A DNA stretch of 44,955 nt from contig CBDVDR010000023.1 of assembly GCA_965372795.1 (NCBI GenBank), positions 1-44,955 on the forward strand, in the 5' to 3' direction. This document shows positions 1 through 44,955 of this stretch, in pieces (the stretch's first letter is position 1; each line of letters opens with the position of its first letter). The notes under the pieces are model-generated. The model ran no database searches. It saw only the letters and a program-made list of their open reading frames with translations, and was not told the origin of the DNA. Source of the DNA: an uncultured bacterium. GTDB lineage: Bacteria > Zixibacteria > MSB-5A5 > GN15 > FEB-12. A program made the translations under genes and the position numbers.

Positions 1-71
1 CGGTGCAGGGACTTGAACCCCGGACACGCGGATTATGATTCCGCTGCTCTAACCAACTGAGCTACACCGCC
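1..71 (-). tRNA. tRNA-Met (CAT), probably elongator; last 3' bases cut off by window edge
   Basis: Reverse complement GGCGGTGTAGCTCAGTTGGTTAGAGCAGCGGA-ATCATAA-TCCGCGTGTCCGGGGTTCAAGTCCCTGCACCG folds as a cloverleaf: D-arm, GCGGA/TCCGC anticodon stem with CAT, TTCAAGT T-loop. G1 and no three consecutive G-C pairs at the anticodon stem base argue against initiator; Ile2 not fully excluded. Confidence 0.93.
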
Positions 72-363
72 ATTTTGAAAACCAGATTGGTTCTCTATAT
101 TAGCCTGACAATTTAATAATATTATCGTATGAGTCAAGAAATAAGTGAGTCTTTGATCCTTACTCAAATTAAAAGTCTTTGTAATATCTAATATTTCAAA
201 ATCAGATATTTATAAGCTTCTTTAAAATTGTAATATGGATGATTTTTCTATTGATTAATTGATTAAGGAGTTGCCCCTCACAAGCAACTCCTTAGATCCC
301 TACCTCATCAAAATACCCTGTACCGCCATACATATATCTTTGATTAAGGTCAAACTATACTAT

Positions 364-379
364 AACAAACTTTGTGCCA
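364..379 (-). promoter_or_regulatory. Putative sigma54 -24/-12 promoter
   Basis: Minus strand TGGCAC-AAAGT-TTGTT versus consensus TGGCAC-N5-TTGC(A/T); one deviation at -12. Confidence 0.45.
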
Positions 380-515
380 AAAGTTAAGGCGACTGAAAAG
401 AAGCCTGCAACCTCATATCTGACAAGAAATTATAATTTAGGATATTAACCGAGCTCGGTTTGCTATTCTTTCAAAAACGCACTATATGCGGCGACTAAAC
501 GCTCTGAGACTCAAC

Positions 516-553
516 AAAAAGGCTATCCTGTTTATATCAAACAAGATAGCCTT
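516..553 (-). terminator. Intrinsic terminator of lpdA
   Basis: Minus strand AAGGCTATCTTGTTT-GATAT-AAACAGGATAGCCTT stem-loop running into a T tract, 70 bp after the lpdA stop. Confidence 0.8.
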
Positions 554-623
554 CGCATAATCTGTGCTTTACCGGTCATGTTATTTAGCCGTTAAAAGCT
601 AAATTCAACGCCATATCTGCGTT

Positions 624-2018
624 TTATTTCTTTTTAGCCAGATGAACCGACATCCCATGAAGATCATGAGCGGCTTCCATTATCGACTCTGAAATGACCG
701 GGTGACCGAATATCAGGTTTCCAAGTTTAGTTACGGTTAACCCCTGATTGATTGCCAGTGCCGCTGTATGGATGATCTCGGTTGCATGTACACCAACCGC
801 ATGAACACCTAATATCTTATCAGTTTTCTTATCACCGATAATTTTAACTTCACCCGCAATTTCATTTTCCGCATGAGCTTTCCCCAATGCTCTTAGCGGA
901 AATTTCCCAATGGCAATATCATGCTTTTCTTTCGCTTTCGCTTCAGTCAATCCAACCGATCCTACTTCCGGATGAGTAAAAATCACCGATGGCACCCCGG
1001 TATAATTCTTTTTTACTTTTCCCCCCAGGGCATTATCCACTGCTACCGTGCCATCATGTACCGCCGTATAGGCAAGCAGTATTTCACCCCGCACATCACC
1101 GATGGCGAAGATATTGCTGATATTAGTTCTCATATCAGAACCGGTCTTAATCGACCCGTTCTTGTTAAGATTAACACCGACCTCTTCCAACCCAAGATCT
1201 TCAGTATTAAAAGCTCGGCCAACCGAGACTAAAACCTGATTAGCTTCGATCTCTTTACCGCCGGAAAGCTTCGCTTTGATACCATCAGGTCCCGGAATAA
1301 TAGATTCTACTTTGGTTTTGGTATGTAAAATTACTTTTCGTTTTTTTAATTCTCTTCCGATCAGCTTCGAGGTGTCAACATCTTCAAATGGCAAAGCGTG
1401 TTCCATCATTTCAACGACTGTTACTTTAACATCAAGCAATGCCAGCATAAATGCCCACTCACAGCCGATAACCCCGGCGCCAACGATCAGAATTGATTCG
1501 GGAAGATTGTCAATTTCCAGCAGATGATCAGAATTTAGGATTCTTTTCCCGTCAAAAGGAAAAGCAGGAATAGCCATCGATCTGGAGCCGGTCCCTATAA
1601 TAATATTATCCGTCTTTAGCTTGGTCTCTTTCCCTGATTCGTCAACAACCGTAACTTCCTTTTTTCCGGTAATTTTGCCGAACCCGACAAAATGATCAAC
1701 TCCGTGAGATTTAAACAATTGCCCGATCCCGCTAACCAAATTACCAACGATCTTATCCTTGCGATTTTTTAAAGCTTCCCAATCATACACCGGCGGTGAG
1801 GCGAGAGTAATCCCGAATGATTCGGCATCTTTCATTTTATCATATTGCACAGCTGAAACGATAAGAGCTTTTGATGGAATACAACCCCGATTGAGACAGA
1901 CTCCACCAAGTTTATCCACTTCTACCACGGCAACTTTGGCGCCTTTTTGGGCAGCCCGTATCCCGGCAGTATAGCCACCCGGACCACCGCCTATTATTAC
2001 TATATTATATTTATCGAT
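624..2018 (-). CDS. lpdA: Dihydrolipoyl dehydrogenase (E3)
   Basis: GGVCLNRGCIPSKAL redox disulfide, GAGVIG NAD site, C-terminal HPxxSE. The frame stays open upstream of the listed GTG (1928) and encodes the FAD motif IIGGGPGGY; start placed at ATC 2018, 7 nt after AGGAG. Confidence 0.95.
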   Translation of the reverse strand: MDKYNIVIIGGGPGGYTAGIRAAQKGAKVAVVEVDKLGGVCLNRGCIPSKALIVSAVQYDKMKDAESFGITLASPPVYDWEALKNRKDKIVGNLVSGIGQLFKSHGVDHFVGFGKITGKKEVTVVDESGKETKLKTDNIIIGTGSRSMAIPAFPFDGKRILNSDHLLEIDNLPESILIVGAGVIGCEWAFMLALLDVKVTVVEMMEHALPFEDVDTSKLIGRELKKRKVILHTKTKVESIIPGPDGIKAKLSGGKEIEANQVLVSVGRAFNTEDLGLEEVGVNLNKNGSIKTGSDMRTNISNIFAIGDVRGEILLAYTAVHDGTVAVDNALGGKVKKNYTGVPSVIFTHPEVGSVGLTEAKAKEKHDIAIGKFPLRALGKAHAENEIAGEVKIIGDKKTDKILGVHAVGVHATEIIHTAALAINQGLTVTKLGNLIFGHPVISESIMEAAHDLHGMSVHLAKKK

Positions 2019-2182
2019 TTTAAAACTCCTGTCTAAGTTTATTATATCTCAAAAATAAGCCGTTTAAACCCTCTTGGCAAGTGGCTTTCGCTCTTTAATC
2101 TTTTCTGATAAAACGAGACAGGCTTGATTTTGTTCCGTTTGGAATAAAAATCTACATTCTTTCTAATCTTTCAAAAAACCTC

Positions 2183-2250
2183 TTGACAACTACCCCAATT
2201 TATTTATTATAGGAAGTTTTTATTAAACAAAATGTAATCTTTTATTAAAC
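2183..2250 (+). promoter_or_regulatory. Sigma70 promoter plus tandem operator-like direct repeat
   Basis: TTGACA (2183-2188), 16 nt, TATTAT (2205-2210); TTTTATTAAAC repeated at 2218-2228 and 2240-2250. Confidence 0.65.
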
Positions 2251-2262
2251 TTTGACGGGATT

Positions 2263-2811
2263 ATGCAGCAGAATATTGGCAAAAAGATAAAACAACTACG
2301 ACTGGCTTCTGATCTGACCCAGGAAGAATTAGCCAATCGGGCACAATTGACCAAGGGCTTTATTTCTCAAATTGAAAGCGAGAAATTCCAAACCTCGATC
2401 TCGGTCGATTCGTTATCCGATATTCTCGAAGCTTTGGGGGTTAGTCTGCCGGAATTCTTTTCCGATGATATTGAACAGCAGGTTGTTTTTAAACCTTCCG
2501 AAAGAATCGCCGTTGACGATACCGGCATCAGCAAATTTGAGTTGTTAATTCAAAGATCAACCCACAATCAGATGGATCCTATTATTCTAACTTTGAAGCC
2601 GGGGGAAAAACTACAACCCAGCGATCCTCATCCGGGCGAACAGTTTGGATATGTTCTCAAAGGAACCGCAACTTTAATAATTGCCAAAAAAACTTATCAA
2701 GTACCGAATAAACATTGTTTTTATTTTATATCAGATCGGACACATCAACTTTTAAATAATAGTAATCGGGATGTAACTATTCTCTGGATAGTGACTCCCC
2801 CGCAGATGTAA
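2263..2811 (+). CDS. XRE-family HTH + cupin transcriptional regulator (PuuR-like)
   Basis: N-terminal IGKKIKQLR...LTQEELANRAQLTKGFISQIE HTH; C-terminal cupin HPGEQFGYVLKG; first gene of a polyamine operon. Confidence 0.9.
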   Translation: MQQNIGKKIKQLRLASDLTQEELANRAQLTKGFISQIESEKFQTSISVDSLSDILEALGVSLPEFFSDDIEQQVVFKPSERIAVDDTGISKFELLIQRSTHNQMDPIILTLKPGEKLQPSDPHPGEQFGYVLKGTATLIIAKKTYQVPNKHCFYFISDRTHQLLNNSNRDVTILWIVTPPQM

Positions 2812-2845
2812 CCGGAACTCAAACCATACTAAGGAGGTTTAAAAA

Positions 2846-3277
2846 GTGAAAATTCTCGGACGCCATTTAATAGTCGAACTTGCCGACTGCAATAATGAAA
2901 TGCTGAATAATTTGGAGATACTTGAAAAACATATGAATGAGGCTGTCCGTAAAAGCGGCGCTACTATTGTCCGTTCAGTTTTTCATCGTTATAACCCCCA
3001 GGGTGTTTCCGGTGTTGTTGTTATTGCTGAATCCCATATCTCTATTCATACCTGGCCCGAATACGGCTATGCTGCCGTTGATTTCTTTACCTGTGGCGAT
3101 ACGGTTGATCCTTATAAAGCTTTTGAATATATGAAAGAGCAACTTGAAGCCAAATCAGCCGATGTCAAAGAATTGAAACGCGGTATACCATCGGTCATTG
3201 ATGTCACCATTGATCATAAACCTATGAATAACCATGACAGCTTATCCACCCAGGCAGGGCAGCGTGGTTTATTATGA
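2846..3277 (+). CDS. speD: S-adenosylmethionine decarboxylase proenzyme (class 1B, SpeH type)
   Basis: LGRHLIVE, PQGVSGVVVIAESHISIHTWPEYGYAAVDFFTCG with the ESH self-cleavage site; AAGGAGG RBS before GTG. Confidence 0.96.
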   Translation: MKILGRHLIVELADCNNEMLNNLEILEKHMNEAVRKSGATIVRSVFHRYNPQGVSGVVVIAESHISIHTWPEYGYAAVDFFTCGDTVDPYKAFEYMKEQLEAKSADVKELKRGIPSVIDVTIDHKPMNNHDSLSTQAGQRGLL

Positions 3278-4443
3278 CTCATTCATTTGATATATTATCA
3301 GTAATTCAGAAAACAATCCCATGCGGGATTGACTCATCATATCTCGAAGAGATATTCAGAAAAACAGATTTGGACAGCCCTCTGCTTTTATTGTCCCGTT
3401 CTGCAGTTGGAAGAAATTATCAGGCTCTTAAATCCGCCCTTCCCCGCGTCAATATTCATTATGCCATAAAACCGAATAATCACGAAACGATTATCGAAGA
3501 AGTTTATCGTTCCGGTGGAAATTTTGATGTCTGTTCAGCCGGAGAAATAGATTTAGTTTTAAAAACCGGTATCAATCCGGCGAGCCTTATCCATTCTCAC
3601 CCGATTAAATCAATTCGCGAATTTGATCTTGCCGTTGGAAAAGGGATCCGCACTTTTGTCGTTGATAATTTTGATGAAGTTAAAAAATTATCCCGCTATA
3701 CCAATGAAAAATTGAAAATTCTTATTCGCTTCAGAATTAACTCCAATACTCAGGCGGTTGTTAACCTGCAATACAAATTTGGCTGTACCACCGATGAGGT
3801 GCTTGATCTCGCCCGGCAAATTAAACAAAGAGGCCATGAATATCACGGGCTCTGTTTTCATATCGGTTCCCAGTGTACTACTCCGCATAATTATGTCGAA
3901 GCTATTACCACTGCTCATAATCTGATTCAACAGCTCGACCAGTCCGGTTTTGATACTCAAATGCTCGACATTGGCGGTGGCTTTCCGGTTGAATATATTG
4001 AAGCTATCCCTCCGATTGAAGAATTTTGTAAACCGATCAATGAAGCTTTAACAAAACATATTCGTCCGGGTGTCAAAGTAGTCAGCGAACCGGGAAGGTT
4101 TATTGCCGCTACTCCGGTGATATTGGTTTGTACGGTCATTGGTAAATCTATCAGAGATGGCAAGTACTGGTACTATCTTGATGATGGTCTCTATTCGACT
4201 TTCTCAGGTATTTTATATGATAGTTGCCAATATCCGGTTATCACTAACAAAGTAGGCGATCAAAAGCTATCGGTTTTATCAGGACCGACCTGTGATTCTT
4301 TTGATGTTATGTATGACGGCTTAATGATCCCCGAACATGAAGTTGGTGACAGAATGATCTTCACCTCAACCGGAGCTTACTGCTCGGTATCAGGCTCAAA
4401 TTTTAATGCTTTAAAAAGACCCCAGTATCAGGTTATTGATTGA
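3274..4443 (+). CDS. Fold-III PLP ornithine (or lysine/ornithine) decarboxylase
   Basis: HYAIKPN (PLP lysine), FHIGSQ, LDIGGGFP, EPGRF, GPTCDS, GAY. GILYD carries Asp at the specificity position as in ODC/L-ODC. ATGA overlap with speD. Confidence 0.9.
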   Translation: MTHSFDILSVIQKTIPCGIDSSYLEEIFRKTDLDSPLLLLSRSAVGRNYQALKSALPRVNIHYAIKPNNHETIIEEVYRSGGNFDVCSAGEIDLVLKTGINPASLIHSHPIKSIREFDLAVGKGIRTFVVDNFDEVKKLSRYTNEKLKILIRFRINSNTQAVVNLQYKFGCTTDEVLDLARQIKQRGHEYHGLCFHIGSQCTTPHNYVEAITTAHNLIQQLDQSGFDTQMLDIGGGFPVEYIEAIPPIEEFCKPINEALTKHIRPGVKVVSEPGRFIAATPVILVCTVIGKSIRDGKYWYYLDDGLYSTFSGILYDSCQYPVITNKVGDQKLSVLSGPTCDSFDVMYDGLMIPEHEVGDRMIFTSTGAYCSVSGSNFNALKRPQYQVID

Positions 4444-4450
4444 GGATATA

Positions 4451-5341
4451 ATGAATAAGAAAAATAAAGATGAAAATTACATTGTCGAAGAAAGCATGAG
4501 CGATCTTTGGAATGTTTGGTACAGCGAGCTTCATGACGGTCAATCAGGGTTAACCCTTAAGATTGATAAAATTCACGAATCAACAAAATCTGAATTTCAA
4601 CGGATTGAAGTTATTGAAAATAAAGATTTCGGCAAGATGCTGGTTCTTTATGGCTCACTCATGGTATGTGACAACGACAATAACGCCTACAACGAAATGA
4701 TCTCGCATGTCCCTCTGTTTGTTCATCCAAACCCCAAAAATGCTTTGATTATCGGCGGCGGTGATTGCGGAGCCTTAACCGAGATGACCAAACATCCCGA
4801 ACTTGAAAAAATCACAATGTGTGAAATTGATGAAAAGGTCGTTGAAATTTCCAAAAAACATTTCCCCTACCTTACCGAAGGAACCAAAGATCCCCGAGCC
4901 AATCTTATTTTTGATGACGGTAAAAAATATATCGAAGATGCTAATGAAAAATTTGATCTGATAACCTTAGACCTCTCTGACCCGATTGGACCGGCAGCCG
5001 ATCTTTTTCAAAAGGAATTTCACCAGAAAGTACATGATACTTTAAACGATGATGGCATTATGGTTGCTCAAACCGAATCGCCATTCCTGAACAAAAAGAC
5101 CGTATCAAAATTGTTCGGTAATCTTAAAGAAATATTCCCGATTGTTAAGATGTACACCTGCTTTATGCCGATCTATCCATCCGGATATTGGTCGTTTGCT
5201 TTTTGCAGCAAAAAATACGACCCCATTGTTGATTTCCGTCAGGACAAATATAATAAGTTGTCATTGAAAACAAAATATTACAACGACGATGTTCACTTAG
5301 GAGCTTTCAGGCTCCCCCAATTTGTTAAAGAGCTTATATAA
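4451..5341 (+). CDS. speE: Polyamine aminopropyltransferase (spermidine synthase)
   Basis: YNEMISHVPL, LIIGGGDCG, CEIDE, DLITLDLSDP, MPIYPSGYW; ATG at 4451 follows GAGG. Confidence 0.95.
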   Translation: MNKKNKDENYIVEESMSDLWNVWYSELHDGQSGLTLKIDKIHESTKSEFQRIEVIENKDFGKMLVLYGSLMVCDNDNNAYNEMISHVPLFVHPNPKNALIIGGGDCGALTEMTKHPELEKITMCEIDEKVVEISKKHFPYLTEGTKDPRANLIFDDGKKYIEDANEKFDLITLDLSDPIGPAADLFQKEFHQKVHDTLNDDGIMVAQTESPFLNKKTVSKLFGNLKEIFPIVKMYTCFMPIYPSGYWSFAFCSKKYDPIVDFRQDKYNKLSLKTKYYNDDVHLGAFRLPQFVKELI

Positions 5342-5346
5342 ATCAT

Positions 5347-5374
5347 AACCGGCAGTCACTCTGCCGGTTTTTTT
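5347..5374 (+). terminator. Intrinsic terminator after speE
   Basis: AACCGGCAG-TCACT-CTGCCGGTT followed by a T run. Confidence 0.85.
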
Positions 5375-5389
5375 ATAGAAAGGAAACTA

Positions 5390-6085
5390 TTGAAAACAAT
5401 TTATATAATCCAAAACCACCCGTTTGAAAACGCCGGAACTATAATAGATTATCTGACTGAAAAAAAATATCAATTCGAGGTCATACACTTATATCTGGAT
5501 GAACCATTGCCCTTGATGGATGATGTTTCGACTATTATAAATCTTGGTTGTCCGACCTCAATAACTGAATATCGAACTCATGAATTTTTAAAAAAACTTT
5601 ATATTTTCACATCAAAGATAATCCGTAACAAAATCCCGTATCTTGGCATCTGTTTTGGCGCCCAGATGCTGGCTCATATTTTAGGTGCCAAAGTTGCACC
5701 GAATGATGTCAAAGAGATCGGCAGCTACAACGTCACTCTCACTGATACCGGTAAAAACGATTTAATATTTAAGGGATTCCCCGAATCTTTTCCGGTTTTT
5801 CACTGGCATGGCGACACCTTTAAAATCCCTGATGGCAACTCGCTGCTCGGTGAAGGCATTGACTGTAAAAATCAGGCTTTCCGTTCAGGAAATGCTGTTG
5901 GGATTCAATTCCATCTTGAAGTTACACCAGAAGAAGTTGAATCATGGTGTGATATTTATGTCGAAGAACTTTTTGAAACGAACAAATCTCAGAAAGAAAT
6001 CATTGCTTCGGCTAAAGAACATGCAAAAAATTATAAAAAACTTCAATACCGGTTTCTAGACAATTTCTTCGAAAATTTCTCATAA
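5390..6085 (+). CDS. Class I glutamine amidotransferase (stand-alone, GMP-synthase-like)
   Basis: LGICFGAQML nucleophile elbow, FHWHGDTF, QFHLE catalytic His/Glu. Confidence 0.9.
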   Translation: MKTIYIIQNHPFENAGTIIDYLTEKKYQFEVIHLYLDEPLPLMDDVSTIINLGCPTSITEYRTHEFLKKLYIFTSKIIRNKIPYLGICFGAQMLAHILGAKVAPNDVKEIGSYNVTLTDTGKNDLIFKGFPESFPVFHWHGDTFKIPDGNSLLGEGIDCKNQAFRSGNAVGIQFHLEVTPEEVESWCDIYVEELFETNKSQKEIIASAKEHAKNYKKLQYRFLDNFFENFS

Positions 6086-6109
6086 AAAAAGGCGGGTAAA
6101 CCCGCCTTT
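6084..6109. terminator. Terminator between convergent genes
   Basis: AAAAAAAGGCGGG-TAAA-CCCGCCTTT. Confidence 0.85.
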
Positions 6110-6129
6110 AATATTAACAATTCAAATAT

Positions 6130-7374
6130 TTATTTCATTTCATAAACAAATGATATTCTGAAATTCATATTCCGGTTATTATCTTTACCGTTGATGAAAT
6201 CGAAACCTCTCAGGAAAAGATCCGGATCGGTTTGAGTGTCAACATGAAGACGGTTCCAATGGAAACCAAATCCAAGAAAAGTTTCATTGTCAGCATAATT
6301 ACGAATGTGTTCACCATTGGTGGTTACATTTTCATAAGTTTCGTTTTTCCAATATGATGTGGCTCCTAAACGGATATCCATCCATTTGAAAACATCAGCA
6401 TCAAAGCCGACTTTGAAATAAGGCATGGTAAAAGTTTTGACCGATGCCTGATCTAAGACACCTGCTGTTGGAGTAAATTCACCTTTAAGCTTATCATAAT
6501 TTAATCCAAAATCTAATACTGCCAGTACATTTTTAACCGGGGTGTATTGTAAGCCAACCCCAAGATCGGCAATCGAATGAGTATATTTATCGGTTTCTGA
6601 AGCAAATCGGGCTTCATACTTTGCATAGCTTAAAAGAAAATGCGGAATGAGAGTGTACTTTTTGTTTTGCAAATGAAAACTTCTACCGGTGAAATGAATC
6701 TTATGATTTCCTTCAGGCTTGGTTTCATAATAAGCAACACCATCATCTGTTGTAGCTTTATCATTAAACGTCATAAAGTCTACACCAAAGGCAAGATCAA
6801 GTTTGCCTTCGTTGAAAGTCATTCCGGTGTTAAAGGTATAAAAGGCGTATGATTCTTCATCTTTACCTTCATTAGGTACCCCAAGGGATGGGATATCATT
6901 TCTTTGAGAAGAATGAATCATTCCAAAATGAAAACCAAAATTATTTTTCCCTAACTTGCGCCCATAAATCATATCCAATCGTTTATTTGATAACAAGGCG
7001 TTATCGAAAGGAATAAAATCTTCATTAGCGCCAAAATTGTAACCCAGATTGAAAGGATCATTATAAAACGGACTTTCAGAAAAAACAGGATCTGCCGGGG
7101 TATTGTTATGAAAATAAGTGCCAACATACCACGGCTTAGCTTTGGATCCAAATTTCATATGTAAACCAAATTCACTAAATTCACTATCGCCGAATTCACC
7201 CACTGCCAGATCAGGCCATTCGTAAATTCTGGATGGAAACAAGAATATATTAGCCTCATCAAGAAGAAGCATATTGTTGTCACCCATTGTTAAAACCCTG
7301 GTTTCGGTTGCATTAATACTTGAAACAGTAAGCAACATCGCTAATAGAAAAAGAACTTTTAAAACTTTCTTCAT
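6130..7374 (-). CDS. Secreted, probable outer-membrane beta-barrel protein of unknown function
   Basis: Signal peptide MKKVLKVLFLLAMLLTVSSINA (ATG 7374 after AGGGAG); many alternating aromatic/hydrophobic strands; C-terminal FRISFVYEM strand. Confidence 0.7.
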   Translation of the reverse strand: MKKVLKVLFLLAMLLTVSSINATETRVLTMGDNNMLLLDEANIFLFPSRIYEWPDLAVGEFGDSEFSEFGLHMKFGSKAKPWYVGTYFHNNTPADPVFSESPFYNDPFNLGYNFGANEDFIPFDNALLSNKRLDMIYGRKLGKNNFGFHFGMIHSSQRNDIPSLGVPNEGKDEESYAFYTFNTGMTFNEGKLDLAFGVDFMTFNDKATTDDGVAYYETKPEGNHKIHFTGRSFHLQNKKYTLIPHFLLSYAKYEARFASETDKYTHSIADLGVGLQYTPVKNVLAVLDFGLNYDKLKGEFTPTAGVLDQASVKTFTMPYFKVGFDADVFKWMDIRLGATSYWKNETYENVTTNGEHIRNYADNETFLGFGFHWNRLHVDTQTDPDLFLRGFDFINGKDNNRNMNFRISFVYEMK

Positions 7375-7521
7375 ACTACTCCCTTTAAACAATAAGTCTT
7401 TTGTTTGCTTTATGATTTATTACGACTCTTTAATTTAAATGTTTACTTTTGTTTAAACAAAAAGATAATCTCTCTTTTTGTAAACATTAAAGAATATTTA
7501 AGGTTCAAAATATTTAAATTA

Positions 7522-8313
7522 TTACTTATTTTTTTGCCAAATAGCTTCAAGTTCCTCAAGGGAATATTCATCAAATCTCTTGCCTGATTTTTTCACATCT
7601 AATTCAAGCTTCTCAAATCGAACCCTGAACTTATTTAAGGCTTTTTTTAGAGCCAACTCCGGATTGATTTCAAATTTCCTTGCCAAAGAACCTACCGCAA
7701 AAAGAAGATCACCTATCTCTTCTTCCAAATTTTCTTTGTCTTTATTACTTATAGCTTCTTTGATTTCTAAAAGTTCTTCTTCAAGTTTACTAATAACATC
7801 TTCTTCATTTTCCCAGTCAAATCCAACTCCGGCGGCTTTTTCTCCAATGCGAAAAGCCATCAAAAGACCAGGCATCGAAGCCGGGAGACCGTTTAAAACC
7901 GATTTTTTTTCACCTGAATTGATCTTTATACTTTCCCATTGATTTCGAACTTCATCGGGAGATAATTCCTTCTCGTTCTCAAATACATGGGGATGGCGCC
8001 TGATTAGTTTTTCAGAGATATGATTTATCGAATCATTGACCTCAAAATCCCCGGATTCTTTTGCTAACTGAGCGTGAAATACAACCTGACAGAGCAAATC
8101 GCCTAATTCTTCCTTTAATTCAGCCTGATCCCCACTCTCTATGGCCTCAATTACTTCATAAGATTCTTCAATCAAATAAGGTATAAGGCTTTTATGAGTC
8201 TGCTTTCTGTCCCAGGCACACCCGTTTTCGGAGCGTAAAATCTCCATAATCAGCAGTAATCGCTGAAACGGGCTTAAATTGGGGTCTAAAATCTTTCTTT
8301 TGTTTTCATTCAT
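7522..8313 (-). CDS. mazG: Nucleoside triphosphate pyrophosphohydrolase MazG
   Basis: GCAWDRKQTHKSL, EESYEVIEAI, EELGDLL, KLIRRHPHVF, GFDW, EEIGDLLF; likely start ATG 8313. Confidence 0.95.
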   Translation of the reverse strand: MNENKRKILDPNLSPFQRLLLIMEILRSENGCAWDRKQTHKSLIPYLIEESYEVIEAIESGDQAELKEELGDLLCQVVFHAQLAKESGDFEVNDSINHISEKLIRRHPHVFENEKELSPDEVRNQWESIKINSGEKKSVLNGLPASMPGLLMAFRIGEKAAGVGFDWENEEDVISKLEEELLEIKEAISNKDKENLEEEIGDLLFAVGSLARKFEINPELALKKALNKFRVRFEKLELDVKKSGKRFDEYSLEELEAIWQKNK

Positions 8314-8346
8314 AATTGACGATAATTCTACTTTAGTATCATATTC

Positions 8347-8375
8347 TTGACAAACCGAGCCTTTAAAACTATAAT
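8347..8375 (+). promoter_or_regulatory. Consensus sigma70 promoter of valS
   Basis: Exact TTGACA-17 nt-TATAAT, 58 nt upstream of the valS ATG. Confidence 0.85.
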
Positions 8376-8433
8376 GCAAGGCTTTAACCTGTTCGGCTCT
8401 TTATGGTCGGCGAATATAAAGAAATTACAATAA

Positions 8434-11112
8434 ATGAGCAAGGAAAACGACAAAATTACTAAAAAGTCATCAGCATACTCTCCGGCTGAAATTGAAGACA
8501 CCATTTTCCAGAATTGGCTTGATAAAGGGTATTTCCACGGTGATGTTAATTCGGACAAAGAATCTTATACTATTGTTATACCTCCCCCCAATGTTACTGA
8601 TGTGCTTCATCTTGGACACGCTCTAAATAACACTATCCAGGATATTTTAATTCGCAAACATCGCTTAGAAGGTTTCGAGTCTGTATGGATCCCCGGGTCA
8701 GACCATGCCGGTATTGCAACTCAGGTAATTGTTGAAAAACAGTTAACCAAAGAAGGTACCACCCGCCGTGAAATGGGACGTGAAAAATTTCTTGAGCGAA
8801 CTTCAGAGTGGGCGGATATTAATAAAAATAAAATCCTTAATCAGTTGAAAAAAATCGGCTGCAGCTGTGATTGGGAACGAACCCGTTTCACCCTCGATGA
8901 AAATTTGTCCAAGGCTGTCGCAGAAGTTTTCAAACATCTCTATGAAAAAGAACTGATTTATAAAGGACATAGAATTGTAAACTGGTGCCCTTCATGCCAA
9001 ACCTCTCTTTCTGATGATGAAGTTGAACATAAAGATTTCAACGGTCACCTTTGGTACATAAAATACAAGCTCAAAGGTTCTGATGAATTTCTAATGGTAG
9101 CGACAACCCGCCCTGAAACGATGCTTGGCGATACCGCGCTGGCAGTATCCCCAAAAGATAGTCGTTTCAAAAAATTTATTGGAAAAACTGTCATACTTCC
9201 AATTCTCGAACGAGAAATACCAATTGTCGGCGACAACTACGTTGATCCGGAATTTGGAACCGGGGTTGTAAAAGTTACTCCGGCACATGACCCAAACGAT
9301 TTTGAAATCGGACGCCGCCATGATCTTGAAGAAATAAATATTCTGAATACTGACGGTACTTTAAATGAAAATGCTGGAAAATTTAAAGGACTGGATCGAT
9401 TTGAAGCCCGAAAACAACTGATTGAAGAATTAAACAAACGCGGTTTCCTCGATAAAACAGAAGATTATGAACTCAGTGCCGGAACCTGTTACCGATGCCA
9501 TAACATAGTTGAGCCATATTTGTCGGATCAATGGTTTGTAAAAATGTCTGAAATGGCAAAACCCGCAATTGAAGCGGTTAAAAATAGTAATGTTAGGTTC
9601 CACCCTGATTACTGGTCAAAAACATATCTGCATTGGATGGAAAATATTCGTGACTGGTGCATCTCGCGCCAACTCTGGTGGGGACACAGAATTCCTGTCT
9701 GGTATGCCGAAGACGGTACTGTCTTTATCTCAGCAACAAGACCGACAAAAGAGGAATGCGGCGATTATGATCCTGCAACTTTGGTTCAGGATGATGACGT
9801 TCTGGATACTTGGTTTTCATCCTGGCTTTGGCCTTTCTCAACAATGGGCTGGCCTGAGAAAACGGGTGAACTTGACAAGTTTTATCCGACTAAAGTTTTA
9901 AGTACCGCCTCGGAAATCATATTTCTATGGGTTGCCCGTATGGTTATGGCAGGATATGAATTTATGGGTAAAGCTCCCTTTACTGATGTTTATATTCATG
10001 GAACCGTCCGCGATGCTAACGGAATAAAAATGTCCAAATCGCTCGGCAACGGTATCGACCCGCTTGAAATTATCGATAAATATGGTGCTGATGCCTTAAG
10101 AATTTCAATTGTTCTTGCCACACCAGACGGTCAGGATCCATGGATTAGTAAAAATACTTTTGAAATCGGTCGTAATTTTGTCAATAAATTGCATCAGGTC
10201 TCAAGATTTGTGATGATGCGACTTGAAGATCGGAAACCGAATCTTGATGAAATTGATAAAAATGATCTCGTAATTTTTGATCGGTGGATTCTTTCCCGAT
10301 TAGAAAGAACAGTGCAATCAGTAAATCAAGCCTTTGATGAATACCGCTTGTCTGCGGCAGCAAAAACACTCTATAATTTTGTCTGGAACGATTACTGTTC
10401 ATGGTACATTGAACTCATTAAACCTGACCAGCCAAACACGCCTATAAGAGACGGTTCAATAAAAGTTGCGACTTACGTTCTTCACAAAATTTTACAACTG
10501 TTACATCCTTTTGTACCATTTGTAACTGAAAATATATTTCAAGAGCTTACCCAGGCAACCGGAAACAATCGCGGTGATACGATCACGTTTGATGGCTGGC
10601 CGAAAACAACCGGTGAGTTTATTGATGACGGACTTGAACAGAGCCTCGAACAAATTCAATCAGTTATAACAGCTGTTAGATCAGTCAGAGCAGAACTTAA
10701 TGTCCACCCCGGGAAACAATCTGATTTAATCATCAGAGTTGATGAAGCTGAATTTGGTCATTTGCTTGAAAAACATATCGATTATTTCAGATCATTGGCT
10801 CGAGTTAAAAATTTACATGTTGGTACTGACATAAAAAAACCTCCAACCTCAGCCTCCGCTGTAATTTCCGGAGCGGAAATTTTTATTCCGCTTGAAGGTT
10901 TAATAGATATTGAAGTTGAAAAGAAACGGCTTCAAAAAGAACTTGATAATATGAAAAATTTACTCGTTAGAATATCAAAAAAACTTGGAAATGCCGATTT
11001 TCTTAAAAATGCTCCTGCCGAAGTAATCGAAAAGGAGAAAGCTAAAAAAGATGACTATCAAGAAAGAATTGAAAAACTGAATAAAAATCTGGAACAAATT
11101 CTGGGCTGGTAG
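8434..11112 (+). CDS. valS: Valine--tRNA ligase
   Basis: PPPNVT..LHLGH, DHAGIATQ, DWCISRQLWWGHRIP, DVLDTWFSS, KMSKS, C-terminal coiled coil. Confidence 0.99.
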   Translation: MSKENDKITKKSSAYSPAEIEDTIFQNWLDKGYFHGDVNSDKESYTIVIPPPNVTDVLHLGHALNNTIQDILIRKHRLEGFESVWIPGSDHAGIATQVIVEKQLTKEGTTRREMGREKFLERTSEWADINKNKILNQLKKIGCSCDWERTRFTLDENLSKAVAEVFKHLYEKELIYKGHRIVNWCPSCQTSLSDDEVEHKDFNGHLWYIKYKLKGSDEFLMVATTRPETMLGDTALAVSPKDSRFKKFIGKTVILPILEREIPIVGDNYVDPEFGTGVVKVTPAHDPNDFEIGRRHDLEEINILNTDGTLNENAGKFKGLDRFEARKQLIEELNKRGFLDKTEDYELSAGTCYRCHNIVEPYLSDQWFVKMSEMAKPAIEAVKNSNVRFHPDYWSKTYLHWMENIRDWCISRQLWWGHRIPVWYAEDGTVFISATRPTKEECGDYDPATLVQDDDVLDTWFSSWLWPFSTMGWPEKTGELDKFYPTKVLSTASEIIFLWVARMVMAGYEFMGKAPFTDVYIHGTVRDANGIKMSKSLGNGIDPLEIIDKYGADALRISIVLATPDGQDPWISKNTFEIGRNFVNKLHQVSRFVMMRLEDRKPNLDEIDKNDLVIFDRWILSRLERTVQSVNQAFDEYRLSAAAKTLYNFVWNDYCSWYIELIKPDQPNTPIRDGSIKVATYVLHKILQLLHPFVPFVTENIFQELTQATGNNRGDTITFDGWPKTTGEFIDDGLEQSLEQIQSVITAVRSVRAELNVHPGKQSDLIIRVDEAEFGHLLEKHIDYFRSLARVKNLHVGTDIKKPPTSASAVISGAEIFIPLEGLIDIEVEKKRLQKELDNMKNLLVRISKKLGNADFLKNAPAEVIEKEKAKKDDYQERIEKLNKNLEQILGW

Positions 11113-11138
11113 GTTTTTCTAAATATATACATATATGG

Positions 11139-11170
11139 ATGCCGGTAAATTAATTTGCCGGCATTTCTTT
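11139..11170 (+). terminator. Intrinsic terminator after valS
   Basis: ATGCCGGTAAAT-TA-ATTTGCCGGCAT followed by TTCTTT. Confidence 0.75.
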
Positions 11171-11222
11171 ATTTTATCTTTTTTTTGATTTTATTTTACA
11201 TAGGAATTTAATATTTTTTTGT

Positions 11223-12410
11223 ATGAGTAGTTCTAATCCAATATTTGATCTAACCCTGCATTATCTGGCACCGGTCGGGGCAGTGATGTTATTAGGTTTG
11301 CTGGGCGGTAAATTAGCTCGAAAAATCAAACTGCCCAAAGTGACAGGTTATCTGCTAACCGGAACTATTATTGGACCATCTGTCTTAGGCCTTCTATCGT
11401 TCGAAATTATTGAAAATCTTTCCCTGTTAAATGATATCGCACTGGGGCTGATCATGTTTACTATTGGGGGAGTTTTTGAAATCAACCATATTAAAGCCGT
11501 AGGGAAAAAGGCTGTCTGGCTGACCATCGCCCAGTCAGCTGGTGCTGTTATTGTTGTGACAGTCGCTCTTTATGCGGTAGGAATTCATTTCTATCCTGCT
11601 CTTTTATTAGGAACAATCGGTATTGCCACTGCTCCGGCAGCAACTTTATTAGTTGTCCGGGAATATGAAGCAAAAGGGGATTTTACAGACACTCTGATTA
11701 CAATTGTAGCCACTTCCAATATAGTCTGTATCTTAATTTTTCAGCTGGTATTCTCACTTATTGAATTAAAAGACGGTGCCAGCTGGCTATATGTTATTGG
11801 CAGCCCTCTATACGAGTTAGGCGGCTCTTTAGTGATTGGCGGTACCATCGGGTATCTTATTTCAAGATGGGAACAAAAAATTGATGATCAAGCTGAACTC
11901 TTAATGATTATTGTAGCTGGAGTCATGCTTGTAACCGGTCTGGCATTCTCTCTAAACCTTCAGCCATTATTCGCAACCCTGATAATGGGAGCAGTAACAA
12001 CCAATCTGTCATTAATGCATCGACTGGTATATATCGAAATGAGGCAGATTGAACAACCTTTGTATATCGCCTTTTTTGTGATTGCAGGAGCCTCCCTGCA
12101 TTTGGAATTAGTTCCGGCAATTGGTATTGCTGGTATTGTCTATCTATTCGCCAGAGTTATAGGAAAGATATCTTTTATATATGTAGTTGGTCGCTGGAAA
12201 AACTTTACAAGCCATACTACAAAATATCTTGGATTGGGAATGGTTGTTCAGGCAGGAGTTGCAATTGGTTTGGTTAATTTAATAAATGAGTCTGATCCTG
12301 AAATTGGTAGTATCGTGACACCGATTATTCTTTCGACTATTCTAATTTATGAAACTGTTGGTCCCCCAATAATTAAATATATTCTATTTAAAACAGGTGA
12401 TGCGGTATAA
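11223..12410 (+). CDS. Cation:proton antiporter (CPA family)
   Basis: About 12 hydrophobic segments; KLPKVTGYLLTG..IGPS, ATAPAAT, QAGVAIGL. Confidence 0.88.
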   Translation: MSSSNPIFDLTLHYLAPVGAVMLLGLLGGKLARKIKLPKVTGYLLTGTIIGPSVLGLLSFEIIENLSLLNDIALGLIMFTIGGVFEINHIKAVGKKAVWLTIAQSAGAVIVVTVALYAVGIHFYPALLLGTIGIATAPAATLLVVREYEAKGDFTDTLITIVATSNIVCILIFQLVFSLIELKDGASWLYVIGSPLYELGGSLVIGGTIGYLISRWEQKIDDQAELLMIIVAGVMLVTGLAFSLNLQPLFATLIMGAVTTNLSLMHRLVYIEMRQIEQPLYIAFFVIAGASLHLELVPAIGIAGIVYLFARVIGKISFIYVVGRWKNFTSHTTKYLGLGMVVQAGVAIGLVNLINESDPEIGSIVTPIILSTILIYETVGPPIIKYILFKTGDAV

Positions 12411-12469
12411 AAAAAAGACCCCATTTAGGGGTTTATGATCGAACATATTCAAAAACAATTATTAGCGAC

Positions 12470-12910
12470 TTAATTTTTACTTAATTCTGTCCATTCCACC
12501 ATAAAATCTTTTATCGACTTAGCACCACCAGCATCCGGATATGATGCCATTTCAAGGGGTACTATATTTTGAGTACTGCTTTTATCAATATCAACTGAAA
12601 ATGTTTCTTTAATAATCTCAGAAATTCGACGGGCAACTATTTCTGCCCCCTGTCGGGTTGTTTCCGGGAATAATAACCCAAGCCGATCATTGGTGATCAT
12701 TGAAGCATAATCTATTGTTCGTATATTATCCTTGACCGAGGCCATAATTTTTTCAAGCTTTTCCTGCTTATCTGCTTGGGATTGATTGGATATTGTGGAT
12801 AAATCAAATACAGTTAAAGATATAAATATACGATAACGTTCAGCTCGTTGAAGTTCCTCGTTTACTTTATTGAGAAAACTTTCCTTAGTAGTGTACTTCA
12901 TTGTAGTCAC
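12470..12910 (-). CDS. Stand-alone degenerate GGDEF-domain protein
   Basis: EELQRAERY...SLTVFDL...IRTIDYASMITNDRLGLLFPET...A..VARRI follows the GGDEF fold pattern, but GGDEF is replaced by TNDRL. Confidence 0.75.
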   Translation of the reverse strand: MTTMKYTTKESFLNKVNEELQRAERYRIFISLTVFDLSTISNQSQADKQEKLEKIMASVKDNIRTIDYASMITNDRLGLLFPETTRQGAEIVARRISEIIKETFSVDIDKSSTQNIVPLEMASYPDAGGAKSIKDFMVEWTELSKN

Positions 12911-12960
12911 GTCAACCTACTTTTAAAATGCTCGTAGACTTATTTAGTCACCTTTTATAA

Positions 12961-12976
12961 AGCAAGATTCATTCCA
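12961..12976 (-). promoter_or_regulatory. Sigma54 -24/-12 promoter
   Basis: Minus strand TGGAAT-GAATC-TTGCT; IHF consensus match at 13013-13025; dyad at 13127-13153; adjacent NtrC-family gene. Confidence 0.75.
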
Positions 12977-13126
12977 TTTTTTCTGATAAGTGCCATATTG
13001 AGAAATTTTTTCCAATTATTTGATAGATATTATTTCTCTTCGGCACTACTTGCTTGATACGCAACAAGTTCCTTTTTTATTGAAATTTAAATGATTAGAT
13101 TAAATTTCTATATATCCTATAAATCA

Positions 13127-13153
13127 GTGCAATAATTTGCTCATATTTTGCAC
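13127..13153. promoter_or_regulatory. Putative upstream activator (bEBP) binding site
   Basis: Imperfect dyad GTGCAATAATTTGCTCATATTTTGCAC about 150 bp upstream of the sigma54 -24 element. Confidence 0.6.
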
Positions 13154-13189
13154 AGTTTTTACTAAAAGGGAAATTTAAAAAGATATGAT

Positions 13190-14614
13190 TTATTTTGAAA
13201 CGTTCAGTTTGTAATCTTTAATTTTATACAGTAAAGACCTATAACTGATTTCGAGTAAATCAGAAGCTTTCCGCCGGTTCCAGTTTGTTTTGTTTAGAAC
13301 CTCTGCGATCAGTTTTTTCTCTTCATCAGCAATCTTTTTACCAATTCTGGATTTTAAAGAGAACGAACCTTCATTTTCAGATACCATTGCCGGAACAGCT
13401 TCAACAACAGTTGATGCGGTTTGAGCAACTTGATTCATAGGCAGAATATTTGATGAGTTAATTATATCAACAATAATCGAATCATCATCACGGACAACAA
13501 CTTGTTTTAACATGTTTTCCAATTGCCGTACATTACCTGGCCATGTAAAAGCTATCATCTGCTGCATGATTTCTGGAGCTATTTTCAAAAATTCTTTTTT
13601 ATAAAGCTTATTATATTTATCTAAAAAGTGATTAACCAAAAGAGATATATCACCATCTCTTTCTCTTAAAGCTGGCAAATACAAAGTTATTTCATTTAAT
13701 CTATAAAACAAATCATCACGAAATTGTTTTTCTTGAATAGCTATTTCCAAATTTCGATTTGTTGCACAAATAATACGCACATCTACATGAATATTGTTAA
13801 TTCCACCAACTCGCACAAACTCTTGCTGTTCTAATACTTGTAATAGCTTCGATTGAAGTTCCAACGGCATATCACCAATTTCATCAAGAAATATTGTCCC
13901 TTTGTTAGCGACTTCAAATCTACCCTGTTTAGTTTTATGAGCACCGGTAAAGGCACCTTTTTCATACCCAAATAATTCAGCTTCAAGTAGATCTCTGGGA
14001 ATTGCGGCACAATTAACTTTTACGAATGGTTTATTTTTTCGGGATGATAGCTGGTGCAAAGAACGGGCAACAATTTCTTTACCGGTTCCTGATTCACCTC
14101 TGATCAAAACAGTTAATTCAGAATCTGCAACCTGCTCGATAATTTCTTTTACTTTCTGCATAGCAACAGAATCGCCAATAAACCCAGTATAAGCTTTCTT
14201 GCTTTGAAGCTCACCCTTGAGCTTGTCAACTTCGTTTCTAAGTTTTGATTTTTCGAGAACACCATTGATATGAATTTCAACTTCCTGTACATCAAATGGC
14301 TTATTTACAAATTCTGCGGCTCCGAGACGGATAGAATCGACAACATAATTTGTCTCACCATGACCGGAAATCATTATAACTTCTGGGCGATCTTCGATTT
14401 TATTAAGTTTTTCGAGTACTTCCAAACCGCTCATTCCCGGCATTTTTATATCAAGAAGAATCAAGACCGGTTTTTCCGTTGTAACCAGTTGTAATCCCTC
14501 AATTCCATCCCGGGCAGAGACGAATTCGTATTTTTCCGATAAAGCTTCAGAAAGAATCCATGAAACCTTCGGATCATCATCAATTACTAATATTTTTATT
14601 TTATCATTTGTCAT
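13190..14614 (-). CDS. Sigma54-dependent response regulator (NtrC/AtoC family)
   Basis: REC domain (DDD, LLDIKMP, KPF), GESGTGKE Walker A, GAFTGA loop, FLDEIG, WPGNVRQL, Fis-type HTH. Confidence 0.96.
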   Translation of the reverse strand: MTNDKIKILVIDDDPKVSWILSEALSEKYEFVSARDGIEGLQLVTTEKPVLILLDIKMPGMSGLEVLEKLNKIEDRPEVIMISGHGETNYVVDSIRLGAAEFVNKPFDVQEVEIHINGVLEKSKLRNEVDKLKGELQSKKAYTGFIGDSVAMQKVKEIIEQVADSELTVLIRGESGTGKEIVARSLHQLSSRKNKPFVKVNCAAIPRDLLEAELFGYEKGAFTGAHKTKQGRFEVANKGTIFLDEIGDMPLELQSKLLQVLEQQEFVRVGGINNIHVDVRIICATNRNLEIAIQEKQFRDDLFYRLNEITLYLPALRERDGDISLLVNHFLDKYNKLYKKEFLKIAPEIMQQMIAFTWPGNVRQLENMLKQVVVRDDDSIIVDIINSSNILPMNQVAQTASTVVEAVPAMVSENEGSFSLKSRIGKKIADEEKKLIAEVLNKTNWNRRKASDLLEISYRSLLYKIKDYKLNVSK

Positions 14615-14710
14615 ATTTTGTTCTTCTCCCTAATAATATCGGCAGATTGTCCCAATAATCAAGCTCTCTTTACCATGATTTGCTAAAAAATCGCAATTAT
14701 ATGCAGGATT

Positions 14711-16852
14711 TCAATTATCGAGAGGGAAATATAAAGTAAATGTCGTCCCTTTACCTTCTTCTGAGGATAAAGCTATCGTTCCATCGTGGGACGACATAAT
14801 GCGTTCAACAACAGCGAGTCCAAGTCCGGTACCGTATTTTTTTGATGTAAAATATCGGTCGAATACTTTTGAAATATTTTCTTTTGGAATTCCACAGCCG
14901 GTATCAATTACTTTTAAAGCAAGGTAATCAATTTTTTTATGATCCGGCTTTTCTATTAATCCACGAATTTTAAGTTCTCCCCCATCAGCCATCGAATCAA
15001 TCGCATTAATAAACAAATTTAATAACGTCTCAAGCACCTGATTTTTATTGATTATCACATCCCAATTGATATCTTCATAAATTACTGATGATTTTATTTT
15101 AGATTTTTTTAAGTCAGGAGCTATTAATTCCAAAGCGCGATTTACAACCTGACGAAGATCAACTTTTTCAGTTTGGTATTTGTTTGGATTAGAAAAATCA
15201 ACCAGTTCCTTCACCAGTTCATTCATCCGATGTATTTCATCTTCGGCTAACTTCAAGAACTCCATATCCTTAAAATCCTCAGGCAGACGTTTACGGACGA
15301 CCTGTAAACCGCCCTTAATTGAAGTCAGCGGTTTTCTTAAATCATGAGAAATTTCTGAAATCATATTACCCATTGTCAACAGTCGAGTAGCATTTAACAA
15401 TGACTGCTCTTTTTCATATAATAAAGCTGCTTGTGAAATAACAAGTTTAGCTAATGAAATATCATCCAAAGAATATGGTTTATCGGTATTAGCGCCCAGA
15501 CAGAATATATCACTTGGAACTCCCCGCCTTCTGATCGGGATAGCCATAAAAGCTTTATAAGTTTTTGGGTATTTTTTATTTTGAGCAATCTCTTTACGAA
15601 TTGCATCAGAAAGAATTTCTGTCTCGTTTACATCAATATCTTTTATAAAATCATCACTAATATTAAAATCGGATTTTTTGACTTGAGAGATATCTATTTT
15701 CCCACTTGAAGTTAATGGAATTTCTTTTACCCCTGAAGCTCCGGTTGGAGATAACTTGCCGGATTCTCTTTCCCATTTAAACCAAACCGAGTAGTCAATC
15801 GGAAATAACCTGGTTAACTTTTTAATCATTGTTTCTCTAAAGTTGTTCAGGTTATTGATATTGGGGAGTTCCGCAGAAATTTCATGCAGAATTTTATACT
15901 CTTCAAGATGTCGCCGATTTTTTTCAAATTGGTTAGCATCATCAACGGCAATTGCCGCTTGAATGGCAAAAGTAGATAAGAGTTTTAAATCATTTTTGGT
16001 AAATGCCACCCCATCCAACTTATTGGCCATATTAATAACGCCAATAACATTATTTTTAATCTTTAAAGGGGTACATAAAAGAGAAGCCGCCCCATACCGT
16101 TCTTTATTAATTCTTTTGAACTTTTCATGCTGTTCGATATCATCAATCATAATCGGTTCGCCGCTCTGAGCAACATAACCGGCGATTGACTCACCAATCG
16201 GAAGTCGCGTTCTTTCAATGACTTCACTGGACAAACCAAGACCTGCTTCAATAGTCAAAAATGTCTTACTTTTATCCAAAAGCATAATTGATCCAACTTG
16301 AGCCTCAGTAACTTGCGAGGCAAGAGCCACAATCTGCTTGAGCAATTCTTTCAAATTAGAAGTTGAACCGATTGATTTTCCAGCTTCATAAAGAGCATTA
16401 ATTTCACTGATACGGCGATTCAAAATTAAATTTGCCAACTTTAGCTCTTCAAGTAATTCAAGTCTTGCGAGTTCAGATCGTCTTTTTTCGAGAGCTCTTT
16501 TAACTACCAATTCAAAATGAGCAAACTCTACCGGTTTTAGCAAATAATCATAGGCCCCCAACGAAATAGCATCTACGGCAGATTCCATTGAACCATAACC
16601 GGTCATCAATATTACCGGTATGCCATCATCTACTTTTTTAACAACTTCAAGAATTTGAAGTCCATCCATAACCGGCATTTTTATATCAGTAATTACAAGA
16701 TCAACACGGCTTTTACTAATTTCCTTGGCAGCATCAGGAGAATTTTGAAAGGTTTCAACCATGTATCCGTCGTTAGTGAGCAAGGCAGCCAAAGACTCGC
16801 ACATTCTCAGCTCATCATCAATAATAATAATCTTCTCTTTGTGTTGGCTCAT
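14711..16852 (-). CDS. Hybrid sensor kinase: REC - GAF - second GAF-like domain - HisKA - HATPase
   Basis: N-terminal receiver (IIDDE, TDIKMP), GAF (GESIAGYVA, NKLDGVAF), H-box EISHDLRKPL, N/G boxes NAIDS, DTGCGI, GTGLGL. Confidence 0.92.
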   Translation of the reverse strand: MSQHKEKIIIIDDELRMCESLAALLTNDGYMVETFQNSPDAAKEISKSRVDLVITDIKMPVMDGLQILEVVKKVDDGIPVILMTGYGSMESAVDAISLGAYDYLLKPVEFAHFELVVKRALEKRRSELARLELLEELKLANLILNRRISEINALYEAGKSIGSTSNLKELLKQIVALASQVTEAQVGSIMLLDKSKTFLTIEAGLGLSSEVIERTRLPIGESIAGYVAQSGEPIMIDDIEQHEKFKRINKERYGAASLLCTPLKIKNNVIGVINMANKLDGVAFTKNDLKLLSTFAIQAAIAVDDANQFEKNRRHLEEYKILHEISAELPNINNLNNFRETMIKKLTRLFPIDYSVWFKWERESGKLSPTGASGVKEIPLTSSGKIDISQVKKSDFNISDDFIKDIDVNETEILSDAIRKEIAQNKKYPKTYKAFMAIPIRRRGVPSDIFCLGANTDKPYSLDDISLAKLVISQAALLYEKEQSLLNATRLLTMGNMISEISHDLRKPLTSIKGGLQVVRKRLPEDFKDMEFLKLAEDEIHRMNELVKELVDFSNPNKYQTEKVDLRQVVNRALELIAPDLKKSKIKSSVIYEDINWDVIINKNQVLETLLNLFINAIDSMADGGELKIRGLIEKPDHKKIDYLALKVIDTGCGIPKENISKVFDRYFTSKKYGTGLGLAVVERIMSSHDGTIALSSEEGKGTTFTLYFPLDN

Positions 16853-18231
16853 AGCTCGCTTTCAGGAATCGGGATAACAATTTCAAAACATCCACCGCCT
16901 TCTTGGCGGTTCTTATATGTTATCGTCCCTTTATGTCTTTTTATTATCCCATAACAAACAGAAAGACCCAAACCGGTTCCTTTTCCCGGATCTTTGGTAG
17001 TAAAAAACGGCTCAAATATCCTTGGAATTATTTCCTCGGGAATCCCCGACCCGGTATCACAAACCTGAAAAACTAAACTTTGTTCTGCTTGTCCAACAGA
17101 CAGCGTTAACGACCCGCCGCCCTCCATGACATCAACAGAATTTAAAATGAGGTTCATAAATACCTGTTTCAAATTCTCAAATGATGCCTCAATACGCGGA
17201 CAGTCATTTATAAAGTTACGAGATAAAGTAATTTTTTGTTTATCAAACTGTTGTTCCATTAGATGTAATACATCTTCAATGATATCAATTGGATTTATCA
17301 GCTTATAATCAAAGCCGGTCGGACGATGAAATTCAAGCAATTCTCTTACAATCTGAGCAATTCGATCAATTTCATGACCAACAATATTACTGTAATCCAA
17401 TGCTTCCGGATTTTCTTCAATCGTTCGTTTAATCAGTAATATATAATTCTTTATTATTCCTAACGGATTATTGATTTCATGCGCAACCTTGGCTGACATC
17501 TCGCCCAAGGCGGCTAATCGTTCCGAATTAACTAACTGACCCTGGGCATCAATAAGTTTGCTGGTTGCCATTTTCTCAGCTTTATAAAGCCGCGCATTTT
17601 CGATTGCCACTGAAATTTGACTTCCGAGAATCGAAAGGAATTCAATATCATCCAACTGAAATTCCCGGCCCGAAATTTTATCTGCAATTATAAATAGGCC
17701 GCTTATTCGGCCTTGATAAATTAAAGGAACCACTAACCCGGATTGAAAATTCTTGAGTACCTTTTTTTCCTGTTCGGTTGCTATCTCTGAATAGATTTTT
17801 TCCGTCGGCTCGGGACGATTTAAACGGGCAAGATGAGTGAGCAGTTCTGAATCAACTTTAAAATATAAATCTTTCTTTTTAAAATCCGGTTGCCCTTTGC
17901 TAACCAATAATTTCATCTTTTTACTGGTAATATTTTCACTGAGAAACAAAGCCGCTTTGGTGGCTCCAACCTGAGCAATTGAAGTCAGGATGAAAGTTTC
18001 CAGCAATGTTTCATAATCCAGGACCGCATTAAAATTACGACTGATTTCGACAATTGTATAGAGATCAAAAATTTTACGTTTAAGCTGACGGTTAGTCTCG
18101 GTAAGGCTCGTGATCCTCTGGCTCTGCTCCGCAATGCTCAAAACCGATTCAGACACAGCTGTATTCTTTGACAGATCTGTCTTTTGGTTACTTTTATAAA
18201 ATCTTTTATTCTTTTCTGATTTGGAAGTCAT
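16849..18231 (-). CDS. GAF-domain sensor histidine kinase (NtrB-like)
   Basis: [11 protein letters not shown]-box, [32 protein letters not shown] ending AIENARLY. Confidence 0.93.
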
Positions 18232-19504
18232 AATCCCTTAACTTCTCAATAAACTCGCCAACTAAATAATGTGATCCTATTATTATTATTATATCGTCAG
18301 TTCCGGCATTTTTCACAAGCTTTTTATAAGCTGTTCCCAGCGACCCATAACGAAACAAGCTAATATCCCGCCAATTTATCTCTTGTATCATTTCATCAAG
18401 GTTGACTGACCGCTTATTGTTCAGGGGGACTAAATTGATCTCCGATGCGATTGAAGCCAAAAGATCAAACATTTCCTGATGTTCTTTTCGTTTTACGAAC
18501 CCGGTTATAACCTTTGCCCTTTTATCGCCAAATTTAATTTTAAACGATTCTACAAAAGCTTTCATCCCCTGAACATTATGAGTAACATCAAGGACAAGCG
18601 TTGGTTTCCATTTTCGTGATATTATCTGAAACCGACCCGGCCATTTTGTTTTCAATAATCCTTCTTTAATGCCCTTTTTCGATAACTTAAGACCACTCTC
18701 TTTCAATATTGAAGCAGCTTTAATGGCTAAAGCCATATTCTCAAGTTGGTGAATTCCAAACAATGAGCTTTTAACATTTTGTAATTTAAAGCCCTCAGAA
18801 TGATAATTAATCGACATTTTTTCTGAATCAATTTTGTAATCTGAGATTCCCAAATTGTAATAAGCCGACGATTTCCTTTTGCAGGTATCTGAAATCACTT
18901 TAGCAGCCGAAGACGGTAATTGAGCTGATAAATGAGGTACCATCGGTTTAATAATCCCGGCTTTTTCACGAGCAATTTTACTAATCGAAGTCCCCAAAAT
19001 TTCTAAATGATCTCGGCTGACACCGGTGGTTAAGGTCAATATTGGCTGTAATACATTAGTCGCATCTAGCCTTCCCCCCAAACCGGTTTCAATTACGGCA
19101 ATGTCAACATTACATCGGTTGAAGTAATCCAGTCCCATGGCTGTTATTAGTTCAAAAAAGGAAATCTTTCGCTTGGAGAGCTCTTTTCTATTACGATCAA
19201 TAAAAGAAGTTACTGCTTTTTTTGTTATCATTCGCCCGTCAACTTTAACCCGTTCCCGAAGGGTGGTCAAATGAGGTGAGGTAAACAATCCGGTCTTATA
19301 GCCATTCTCCCTAAGGATTGCATCAAGTAAAGCGGCGGTTGAACCTTTACCATTGGTACCGGCTAAATGAATAGTTTTATATGATTTTTGAGGAGAACCG
19401 ATATCTTCCAGAAATTTCCCGATATTTTCCAACCCAAGTTTCATTCCGAAAAATTCACGGGAAAGTATGAATTTTTCAGCAGCAACAAAGCTGTGAGAAC
19501 GCAT
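18206..19504 (-). CDS. folC: Folylpolyglutamate/dihydrofolate synthase
   Basis: AGTNGKGST, FTSPHL, ETGLGGRLDATN, EKAGIIK, WPGR; ATG 19504 overlaps the accD stop (TAATG). Confidence 0.96.
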   Translation of the reverse strand: MRSHSFVAAEKFILSREFFGMKLGLENIGKFLEDIGSPQKSYKTIHLAGTNGKGSTAALLDAILRENGYKTGLFTSPHLTTLRERVKVDGRMITKKAVTSFIDRNRKELSKRKISFFELITAMGLDYFNRCNVDIAVIETGLGGRLDATNVLQPILTLTTGVSRDHLEILGTSISKIAREKAGIIKPMVPHLSAQLPSSAAKVISDTCKRKSSAYYNLGISDYKIDSEKMSINYHSEGFKLQNVKSSLFGIHQLENMALAIKAASILKESGLKLSKKGIKEGLLKTKWPGRFQIISRKWKPTLVLDVTHNVQGMKAFVESFKIKFGDKRAKVITGFVKRKEHQEMFDLLASIASEINLVPLNNKRSVNLDEMIQEINWRDISLFRYGSLGTAYKKLVKNAGTDDIIIIIGSHYLVGEFIEKLRDYDFQIRKE

Positions 19505-20346
19505 TATTTTTTCCACATAAATCGGAGAAGATTCGCAACTGTGGATTGAAGTTCTTTGCGATGAACAATACTGTCGACAAATCCTTTTGAAAGGAAAAAT
19601 TCAGTTGATTGAAAACCTTCCGGCAAAGCCTGACCGATTGTTTGCTGGATCACTCGTGGTCCGGCAAAGCCTAAAAGAGCTTTCGGTTCAGCAATGATAA
19701 TATCGCCCAAGGAAGCGTATGATGCCATTACTCCGGCAGTGGTTGGATTGGTCAAAATAGAAATATATGGAATTTTTTTCCCGGCTAAAACAGCAAGTAA
19801 ACCGGAGGTTTTTGCCATCTGCATCAGCGATAAAATCCCCTCCTGCATTCTGGCGCCTCCTGAACAGGAAACAATAATTAATGGAACTTCATTGTCAATA
19901 GACCGTTCAATTGCCCGGGCAATTTTTTCACCGACAACCGACCCCATGGATCCACCGATAAAAGCAAAATTCATAATGGCAAATGAAACATCAATTCCGT
20001 CAATTTTACCTAATCCGGAAATTACACCCTCTTTTTCACCGGTTTTCTGCTGAGCTATTTTGATCCGATCGGTGTATTTTTTGGAATCCTTAAATTTTAA
20101 CGGATCTTTAGAGGTCAGGTCTAAATCATACAAATCAAGTTTCCCGTTATCCAAAAGCAAATTGATATATTTCTGACTCGAAATTCTAAAATGATAGTTA
20201 CAGCTTGGACAGACCCAAAGAAGCTCTTCCATTTTTTTGCTATATACAATTTCACCGCAGGAATTACATTTGGTCCATAACCCTTCGGGAATATTTTTCT
20301 TTTCTTTGGCTTCTATGCCCGGTTTTGATTTTCTAAACCATTCCAT
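19504..20346 (-). CDS. accD: Acetyl-CoA carboxylase carboxyltransferase beta subunit
   Basis: C4 zinc finger (WTKCNSC...CPSC), GGSMGSVVGEK, SGGARMQEG, FAGPRVI; accD-folC adjacency. Confidence 0.98.
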   Translation of the reverse strand: MEWFRKSKPGIEAKEKKNIPEGLWTKCNSCGEIVYSKKMEELLWVCPSCNYHFRISSQKYINLLLDNGKLDLYDLDLTSKDPLKFKDSKKYTDRIKIAQQKTGEKEGVISGLGKIDGIDVSFAIMNFAFIGGSMGSVVGEKIARAIERSIDNEVPLIIVSCSGGARMQEGILSLMQMAKTSGLLAVLAGKKIPYISILTNPTTAGVMASYASLGDIIIAEPKALLGFAGPRVIQQTIGQALPEGFQSTEFFLSKGFVDSIVHRKELQSTVANLLRFMWKK

Positions 20347-20361
20347 TTATTTATTTACCCT

Positions 20362-20835
20362 CTAATCTTCAAAATAAAAAACCATTACCAAAGCATCCTC
20401 AACCGGATTACTGTAATACTTTGGTCTTTGATACAATACCTTAAAATTGTGTTTCTCATAAAATTTAATCGCCTCCAAATTGCTGGGGCGAACTTCTAAA
20501 AGAATAAACTCACAATTTTCATCTTTCCCGACCTGTAAAATAGTGTCCAGAAGTTGTTTAGCAACCAATTTTCTTCGATAGTTAGGCACTACGGCAATAT
20601 TAGTTAAGTGCTGTTCACTCGCAACTGTCATAAAACAGGCATAACCTATTATCTCACCATCAGTTTCAGCAACAATCCCGCCCCAGCCATCCACGCTCAA
20701 CTGATCCTCAAAGGCTGATCTGGGCCAGGAGTCAGGAAAAATATCCTTCTCAAGGGCTGTAATTACATCTAAATCTTTGTGAGACATACCTCTGATCATA
20801 ATTGACCGGGTACTATTTTTTGAACCGTCGGTCAA
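20362..20835 (-). CDS. rimI: Ribosomal protein alanine N-acetyltransferase
   Basis: GNAT motifs NIAV.P.YRR, LEVRPSN..A..FY, YY..PVEDALVM; follows tsaB. Confidence 0.92.
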   Translation of the reverse strand: MTDGSKNSTRSIMIRGMSHKDLDVITALEKDIFPDSWPRSAFEDQLSVDGWGGIVAETDGEIIGYACFMTVASEQHLTNIAVVPNYRRKLVAKQLLDTILQVGKDENCEFILLEVRPSNLEAIKFYEKHNFKVLYQRPKYYSNPVEDALVMVFYFED

Positions 20836-21499
20836 AATTAATCTCCGCTTGCGATTTTTTTATATAAAGAGGTTCCAATTCGGCAATATCAGAAAAATCG
20901 TTTTTCTGCAATTTCTCCATTCCAAGATAGAGAAGTTCACTGGCATCATATTCAATTATTTCAATCGGAAGCTCGACGGATAGTTCAACAAGGGTTGATG
21001 TGGCATCGAATCCGATTGCGGCAAGTTGTCTATTCTCTGAATATGAAAGAATATCTTCGGCTTTTATAATTTCAACTTTTGAAATATCCAATCCATCAGC
21101 TGATAATTGTGTTATAAAAAATTCATTTCTGATAAAGGGAACGATCAAATGATAATTTTCTAATGAATCCTTTAGCTTCAACATCGCAATTTCAAACAGA
21201 CTCACATCAACAACTGGAATTTTCCTTACTACGGCAATGCCTTTGACCGCCGAAAGAGCGATTCTTAATCCGGTAAATGATCCGGGACCAACACAAACGA
21301 CCAACGCTTCGACCTCTTCCAATGAAAGATCAGCCGAGCCTAATAGATTTTGAATTTTACGAACAAGCATCTGACCATGCGAGTTGTCGACTTCATCATT
21401 TGATTTAATCAAACGATCTCCGCCGAACTGAAGTCCAAGTCGCAGCATTTTTGTCGAGGTATCAATAGCTAATATATTATCAAACATAAATTCACTCAT
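20813..21499 (-). CDS. tsaB: t6A biosynthesis protein TsaB
   Basis: ILAIDTS, GPGSFTGLRI, LEPLYI. Confidence 0.93.
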   Translation of the reverse strand: MSEFMFDNILAIDTSTKMLRLGLQFGGDRLIKSNDEVDNSHGQMLVRKIQNLLGSADLSLEEVEALVVCVGPGSFTGLRIALSAVKGIAVVRKIPVVDVSLFEIAMLKLKDSLENYHLIVPFIRNEFFITQLSADGLDISKVEIIKAEDILSYSENRQLAAIGFDATSTLVELSVELPIEIIEYDASELLYLGMEKLQKNDFSDIAELEPLYIKKSQAEINFDRRFKK

Positions 21500-21930
21500 G
21501 AATGCACCAGCGATATTGTAATTGATCTTTCTTTTTCATTTAGCAATTCAAATTCAATCAAATAATATTTTTCAGGTAAATATTTGTCAGCTTTTTCACC
21601 CCATTCAACTACTATCAACGCATTTCTATTCAAATATTCATCCCACCCAATTTCATATAATTCCGATGGGTCTTGAATACGATATAAGTCAAAATGGTAT
21701 AATGGTTTTTCTCCCGGATACTCATTGACAATTGTATAGGATGGCGAATTTATCATATCCCCATCATGACCCAGCCCAATGGCTAAGCCTCTTACAAAAA
21801 CAGTTTTCCCGGCTCCAAGAGTTCCCTTTAAAACGATCAAATCTCCCGGCAAAAATGAATTCGCCAATTTCTGAGCTAACTGGATCGTCTCGTCTTCTGA
21901 ATGTGATGTAACTTCAATAACTTTATTCAA
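21496..21930 (-). CDS. tsaE: t6A biosynthesis ATPase TsaE
   Basis: GTLGAGKT, SPSYTIVNEY, HFDLYR, VEW. Confidence 0.96.
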   Translation of the reverse strand: MNKVIEVTSHSEDETIQLAQKLANSFLPGDLIVLKGTLGAGKTVFVRGLAIGLGHDGDMINSPSYTIVNEYPGEKPLYHFDLYRIQDPSELYEIGWDEYLNRNALIVVEWGEKADKYLPEKYYLIEFELLNEKERSITISLVHS

Positions 21931-21934
21931 TTTA

Positions 21935-23491
21935 TCACTTCGGATTTAAAGTTGCAATTGGCACGACCATTTCCTCTAAAGATATCCCTCCATGCTGGAA
22001 TGAATTTTGGAACTGTCGCACCATCTCATTATAGTTATTAGGATAAACAAAATAAAAGTCTTCTTTGGCAAGGATATAAGTCGTTGCCATATTTAACATA
22101 GGTAACCGCCATTGTTCCGGTTTCTTAATCAGAATTGATTCCTTTTGGTCACTATTTAAATTATCACCATATTTATATCGCAAATTAGTCGAAGTGTCCC
22201 GTTTACCATGAGCCATCGTTCCACGTTTACACAAGATAGAGCCATGATCGGTGGTTATAATAATTGTGTAATCACGAGATGAGAAGCTTTTTAAAATCGA
22301 GAAAAATGGTGAATGAATAAACCAGCTTTTCATTAATGAACGAAACGCAGATTCAGTTCCGGCGATCTCTTTTAGAATAACATTATTTGAACGTCCATGA
22401 GCAAGAATATCTAAAAAGTTAAAGACCATTGTGACCAATGAAAGATCAAATAAATCAGAAACTCTTTTTGAAATCACTTCAGCAGCAGAATTGTTATAAA
22501 ATTTAAAATATTTTGCCGATTTCTCAAGCCGTAATCCATTTCGAGCGAGATTGTCATTTAAAAATTGTTCTTCATTGCGATTCAAAGAACCATCATCAGA
22601 AGTGTAGTTATCAGGGTATAAACGATGGATATCATCCGGGAACATCCCGGCAAAAAGGGCATTCCTTGAAAAAGGTGTCGCGCTTGGCAAAGTTGAATAA
22701 TAATAATCTCGTTCAATATTATAATATTCCGATATCAACGGTTCAATTAGCATCCATTGATCCAGCCGCATACAATCAACAACTATAAAAAGCACTTTCT
22801 TTTTCTGTTTTAACTTCGGAATTACATATTTTGAAGTTACATCGGGTGATAACAGAGGTCGTTTATCAGATTTGAGCCAATTTGTATAATTAGATTCTAT
22901 ATATTTAGTAAATTCACGATTCCATTCCTTGCGGCTTCCATCCAAAGTTTGTTCAAGCCCGACATCATTATTCGCATCCAACTCAAGATTCCAGGTTGCA
23001 AGAATCCTGGCGGCTTCATACCAATCTTCAGGTTCCATCTGGCCGTATAATTTTTCACCAAACTTACGGATTTCAGCTATATACCTTTTCATCGAAGACC
23101 CGCTGATTATTTTCCTGGAATCCAACAACCGTTTAATCACCAATAATATCTGAGAGGGATTGACAGGTTTGACCAGATAATCATCAATCTTCTGACCGAT
23201 TGCATCTTCCATCAAAGATTCTTCTTCTGACTTTGTAACCATAACCACCGGCATATGAGGGCGAATTTCCTTCATCTCCTCAAGAGTCGCAAGTCCGTCT
23301 TTTCCCGGCATCATTTCATCAAGGAGCACCAGATCATATTCCCGTTTCCCAACCAGCACAATGCCATCATCTCCCGACATCGCCGTATCAACTTCAAATC
23401 CTTTTTTCTCAAGAAAAACAATATGCGATTTTAAGGCATCAATCTGATCGTCTACCCATAATAATTTTCTTTTGTCAATTTCTTTTGCCAT
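21935..23491 (-). CDS. PorX-family response regulator (REC + PglZ/alkaline-phosphatase-like domain)
   Basis: LWVDD, LLDEMMPG, MVTKSEEE, DYLVKPVNPSQILL; then DCMRLDQW, LPSATPFSRNALFAG, TTDHG, FQHGGISLEEM; 518 aa; directly upstream of tsaE. Confidence 0.88.
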   Translation of the reverse strand: MAKEIDKRKLLWVDDQIDALKSHIVFLEKKGFEVDTAMSGDDGIVLVGKREYDLVLLDEMMPGKDGLATLEEMKEIRPHMPVVMVTKSEEESLMEDAIGQKIDDYLVKPVNPSQILLVIKRLLDSRKIISGSSMKRYIAEIRKFGEKLYGQMEPEDWYEAARILATWNLELDANNDVGLEQTLDGSRKEWNREFTKYIESNYTNWLKSDKRPLLSPDVTSKYVIPKLKQKKKVLFIVVDCMRLDQWMLIEPLISEYYNIERDYYYSTLPSATPFSRNALFAGMFPDDIHRLYPDNYTSDDGSLNRNEEQFLNDNLARNGLRLEKSAKYFKFYNNSAAEVISKRVSDLFDLSLVTMVFNFLDILAHGRSNNVILKEIAGTESAFRSLMKSWFIHSPFFSILKSFSSRDYTIIITTDHGSILCKRGTMAHGKRDTSTNLRYKYGDNLNSDQKESILIKKPEQWRLPMLNMATTYILAKEDFYFVYPNNYNEMVRQFQNSFQHGGISLEEMVVPIATLNPK

Positions 23492-23519
23492 TTATATACC
23501 TTTTTGTAATTCTACAATA

Positions 23520-24791
23520 CTATTCGTTAAGATGTAAGGGTAGTTGAATCTCAAAAATTGTTTCACCCGGTTTTGATTTTTTGAGAAAAATTCTACCGCC
23601 ATGATACTCTTCAACAATCCTTTTAACCAGTGTCAGACCTAAACCCCAACCTCTTTTCTTAGTTGTAAATCCGGCTCTGAAAATTTTCCTGGATGCTACC
23701 GGTGAAATCCCCTGACCGTTATCAATTATTTCGATAACAGCTAATTTTTTAAGATCATCAATTGATGATCTTAAAAGTACATTTCCTTTTTTAGAATCAA
23801 CTGTCTGTAAAGCATTTTTAATCAAATTTTCAAGCACCCATCCAAAAAGCTCGGTATTAATGCCCACTTCGGCTGCTGTCTGAGATTCAAAATTAATCTG
23901 AACGCCCTTCCCTTCAAATGGAATTCTTCTCCGGTAATAAACGACAGTATCTTCGATTAGTTTATTAATATCACACGGCTTTAATTCCGGTACCGAACCA
24001 ATCAGTCCAAAACGATTTGCTATTTTCTCAAGCCGGCTGACATCCACCTTCATATTATCAACCGTCTCTTTGTCTACTTCTGCAGATTCATTATGATTAT
24101 CTTCCTGGTCAGCGGCTATAACCTCAAGCCATCCCATCAATGAAGAAATCGGAGTCCCCAGTTGGTGAGCTGTTTCTTTGGCCATCCCGACCCAGATATG
24201 ACGTTCCTCACTTTGTCGAATATTTTGAAAACCGATAAAAGCTAAGATTAAAAATGCGAGGAGGATACCGATCTCAACAAAGGGCATCATTTTCAATTGG
24301 TTGATAACATCTGAATCCCCGTAACAAAAATAATTTACAAATACGGCACCATCGGCTTCTTCATCACCGAAGTATAAAGGAAATTCCCCATGCTTTTCAA
24401 CCATCTCTTCAGCGACTTCTTTTAAATATTGCAGAGTCTGTGAGGTAGTGTCATTAATTTCAATTCCTTCAATATTGCGCCAATGAATTGGTTGATGATC
24501 CTGATTAAGCACAACTATCGGGAAAGTTGCTTTCACAATTATTTCATCAAAAATAAACTGAAGTTCTTTGCTGTCTGATGATGGTGAGTTGGCAGCGAGC
24601 TGCCACATCTTTACATACTTAGTCACCTGAGAGCGCATATCTACTTTTAGCTTATCAATCACATTAAAAGTATACCAGACAAAAATCGCTGAAATCAACG
24701 CAATCCCAATAAGCAACAGCAGTTTAAATATTGTTGATTTGTTGATATAGAGCCGGACATCAGTCTGACTTATTTTTGATTTATAAGCCAT
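23520..24791 (-). CDS. Membrane-bound sensor histidine kinase
   Basis: Two TM helices around a periplasmic loop; WVGMAKETAHQLGTPISSL H-box; ENLIKNA, DNGQGI, GFTTKKRGWGLGL. Confidence 0.93.
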   Translation of the reverse strand: MAYKSKISQTDVRLYINKSTIFKLLLLIGIALISAIFVWYTFNVIDKLKVDMRSQVTKYVKMWQLAANSPSSDSKELQFIFDEIIVKATFPIVVLNQDHQPIHWRNIEGIEINDTTSQTLQYLKEVAEEMVEKHGEFPLYFGDEEADGAVFVNYFCYGDSDVINQLKMMPFVEIGILLAFLILAFIGFQNIRQSEERHIWVGMAKETAHQLGTPISSLMGWLEVIAADQEDNHNESAEVDKETVDNMKVDVSRLEKIANRFGLIGSVPELKPCDINKLIEDTVVYYRRRIPFEGKGVQINFESQTAAEVGINTELFGWVLENLIKNALQTVDSKKGNVLLRSSIDDLKKLAVIEIIDNGQGISPVASRKIFRAGFTTKKRGWGLGLTLVKRIVEEYHGGRIFLKKSKPGETIFEIQLPLHLNE

Positions 24792-26053
24792 TATCCTATT
24801 TTTTCCACTCCACCCATATAAGGCTTAAGAACTTCCGGAACAGTAATTGAACCGTCAGCATTCTGATAATTTTCCATGATGGCTGCCAGAAGTCTCGGAA
24901 GAGCAAGTCCGGAACCATTCAAAGTATGAGGAAATTTGACTTTCTTTTCATCATCGCGAAAACGGCAATTCATTCGCCTTGCTTGAAAATCTTCAAAATT
25001 TGAGACTGACGAAATTTCCAAATATCTTCCCAATCCGGCTGACCAGATTTCAATATCAAAACATTTTGCGGCTGCAAAAGAAAGATCACCACTGGCTAAA
25101 GTACAAATCCGGTAAGGAATTTCTAAGCCTTGTACAATTATTTCTGCTTGTTCAACAAGTTTATCAAGTTCATCGTATGAAGTTTCAGGATCAACAATTT
25201 TGACCATCTCAACTTTTTCAAACTGATGAACTCTGATTAATCCGCGAGTATCCTTTCCGGCAGCACCGGCTTCACGACGGAAACAAGGAGAATATCCAAC
25301 CATCTTTATTGGAAGTTGCTTATAATCGATAATTTCCTGTTTGTAATAATTTGTAATCGAAACTTCTGCTGTCGGAACAAGATACATATTATCTTCTGTG
25401 GTTTTATACATATCGTCTTCAAGTTTCGGAAGCTGTCCGGTACCAAACATGGTCTCTTCTAAAACTATAAACGGAGTTGTCATTTCCGTAAAACCTGATT
25501 CGATATGAGTATCAAGCATATAATTGATCAAGGCTCTGTTTAATCTTGAACCTGCACCTTTGAGCAAATAAAAACCGGAACCCGAAATTTTTGACGCTGC
25601 CGCCATATCTAATATTCCAAGATTTTCGCCAATTTCCCAATGAGGCAGAACTTTAAAATCCGGCTTTTTAATTTCTCCCCATTCTTTGATCTGTTCATTA
25701 TGAGATTCATCTCCAACCGGCACAGAATCGTGAGGAATATTAGGCATCCAAATCATAATATCTTTGATTTGAACATCAAGCTCACGTAATTTAACATCGA
25801 GCTCACCAATCTGGTCGCCGATTTTTCTCATCGCCGCAATTGCATCATCGGCGCTTTCACCGGCTTTTTTCTTCTTGGCAATCTCACCCGAGGCTTTGTT
25901 TCGACTTGCTTTGAGTTGTTCTACTTTTCTTATTATCTCCCGTCGATTGTTATCCACCTCAAGAATTTTATCAATATCAGCACTGTTATTTTTCTTCGCT
26001 AAACCCTGTTTTATAAATTCCGGATTTTCCCGGATTGCTTTCATATCGTGCAT
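24791..26053 (-). CDS. serS: Serine--tRNA ligase
   Basis: GTGQLPK, LVPTAEV, CFRREAG, RVHQFEKVE, EISSVSN, HTLNGSGLA; likely start ATG 26053. Confidence 0.99.
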   Translation of the reverse strand: MHDMKAIRENPEFIKQGLAKKNNSADIDKILEVDNNRREIIRKVEQLKASRNKASGEIAKKKKAGESADDAIAAMRKIGDQIGELDVKLRELDVQIKDIMIWMPNIPHDSVPVGDESHNEQIKEWGEIKKPDFKVLPHWEIGENLGILDMAAASKISGSGFYLLKGAGSRLNRALINYMLDTHIESGFTEMTTPFIVLEETMFGTGQLPKLEDDMYKTTEDNMYLVPTAEVSITNYYKQEIIDYKQLPIKMVGYSPCFRREAGAAGKDTRGLIRVHQFEKVEMVKIVDPETSYDELDKLVEQAEIIVQGLEIPYRICTLASGDLSFAAAKCFDIEIWSAGLGRYLEISSVSNFEDFQARRMNCRFRDDEKKVKFPHTLNGSGLALPRLLAAIMENYQNADGSITVPEVLKPYMGGVEKIG

Positions 26054-26167
26054 TAGTGTTCCTGTCTTCTTATTATTATTTTTATAACCAAACTCCATCA
26101 GAGTTCCAACTATTATACCAGAAAGCCAAAACGTAGTCAATTATGACTTTAACAGAATTTAGATATT

Positions 26168-26200
26168 AAAAAAACCGGTCAGATTCATTTTGACCGGTTT
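26168..26200 (-). terminator. Intrinsic terminator after S41 peptidase gene
   Basis: AAACCGGTCA...TGACCGGTTT inverted repeat with an A run on the + strand (T run on minus). Confidence 0.75.
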
Positions 26201-26223
26201 GTACTAAGTTTTGCTATAAAATG

Positions 26224-27585
26224 CTAATTATCATTATCTGGCTTAGCTCCCCGCTTATGACCATCTATCCGACCATTATCATACATTCCGATAATTTTGA
26301 CTGATTCACCGCTCTCATTAACATCAAATTTGATCCGGAAATAATCAAGGTTTGGAACCATAAAAGTATGTTCAGCCATAGGCTTAAGCATCATTTTTGG
26401 GTTTTCACCCCTTTGATAAAACAAATTTCCGTTCTCAATTGAGATATTTCTTGGTCCGTACTGGCCGGTATATTTATTCAAATCAGATTCTTCTATTATA
26501 TATGGATTTATAGCAACCTCTTTCCCGGCAATCGCCCAGTCGAGATTAGCCGCAATATCAGGAGATTCTGTTTTCTCTCGAAGTTTTTTCAAAGCATCCA
26601 AATGAGCCACTTCAAGAGCTTGATCTGATGGAACTTCAATATGCGGTTTTATACCAACGCCTTCCCAATTGGTCTGAGTAACCGGATTTATTGCCCGACC
26701 TATTGAAACTGACGCCAAAAACCCATGTCCGGCTGAAAACCTGTTTACCGGATGAGCCCCGCCACCGGTTGTTTCACCGACGATGGTAGCTCTTTCCATA
26801 TATTTCAGATTATATGTAAACTCCTCCGCAGCAGAAAAAGTATATTTACTGGTCAGAACATAAACATCAACATCAGGCATCCTCTGTCCATTTATATATG
26901 GCAAAGTGTACCATTGAATAAAGGTATCATCCGGTCGGAAATAAAAATTGTTGAACAAAGTTCGTTCTTCAAATAAATAACTTAAAATCAACTGAATCAT
27001 CGATGGTGATCCGCCGCCGTTTTGCCTGAGATCAAAAATTATCGCATTTGTATTAGCCAAAAATGACATTGCCGCCTGAGCCGTTGATCCGGCATATTCC
27101 GCAGGATTGAACCCTCTTAGGTCAAGATACCCAATGTTCCCCTGTAAAATCTCAAGCTTTTTAAAACCAAAATTACTTTGCTTGGCTTCAAGGAAGTACA
27201 ATGAATCATTATCATCATCATTCTTCTCTGCCTCATCAAACATCTTAGCCATTTCAGGATCATACCTAACTCCAAGGTGCCCATCATCTACGACTGCGTG
27301 AATATCCTCATCAAGCTGACTGGCAAAATCAGGAGCTTCATTTATTTTATCATATTTTTTCTTCTTTAGATTCTTTTTGAGCATCTCAGCCATTTTTTTC
27401 CCTTTTTCAGGGTAGACATAATTATTAAGAAGCAAGGCTGCCACACTGTCGACAACTGCTTTTTTAACCTCGGCTGATACCGGTACCGGACCATCAGCAA
27501 CCACAACCCGCCTTTGTGCAAAAGCAGTTGAACCGGCAAAACATACTAAAAACAATAGCAAAATTATTCTTTTAAAATTCATCAT
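26224..27585 (-). CDS. Secreted S41-family peptidase (IRBP-like)
   Basis: Signal peptide; NIGYL, IFDLRQNGGG, TFSAAEEF, VGETTGGG, WEGVGIKP. Confidence 0.9.
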   Translation of the reverse strand: MMNFKRIILLLFLVCFAGSTAFAQRRVVVADGPVPVSAEVKKAVVDSVAALLLNNYVYPEKGKKMAEMLKKNLKKKKYDKINEAPDFASQLDEDIHAVVDDGHLGVRYDPEMAKMFDEAEKNDDDNDSLYFLEAKQSNFGFKKLEILQGNIGYLDLRGFNPAEYAGSTAQAAMSFLANTNAIIFDLRQNGGGSPSMIQLILSYLFEERTLFNNFYFRPDDTFIQWYTLPYINGQRMPDVDVYVLTSKYTFSAAEEFTYNLKYMERATIVGETTGGGAHPVNRFSAGHGFLASVSIGRAINPVTQTNWEGVGIKPHIEVPSDQALEVAHLDALKKLREKTESPDIAANLDWAIAGKEVAINPYIIEESDLNKYTGQYGPRNISIENGNLFYQRGENPKMMLKPMAEHTFMVPNLDYFRIKFDVNESGESVKIIGMYDNGRIDGHKRGAKPDNDN

Positions 27586-27758
27586 AGGATCCATCCTTAT
27601 ATTATGACTGAGACGATTATTAAAATTATTATAAAATTATATACATTAAGGTTCGCATCTGAATTATGTAAACACCCAGTCTATATAATTTTGAAATAAT
27701 CACTCTAATAATTAGTGTCTGAATGTGATAAAAAGTAACCGAATATTTTAAATATTAA

Positions 27759-28175
27759 TCAGGAAATATTTTTACCGGCTTTTTTAAGTTCTAACATCTG
27801 GCGAATATCAACCAGATCATTATCATCAAATTTCTCTTCATTAATTATAAATGAGACGGTTTCTTTTGGAGACCCGCTAAATAATGTATTTGTTAAAAGC
27901 CGTAATGAACGTAATGTAACATCTTTCTTAGGTACAATCGGGCGGACATGAAACCCGCGTTCAATGGTTGGGACTGCTTCAAGGTAGCCTTTTTTGCGTA
28001 TGTTCGAGAGCACCGTTCTTATTGTTGTATCAGCCAGTTTTTTTGATTTCCCCACTTCTTCAATAACCTGAGCAGAGGAACATTCACCCAAATTCCAGAC
28101 AATATTCATAATTTCCATCTCAAGTTGAGATAACTCAATCAATTCTGAACTGCTCTTTTTCTTTCTTACCATCAA
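27759..28175 (-). CDS. BlaI/MecI/CopY-family repressor
   Basis: LSQLEMEIMNIVW, LADTTIRTVLSNIRKKGYL, LFSGS. Confidence 0.88.
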   Translation of the reverse strand: MMVRKKKSSSELIELSQLEMEIMNIVWNLGECSSAQVIEEVGKSKKLADTTIRTVLSNIRKKGYLEAVPTIERGFHVRPIVPKKDVTLRSLRLLTNTLFSGSPKETVSFIINEEKFDDNDLVDIRQMLELKKAGKNIS

Positions 28176-28442
28176 TTATCCCTCTTTAATTAATCTATAT
28201 GCATAGATTCTGACTACAATTTGAATACGGCATGAATTTGGGAAAGTTTCATTGAAATTTAAAGAACGCAATATCTGTTGCTGATTTGCTTGAAAACCAT
28301 TGCTCTGTCATAGTTTTTTAATATATGAACAACCTGTGATGGTTTTTTAAAAAGGGATTCCTTTTTTTTATTTTAAATTTGTATAATTTTGTATATTATC
28401 TATCGACTTGAATAATTTAAATACTTGCTACAGGAGTGATTG

Positions 28443-29855
28443 ATGACCTTAGAAAAATTAAAGAAATTTGCAAAAGATAATAAAGCTGAATTTATTGATC
28501 TGAAACTCTGTGATCTGATCGGTTTGTGGCATCATATAACTCTCCCCGTATCAGCTCTAAAAGCAGAACTTTTCAAAACCGGTGTCGGTGTGGATGGTTC
28601 TTCTCTGCCGGGCTTTTCATCAATTGAAAGAGGGGATATGCTGATCATCCCGGATCCTACAACAGTGTTCATGGATCCGTTCTTTGAACGTCCGACCATG
28701 TCCTTGCTTGGCGACATTATGGATGCCACCGGTGACATATCTCCATACTCACGAAATCCACGGAGAGTTGCAGCGGATACTGAAAAATATTTGAAAAAGA
28801 CCATCAAAGGTGCAAATGTAATTTTTGGACCGGAATTCGAATTCTATGTCTTTGATAAAGTAAATTACTATCAGGGTGCCGAGAGTGCCTTTTATGATCT
28901 TGACTCGATGGAAGCGGAATGGGGCGCCAGCCGGGATGATGAAAACCTTGGCTATAAAATCCCTCATAAAAAAGGCTACCATGCCGCTCCACCGATGGAT
29001 CGTACTTTTAATCTTCGGTCCCAGATTTCTTCGATGCTTGCCGATGTAGGAATCGGACTAAAATACCATCACCATGAAGTCGGCGGCGGCGGACAGCATG
29101 AAATTGAAATCGAGTTTGACACTATGAAAATCATGGCTGACAAGTCTATGCTGGTCAAATACATTATCAAAAATGAAGCGTTCCGGAATAAAAAATCTGC
29201 CACCTTTATGCCGAAACCGTTATTCAACGAACCCGGAAGCGGACTGCACTGCCATCAATACTTAGCTGATAAAAACGGCTCTCTCTTTTATGATAAAAAC
29301 GGACCGGCTCGATTTTCCAAAATAGGACTCTACTATATCGGCGGACTTCTAAAACATGCCGATTCACTGCTTGCCTTCACCAACCCCTCAACCAATTCGT
29401 TTAAACGACTTATCCCGGGATTTGAAGCTCCGGTTGCCGGTACCTATTCGGTTGGAAATCGAACCGCCTGTATCCGTATTCCCGGCTATCAACGTGACGA
29501 AACAACCATGCGCCTTGAGTTCCGTCCGCCGGATGGCACCATGAATACCTACCTTGCCTTTTCAGCTATGGTAATGGCGGGTCTTGACGGCATCAAAAAT
29601 AAAATCGACCCGGGCATGCCGCTCAATAAAAATCTCGATAAATTATCCAAAGAGGAACTGTCGAAGATCCACCAACTCCCGACCTCTTTGAACAAAGCCC
29701 TCAACGCCCTGGAAAATGATTATGAGTATTTGTTGCATGGCGGAGTCTTCACCGAAGATTTAATTGAGAACTGGGTGAAACTTAAACGAGCCGAAGTTGC
29801 AGAAATCAGAGTTCGTCCTACCCCTTATGAATTTGAACTCTATTACGATCTATAA
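28443..29855 (+). CDS. glnA: Glutamine synthetase type I
   Basis: DGSS, GPEFEFY, HHHEVG, ATFMPKP, GSGLHCH, NSFKRL.PGFEAP, NRTACIRIP, RLEFR, PYEFELYY. Confidence 0.98.
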   Translation: MTLEKLKKFAKDNKAEFIDLKLCDLIGLWHHITLPVSALKAELFKTGVGVDGSSLPGFSSIERGDMLIIPDPTTVFMDPFFERPTMSLLGDIMDATGDISPYSRNPRRVAADTEKYLKKTIKGANVIFGPEFEFYVFDKVNYYQGAESAFYDLDSMEAEWGASRDDENLGYKIPHKKGYHAAPPMDRTFNLRSQISSMLADVGIGLKYHHHEVGGGGQHEIEIEFDTMKIMADKSMLVKYIIKNEAFRNKKSATFMPKPLFNEPGSGLHCHQYLADKNGSLFYDKNGPARFSKIGLYYIGGLLKHADSLLAFTNPSTNSFKRLIPGFEAPVAGTYSVGNRTACIRIPGYQRDETTMRLEFRPPDGTMNTYLAFSAMVMAGLDGIKNKIDPGMPLNKNLDKLSKEELSKIHQLPTSLNKALNALENDYEYLLHGGVFTEDLIENWVKLKRAEVAEIRVRPTPYEFELYYDL

Positions 29856-29873
29856 ATAATTGTCGTTTACTAT

Positions 29874-29908
29874 AAAGGCAGTCCCCTCAGGCGGACTGCC
29901 TTTTTTTA
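29874..29908 (+). terminator. Terminator after glnA
   Basis: AAAGGCAGTCC-CCTCAGGC-GGACTGCCTTT followed by a T run. Confidence 0.85.
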
Positions 29909-29915
29909 TTTTATC

Positions 29916-31502
29916 CTACCACCAGACTTGGCGGTTATCTTCGTAAGTAAAGATTCGTTCTTCTTTATTGGAATCCTTTTCAATCAACCAATACAAACCG
30001 TTAACCGGAACGTTTTCAAAACTAAGCGATTGGTTTTTGGGTTGCTCCTCACCGAAAAGATTCCACTTATTCTCATTCCAATAGTACAACTCATATTGCT
30101 GATCTTCTTTTACAAAAATCTTTTTAATCCCATCGGTTGAAACAACCAATTTTTTCTCAGTCGACTTTGTAATATCTATCGTTGTAGTATTTTCTAAATC
30201 AGGATTCAATTTATTAATTGATTGATCTTTGTTTAAAATAAACGGTGCCCCATAAGGTACTATTTCTTCATTAAGATAAAGTGCCGGTAAATAAGCAAGA
30301 TCAACCCCCATGTCTTTAAATACAACCGAGTTGTCTTTCACTCGGCCCCATTGAATCGGTTTCCATTCACCCGAATTGAATACACACAGATAGGCGATGT
30401 CGACCGAATCAGGAATATTCATTTCAAATTCAATCGTAACATCGGCAACATCAACATAGTCAACCGTGACATCCTTATAATTTTTTCCGGCTAACCAGCG
30501 AGGCATCTTTTCCTGTTTACGTTCCTGGAAATACAAATTGTTCTTCTGTTCGCTGTACATTTTTCGATAGGCTTTGGCAAGTTTGTTAGCCAACTGATAT
30601 TTCCCGGGGTTTGCCTCAGCTCCCATGAACGGAATAACTTTTTCATCCTTCGTCAGAATCGCATTCCAGGCATGATTGTTCCCCGTGTTAGCCCAGTATG
30701 GCGTGTAATCACTCGTCACCGCCAGTGCATTCGCTCGCAAGGCATAGATTGCTATATTGGTCATATCTTCACAACGCCCGTATCCGCTCGCAAGCATCTC
30801 CGACAAACTCTGATCGGTAGGATGGTAATAATAGCGCGGATCAAAAGTAAAATATGAACGCACATCATTATTAATCAATGCCGCCGCCTCTATCGGATCG
30901 GTCGCATCATTCATAGCTACTGAAATTGTGTCATACTTCTCAAGTAATGCCTGTCGCCATTCTTCAAGCGGTTCATTGCTTCCCCGATATGGAAGAACAT
31001 ACTCGCAGAAATTATCAAATGATAAATTTTCCGCCCATGGTTTTTCCTGCCAGGCAGAAAATGCCAGATCAATTTGATTGATTAGAAAATCAGCTTTGAT
31101 CGTGGTAACATCTTTGATCTTATCTTTACGAATAAAATCCAATTCGCCATGTATCTCCTGAAGAGTATCAAACGAGGCGGTCAGAGTAGCATAGTCAGCA
31201 TAATCGGTAGCACTGAATTCGACTACTGTCTCATTGGTATCGACTAAAGCATAATTCACAAAACTATGGCTTTCCATATTGCCGATCAAAAAATACGCCG
31301 CTTCAAGTTTGAGTGAATCATCGCCAGATTTATAATGTTCGATAACTGTTTCAAGTTCAACCCGATTCTCTCCGGCGGAATTGAGGACTTTGGTGACATT
31401 TTCAGGATAACCGGATTGGATGTAGAAAAAATATAAAACAACAATAACCGGAAGTAATGCTGTTAGGATTAATACGAAATTATTTCTTTTATAGGCTTTC
31501 AT
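29916..31502 (-). CDS. Membrane-anchored transglutaminase-like domain protein
   Basis: N-terminal TM; AGENRVELE, AAYFLIGNM, FCEYVLPYR..NEPLE.WR; putative catalytic GRCEDM and NHAWN. Confidence 0.75.
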   Translation of the reverse strand: MKAYKRNNFVLILTALLPVIVVLYFFYIQSGYPENVTKVLNSAGENRVELETVIEHYKSGDDSLKLEAAYFLIGNMESHSFVNYALVDTNETVVEFSATDYADYATLTASFDTLQEIHGELDFIRKDKIKDVTTIKADFLINQIDLAFSAWQEKPWAENLSFDNFCEYVLPYRGSNEPLEEWRQALLEKYDTISVAMNDATDPIEAAALINNDVRSYFTFDPRYYYHPTDQSLSEMLASGYGRCEDMTNIAIYALRANALAVTSDYTPYWANTGNNHAWNAILTKDEKVIPFMGAEANPGKYQLANKLAKAYRKMYSEQKNNLYFQERKQEKMPRWLAGKNYKDVTVDYVDVADVTIEFEMNIPDSVDIAYLCVFNSGEWKPIQWGRVKDNSVVFKDMGVDLAYLPALYLNEEIVPYGAPFILNKDQSINKLNPDLENTTTIDITKSTEKKLVVSTDGIKKIFVKEDQQYELYYWNENKWNLFGEEQPKNQSLSFENVPVNGLYWLIEKDSNKEERIFTYEDNRQVWW

Positions 31503-31714
31503 TTTTTTCTCCTTAATATTTCTATCTGAAAAATAATGTCTGGTGTGATCAATTGCAACAACGTTTTCAAATCTTATTTCTATATTCTATTAAACTTATA
31601 ATAAAAATAATTTAATTGACACATTTAAAAAATTCATTGATATTAAGATACATTATCAAGCAACCTTCCATTAGAAAAAAATAAATCAAGCAATACCTGT
31701 AAAGGAGTATAGCT

Positions 31715-31972
31715 ATGAAACTGAATGTAAAAGCGTTTTCGGTAACGGGCGGAATTCTTTGGGGGCTCGGACTATTTTGTATTACCTGGTGGGTGATATT
31801 TTTTGAAGGACAAACTTCCGACCCCACCTGGTTAGGCTCACTGTATCGCGGATACAACATCAGCGCTACCGGTAGTTTAATCGGACTTGGCTGGGGTTTG
31901 CTAGATGGTTTGATCGGCGGAGCCGTCTTTGCCTGGCTATATAATTTCATGTGTGACAAATTCACAAAATAA
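31715..31972 (+). CDS. Small 2-TM membrane protein (family often labelled holin-like; function unproven)
   Basis: AAGGAG RBS; MKLNVKAFSVTGGILWG...YRGY...GSLIG..WG..DG.IGG..FAWLYN. Confidence 0.75.
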   Translation: MKLNVKAFSVTGGILWGLGLFCITWWVIFFEGQTSDPTWLGSLYRGYNISATGSLIGLGWGLLDGLIGGAVFAWLYNFMCDKFTK

Positions 31973-32455
31973 CACACACACACGAAGTGTGTTTGATTTG
32001 TTATCAAATACATTTCGTTTTTCGCTGTAAGTCATTGTGAAATTTCCTTGTACAACCAAAATGGGTTCGTTTGCTCATTTTTATACTTACGCATACTTCG
32101 AATGTTTTTAAATATTATTACTCCCGTAGGTCAGGTCTCTCTTGGCTTCGAGACCTGATCTGTCAGCAGAGCCTTTTCAAAGTATAAAGTCATAATTTTT
32201 ATCATTATTTGCTGTAACTCCTTTTGTTATTTCCTTGTACAATGAAAATGGGTTCGTTTGCTCACTTTTATACTTACGCATACTTCGTATGTTTTTGATA
32301 CTTAAAACACGGTTTTAGTAAAATTGAGTATTTTCCTTTTCGTGTGATTTCTTGATTTTTGCAGTTGTTATTTTAGACATAACTCACCGTTCCTCTTTCT
32401 ATAAAGGGTAGCGAGACCGCATTCACTTATGAATTTGTGGGGAATTTGCAGGGAA
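31973..32455 (-). repeat. Left arm of composite inverted-repeat element
   Basis: 32344-32455 is the reverse complement of 33721-33831 at roughly 75-80% identity by hand alignment; contains two 86-bp direct units (32024-32109, 32211-32296) and a GTAG-led hairpin (32126-32160). Confidence 0.85.
32315..32380 (-). CDS. Putative 21-aa micro-ORF MSKITTAKIKKSHEKENTQFY
   Basis: AGAGGA SD-like sequence upstream; N-terminus conserved with 33795-33869, including synonymous changes. Confidence 0.35.
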   Translation of the reverse strand: MSKITTAKIKKSHEKENTQFY

Positions 32456-32498
32456 GGGTGTTGGGGGGGGAAATGGCAGAACCACAAAAATTTCTGCA

Positions 32499-33593
32499 TT
32501 ACGAGAGCGAAATATCCTCTAGCAATCTTTGGGCATTATACTTTTTAACTTTGATAGAAACGGAAGAATTTTTGATTATTGTGTTTATTTCTTTCATCAT
32601 CGAATTTGGAAAAGGTAAATTGAGATCTGCAACAATTGCAAGTATAAATTCCAATTTAGACCGATCTTTTTCTGGTAAAAAATAATATGATTGAATCATA
32701 TTTATTATTGTTGTCTTTAAAACATGAATAGTTGATTTTAAATTTCGAATTATTTTAACTTCTATAAGAATAATACTTTTAGAATTTTCAAGTGCTGCAT
32801 CAAAAATATAATTACCTAATTGATTTCTGTAAGACTTCGTATAATTACTTTTTGCATAAGTTATATACTCATTAGAAATTTGTTTAATTACCAAGGATTC
32901 TAGGATTTGATACCGAGCCCTAGGATCGTTTTCCATCATGTTATTTATTACTTTTCGAGTATCAAAAGCACTTGGGTGGTCTATAATTCTATTTAATAAA
33001 ACTTGTCTGTTTCGAGAAGAAATTTCATTATTTCTTTCATCTATCGTCTTTATTCCTTCTTTTTGTCTACTTTCATTTTCATCATCTTCTGCACTATCTA
33101 ATGCCTGCTCTTGAATCACTTGTTCATTTTCATCATTGTCTGTACTATCTATTGTCTGTCCTTGCATCTCTTGTTCATTATCTTCATTGTCTTCAATGTC
33201 TGCACAACCTATTAACAGTTCACTACTATTTCCTTCCATTTGTATACCATCTAATTTATTTTCTTCAATTTGTACACCATCTAATATCTGTTCTTGTAAT
33301 TCATGTCTAAGCTTCAACTCTAGTTCTATTGGGTCTGGTTGTTGAAAAGCCTTCATATAATTCGCCTCATCTTTAAAATCTGATGGAGCATATAAAACTC
33401 TCGAATTCCAATTTAGAGTGATAAAGAAGAGTATTACTATCAAAATAGGGAAAATCATCAAGAACCAAATATATATTGTTTGATTGCTCTCCTTTATGAA
33501 AGGCAAAATAATAGTACCAGAAATTTCTGCTAATCCAGAAAAGATTGCAATTATTGTTAGTGGATTGCTAACTTTTTTAAATTTTTCTAACAT
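32499..33593 (-). CDS. Hypothetical protein: two N-terminal TM helices, acidic repeat linker, C-terminal PD-(D/E)xK-like motif
   Basis: ATG 33593 after GGAG; NPLTIIAIFSGLAEISGTIILP and IWFLMIFPILIVILFFITL helices; LYAPSDF; YIFDAALENSKSIILIEVK; visibly more AT-rich than glnA and gatD. Confidence 0.8.
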   Translation of the reverse strand: MLEKFKKVSNPLTIIAIFSGLAEISGTIILPFIKESNQTIYIWFLMIFPILIVILFFITLNWNSRVLYAPSDFKDEANYMKAFQQPDPIELELKLRHELQEQILDGVQIEENKLDGIQMEGNSSELLIGCADIEDNEDNEQEMQGQTIDSTDNDENEQVIQEQALDSAEDDENESRQKEGIKTIDERNNEISSRNRQVLLNRIIDHPSAFDTRKVINNMMENDPRARYQILESLVIKQISNEYITYAKSNYTKSYRNQLGNYIFDAALENSKSIILIEVKIIRNLKSTIHVLKTTIINMIQSYYFLPEKDRSKLEFILAIVADLNLPFPNSMMKEINTIIKNSSVSIKVKKYNAQRLLEDISLS

Positions 33594-33794
33594 GTTTTTC
33601 TCCAACAAAAGCAATTATTCGGAAGAAGTCCTGTTAACCAATAATTTTCCTTTATTTCTAAATTTATTTATCTACGTATATAAATGATAACAAACTCTAC
33701 TATACTTGTAAACTAAATAATTCCCCCAAATTTCCCACCAAATCATTGGTGAATAAGAATTCGCACCCCTTTATAAAAGGAGGAACGGTTAGTT

Positions 33795-33869
33795 ATGTCC
33801 AAAATCACAATTACAAAAATCAGAAAATTACCCAATGCGAAAAACACAAAATGTGCCCTTACGGGCTGA
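33795..33869 (+). CDS. Putative 24-aa micro-ORF MSKITITKIRKLPNAKNTKCALTG
   Basis: AGGAGG upstream; paralogous to 32315-32380. Confidence 0.35.
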   Translation: MSKITITKIRKLPNAKNTKCALTG

Positions 33870-34006
33870 AAAACATTCGAAGTATGCGCCAGAGAAAACA
33901 CATGAAGTGTGCAAAGACATCACTATGTCAAAAGTGAGGAAACGAACCCATTTTGGTTGTAATATTAAATCACAGATGAAGTTACAAGGGAAATTTGATT
34001 CAACAA

Positions 34007-34032
34007 TGGATTCCCGCCTTCGCGGGAATGAC
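34007..34032. repeat. REP/dRS3-like palindrome
   Basis: TGGATTCCCGCCTTCGCGGGAATGAC fits the ATTCCC-N8-GGGAAT pattern. Confidence 0.8.
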
Positions 34033-34356
34033 AATTCTGTTCGTAATGTTAGGGTGCCCCACTCCGCCAATGGCGGACGGTGGGATAAGTAAGAAACATA
34101 AATTTGTATGAAAACTAAAAAATGAGCAAACGAACCCATTTCGTTGTAATATTAAATTACAGAAGAAGTTACAAGGAAATAAAAGAAAGAGTTACAAAGA
34201 TAAACATGATAAATATAAACCACACAAAGTATGCGAAGTGTGCGTCAGGAATAAACACACGAAGTGTGGCAGGTCTCGGGGAGACTAAATCTACGGAATA
34301 TTAAATCAAATGATAAGTGTCAAAACTTCGTCAGGAATAGACACCCGAAGGGTGGG

Positions 34357-35736
34357 TTATTTGTGGACTTTTTTGATGAACTCCTCGACTTCGGGAATGC
34401 CACCCTGATAAATCAGATAACCATTATATGGTTCGCGTTTGGTTATATCCCGGCCAATCGGAGTCAACATAATCTCCCGTACCTTCTCAAGGTCATCAGT
34501 CTGCCCCAGTGCCCAGCCAAGTTTCACATAGGCAACCTCGGGAAGCATATTTTCACAGGGGATGATTCCCTTCGCCATAAGATCGCGTCCGGTATCGTAT
34601 ACGAACATGTGGACATAACCCCAAAGAGTCTGCACCGTCATATAAATAGCCACGCCCTTTTCAGCCGCCCGTTCAATAGCCGGATAAACTGTTTTATTGA
34701 CATGACCCAGCCCCGTGCCGGCAATGATAATACCTTTGTAACCGTTATCCACAAGCGAGTCGATAACATCGGGCATCATATTAGGGTAGTAATAAATCAA
34801 GCCAATCTTCTCTTCGAATACCGGAGTTATTTTTACTTTGGTGTCTTTACGGCGTCTGTTGTAATCCGGGTTGAGATGCGTAATTTTGTCTCGGTCAATC
34901 ATTGCCAGAGGAATATCGCCAATGGTTCTAAAAGTCGAACGATACGAAGAATGCATCTTGCGCACCCTCGTTCCGGTATGCAACAGCCCGTATTCATCAG
35001 AGGTTGGTCCGAACATACAAACCATGACCTCGGCAATGTCAGATTCGGCGGCGGCTTTGGTAGCATGGATCAAATTCAGAGCCGCATCCGATGACGGCCG
35101 GTCAGAAGAACGCTGGGAACCTACCAGTACGATTGGAACGGGTGAGTCCTGGATCATGTATGACAAGGCTCCGGCGGTGTGATGCATGGTGTCGGTGCCA
35201 TGACCGATAACGATGCCGTCGATTCCGTTTTCGATTTCTTTGCCGATTGCTTTGGCAAGGGCGATATATTGCTGGGGTCCCATATTTTCTGAGAAGACTG
35301 CAAATATTTTTTCAGTGGTCAGATTACAAATATCAGCCAGTTCCGGAACAGCGCCATAAAGTTCACCGGGGGAAAAGGCCGGAATTACGGCTCCGGTTCG
35401 GTAGTCAAGACGCGAGGCGATGGTTCCGCCGGTTCCGAACAGTTTGACATTTGGTTGACCATCAGTAAACGGGAATTCTTTTTCAGGGATTTTATAATTA
35501 GCTTCTTTGGTTCCCCCCACAGAAACTTCTTTGATGGTGCTTATTTCAAGTCCGACATTGTAGCCGGTGTGCAGTTTTAAAACGATATGCCGATCATCAT
35601 CATTTTCAGAACGCGGAAGGATAATACCTTTGAATTCACCGCGGGTCGTTTTAAAAGTCGCTTCACTCCAGACCGGAGCGTTTTTCGATTTTAAAACTTC
35701 AAGTGCTTTACCTTTGTATCCTTTGAAATCAGCCAC
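34357..35736 (-). CDS. gatD: Glu-tRNA(Gln) amidotransferase subunit D (archaeal type)
   Basis: GatD-type N-terminal domain (GIILPRSE..DDRHIVLKLHTGYNVG) fused to a type I asparaginase fold with GTGGTIASRLDYRTGAV, HGTDTM, GSQRSSDRPSSDA, RKMHSS, MLPEVAYVKL; AAGGAGG RBS, GTG start. Confidence 0.95.
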   Translation of the reverse strand: MADFKGYKGKALEVLKSKNAPVWSEATFKTTRGEFKGIILPRSENDDDRHIVLKLHTGYNVGLEISTIKEVSVGGTKEANYKIPEKEFPFTDGQPNVKLFGTGGTIASRLDYRTGAVIPAFSPGELYGAVPELADICNLTTEKIFAVFSENMGPQQYIALAKAIGKEIENGIDGIVIGHGTDTMHHTAGALSYMIQDSPVPIVLVGSQRSSDRPSSDAALNLIHATKAAAESDIAEVMVCMFGPTSDEYGLLHTGTRVRKMHSSYRSTFRTIGDIPLAMIDRDKITHLNPDYNRRRKDTKVKITPVFEEKIGLIYYYPNMMPDVIDSLVDNGYKGIIIAGTGLGHVNKTVYPAIERAAEKGVAIYMTVQTLWGYVHMFVYDTGRDLMAKGIIPCENMLPEVAYVKLGWALGQTDDLEKVREIMLTPIGRDITKREPYNGYLIYQGGIPEVEEFIKKVHK

Positions 35737-37705
35737 AGGACACCTCCTTTACGATAGCATCATAAAGTTTTCCAATAGCAATGTTTCCGATGGCGGTGCT
35801 GCAAAGCTGTCCGGTGACCCATCTGGCACAGGCGGTTTGGCTGGTATTGTATTTCCGTCTGTTTTTTCGGAACAGTTTGATCAGTTCAGGGATTTTTTTA
35901 ATAATTTCTTTTTCAGTCAATTTTTTGTAACCGCATTCAATTAGAGCTTTTTCAAAATCTTCATCAGGATATTCATGCACAATCGGGAGGAGAATTAAGA
36001 ATATATCTTTATCGAGTTTTTTGTTTTCGATAAATTCGGCTAACTTATATAAATAGCCATAATCTTTGGTATTAAAAACACGAAGGGTCCCTTCAATGTT
36101 TTTGAGGTTATGCCCGAAGAGACAACCGACAAATTTTGGGTCCCATTTTAAATCATTCACAATTTTTTCAATAATCGGCACTAAATTTCTACGAAGGATA
36201 TAACGATGAGTATCAATCGGGATTTTCCATTCATCCAACAGGGTCATCCGGGTTGAAACTTCAGCCGGAAGATCAGCACTGCAGCGAGCGACTAATTCAT
36301 TGTCGAGTTTCATCGGGGCAGTGTCAGTATCGGGATACATCCGGTCGGCTCCGGGAAGCACCCGTTCAAATATAGTTGTGCCATCGGGGAACGATTTTCT
36401 GGTTTCATTCGGCACGCCATCAAATGCCAACCGTCCGCGTTCTTCGATAGTCTCAAGCGCCATCGGGATATCTTTTTCAGGTCCCCAGATAATTAAGACG
36501 CCGTCATCATCAGAAGCCTGAACAAGGTCGCGAAGAGTTGAAGATATATTAGAGATTGTCATATTTGGTTTTTCAATACAAGCGATAACTTTTAGACGTT
36601 GAGAAATTTCATCGGCAAAAATCTGTCCCGGTTGTGTGAAGTATGACAGGGTCTCAGAGAAGCCCGGCATTTTCACCACATAAACCTTGTCATTATCAGG
36701 AGTTTTGATTTTTAATTCAGGATAAATCTCAGGGTTAATTTGTTCGGAAGAAATTTTCCATTGGTCCGGATCGGAGATTTTCTGATTAAGCAGCTCTTTA
36801 ATATTCAGCAGAGCTTTTTGGCGGAAGGCTTCGATGTGAGTCAGTTCTGCAATCCAGCTAATATGGGCGACACCTTTTATCTCTACCCGGGTTCCACCGG
36901 TAATACTGACATTAACATCCTGCCTTGCCGCTCCGATACCGGTGCGGACTTTTCCAGAACTACGGGCGAGGTAGCTGAGATACTGTCCGGCTTCGACAGC
37001 TTCATCCGGATTTAACATATGCGGATAAGTTACCATCTCAATCAGAGGCATTCCCAGACGGTCGGTCATATAGGTACGATTGTGACCAATATCAGAAACT
37101 TCGCGACAGGAATCCTCCTCGATAGAAATTTGAATAATGCCGACTTTTTTATTTTTTAATGGAATTTCGCCATCAATCCCAAGTATTCCGGTTCGTTGAA
37201 AACCGGTGGGGATGCTTCCATCAAGATATTGTTTACGGGCAATATGAAGTTCGCCGACAATTTTTGTTTTTAAAAGGAAAGCAATTACAAGAGCCTTTTC
37301 GAGGGCTTCCCGATCCATCAGAAAAGGAGGTGTGTCGTCAATTTCATAAGTACAGGCAGTTTTATTTTTTAACCGATAAGTAATATTTTTTTTTGTTTTG
37401 AATTCCATCAGGGCTGTGCCGTCATATTCACCAAGCTCACTTAAAGTAGGACGCATATGTCGAATTACCTCAGCATCATAATCATCCGCCTGCTGAAATA
37501 TTCCGGCAGGACAGCGGCAAAATAATTTTTGTTTGGTTAGAAGCTGTTGATGGATTTCCAAGCCGCACATAAATCCGAGATCGGTATATGTTTTTTGGGT
37601 CGCTTCGTTACGGGGTAAATATCCTAATTCTTTTTTTGATATTTCAGTTTTTTCAATTATTGAAGAATCTTCACTAATCTTAGAATTCCCAAGTTCTAAA
37701 GCCAT
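35729..37705 (-). CDS. gatE: Glu-tRNA(Gln) amidotransferase subunit E (archaeal type)
   Basis: GLEIHQQL..KLFC.CP, RPTLSELGEYD, DGSIPTGFQRT, EEDSCR, DRLGMPLIE, RQDVNVSI.GG.RVEIKGV, GVPNETR, LPGADRMYPDTD; 658 aa with a central insertion domain; lacks the GatB YFYPD motif. Confidence 0.95.
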   Translation of the reverse strand: MALELGNSKISEDSSIIEKTEISKKELGYLPRNEATQKTYTDLGFMCGLEIHQQLLTKQKLFCRCPAGIFQQADDYDAEVIRHMRPTLSELGEYDGTALMEFKTKKNITYRLKNKTACTYEIDDTPPFLMDREALEKALVIAFLLKTKIVGELHIARKQYLDGSIPTGFQRTGILGIDGEIPLKNKKVGIIQISIEEDSCREVSDIGHNRTYMTDRLGMPLIEMVTYPHMLNPDEAVEAGQYLSYLARSSGKVRTGIGAARQDVNVSITGGTRVEIKGVAHISWIAELTHIEAFRQKALLNIKELLNQKISDPDQWKISSEQINPEIYPELKIKTPDNDKVYVVKMPGFSETLSYFTQPGQIFADEISQRLKVIACIEKPNMTISNISSTLRDLVQASDDDGVLIIWGPEKDIPMALETIEERGRLAFDGVPNETRKSFPDGTTIFERVLPGADRMYPDTDTAPMKLDNELVARCSADLPAEVSTRMTLLDEWKIPIDTHRYILRRNLVPIIEKIVNDLKWDPKFVGCLFGHNLKNIEGTLRVFNTKDYGYLYKLAEFIENKKLDKDIFLILLPIVHEYPDEDFEKALIECGYKKLTEKEIIKKIPELIKLFRKNRRKYNTSQTACARWVTGQLCSTAIGNIAIGKLYDAIVKEVSCG

Positions 37706-37907
37706 TCAGTTTCCTATCTCAACTAACAGATTTCCGTTTCAAATCGTGAAAATAGTAACACAAAACCGGCACATTTTCAAGTGATTCCTGCTATTTATGG
37801 CTGTTTTTTAATGTTTCTTAACAGGTTATATTATAGCGATTTATGTAATAAATTTCAAGATTTTGCATTATGACCTGCTCTCCCTATGATTTACTGTAAA
37901 ATGAAGT

Positions 37908-38294
37908 TTATTTGTCATATTTTAAGAGTGTGCCCTGATGGAATATCATTTGCCAGTTATTATCAATACTCTCCCAAATAGAACTTCTCATAGAGTGAGA
38001 AATTTCAGTCTCACCCTTTTCAATAACCAATAACAGATAGGTCGCCAGAATCGTTTTATTTGAAAGTTTTTTAATCTCAAAATTCTTTATTTTCATTACC
38101 AGATGAATCAGCGAAGGCAATTCATCTAAAATTTGTTGTTTCGAATAAATTCGTCCGGAACTTCCAAATTCAATAAAACTGTCCGAGAGTAGATTTGACA
38201 GTTCATCAGTAGAATTTCGAATAGCAGGTTGGAGGAGTTTATCTTCGAGTTTGAAAATTTCTTCTTTTAAAGAATTATCTGATCTTTGAATCAT
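37908..38294 (-). CDS. DUF4440 / NTF2-like protein
   Basis: LLSDSFIEFGSSG, RSSIW, WQMIFHQGT. Confidence 0.85.
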   Translation of the reverse strand: MIQRSDNSLKEEIFKLEDKLLQPAIRNSTDELSNLLSDSFIEFGSSGRIYSKQQILDELPSLIHLVMKIKNFEIKKLSNKTILATYLLLVIEKGETEISHSMRSSIWESIDNNWQMIFHQGTLLKYDK

Positions 38295-38506
38295 GTAACA
38301 AAGTTAAGTATATCGGGTCACGAAGACAAGGGAAACAAGATAATCGAAGAGCTTGGTTTTTACACCTTTATCATGCCTTTTGGAAAGACAGGTATTCCAC
38401 ATTTCTTGTTTTTTGGACTATATTAATCCGTATTACAATTGCATAATGTTCTAAGAATTTATAATTAGAGAAGATATTCAAAACCATTTTATACAAGGAG
38501 ATAACA

Positions 38507-38782
38507 ATGCCACGATTTGTAATTGAAAGAGAGATTCCCGGCGTTGGGAAGTTATCAAAAGAGGAACTGCAAGGTATCTCGCAGAAGTCCTGTAGTGTGT
38601 TGCAGGAAATGGGTCCGCTGATTCAATGGGTCGAGAGTTATGTAACAAGTGATAAAATTTACTGTATTTATATCGCTGAAAATGAAAAAATGGTCCAGGA
38701 ACATGCCCAAAAAGGCGGCTTCCCGGCAAATAGTATTTCAGAGGTTGTAACAGTCATAGATCCAATAACAGCAGAAGTTTAA
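38507..38782 (+). CDS. DUF4242-family protein
   Basis: MPRFVIEREIPG, QWVESYV..DKIYCIY.A, HA..GGFPAN; AAGGAG RBS. Confidence 0.85.
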   Translation: MPRFVIEREIPGVGKLSKEELQGISQKSCSVLQEMGPLIQWVESYVTSDKIYCIYIAENEKMVQEHAQKGGFPANSISEVVTVIDPITAEV

Positions 38783-38878
38783 TTTTCTGTAATTCTTAAA
38801 CATCAAATGGCTATTTCCATCTTCAAACCAGAAATGGCTCGAAGATGGTATCGGTATCAAGGGTATTAAATCAATAGA

Positions 38879-40633
38879 TTATTTCAAAATCATATAGCCA
38901 TAGGCCGCCGGATCATATCTCCAGGGTAGCTGCCACATCGCCGATGAGTTTATTCGATAATGTTTCCGGCGGAAATTTAACCGCCATTTACTGCCTGATT
39001 GATTGTCCGCATTGATAACTGTCATAGGAATTTTCATTTCTACCGACCAAAAATTTGTGCCTTTGACAGCTTTGACTTCGTACTCGCCATTCCAGAAATT
39101 ATCTGATCCGTAAAAACCATCATAGCCGGCAGAAATCTTCTGGTCATAAATAGCCCCGTTAGGATTCACATAAATCTGATAAGCAGTATTGCTGTTAGCT
39201 TTTGACTCAAACATGAAGCCTACGCAATCCTCACTGTAAACCGGTTTGTCAAATTCTGTTATTTCTGCTTTTAACTCATCCATTTTTGACTCATGGCAAT
39301 ATGCCGCCAGATATAGATTTTCCTCATCATAAGCAATATAGAAGAAAGTTGAATCATCCTCGGTGATAGTATTATCAGAATTGAAAAACAGGGATTGAGG
39401 ATTTTTCCATAAATCTTCGTCAATGATTCCATCAATCACAGGAGCTTTATCTGTTTTATTACACACAGCCTCCCGAGCAATGGAAAGGTATTTTGATACC
39501 GGTTGTTTAATTTCATCGGAGTATGGTAAATTGATCGACAGGGAAGGAACCGGGTAAAGATTCCCGCTGGAACTAATTTTGAAACTAAAATTTTGCTCTC
39601 TCCCCGGTTCAATAGTAATTGGTTGTATCATCGGACTAATAATCCAACCCTCCGGGACATCCCAAGTAATAGTATCATTCACTGCTAGGTTGTTATTGAA
39701 ATTCATAATCTTTACAGACAGTTCTGATTCGGGAGCTTTCAGATTATCGGAGATTAAAAGATGACTCTTAAAAGATAATCCCCTATTCGTATTCATTGCA
39801 CTTCGGATAATTTCATCGGTTGTTATCACATCCCATTCTTGCACGGCACCGGCTTTGATTGGGGTAATTGTAATTTCGTTTTCAGTTATTGTCACGAAGG
39901 CAAAATGGTATCCCAAACTCCAGGGCATTTCCTGATAACCGCCGCCGGAACTTCCTATTGTTGTATATTTTATACCATCAAATTCAGCTGAAAAATATCT
40001 ATGAAAATGTCCGCAAAAAACAGCATCAACATTATATTGCTTGAATATCTCATGTAACCCGTCTTCTAATCCCATAGCAACGGTTTTGTACCAGAAAGGT
40101 TTGTGTATAAAAACCAGTCGGTGCTTTGCAGATTGAGATTTTTTTAAATCTTTCACCAGCCAGTCAATTTGCTCTTTGGGATAATTTTTAGAGGCTTCCC
40201 AGCGACTGTTATCAAGAACTGTTATATGAATAAATTTATGATCAAACGAATAATATGGATTATTCAAATAGTGTTGATACATTGTCAGCATTATATCGGT
40301 ATCAATATCATTATTACCTGGGGTGTAATAAACAGGCATTGAAAAATTTTGGACAATATTAAAATACTCTTCCCATTTAGAGACAAGAACCACCGAATCT
40401 GATTCCGGTCCTTCAATCATATCCCCCACCGTCATGACAAAATCCGGTTTAAGTAGTTCAATTTCATTTACGATCCCTTCATAAATTCCATCAACAGCTC
40501 CACCGGTACGATCACCTATTATTCCAAACCTGATCGGGGTTTCAAGATTTTCAGAAAATACGGACTGTGTTAACATCAATATTAAAAATATCATTGTGAT
40601 AATATTAACTGTTGCGGTTATTTTTCTAAACAT
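38879..40633 (-). CDS. Secreted calcineurin-like metallophosphoesterase with C-terminal CBM9-like domain
   Basis: Signal peptide; GDRTG, VGDMIEG, PGNND, HKP, GHFH; C-terminal PVIDGIIDE..W, YDEENLYLA, WSVEMKIP, WRLNF.R. Confidence 0.8.
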   Translation of the reverse strand: MFRKITATVNIITMIFLILMLTQSVFSENLETPIRFGIIGDRTGGAVDGIYEGIVNEIELLKPDFVMTVGDMIEGPESDSVVLVSKWEEYFNIVQNFSMPVYYTPGNNDIDTDIMLTMYQHYLNNPYYSFDHKFIHITVLDNSRWEASKNYPKEQIDWLVKDLKKSQSAKHRLVFIHKPFWYKTVAMGLEDGLHEIFKQYNVDAVFCGHFHRYFSAEFDGIKYTTIGSSGGGYQEMPWSLGYHFAFVTITENEITITPIKAGAVQEWDVITTDEIIRSAMNTNRGLSFKSHLLISDNLKAPESELSVKIMNFNNNLAVNDTITWDVPEGWIISPMIQPITIEPGREQNFSFKISSSGNLYPVPSLSINLPYSDEIKQPVSKYLSIAREAVCNKTDKAPVIDGIIDEDLWKNPQSLFFNSDNTITEDDSTFFYIAYDEENLYLAAYCHESKMDELKAEITEFDKPVYSEDCVGFMFESKANSNTAYQIYVNPNGAIYDQKISAGYDGFYGSDNFWNGEYEVKAVKGTNFWSVEMKIPMTVINADNQSGSKWRLNFRRKHYRINSSAMWQLPWRYDPAAYGYMILK

Positions 40634-40869
40634 CTTAAACTCCCTCTGTTCTAAATGTTTTTTGTAAAAAGTTAAATGAAATAGCTATAATAAAATTGAT
40701 CATTTGTTGGGATAAAATATATTAGAATCACATACCACTGTCAACTCTGCATTGGGTCATTAATTATGCAAATCTGATATCCAAAAACTCACACAAAATA
40801 ATACATTTTATAAAAAAATAACAGCGGACTTATCGTAACCGTAAATTCTCAAGTGTTTTTTGCATCTGG

Positions 40870-42528
40870 TTATTTTGTGATTTTGTTTGTAATGCCGTTC
40901 ATAGTCAGAATTTTTGTTACTACCTCGGAAGCCGTTACTAATTCCGACACAATAACATCGGCAGCACCCGCTTCGGTTAGTCGATAGACATCCTGCAAAT
41001 ATCTTGTGCGAACAAGAATATGTAAATTTGGATTGACACTTCTGGCAGCTTTTACAGCTTGTTCAATCGCAGTTTGATCGTTTACAACAATAACAAATGC
41101 CATAGCACTTGAAGCACCCAAATATCCAAGTACATCAGGGCTGGTTATGTCCCCATAGAAAATCGGTTCACCCCTTTTAAGTCCTTGTCGAACATTTTCG
41201 GGATTTATGTCGACAATCATATGAGGAATGTCGTTTTCATGTAGTGCCCTTGCCAAGTCGTGTCCCGCAAGCCCGTACCCACCGATGATTATGTGATTAT
41301 TCATCTTTGAAGAACTTTCAGATGCTTCTTCAGCCGTAGTCACATCCATAAGGCGAGTGAGGACTCGGAATTTTCCCACTCCAGCCGCAAGGGCAGGTGC
41401 CAGAGAAAGAGCAAATGGGGTGAGAAGCATCGAAAATACGGCTGCCGCCATCAGATTGCTGGCATGAGCCGGTTCGATCAATTGATAGGCCGCCGCCACG
41501 CCTAACATGACAAAAGAAAATTCTCCTATTTGAGCAAGGGCAGTACCTGCCATTGCACTAACCCGTACCGGCATTCGGATAGACAGTCCTGCAATAAATA
41601 CAATGATAAATTTTCCTATAATTATACTTATGACCAATACAACGATTGTACCAATATTGGGGATTATCGTTGCCAGATCCAATAACATTCCTACCGAAAC
41701 AAAGAATATAGATATAAAGATTTCTCTAAATGAAAATATATCTGCCATTGCCTGATGTCGATATCCACTTCCCCCAACGATCAACCCCGACAAAAATGCT
41801 CCCAGGGCGAGAGAAACTCCGGCATTAGCTGAAACCCAGGCAGTTCCAATACACACAAGTAAAACAGTCATGATAAATAAATGCCGCTGTCGAGTCCGAG
41901 CGACAATATCCATCAGTTTTGGAACCACTAATCGGGCAGCAACAAGTACCACAACAATGATTAGAATAGATTCAGCAAGAGTTGCAATAATACCGATTGA
42001 TGCTGATTCGGAATCACCTAAAAGTGGAATCAGCATTATCATCGGAACAACACATAAATCCTGAAAAATGAGAATCCCCATAATAAAACGCCCGTGCGGA
42101 GCGTCAATCTCACCGCGTTGCTCCAAACCTTTGAGAACAATCGCAGTACTTGAAACAGCCATAATAAATCCGGTTAATAGAGATGTTTCCCATGAAAGAC
42201 CGAATGATCTTGCAATCAGAAACGTCACTCCTATTGTAAGCCCTACCTGAATGAAACCGCCAATGAGGATAAGCTTCCAAAGCCGCCGAAGTCGATCAAG
42301 GGGAAATTCCAAACCGATTCCAAATAACAGAAGCGTCACGCCTATTTCAGCAAGCACTTTAACCTGGTGTAAATCATTTACCAATCCAAGTCCTTTGGGT
42401 CCAACCAACATACCAGCCACGATAAATCCTGCAATGGCGGGAATTTTGAGTCGATGAAAAATCGCTACAATTGCAACACCAACCCCCATTATAACGACCA
42501 TGTCTCTCAAATAATCTAATTCATTCAT
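40870..42528 (-). CDS. CPA2-family cation:proton antiporter with TrkA-N domain (KefB/KefC-like)
   Basis: LAEIGV.LLLFGIGLE, SSTAIV, GILIFQDL, FFVSVGM, QIGEFSFV; cytoplasmic IIGGYGLAG, YGD. Confidence 0.92.
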   Translation of the reverse strand: MNELDYLRDMVVIMGVGVAIVAIFHRLKIPAIAGFIVAGMLVGPKGLGLVNDLHQVKVLAEIGVTLLLFGIGLEFPLDRLRRLWKLILIGGFIQVGLTIGVTFLIARSFGLSWETSLLTGFIMAVSSTAIVLKGLEQRGEIDAPHGRFIMGILIFQDLCVVPMIMLIPLLGDSESASIGIIATLAESILIIVVVLVAARLVVPKLMDIVARTRQRHLFIMTVLLVCIGTAWVSANAGVSLALGAFLSGLIVGGSGYRHQAMADIFSFREIFISIFFVSVGMLLDLATIIPNIGTIVVLVISIIIGKFIIVFIAGLSIRMPVRVSAMAGTALAQIGEFSFVMLGVAAAYQLIEPAHASNLMAAAVFSMLLTPFALSLAPALAAGVGKFRVLTRLMDVTTAEEASESSSKMNNHIIIGGYGLAGHDLARALHENDIPHMIVDINPENVRQGLKRGEPIFYGDITSPDVLGYLGASSAMAFVIVVNDQTAIEQAVKAARSVNPNLHILVRTRYLQDVYRLTEAGAADVIVSELVTASEVVTKILTMNGITNKITK

Positions 42529-42884
42529 CGCAACTTCCAATTTTGTAATGAATATGATAGTTCTATCATTAGTAAATGATTATGCGATCAATAAACAATA
42601 AGAACTTTCAATCGTTTTATTTTATCAATTTGCATATTTTTCTTTTTACAATTATTAAAAGATGAATTATTAAAATATATTTCATCTTTACTGTTTTAGA
42701 ATCAGTGTAAGTTATATCGAAATTTCATTAACAGGGATACTTTTTTGATTAATTTATAGAAAAAAAGAACAATATATTAACAGATTTTATAATATTATCA
42801 GTCCTATGACCCCTATGTCGTTTATTTCTATAGGCTTAGACCTAAGATAAAGAAAGTGAACAATCCGGCTATTAATGCATTTTT

Positions 42885-42902
42885 TGTTGTATATTTACAA
42901 CA
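42885..42902. promoter_or_regulatory. Palindromic operator upstream of XRE gene
   Basis: TGTTGTA-TATT-TACAACA, 20 bp upstream of ATG 42923. Confidence 0.6.
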
Positions 42903-42922
42903 TTTTGTTATATATTATATAT

Positions 42923-43183
42923 ATGGTAAATAGAAAAATATATAACCGAATTGCAGTTCTCAGAAAAGAAAGAGGCACTTCACGAAAAGAATTGGCAGAC
43001 ACAATCGGAGTTAATTTCCAAACTGTTGGCTATCTTGAACGAGAAGAATATAACCCATCGCTTGATTTGGCATTTCGCATCAGTCAGTTTTTTGAACTTC
43101 CTATCGACCTGATTTTCTCAACTGAGCCTTTGCGACCATTGAGCGAAGAAATTCATAATCAAAGATTAAACAAGGAGAAATAA
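42923..43183 (+). CDS. XRE-family HTH transcriptional regulator
   Basis: NRIAVLRKERG.SRKELA..IGVNFQTVGYLER.EYNPSLDLA; likely start ATG 42923. Confidence 0.9.
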   Translation: MVNRKIYNRIAVLRKERGTSRKELADTIGVNFQTVGYLEREEYNPSLDLAFRISQFFELPIDLIFSTEPLRPLSEEIHNQRLNKEK

Positions 43184-43184
43184 A

Positions 43185-43619
43185 ATGTTACAACCCCTTT
43201 CGATTAAGTATCGCAAATTTTTTGTAATCATTAATTATATATGCCTGTTTTTGATGCTTGTATTGTTTTCTCTGGGCAAATATCAAGGTTGGAGTATTTG
43301 GATATTTGCCGGGTTGGCAGCTTTGTTAATTATTAACATATTAACTTTCAGAATACTCCATATAAATACTAAACTATGGCATCAATTTCATTCCAGAACA
43401 GAAGCTGCGAAACTTGACGAACGTCAGGTTAAAAGAACTTTGGAATCAATCAGGGGGGCCTATAACATATTTGCAGTAATAAGTCTTATGGTAATATTTA
43501 TAATTTCATGGATGGCAGGACAACATGATTCTATGCTTATGCTTGTCTATGTAGTTTTAATATATCTTGCTCATACATTGCCATCTTCGATATTAGCCTG
43601 GACTGAAAAAGAGATTTAA
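43185..43619 (+). CDS. Four-TM membrane protein (DUF2178-like) coupled to XRE regulator
   Basis: AAGGAG RBS; hydrophobic helices around LDERQ...AY. Confidence 0.7.
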   Translation: MLQPLSIKYRKFFVIINYICLFLMLVLFSLGKYQGWSIWIFAGLAALLIINILTFRILHINTKLWHQFHSRTEAAKLDERQVKRTLESIRGAYNIFAVISLMVIFIISWMAGQHDSMLMLVYVVLIYLAHTLPSSILAWTEKEI

Positions 43620-43906
43620 ATAACAAAGGTATTTTAAAAGCAGTTAGTTCTGTAATTATTTGAAGTTACGTTTTTTTCTAGAAATTATTGACTTAAAGTA
43701 ATAGTATTAATTTTCATTTTTCCAATTCTCAATCTTTGAAATTACTCAATCAAGCTTTTCGGAAGCATCTATTCTAATTATTCATGAACAATATTTTATC
43801 GATTGGAACTTTCTTGAATTAATAAATGTTTTTTAACTATATACATCAATTGTTGTCTATTTTTATCATATTTTTTAAATATTTTTTATTGTAGGAGAAT
43901 TTTTCT

Positions 43907-44332
43907 ATGAGAAAATTTATTACCATAAGCCTTATGGTGGTTTTTATAACAGTTGGGGTATCGACAGTTGTCATAGCTGGTGGTCCTCCGGCAGGAAATT
44001 TCTGGGCTGATGGTACGATATTTAGTACAGTAATAACACCTACGAATTTACCCGGACATGGACCTAAAGATGGTCTGTATGTGTTCGAGGGTCTTGATGG
44101 TCAGAATCCAGTTTCAGAAACAAAACCGGGTGACAAACACTACAATGGCGGACGTTGGCAAGTATATGTTCTTGAGTTTACATTGCTCGGTAAAGGAATT
44201 CACGATGCTGATGACGACGGCGCGGTTGATTTTCAATTATCCAGTTGGGGGATGGTGCAACATCATATTGGATTAGGACATTTAGTGCAAGTTGCGGTCG
44301 GACCTTCATTCGTGTGTCCATTAATTAAATAG
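43907..44332 (+). CDS. Secreted hypothetical protein
   Basis: AGGAG RBS; signal peptide; own terminator downstream. Confidence 0.8.
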   Translation: MRKFITISLMVVFITVGVSTVVIAGGPPAGNFWADGTIFSTVITPTNLPGHGPKDGLYVFEGLDGQNPVSETKPGDKHYNGGRWQVYVLEFTLLGKGIHDADDDGAVDFQLSSWGMVQHHIGLGHLVQVAVGPSFVCPLIK

Positions 44333-44361
44333 CTGCCAATTTTACGTTTAACAAATTGATC

Positions 44362-44393
44362 AAAAGCTGAGACTCTTATAGTTTCGGCTTTTT
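44362..44393 (+). terminator. Intrinsic terminator
   Basis: AAAAGCTGAGACT-CTTAT-AGTTTCGGCTTTT followed by T. Confidence 0.7.
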
Positions 44394-44449
44394 ATACTCA
44401 CCTGAAATCGCTTGATTACAAATTTACATAAGTTCCAATCTTGTTTATA

Positions 44450-44478
44450 TTGACATGGACTCTCCGGTAGGTTATATT
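44450..44478 (+). promoter_or_regulatory. Sigma70 promoter
   Basis: TTGACA-17 nt-TATATT upstream of the final ORF. Confidence 0.6.
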
Positions 44479-44546
44479 TTTTTCAATTAATCATAGGTAA
44501 TGTCGGTTCTCTGCTCAACATAAGATAATATATAGGGTAGGAAAAT

Positions 44547-44955
44547 ATGAACTTTGCAATTATTAGCGGAATTATTATATCTATTTTTATACTTTCACTA
44601 TTTATCCGACACCGACAGTTAGCTAACAAATTTAAAAAACTAAAAGAAAACTGGGGAAAGACTCCCCAATATACATTAGATATAGAATCAGCAAAATTAT
44701 ATTATGATTTCAAAAAAGATGATTCAAGCAATAACAGTTATTGTGTTGATGATGATACCTGGCGAGATTTGAATTTTAATGAAATATTCAAATTACTTAA
44801 TCATACTTCAACCCCCATCGGGGCGCAGTATCTATATTATCTGCTTAGGCATCCGGTTTTAGAACAAAAAATATTAGACAACCGGGAAAAGCTGATAAAT
44901 AATTTTTCTAATAATAATAAATTGAGAGAAAAAGTTCAGCTTACGATTCAAAGTT
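44547..44955 (+). CDS. N-terminus of a membrane-anchored MutS-related protein (runs off window; absent from ORF track)
   Basis: Manual translation MNFAIISGIIISIFILSLF...VDDDTWRDLNFNEIFKLLNHTSTPIGAQYLYYLLRHP, open to the window end; DDxTWxDL and G.QYLY..L..P are typical of MutS-domain-V-only proteins. Confidence 0.7.
   Translation, partial: MNFAIISGIIISIFILSLFIRHRQLANKFKKLKENWGKTPQYTLDIESAKLYYDFKKDDSSNNSYCVDDDTWRDLNFNEIFKLLNHTSTPIGAQYLYYLLRHPVLEQKILDNREKLINNFSNNNKLREKVQLTIQS

Follow-up and report, generated by a model that had tools for sequence, protein, structure and literature searches.

An intact archaeal-type GatDE operon is present on a bacterial chromosome, probably that of a Zixibacterium, where it probably encodes an active Glu-tRNA(Gln) amidotransferase that has been retuned to bacterial tRNA-Gln and acts in parallel to GlnRS, a role that we assign from sequence. 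The best explanation for its presence is that the locus belongs to a large bacterial GatDE clade and has been inherited within the order. An operon of this type in a bacterial chromosome was the central claim of the original prediction, and both profile scores and structure-sequence matches bear it out. In the window, meaning the whole stretch of 44,955 nucleotides that was analysed, the locus comprises the following features:

35729-37705, minus strand: gatE, 658 aa, ATG start, tRNA-dependent kinase/transamidase subunit, ORF intact
34357-35736, minus strand: gatD, 459 aa, GTG start, asparaginase-type glutaminase with a GatD_N domain, ORF intact
35729-35749, minus strand: gatE/gatD translational coupling signal, read directly from the sequence
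37830-37858, minus strand: candidate sigma-70-like promoter (TTGAAA, 17 nt, TATAAT), about 125 nt upstream of the gatE start, identified by 11/12 consensus matches only
34256-34268, minus strand: candidate terminator-like hairpin, about 90 nt past the stop codon of gatD

As had been predicted, the locus contains exactly two full-length, overlapping ORFs on the minus strand. The TGA stop of gatE and the GTG start of gatD form an 8-bp overlap at the junction GTGGCTGA, and an AAGGAGG ribosome-binding site at 35743-35749 is separated from the gatD GTG by a 6-nt spacer. The candidate gatE promoter is weak evidence, since the 13 sites in the scanned region are not above the shuffled background (9.9 ± 3.3), and the same is true of the candidate terminator, with 6 hairpin sites relative to 3.8 ± 2.2 in shuffles. 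The other genes of the window are bacterial housekeeping genes; the bacterial context previously read from the sigma-54 activator, AccD, and TsaB/TsaE was confirmed and also includes ValRS, SerRS, and GlnA.

Every GatE and GatD motif that had been quoted is present in the translations, and the profile scores of both proteins greatly exceed chance expectation. In GatE these are GLEIHQQL (residue 48), RPTLSELGE (85), GFQRT (168), EEDSCR (196), PLIEMV (220), RQDVNVSI (261), ETRKS (434), and RMYPDTD (455). The protein passed TIGR00134 (377.8 bits, cut-off 319.55) and narrowly missed NF003107 (446.7 bits, cut-off 456), while the GatB model TIGR00133 gave 121 bits against a cut-off of 314.8, with GatB models covering only residues 112-309 or so. 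GatE is the better fit in this comparison, and identity as the GatB subunit of GatCAB was rejected on that score and on the lack of GatA or a second GatB-like gene in the genome. Alignment to the archaeal GatE structures 2d6f_C (E=3e-80) and 1zq1_C (E=6e-78) placed H52, E196, and E223 at the positions of H15, E157, and E184, the residues named as Mg-binding in Methanothermobacter thermautotrophicus GatE (PMC2330236), and these three ligands were invariant in 202/202 bacterial GatE sequences. The 277-position GatB_N Pfam profile was stretched across residues 46-472, and the stretch interrupting it aligned continuously to both structures; it is the predicted GatE-specific insertion domain, absent from GatB and present in this GatE. 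[quoted passage not shown] Its 1zq1_C alignment extends to residue 635 and its NF003107 match to position 609 of 630, and a minority of close bacterial GatE homologues have a precomputed PF02637 match.

GatD contains the motifs GTGGTIAS (residue 101), HGTDTM (179), SDRPSSD (211), and RKMHS (259) and the Pfam domains GatD_N (PF18195), Asparaginase (PF00710), and Asparaginase_C (PF17763). It scored 512 bits on the equivalog NF003217 (cut-off 310) and 511 bits on TIGR02153 (cut-off 324). Against structures it matched 1zq1_A at 407 bits and 2d6f_A at 400 bits, with any asparaginase at 137 bits or less. The type I asparaginase model TIGR00519 also gave 389 bits, above its subfamily cut-off of 260.5, which reflects a fold common to GatD and type I asparaginase. 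A free type I L-asparaginase (AnsA) was nevertheless rejected, as GatD fits better by about 120 bits and as the protein carries GatD_N and is encoded by a gene coupled to gatE. The catalytic threonine of GatD was picked by E. coli numbering. This residue (T105) and the Thr-Asp-Lys triad (T181, D182, and K260) were placed through the motifs aligned to 1zq1_A, with the identity of the catalytic residues taken from PMC2330236, and all four were invariant in 77/77 bacterial GatD sequences. Invariance of the catalytic residues in both subunits supports an active enzyme.

A survey of the host genome, one of the checks proposed with the original prediction, identified GlnRS (749.8 bits), AsnRS (604 bits), and one vertically inherited, bacterial-type GluRS, as well as AsnB (544 bits) and an AsnA-like paralogue for asparagine synthesis. 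For GatCAB, neither GatA nor GatB was found in this genome. There are only two tRNA-Gln genes, both U1-A72 with G73; the archaeal A1-U72 pair occurs in neither, and tRNA-Asn is U1-A72 as well. Two of the possibilities raised beforehand are not supported by this gene content: a co-adapted, archaeal-style tRNA-Gln, given the U1-A72 pair in both genes, and an archaeal-style route as the lineage's means to Gln-tRNA, given GlnRS and AsnRS. Because these two synthetases are present, GatDE is formally redundant and dispensable here.

Bacterial GatDE had been implied to be rare but is very common and already annotated, occurring in no fewer than 581 bacterial genome stretches that span many phyla and in 8000 or more protein clusters, with GatE already the NCBI name. 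Across phyla, 45/50 GatDE genomes also contain GlnRS and 48/50 contain AsnRS. Among 91 loci, gatE was found in 89 and gatD in 77, and the two were adjacent in 68 of the 76 loci with both; none of the 91 showed a conserved neighbour hinting at another pathway, the next family being present in 13 loci as ordinary synteny. In one near-complete Clostridiaceae genome (G065), where a 5.27 Mb contig in an assembly of 5.4 Mb holds gatE, GatDE is accompanied by two GluRS genes, and searches found neither GlnRS (best 39 bits) nor GatB, and for GatA nothing above 167 bits relative to a cut-off of 481. Judging by this gene content, Gln-tRNA synthesis in G065 appears to depend on GatDE, which supports Glu-tRNA(Gln) amidotransferase function on bacterial tRNA. 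The other three GatDE-bearing Clostridiaceae genomes all have GlnRS (3/4 overall), and the sole-route state was seen in G065 and in one metagenome-assembled genome (G108) that has no completeness figure.

In the same order, GatE was found in 42/61 genomes and GatD in 40/61, every one of them GatE-bearing. This level of carriage points to selection on GatDE, as does one family (f4) in which gatD and gatE are unlinked in 6/7 genomes and both are still retained. GlnRS is present alongside GatDE in 41/42 genomes, AsnRS in 58/61 genomes overall, and GatDE and GatCAB alternate or coexist. From the retention of GatDE and/or GatCAB in 43/48 GlnRS-bearing genomes despite such widespread AsnRS, we infer a need for an amidotransferase. 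Neither enzyme is found in five genomes with GlnRS only (completeness 73-97%), so this need is not absolute or there are gaps in those assemblies. The 11 GlnRS-less genomes with any amidotransferase all have GatCAB, and GatDE accompanies it only in G016 (82% complete), thus no genome of the order showed GatDE as its sole route. A role unrelated to asparagine is indicated by the AsnRS in 48/50 GatDE genomes and by a genome of the same genus (G001) that has no AsnRS match and retains GatCAB next to GatDE.

In the proposed mechanism, the single bacterial-type GluRS would still put glutamate on some tRNA-Gln, GatE would phosphorylate the glutamyl side chain of the resulting Glu-tRNA(Gln), and ammonia freed by GatD from glutamine or asparagine would pass through a tunnel to GatE, giving Gln-tRNA(Gln). 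As both tRNA-Gln genes are U1-A72, bacterial GatDE has to recognise the first base pair typical of bacteria instead of the archaeal A1-U72, and a retuned GatE specificity is the reading that these tRNAs imply. A route that works alongside GlnRS and has persisted longer than GatCAB may provide a second supply of Gln-tRNA and/or a sink that keeps mischarged Glu-tRNA(Gln) away from translation. The insertion domain of archaeal GatE serves to dock a GluRS of the archaeal type (PMC2943598). In this genome GluRS is bacterial-type, and this counts against our preferred reading.

A more specific version of this role is put forward tentatively. Bacterial GatDE would not be a stand-in for GatCAB but would be selected specifically in bacteria that acquired GlnRS and whose GluRS never became fully discriminating, as the favoured sink for Glu-tRNA(Gln) or as an asparagine-fuelled second supply of Gln-tRNA, and the whole clade may stem from one old, Asgard-like archaeal transfer. 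Selection tied to GlnRS is suggested by GatDE being far more common than GatCAB in the GlnRS-bearing genomes of the order (41 versus 17 of 48).

Neither GluRS nor tRNA-Gln sequences separated genomes with and without GatDE. The GluRS of 10 GatCAB-only relatives must be non-discriminating, and the alignment contained no class-diagnostic column and did not set the GluRS of this genome apart from those ten. Prediction of discrimination from the residue at Thermus thermophilus Arg358, about which caution is given in PMC3927822, was uninformative, with Arg in 59/59 sequences of all classes, the 10 non-discriminating ones included. The CUG type of tRNA-Gln, with a Glu-like D-arm, was found in 51/61 genomes and the UUG type in 58/61, in all classes; a GatDE-specific tRNA-Gln was rejected, as both types occur with or without GatDE.

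GatDE in bacteria could instead serve another substrate or a non-translational amidation, its pairing with GlnRS marking a role that became possible only after GlnRS took over the supply of Gln-tRNA. The pairing itself (41/42 in the order, 45/50 across phyla, and 3/4 in Clostridiaceae) would fit, as would the lack of sole-route genomes in the order, the lack of an archaeal-type tRNA-Gln in this genome, and a GatE tail too diverged for a GatB_Yqey match. We consider it unlikely, however, because the kinase and glutaminase residues are all invariant, bacterial and archaeal GatE differ at only two near-fixed positions across the alignment, none of the 91 loci has a conserved neighbour pointing to another pathway, and G065 appears to depend on GatDE for Gln-tRNA. 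Less plausible still is an Asp-tRNA(Asn) or dual amidotransferase used for tRNA-dependent asparagine synthesis, like GatCAB in Thermus and Deinococcus. An enzyme retuned to U1-A72 could accept both tRNA-Asn and tRNA-Gln here, and GatCAB is absent from this genome, but AsnRS is present here, in 58/61 genomes of the order, and in 48/50 GatDE genomes across phyla, AsnB and the AsnA-like paralogue are also encoded, and G001 keeps GatCAB despite having GatDE. Modelling, moreover, predicted a clash between AspRS and the insertion domain of GatE, and no association of ND-AspRS with the GatDE of M. thermautotrophicus could be detected (PMC2943598).

It is highly improbable that the operon arrived recently from archaea, results from chimeric binning or assembly, or is a non-functional relic in decay. 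G+C is 0.43-0.46 over 34-37 kb relative to about 0.38 for the contig, which could suggest foreign DNA, but similar values occur at other conserved genes of the window, such as 0.44 at 1-2 kb and 29-30 kb. Neither ORF is disrupted and the active sites are invariant, and a same-genus genome contains GatDE orthologues with 77-84% amino-acid identity and a transglutaminase-like gene nearby as well. Together with carriage in 42/61 genomes of the order, including the single-contig carriers G013, G039, and G052, these orthologues identify GatDE as resident, neither chimera nor recent import. Phylogeny, which had been proposed as a means to separate a bacterial clade from recent transfer, gave the same answer: bacterial GatE forms a single clade of its own (support 100/100), in which the window GatE groups with Zixibacteria-labelled sequences (100%). 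The nearest archaeal relatives of this clade appear to be Asgard. Nesting within Asgard, seen in a quick tree, was rejected as a firm claim after a constrained search gave a tree 168.6 lnL units better; archaeal monophyly was 13.3 lnL units better than the careful GatE tree (p-AU 0.65).

The window enzyme, which we favour as a Glu-tRNA(Gln) amidotransferase working beside GlnRS, shares its two-subunit make-up with archaeal GatDE (M. thermautotrophicus 2D6F; Pyrococcus abyssi 1ZQ1). Like its archaeal counterparts, GatD combines an N-domain with an asparaginase fold, GatE aligns over the cradle, GatE-specific insertion, and helical domains, and the Mg ligands H/E/E, the GatD Thr, and the Thr-Asp-Lys triad are retained. 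Unlike archaeal GatDE, it is found in a bacterium with GlnRS, AsnRS, and a bacterial-type GluRS, whose tRNA-Gln is U1-A72 and not the A1-U72 read by the characterised archaeal enzyme. The window GatE also differs in its separate bacterial clade, in the two near-fixed positions along the alignment (D124 versus E and T214 versus L), and in a tail domain below the Pfam threshold. GatDE as the only route to Gln-tRNA(Gln) without GlnRS does not apply to this genome but does to G065. The A1-U72 tRNA-Gln belongs to the archaeal enzyme that was studied and to the organism it comes from; the GatDE fold does not imply it.

Bacterial GatCAB (Staphylococcus aureus 2DF4, Thermotoga maritima 3AL0) carries out the same chemistry on bacterial substrate tRNAs that are U1-A72, and it likewise persists beside direct enzymes in some GlnRS-bearing bacteria (PMC4206432). 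It differs from GatDE in that GatB has no insertion domain and the glutaminase is the amidase GatA with GatC, not an asparaginase. In the Helicobacter pylori-type GluRS2/GatCAB route, a second, dedicated GluRS works with an amidotransferase and there is no GlnRS. By gene content G065 looks similar, with GatDE as the amidotransferase; the window genome, unlike this route, has a single GluRS and GlnRS, and the likeness is limited to G065.

Bacterial GatE and GatD are already annotated in databases and the window is ordinary; it matters little in itself, as one more intact copy of a pair labelled in thousands of bacteria. GatDE was nonetheless termed an 'archaeal signature protein' in an older review (PMC2330236) and was still called archaea-only in reviews from 2021-2022 (PMC8007984, PMC9499178), and models of the evolution of Gln-tRNA synthesis have been built on that statement. 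What is new is a genome with GlnRS, AsnRS, one GluRS, U1-A72 tRNA-Gln, and no GatCAB, along with the near-constant co-occurrence of GatDE and GlnRS, a near-complete genome (G065) in which GatDE is accompanied by neither GlnRS nor GatCAB, and the single bacterial GatE clade nearest Asgard. The usual bacterial state of GlnRS plus GatDE is unexpected if amidotransferases only compensate for a missing synthetase. Cultured carriers include Marinifilum fragile, Ancylomarina sp., and Clostridium sp. CF012, which makes the role of the enzyme and the reading of U1-A72 by GatE directly testable.

An intact archaeal-type GatDE operon in a bacterial chromosome, as stated in the original prediction, is confirmed by reading frames, motifs, HMM scores and solved structures. 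Two genes were found at the predicted place:

35729-37705, minus strand: gatE, ORF of 658 aa
34357-35736, minus strand: gatD, ORF of 459 aa

The TGA stop of gatE and the GTG start of gatD share 8 bp (GTGGCTGA, read from the sequence), with an AAGGAGG ribosome-binding site 6 nt upstream, and every GatE and GatD signature motif that had been quoted was found in the ORFs. When compared with AnsA and GatB models, as had been proposed, the gatD product reached 512 bits (cut-off 310) and 511 bits (cut-off 324) on the two NCBIfam GatD equivalogs versus 389 bits on the type I asparaginase model. For the gatE product, TIGR00134 gave 377.8 bits (cut-off 319.55), NF003107 gave 446.7 bits, narrowly under its cut-off of 456, and the GatB model gave only 121 bits. 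Pfam identified GatD_N and both asparaginase domains in GatD, and in GatE a GatB_N domain stretched across residues 46-472 with no match to GatB_Yqey. Among solved structures, GatE matched the archaeal GatE of 2D6F (E=3e-80) and 1ZQ1 (E=6e-78) and GatB chains at only 1e-8 to 1e-14, while GatD scored 407 and 400 bits on the GatD chains and no more than 137 bits on asparaginases. The Mg ligands of M. thermautotrophicus GatE are given in a passage of PMC2330236 as H15, E157 and E184, the counterparts of which are H52, E196 and E223 here. Catalytic residues did not vary in 202/202 GatE and 77/77 GatD sequences. In an alignment of 72 bacterial and 84 archaeal-group GatE sequences, 56 columns were at least 97% identical overall and only two near-fixed differences separated the groups, D124 versus E and T214 versus L, the latter adjoining the DRLG/E223 motif. 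The operon is genuine and, judged from its sequence, active-looking.

The window is an entire 45-kb contig of a 3.35-Mb assembly in 69 contigs (completeness 98.65%, contamination 0.18%). Its remainder is bacterial, as had been predicted, with genes for ValRS, SerRS, TsaB/TsaE, AccD, a sigma-54 activator, polyamine metabolism and GlnA. G+C was 0.43-0.46 across gatED (34001-37000) versus a contig mean of 0.377, and other conserved window genes had peaks similar to those of gatED. The polyamine genes form a plus-strand row at 2846-6085 (AdoMet decarboxylase, Orn/Arg/DAP-type decarboxylase, spermidine synthase and then a class I glutamine amidotransferase). A tRNA-Met cut by the contig start was placed at 1-71 (c[-3,71]) by ARAGORN on the whole genome, and a scan of the window alone reported none; a tRNA-SeC gene is located elsewhere (G000:C19:18166-18259, G000 being the source genome). 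At 28440-29855, on the plus strand and thus opposite to gatD, lies a gene for a glutamine synthetase of type I (Gln-synt_C, 371 bits), about 4.5 kb from gatD and uncoupled from it. Across 91 GatDE loci, the only recurrent genes were gatE (89) and gatD (77); of the 76 loci with both genes, 68 had them side by side. Glutamine synthetase was not seen as a recurrent neighbour within 6 kb of these loci, since gatE and gatD were the only families present in at least three of the 91 that include a window gene. Three loci, L035, L090 and L093, all with Bacteroidales or Lentimicrobiaceae labels, have a gene for an M28/M20 peptidase of about 412 aa between gatE and gatD.

Bacterial GatE forms its own clade. 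FastTree was run on 156 GatE sequences: 37 labelled bacterial ones and those 119 of 150 representatives that have a length of 560-800 aa. The tree divided in two at 100% support, and every one of the 37 labelled bacteria fell on the same side. On that side a name could be assigned to 1 of 14 queried sequences, a CSSED10-310 bacterium; on the other side 6 of 13 could be named, and each was archaeal (Heimdall-, Thor- and Odinarchaeota, Lokiarchaeum ossiferum, Thermoprotei and Parvarchaeota). A second tree of 78 rows contained 30 bacterial and 40 archaeal rows, both chosen to span the first tree, and 8 GatB of relatives as the root. In the proposed comparison of a bacterial clade with recent transfer, bacterial GatE was monophyletic in every analysis (100/100). 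Asgard sequences were its nearest neighbours, with Heimdall as sister (99/96 in the careful IQ-TREE run, 94 in FastTree). Nesting within Asgard is not secure, because a search constrained to archaeal monophyly beat the careful free tree by 13.3 lnL units (p-AU 0.65); in an ultrafast bootstrap that had not settled, archaeal monophyly occurred in 0/200 trees. The groups compared had, moreover, been named once a first tree was in view. Taken together, the trees put bacterial GatE in one clade near Asgard and do not fix the position of the root.

On the question of an archaeal chimera, the window GatE pairs with a Zixibacteria-labelled sequence (100% support), and a contig from the same genus carries gatE-gatD at 77-84% amino-acid identity, rearranged, with a transglutaminase-like gene nearby. 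The operon is a long-standing resident of the bacterial lineage. Among the 61 genomes of the order, 38 had a GatE over the cut-off and four more had fragments; GatD was found in 40, all inside this set of 42. In family f4, GatE comes from a different bacterial subclade and gatD is unlinked, a pattern which suggests a second acquisition or a replacement within the order. In 6/7 f4 GatDE genomes (G039, G045, G048, G051, G055, G059), the two genes were split between contigs or separated by about 1.8 Mb, loci L024, L030 and L031 were also noted in this family, and none of the three f4 GatE sequences in the tree (G045, G051, G055) belonged to the tight main clade of bacteria.

Prokaryotic genomes scanned at one per species gave at least 599 candidate stretches, at least 581 of them encoding a relative. 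The best 80 of these relatives were 49-68% identical and labelled Bacteroidales, Zixibacteria, Ignavibacteriales, Aminicenantes/Acidobacteriota, Cloacimonadota, Calditrichota and Omnitrophota, including the cultured Marinifilum fragile, Ancylomarina sp. and Clostridium sp. CF012; the closest labelled relatives among the matches listed were Candidatus Zixiibacteriota. A protein collection yielded at least 8000 clusters at E<=1e-20, the best 120 of which were all 55-65% identical, several with the NCBI name GatE in bacterial taxa. Within this very large bacterial clade, the window GatDE is nothing out of the ordinary. GatDE is called archaea-only in passages of PMC8007984 (2021) and PMC9499178 (2022), and an archaeal signature protein in a passage of PMC2330236 (2008). 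Full-text searches of the literature that could be searched found no paper describing bacterial GatDE, and in PMC13047044, the single candidate, GatDE appears in the reference list only. This clade is annotated in databases and undescribed in the searchable literature.

The proposed survey of the source genome for glnS, gatCAB, GluRS type and the tRNA-Gln 1-72 pair gave the following.

Gln-tRNA and Asn-tRNA enzymes and tRNA-Gln genes in G000
GatB: none apart from GatE itself
GatA: none
GlnRS: 749.8 bits
GluRS: bacterial type, single copy, 496 bits
AsnRS: 604 bits, plus an AsnA-like paralogue
AspRS: bacterial type, present
AsnB: present
tRNA-Gln: C1:70363-70434 and C10:102874-102949, very different types

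ARAGORN shows U1-A72 and G73 in the CUG gene as well as in the UUG gene, the only tRNA-Gln genes it finds, so the genome has no archaeal-type tRNA-Gln. With GlnRS and AsnRS present, GatDE is formally redundant in this genome. In the CUG type the D-arm resembles that of tRNA-Glu and the D-loop is 7 nt long, and the UUG type looks like that of E. coli, but with a larger D-loop. The AsnRS paralogue (C3:22908-23852, 338 aa) is without the anticodon-binding part, scored 156 bits on asnS model positions 134-451, and resembles the archaeal-type AsnA-like asparagine synthetase.

GatDE co-occurs with GlnRS almost throughout the order.

GlnRS, GatCAB and GatDE in the 61 genomes of the order
GlnRS + GatDE: 26
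GlnRS + GatCAB + GatDE: 15
GatCAB only: 10
GlnRS only: 5
GlnRS + GatCAB: 2
GatCAB + GatDE: 1 (G016, 82% complete)
None: 2 (G046 and G049, 76% and 68% complete)

From this table, GlnRS was present in 41/42 GatDE genomes, GatDE was never the sole route, and 43/48 GlnRS genomes kept at least one amidotransferase. AsnRS was present in 58/61. In G001, a congener of G000, GatCAB is present and AsnRS gave no match at E<=1e-70, while G000 has AsnRS and lacks GatCAB, and both have GlnRS and GatDE; GatCAB and AsnRS thus look like alternates in this genus, with GatDE constant.

The original prediction had offered a co-adapted tRNA-Gln/GluRS, a re-tuned GatE or another amidation as explanations. A co-adapted tRNA-Gln was not borne out, since both genes here are U1-A72 and the CUG and UUG types occur throughout the order (51/61 and 58/61 genomes). 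GluRS is vertically inherited, its tree of 58 sequences following the four families of the order, and the G000 enzyme looks the same as the non-discriminating enzymes of relatives. The position equivalent to T. thermophilus Arg358 was uninformative as a test of discrimination: it was Arg in 59/59 sequences, obligately non-discriminating enzymes included, and no alignment column of the 59 separated the classes, so that GluRS discrimination cannot be predicted. We lean towards a reading in which GatDE would convert Glu-tRNA(Gln) with the bacterial U1-A72 pair, in parallel with GlnRS. Many relatives, for the most part from family f3, have the GluRS gene immediately next to the GlnRS gene (for example G038:C110, G041:C21, G044:C24, G050:C2, G052:C1, G058:C11); in G000 the two are apart (contigs C2 and C18).

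Across phyla, 50 of the best 80 loci were sampled (all 39 not labelled Bacteroidota plus 11 Bacteroidota, with two duplicate order genomes). GlnRS was found in 45/50 of these GatDE genomes, and AsnRS in 48/50 with the duplicates swapped for G126 and G157. GlnRS was missing from five: G092 retains a GatB fragment, G086 looks incomplete because GluRS is also absent, G098 is only 1.5 Mb, and G108 has one GluRS and may be incomplete. The fifth, the Clostridiaceae genome G065, is close to complete, its gatE lying on a 5.27-Mb contig of a 5.4-Mb assembly. In this case, the best GlnRS match was a 39-bit cross-hit on GluRS, GatB was absent, and the best GatA match was 167 bits versus a cut-off of 481, which leaves GatDE as the sole route to Gln-tRNA(Gln) visible in this genome. 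Among 59 of the 61 genomes of its family that were scored, three had GatE, none with a GatB cross-hit, 41 others had the cross-hit, and 15 had neither, with GlnRS in 15/15. Since GlnRS accompanies GatDE in G126, G157 and Clostridium sp. CF012, G065 is a single exception to the usual state. Bench tests would be most worthwhile for two observations, this lone GatDE-only genome and the strong association of GatDE with GlnRS. G065 encodes two GluRS (511 and 284 bits), and the second, divergent one (G065:C2:1001767-1003311, a 555-aa frame) may be a tRNA-Gln-specific GluRS2.
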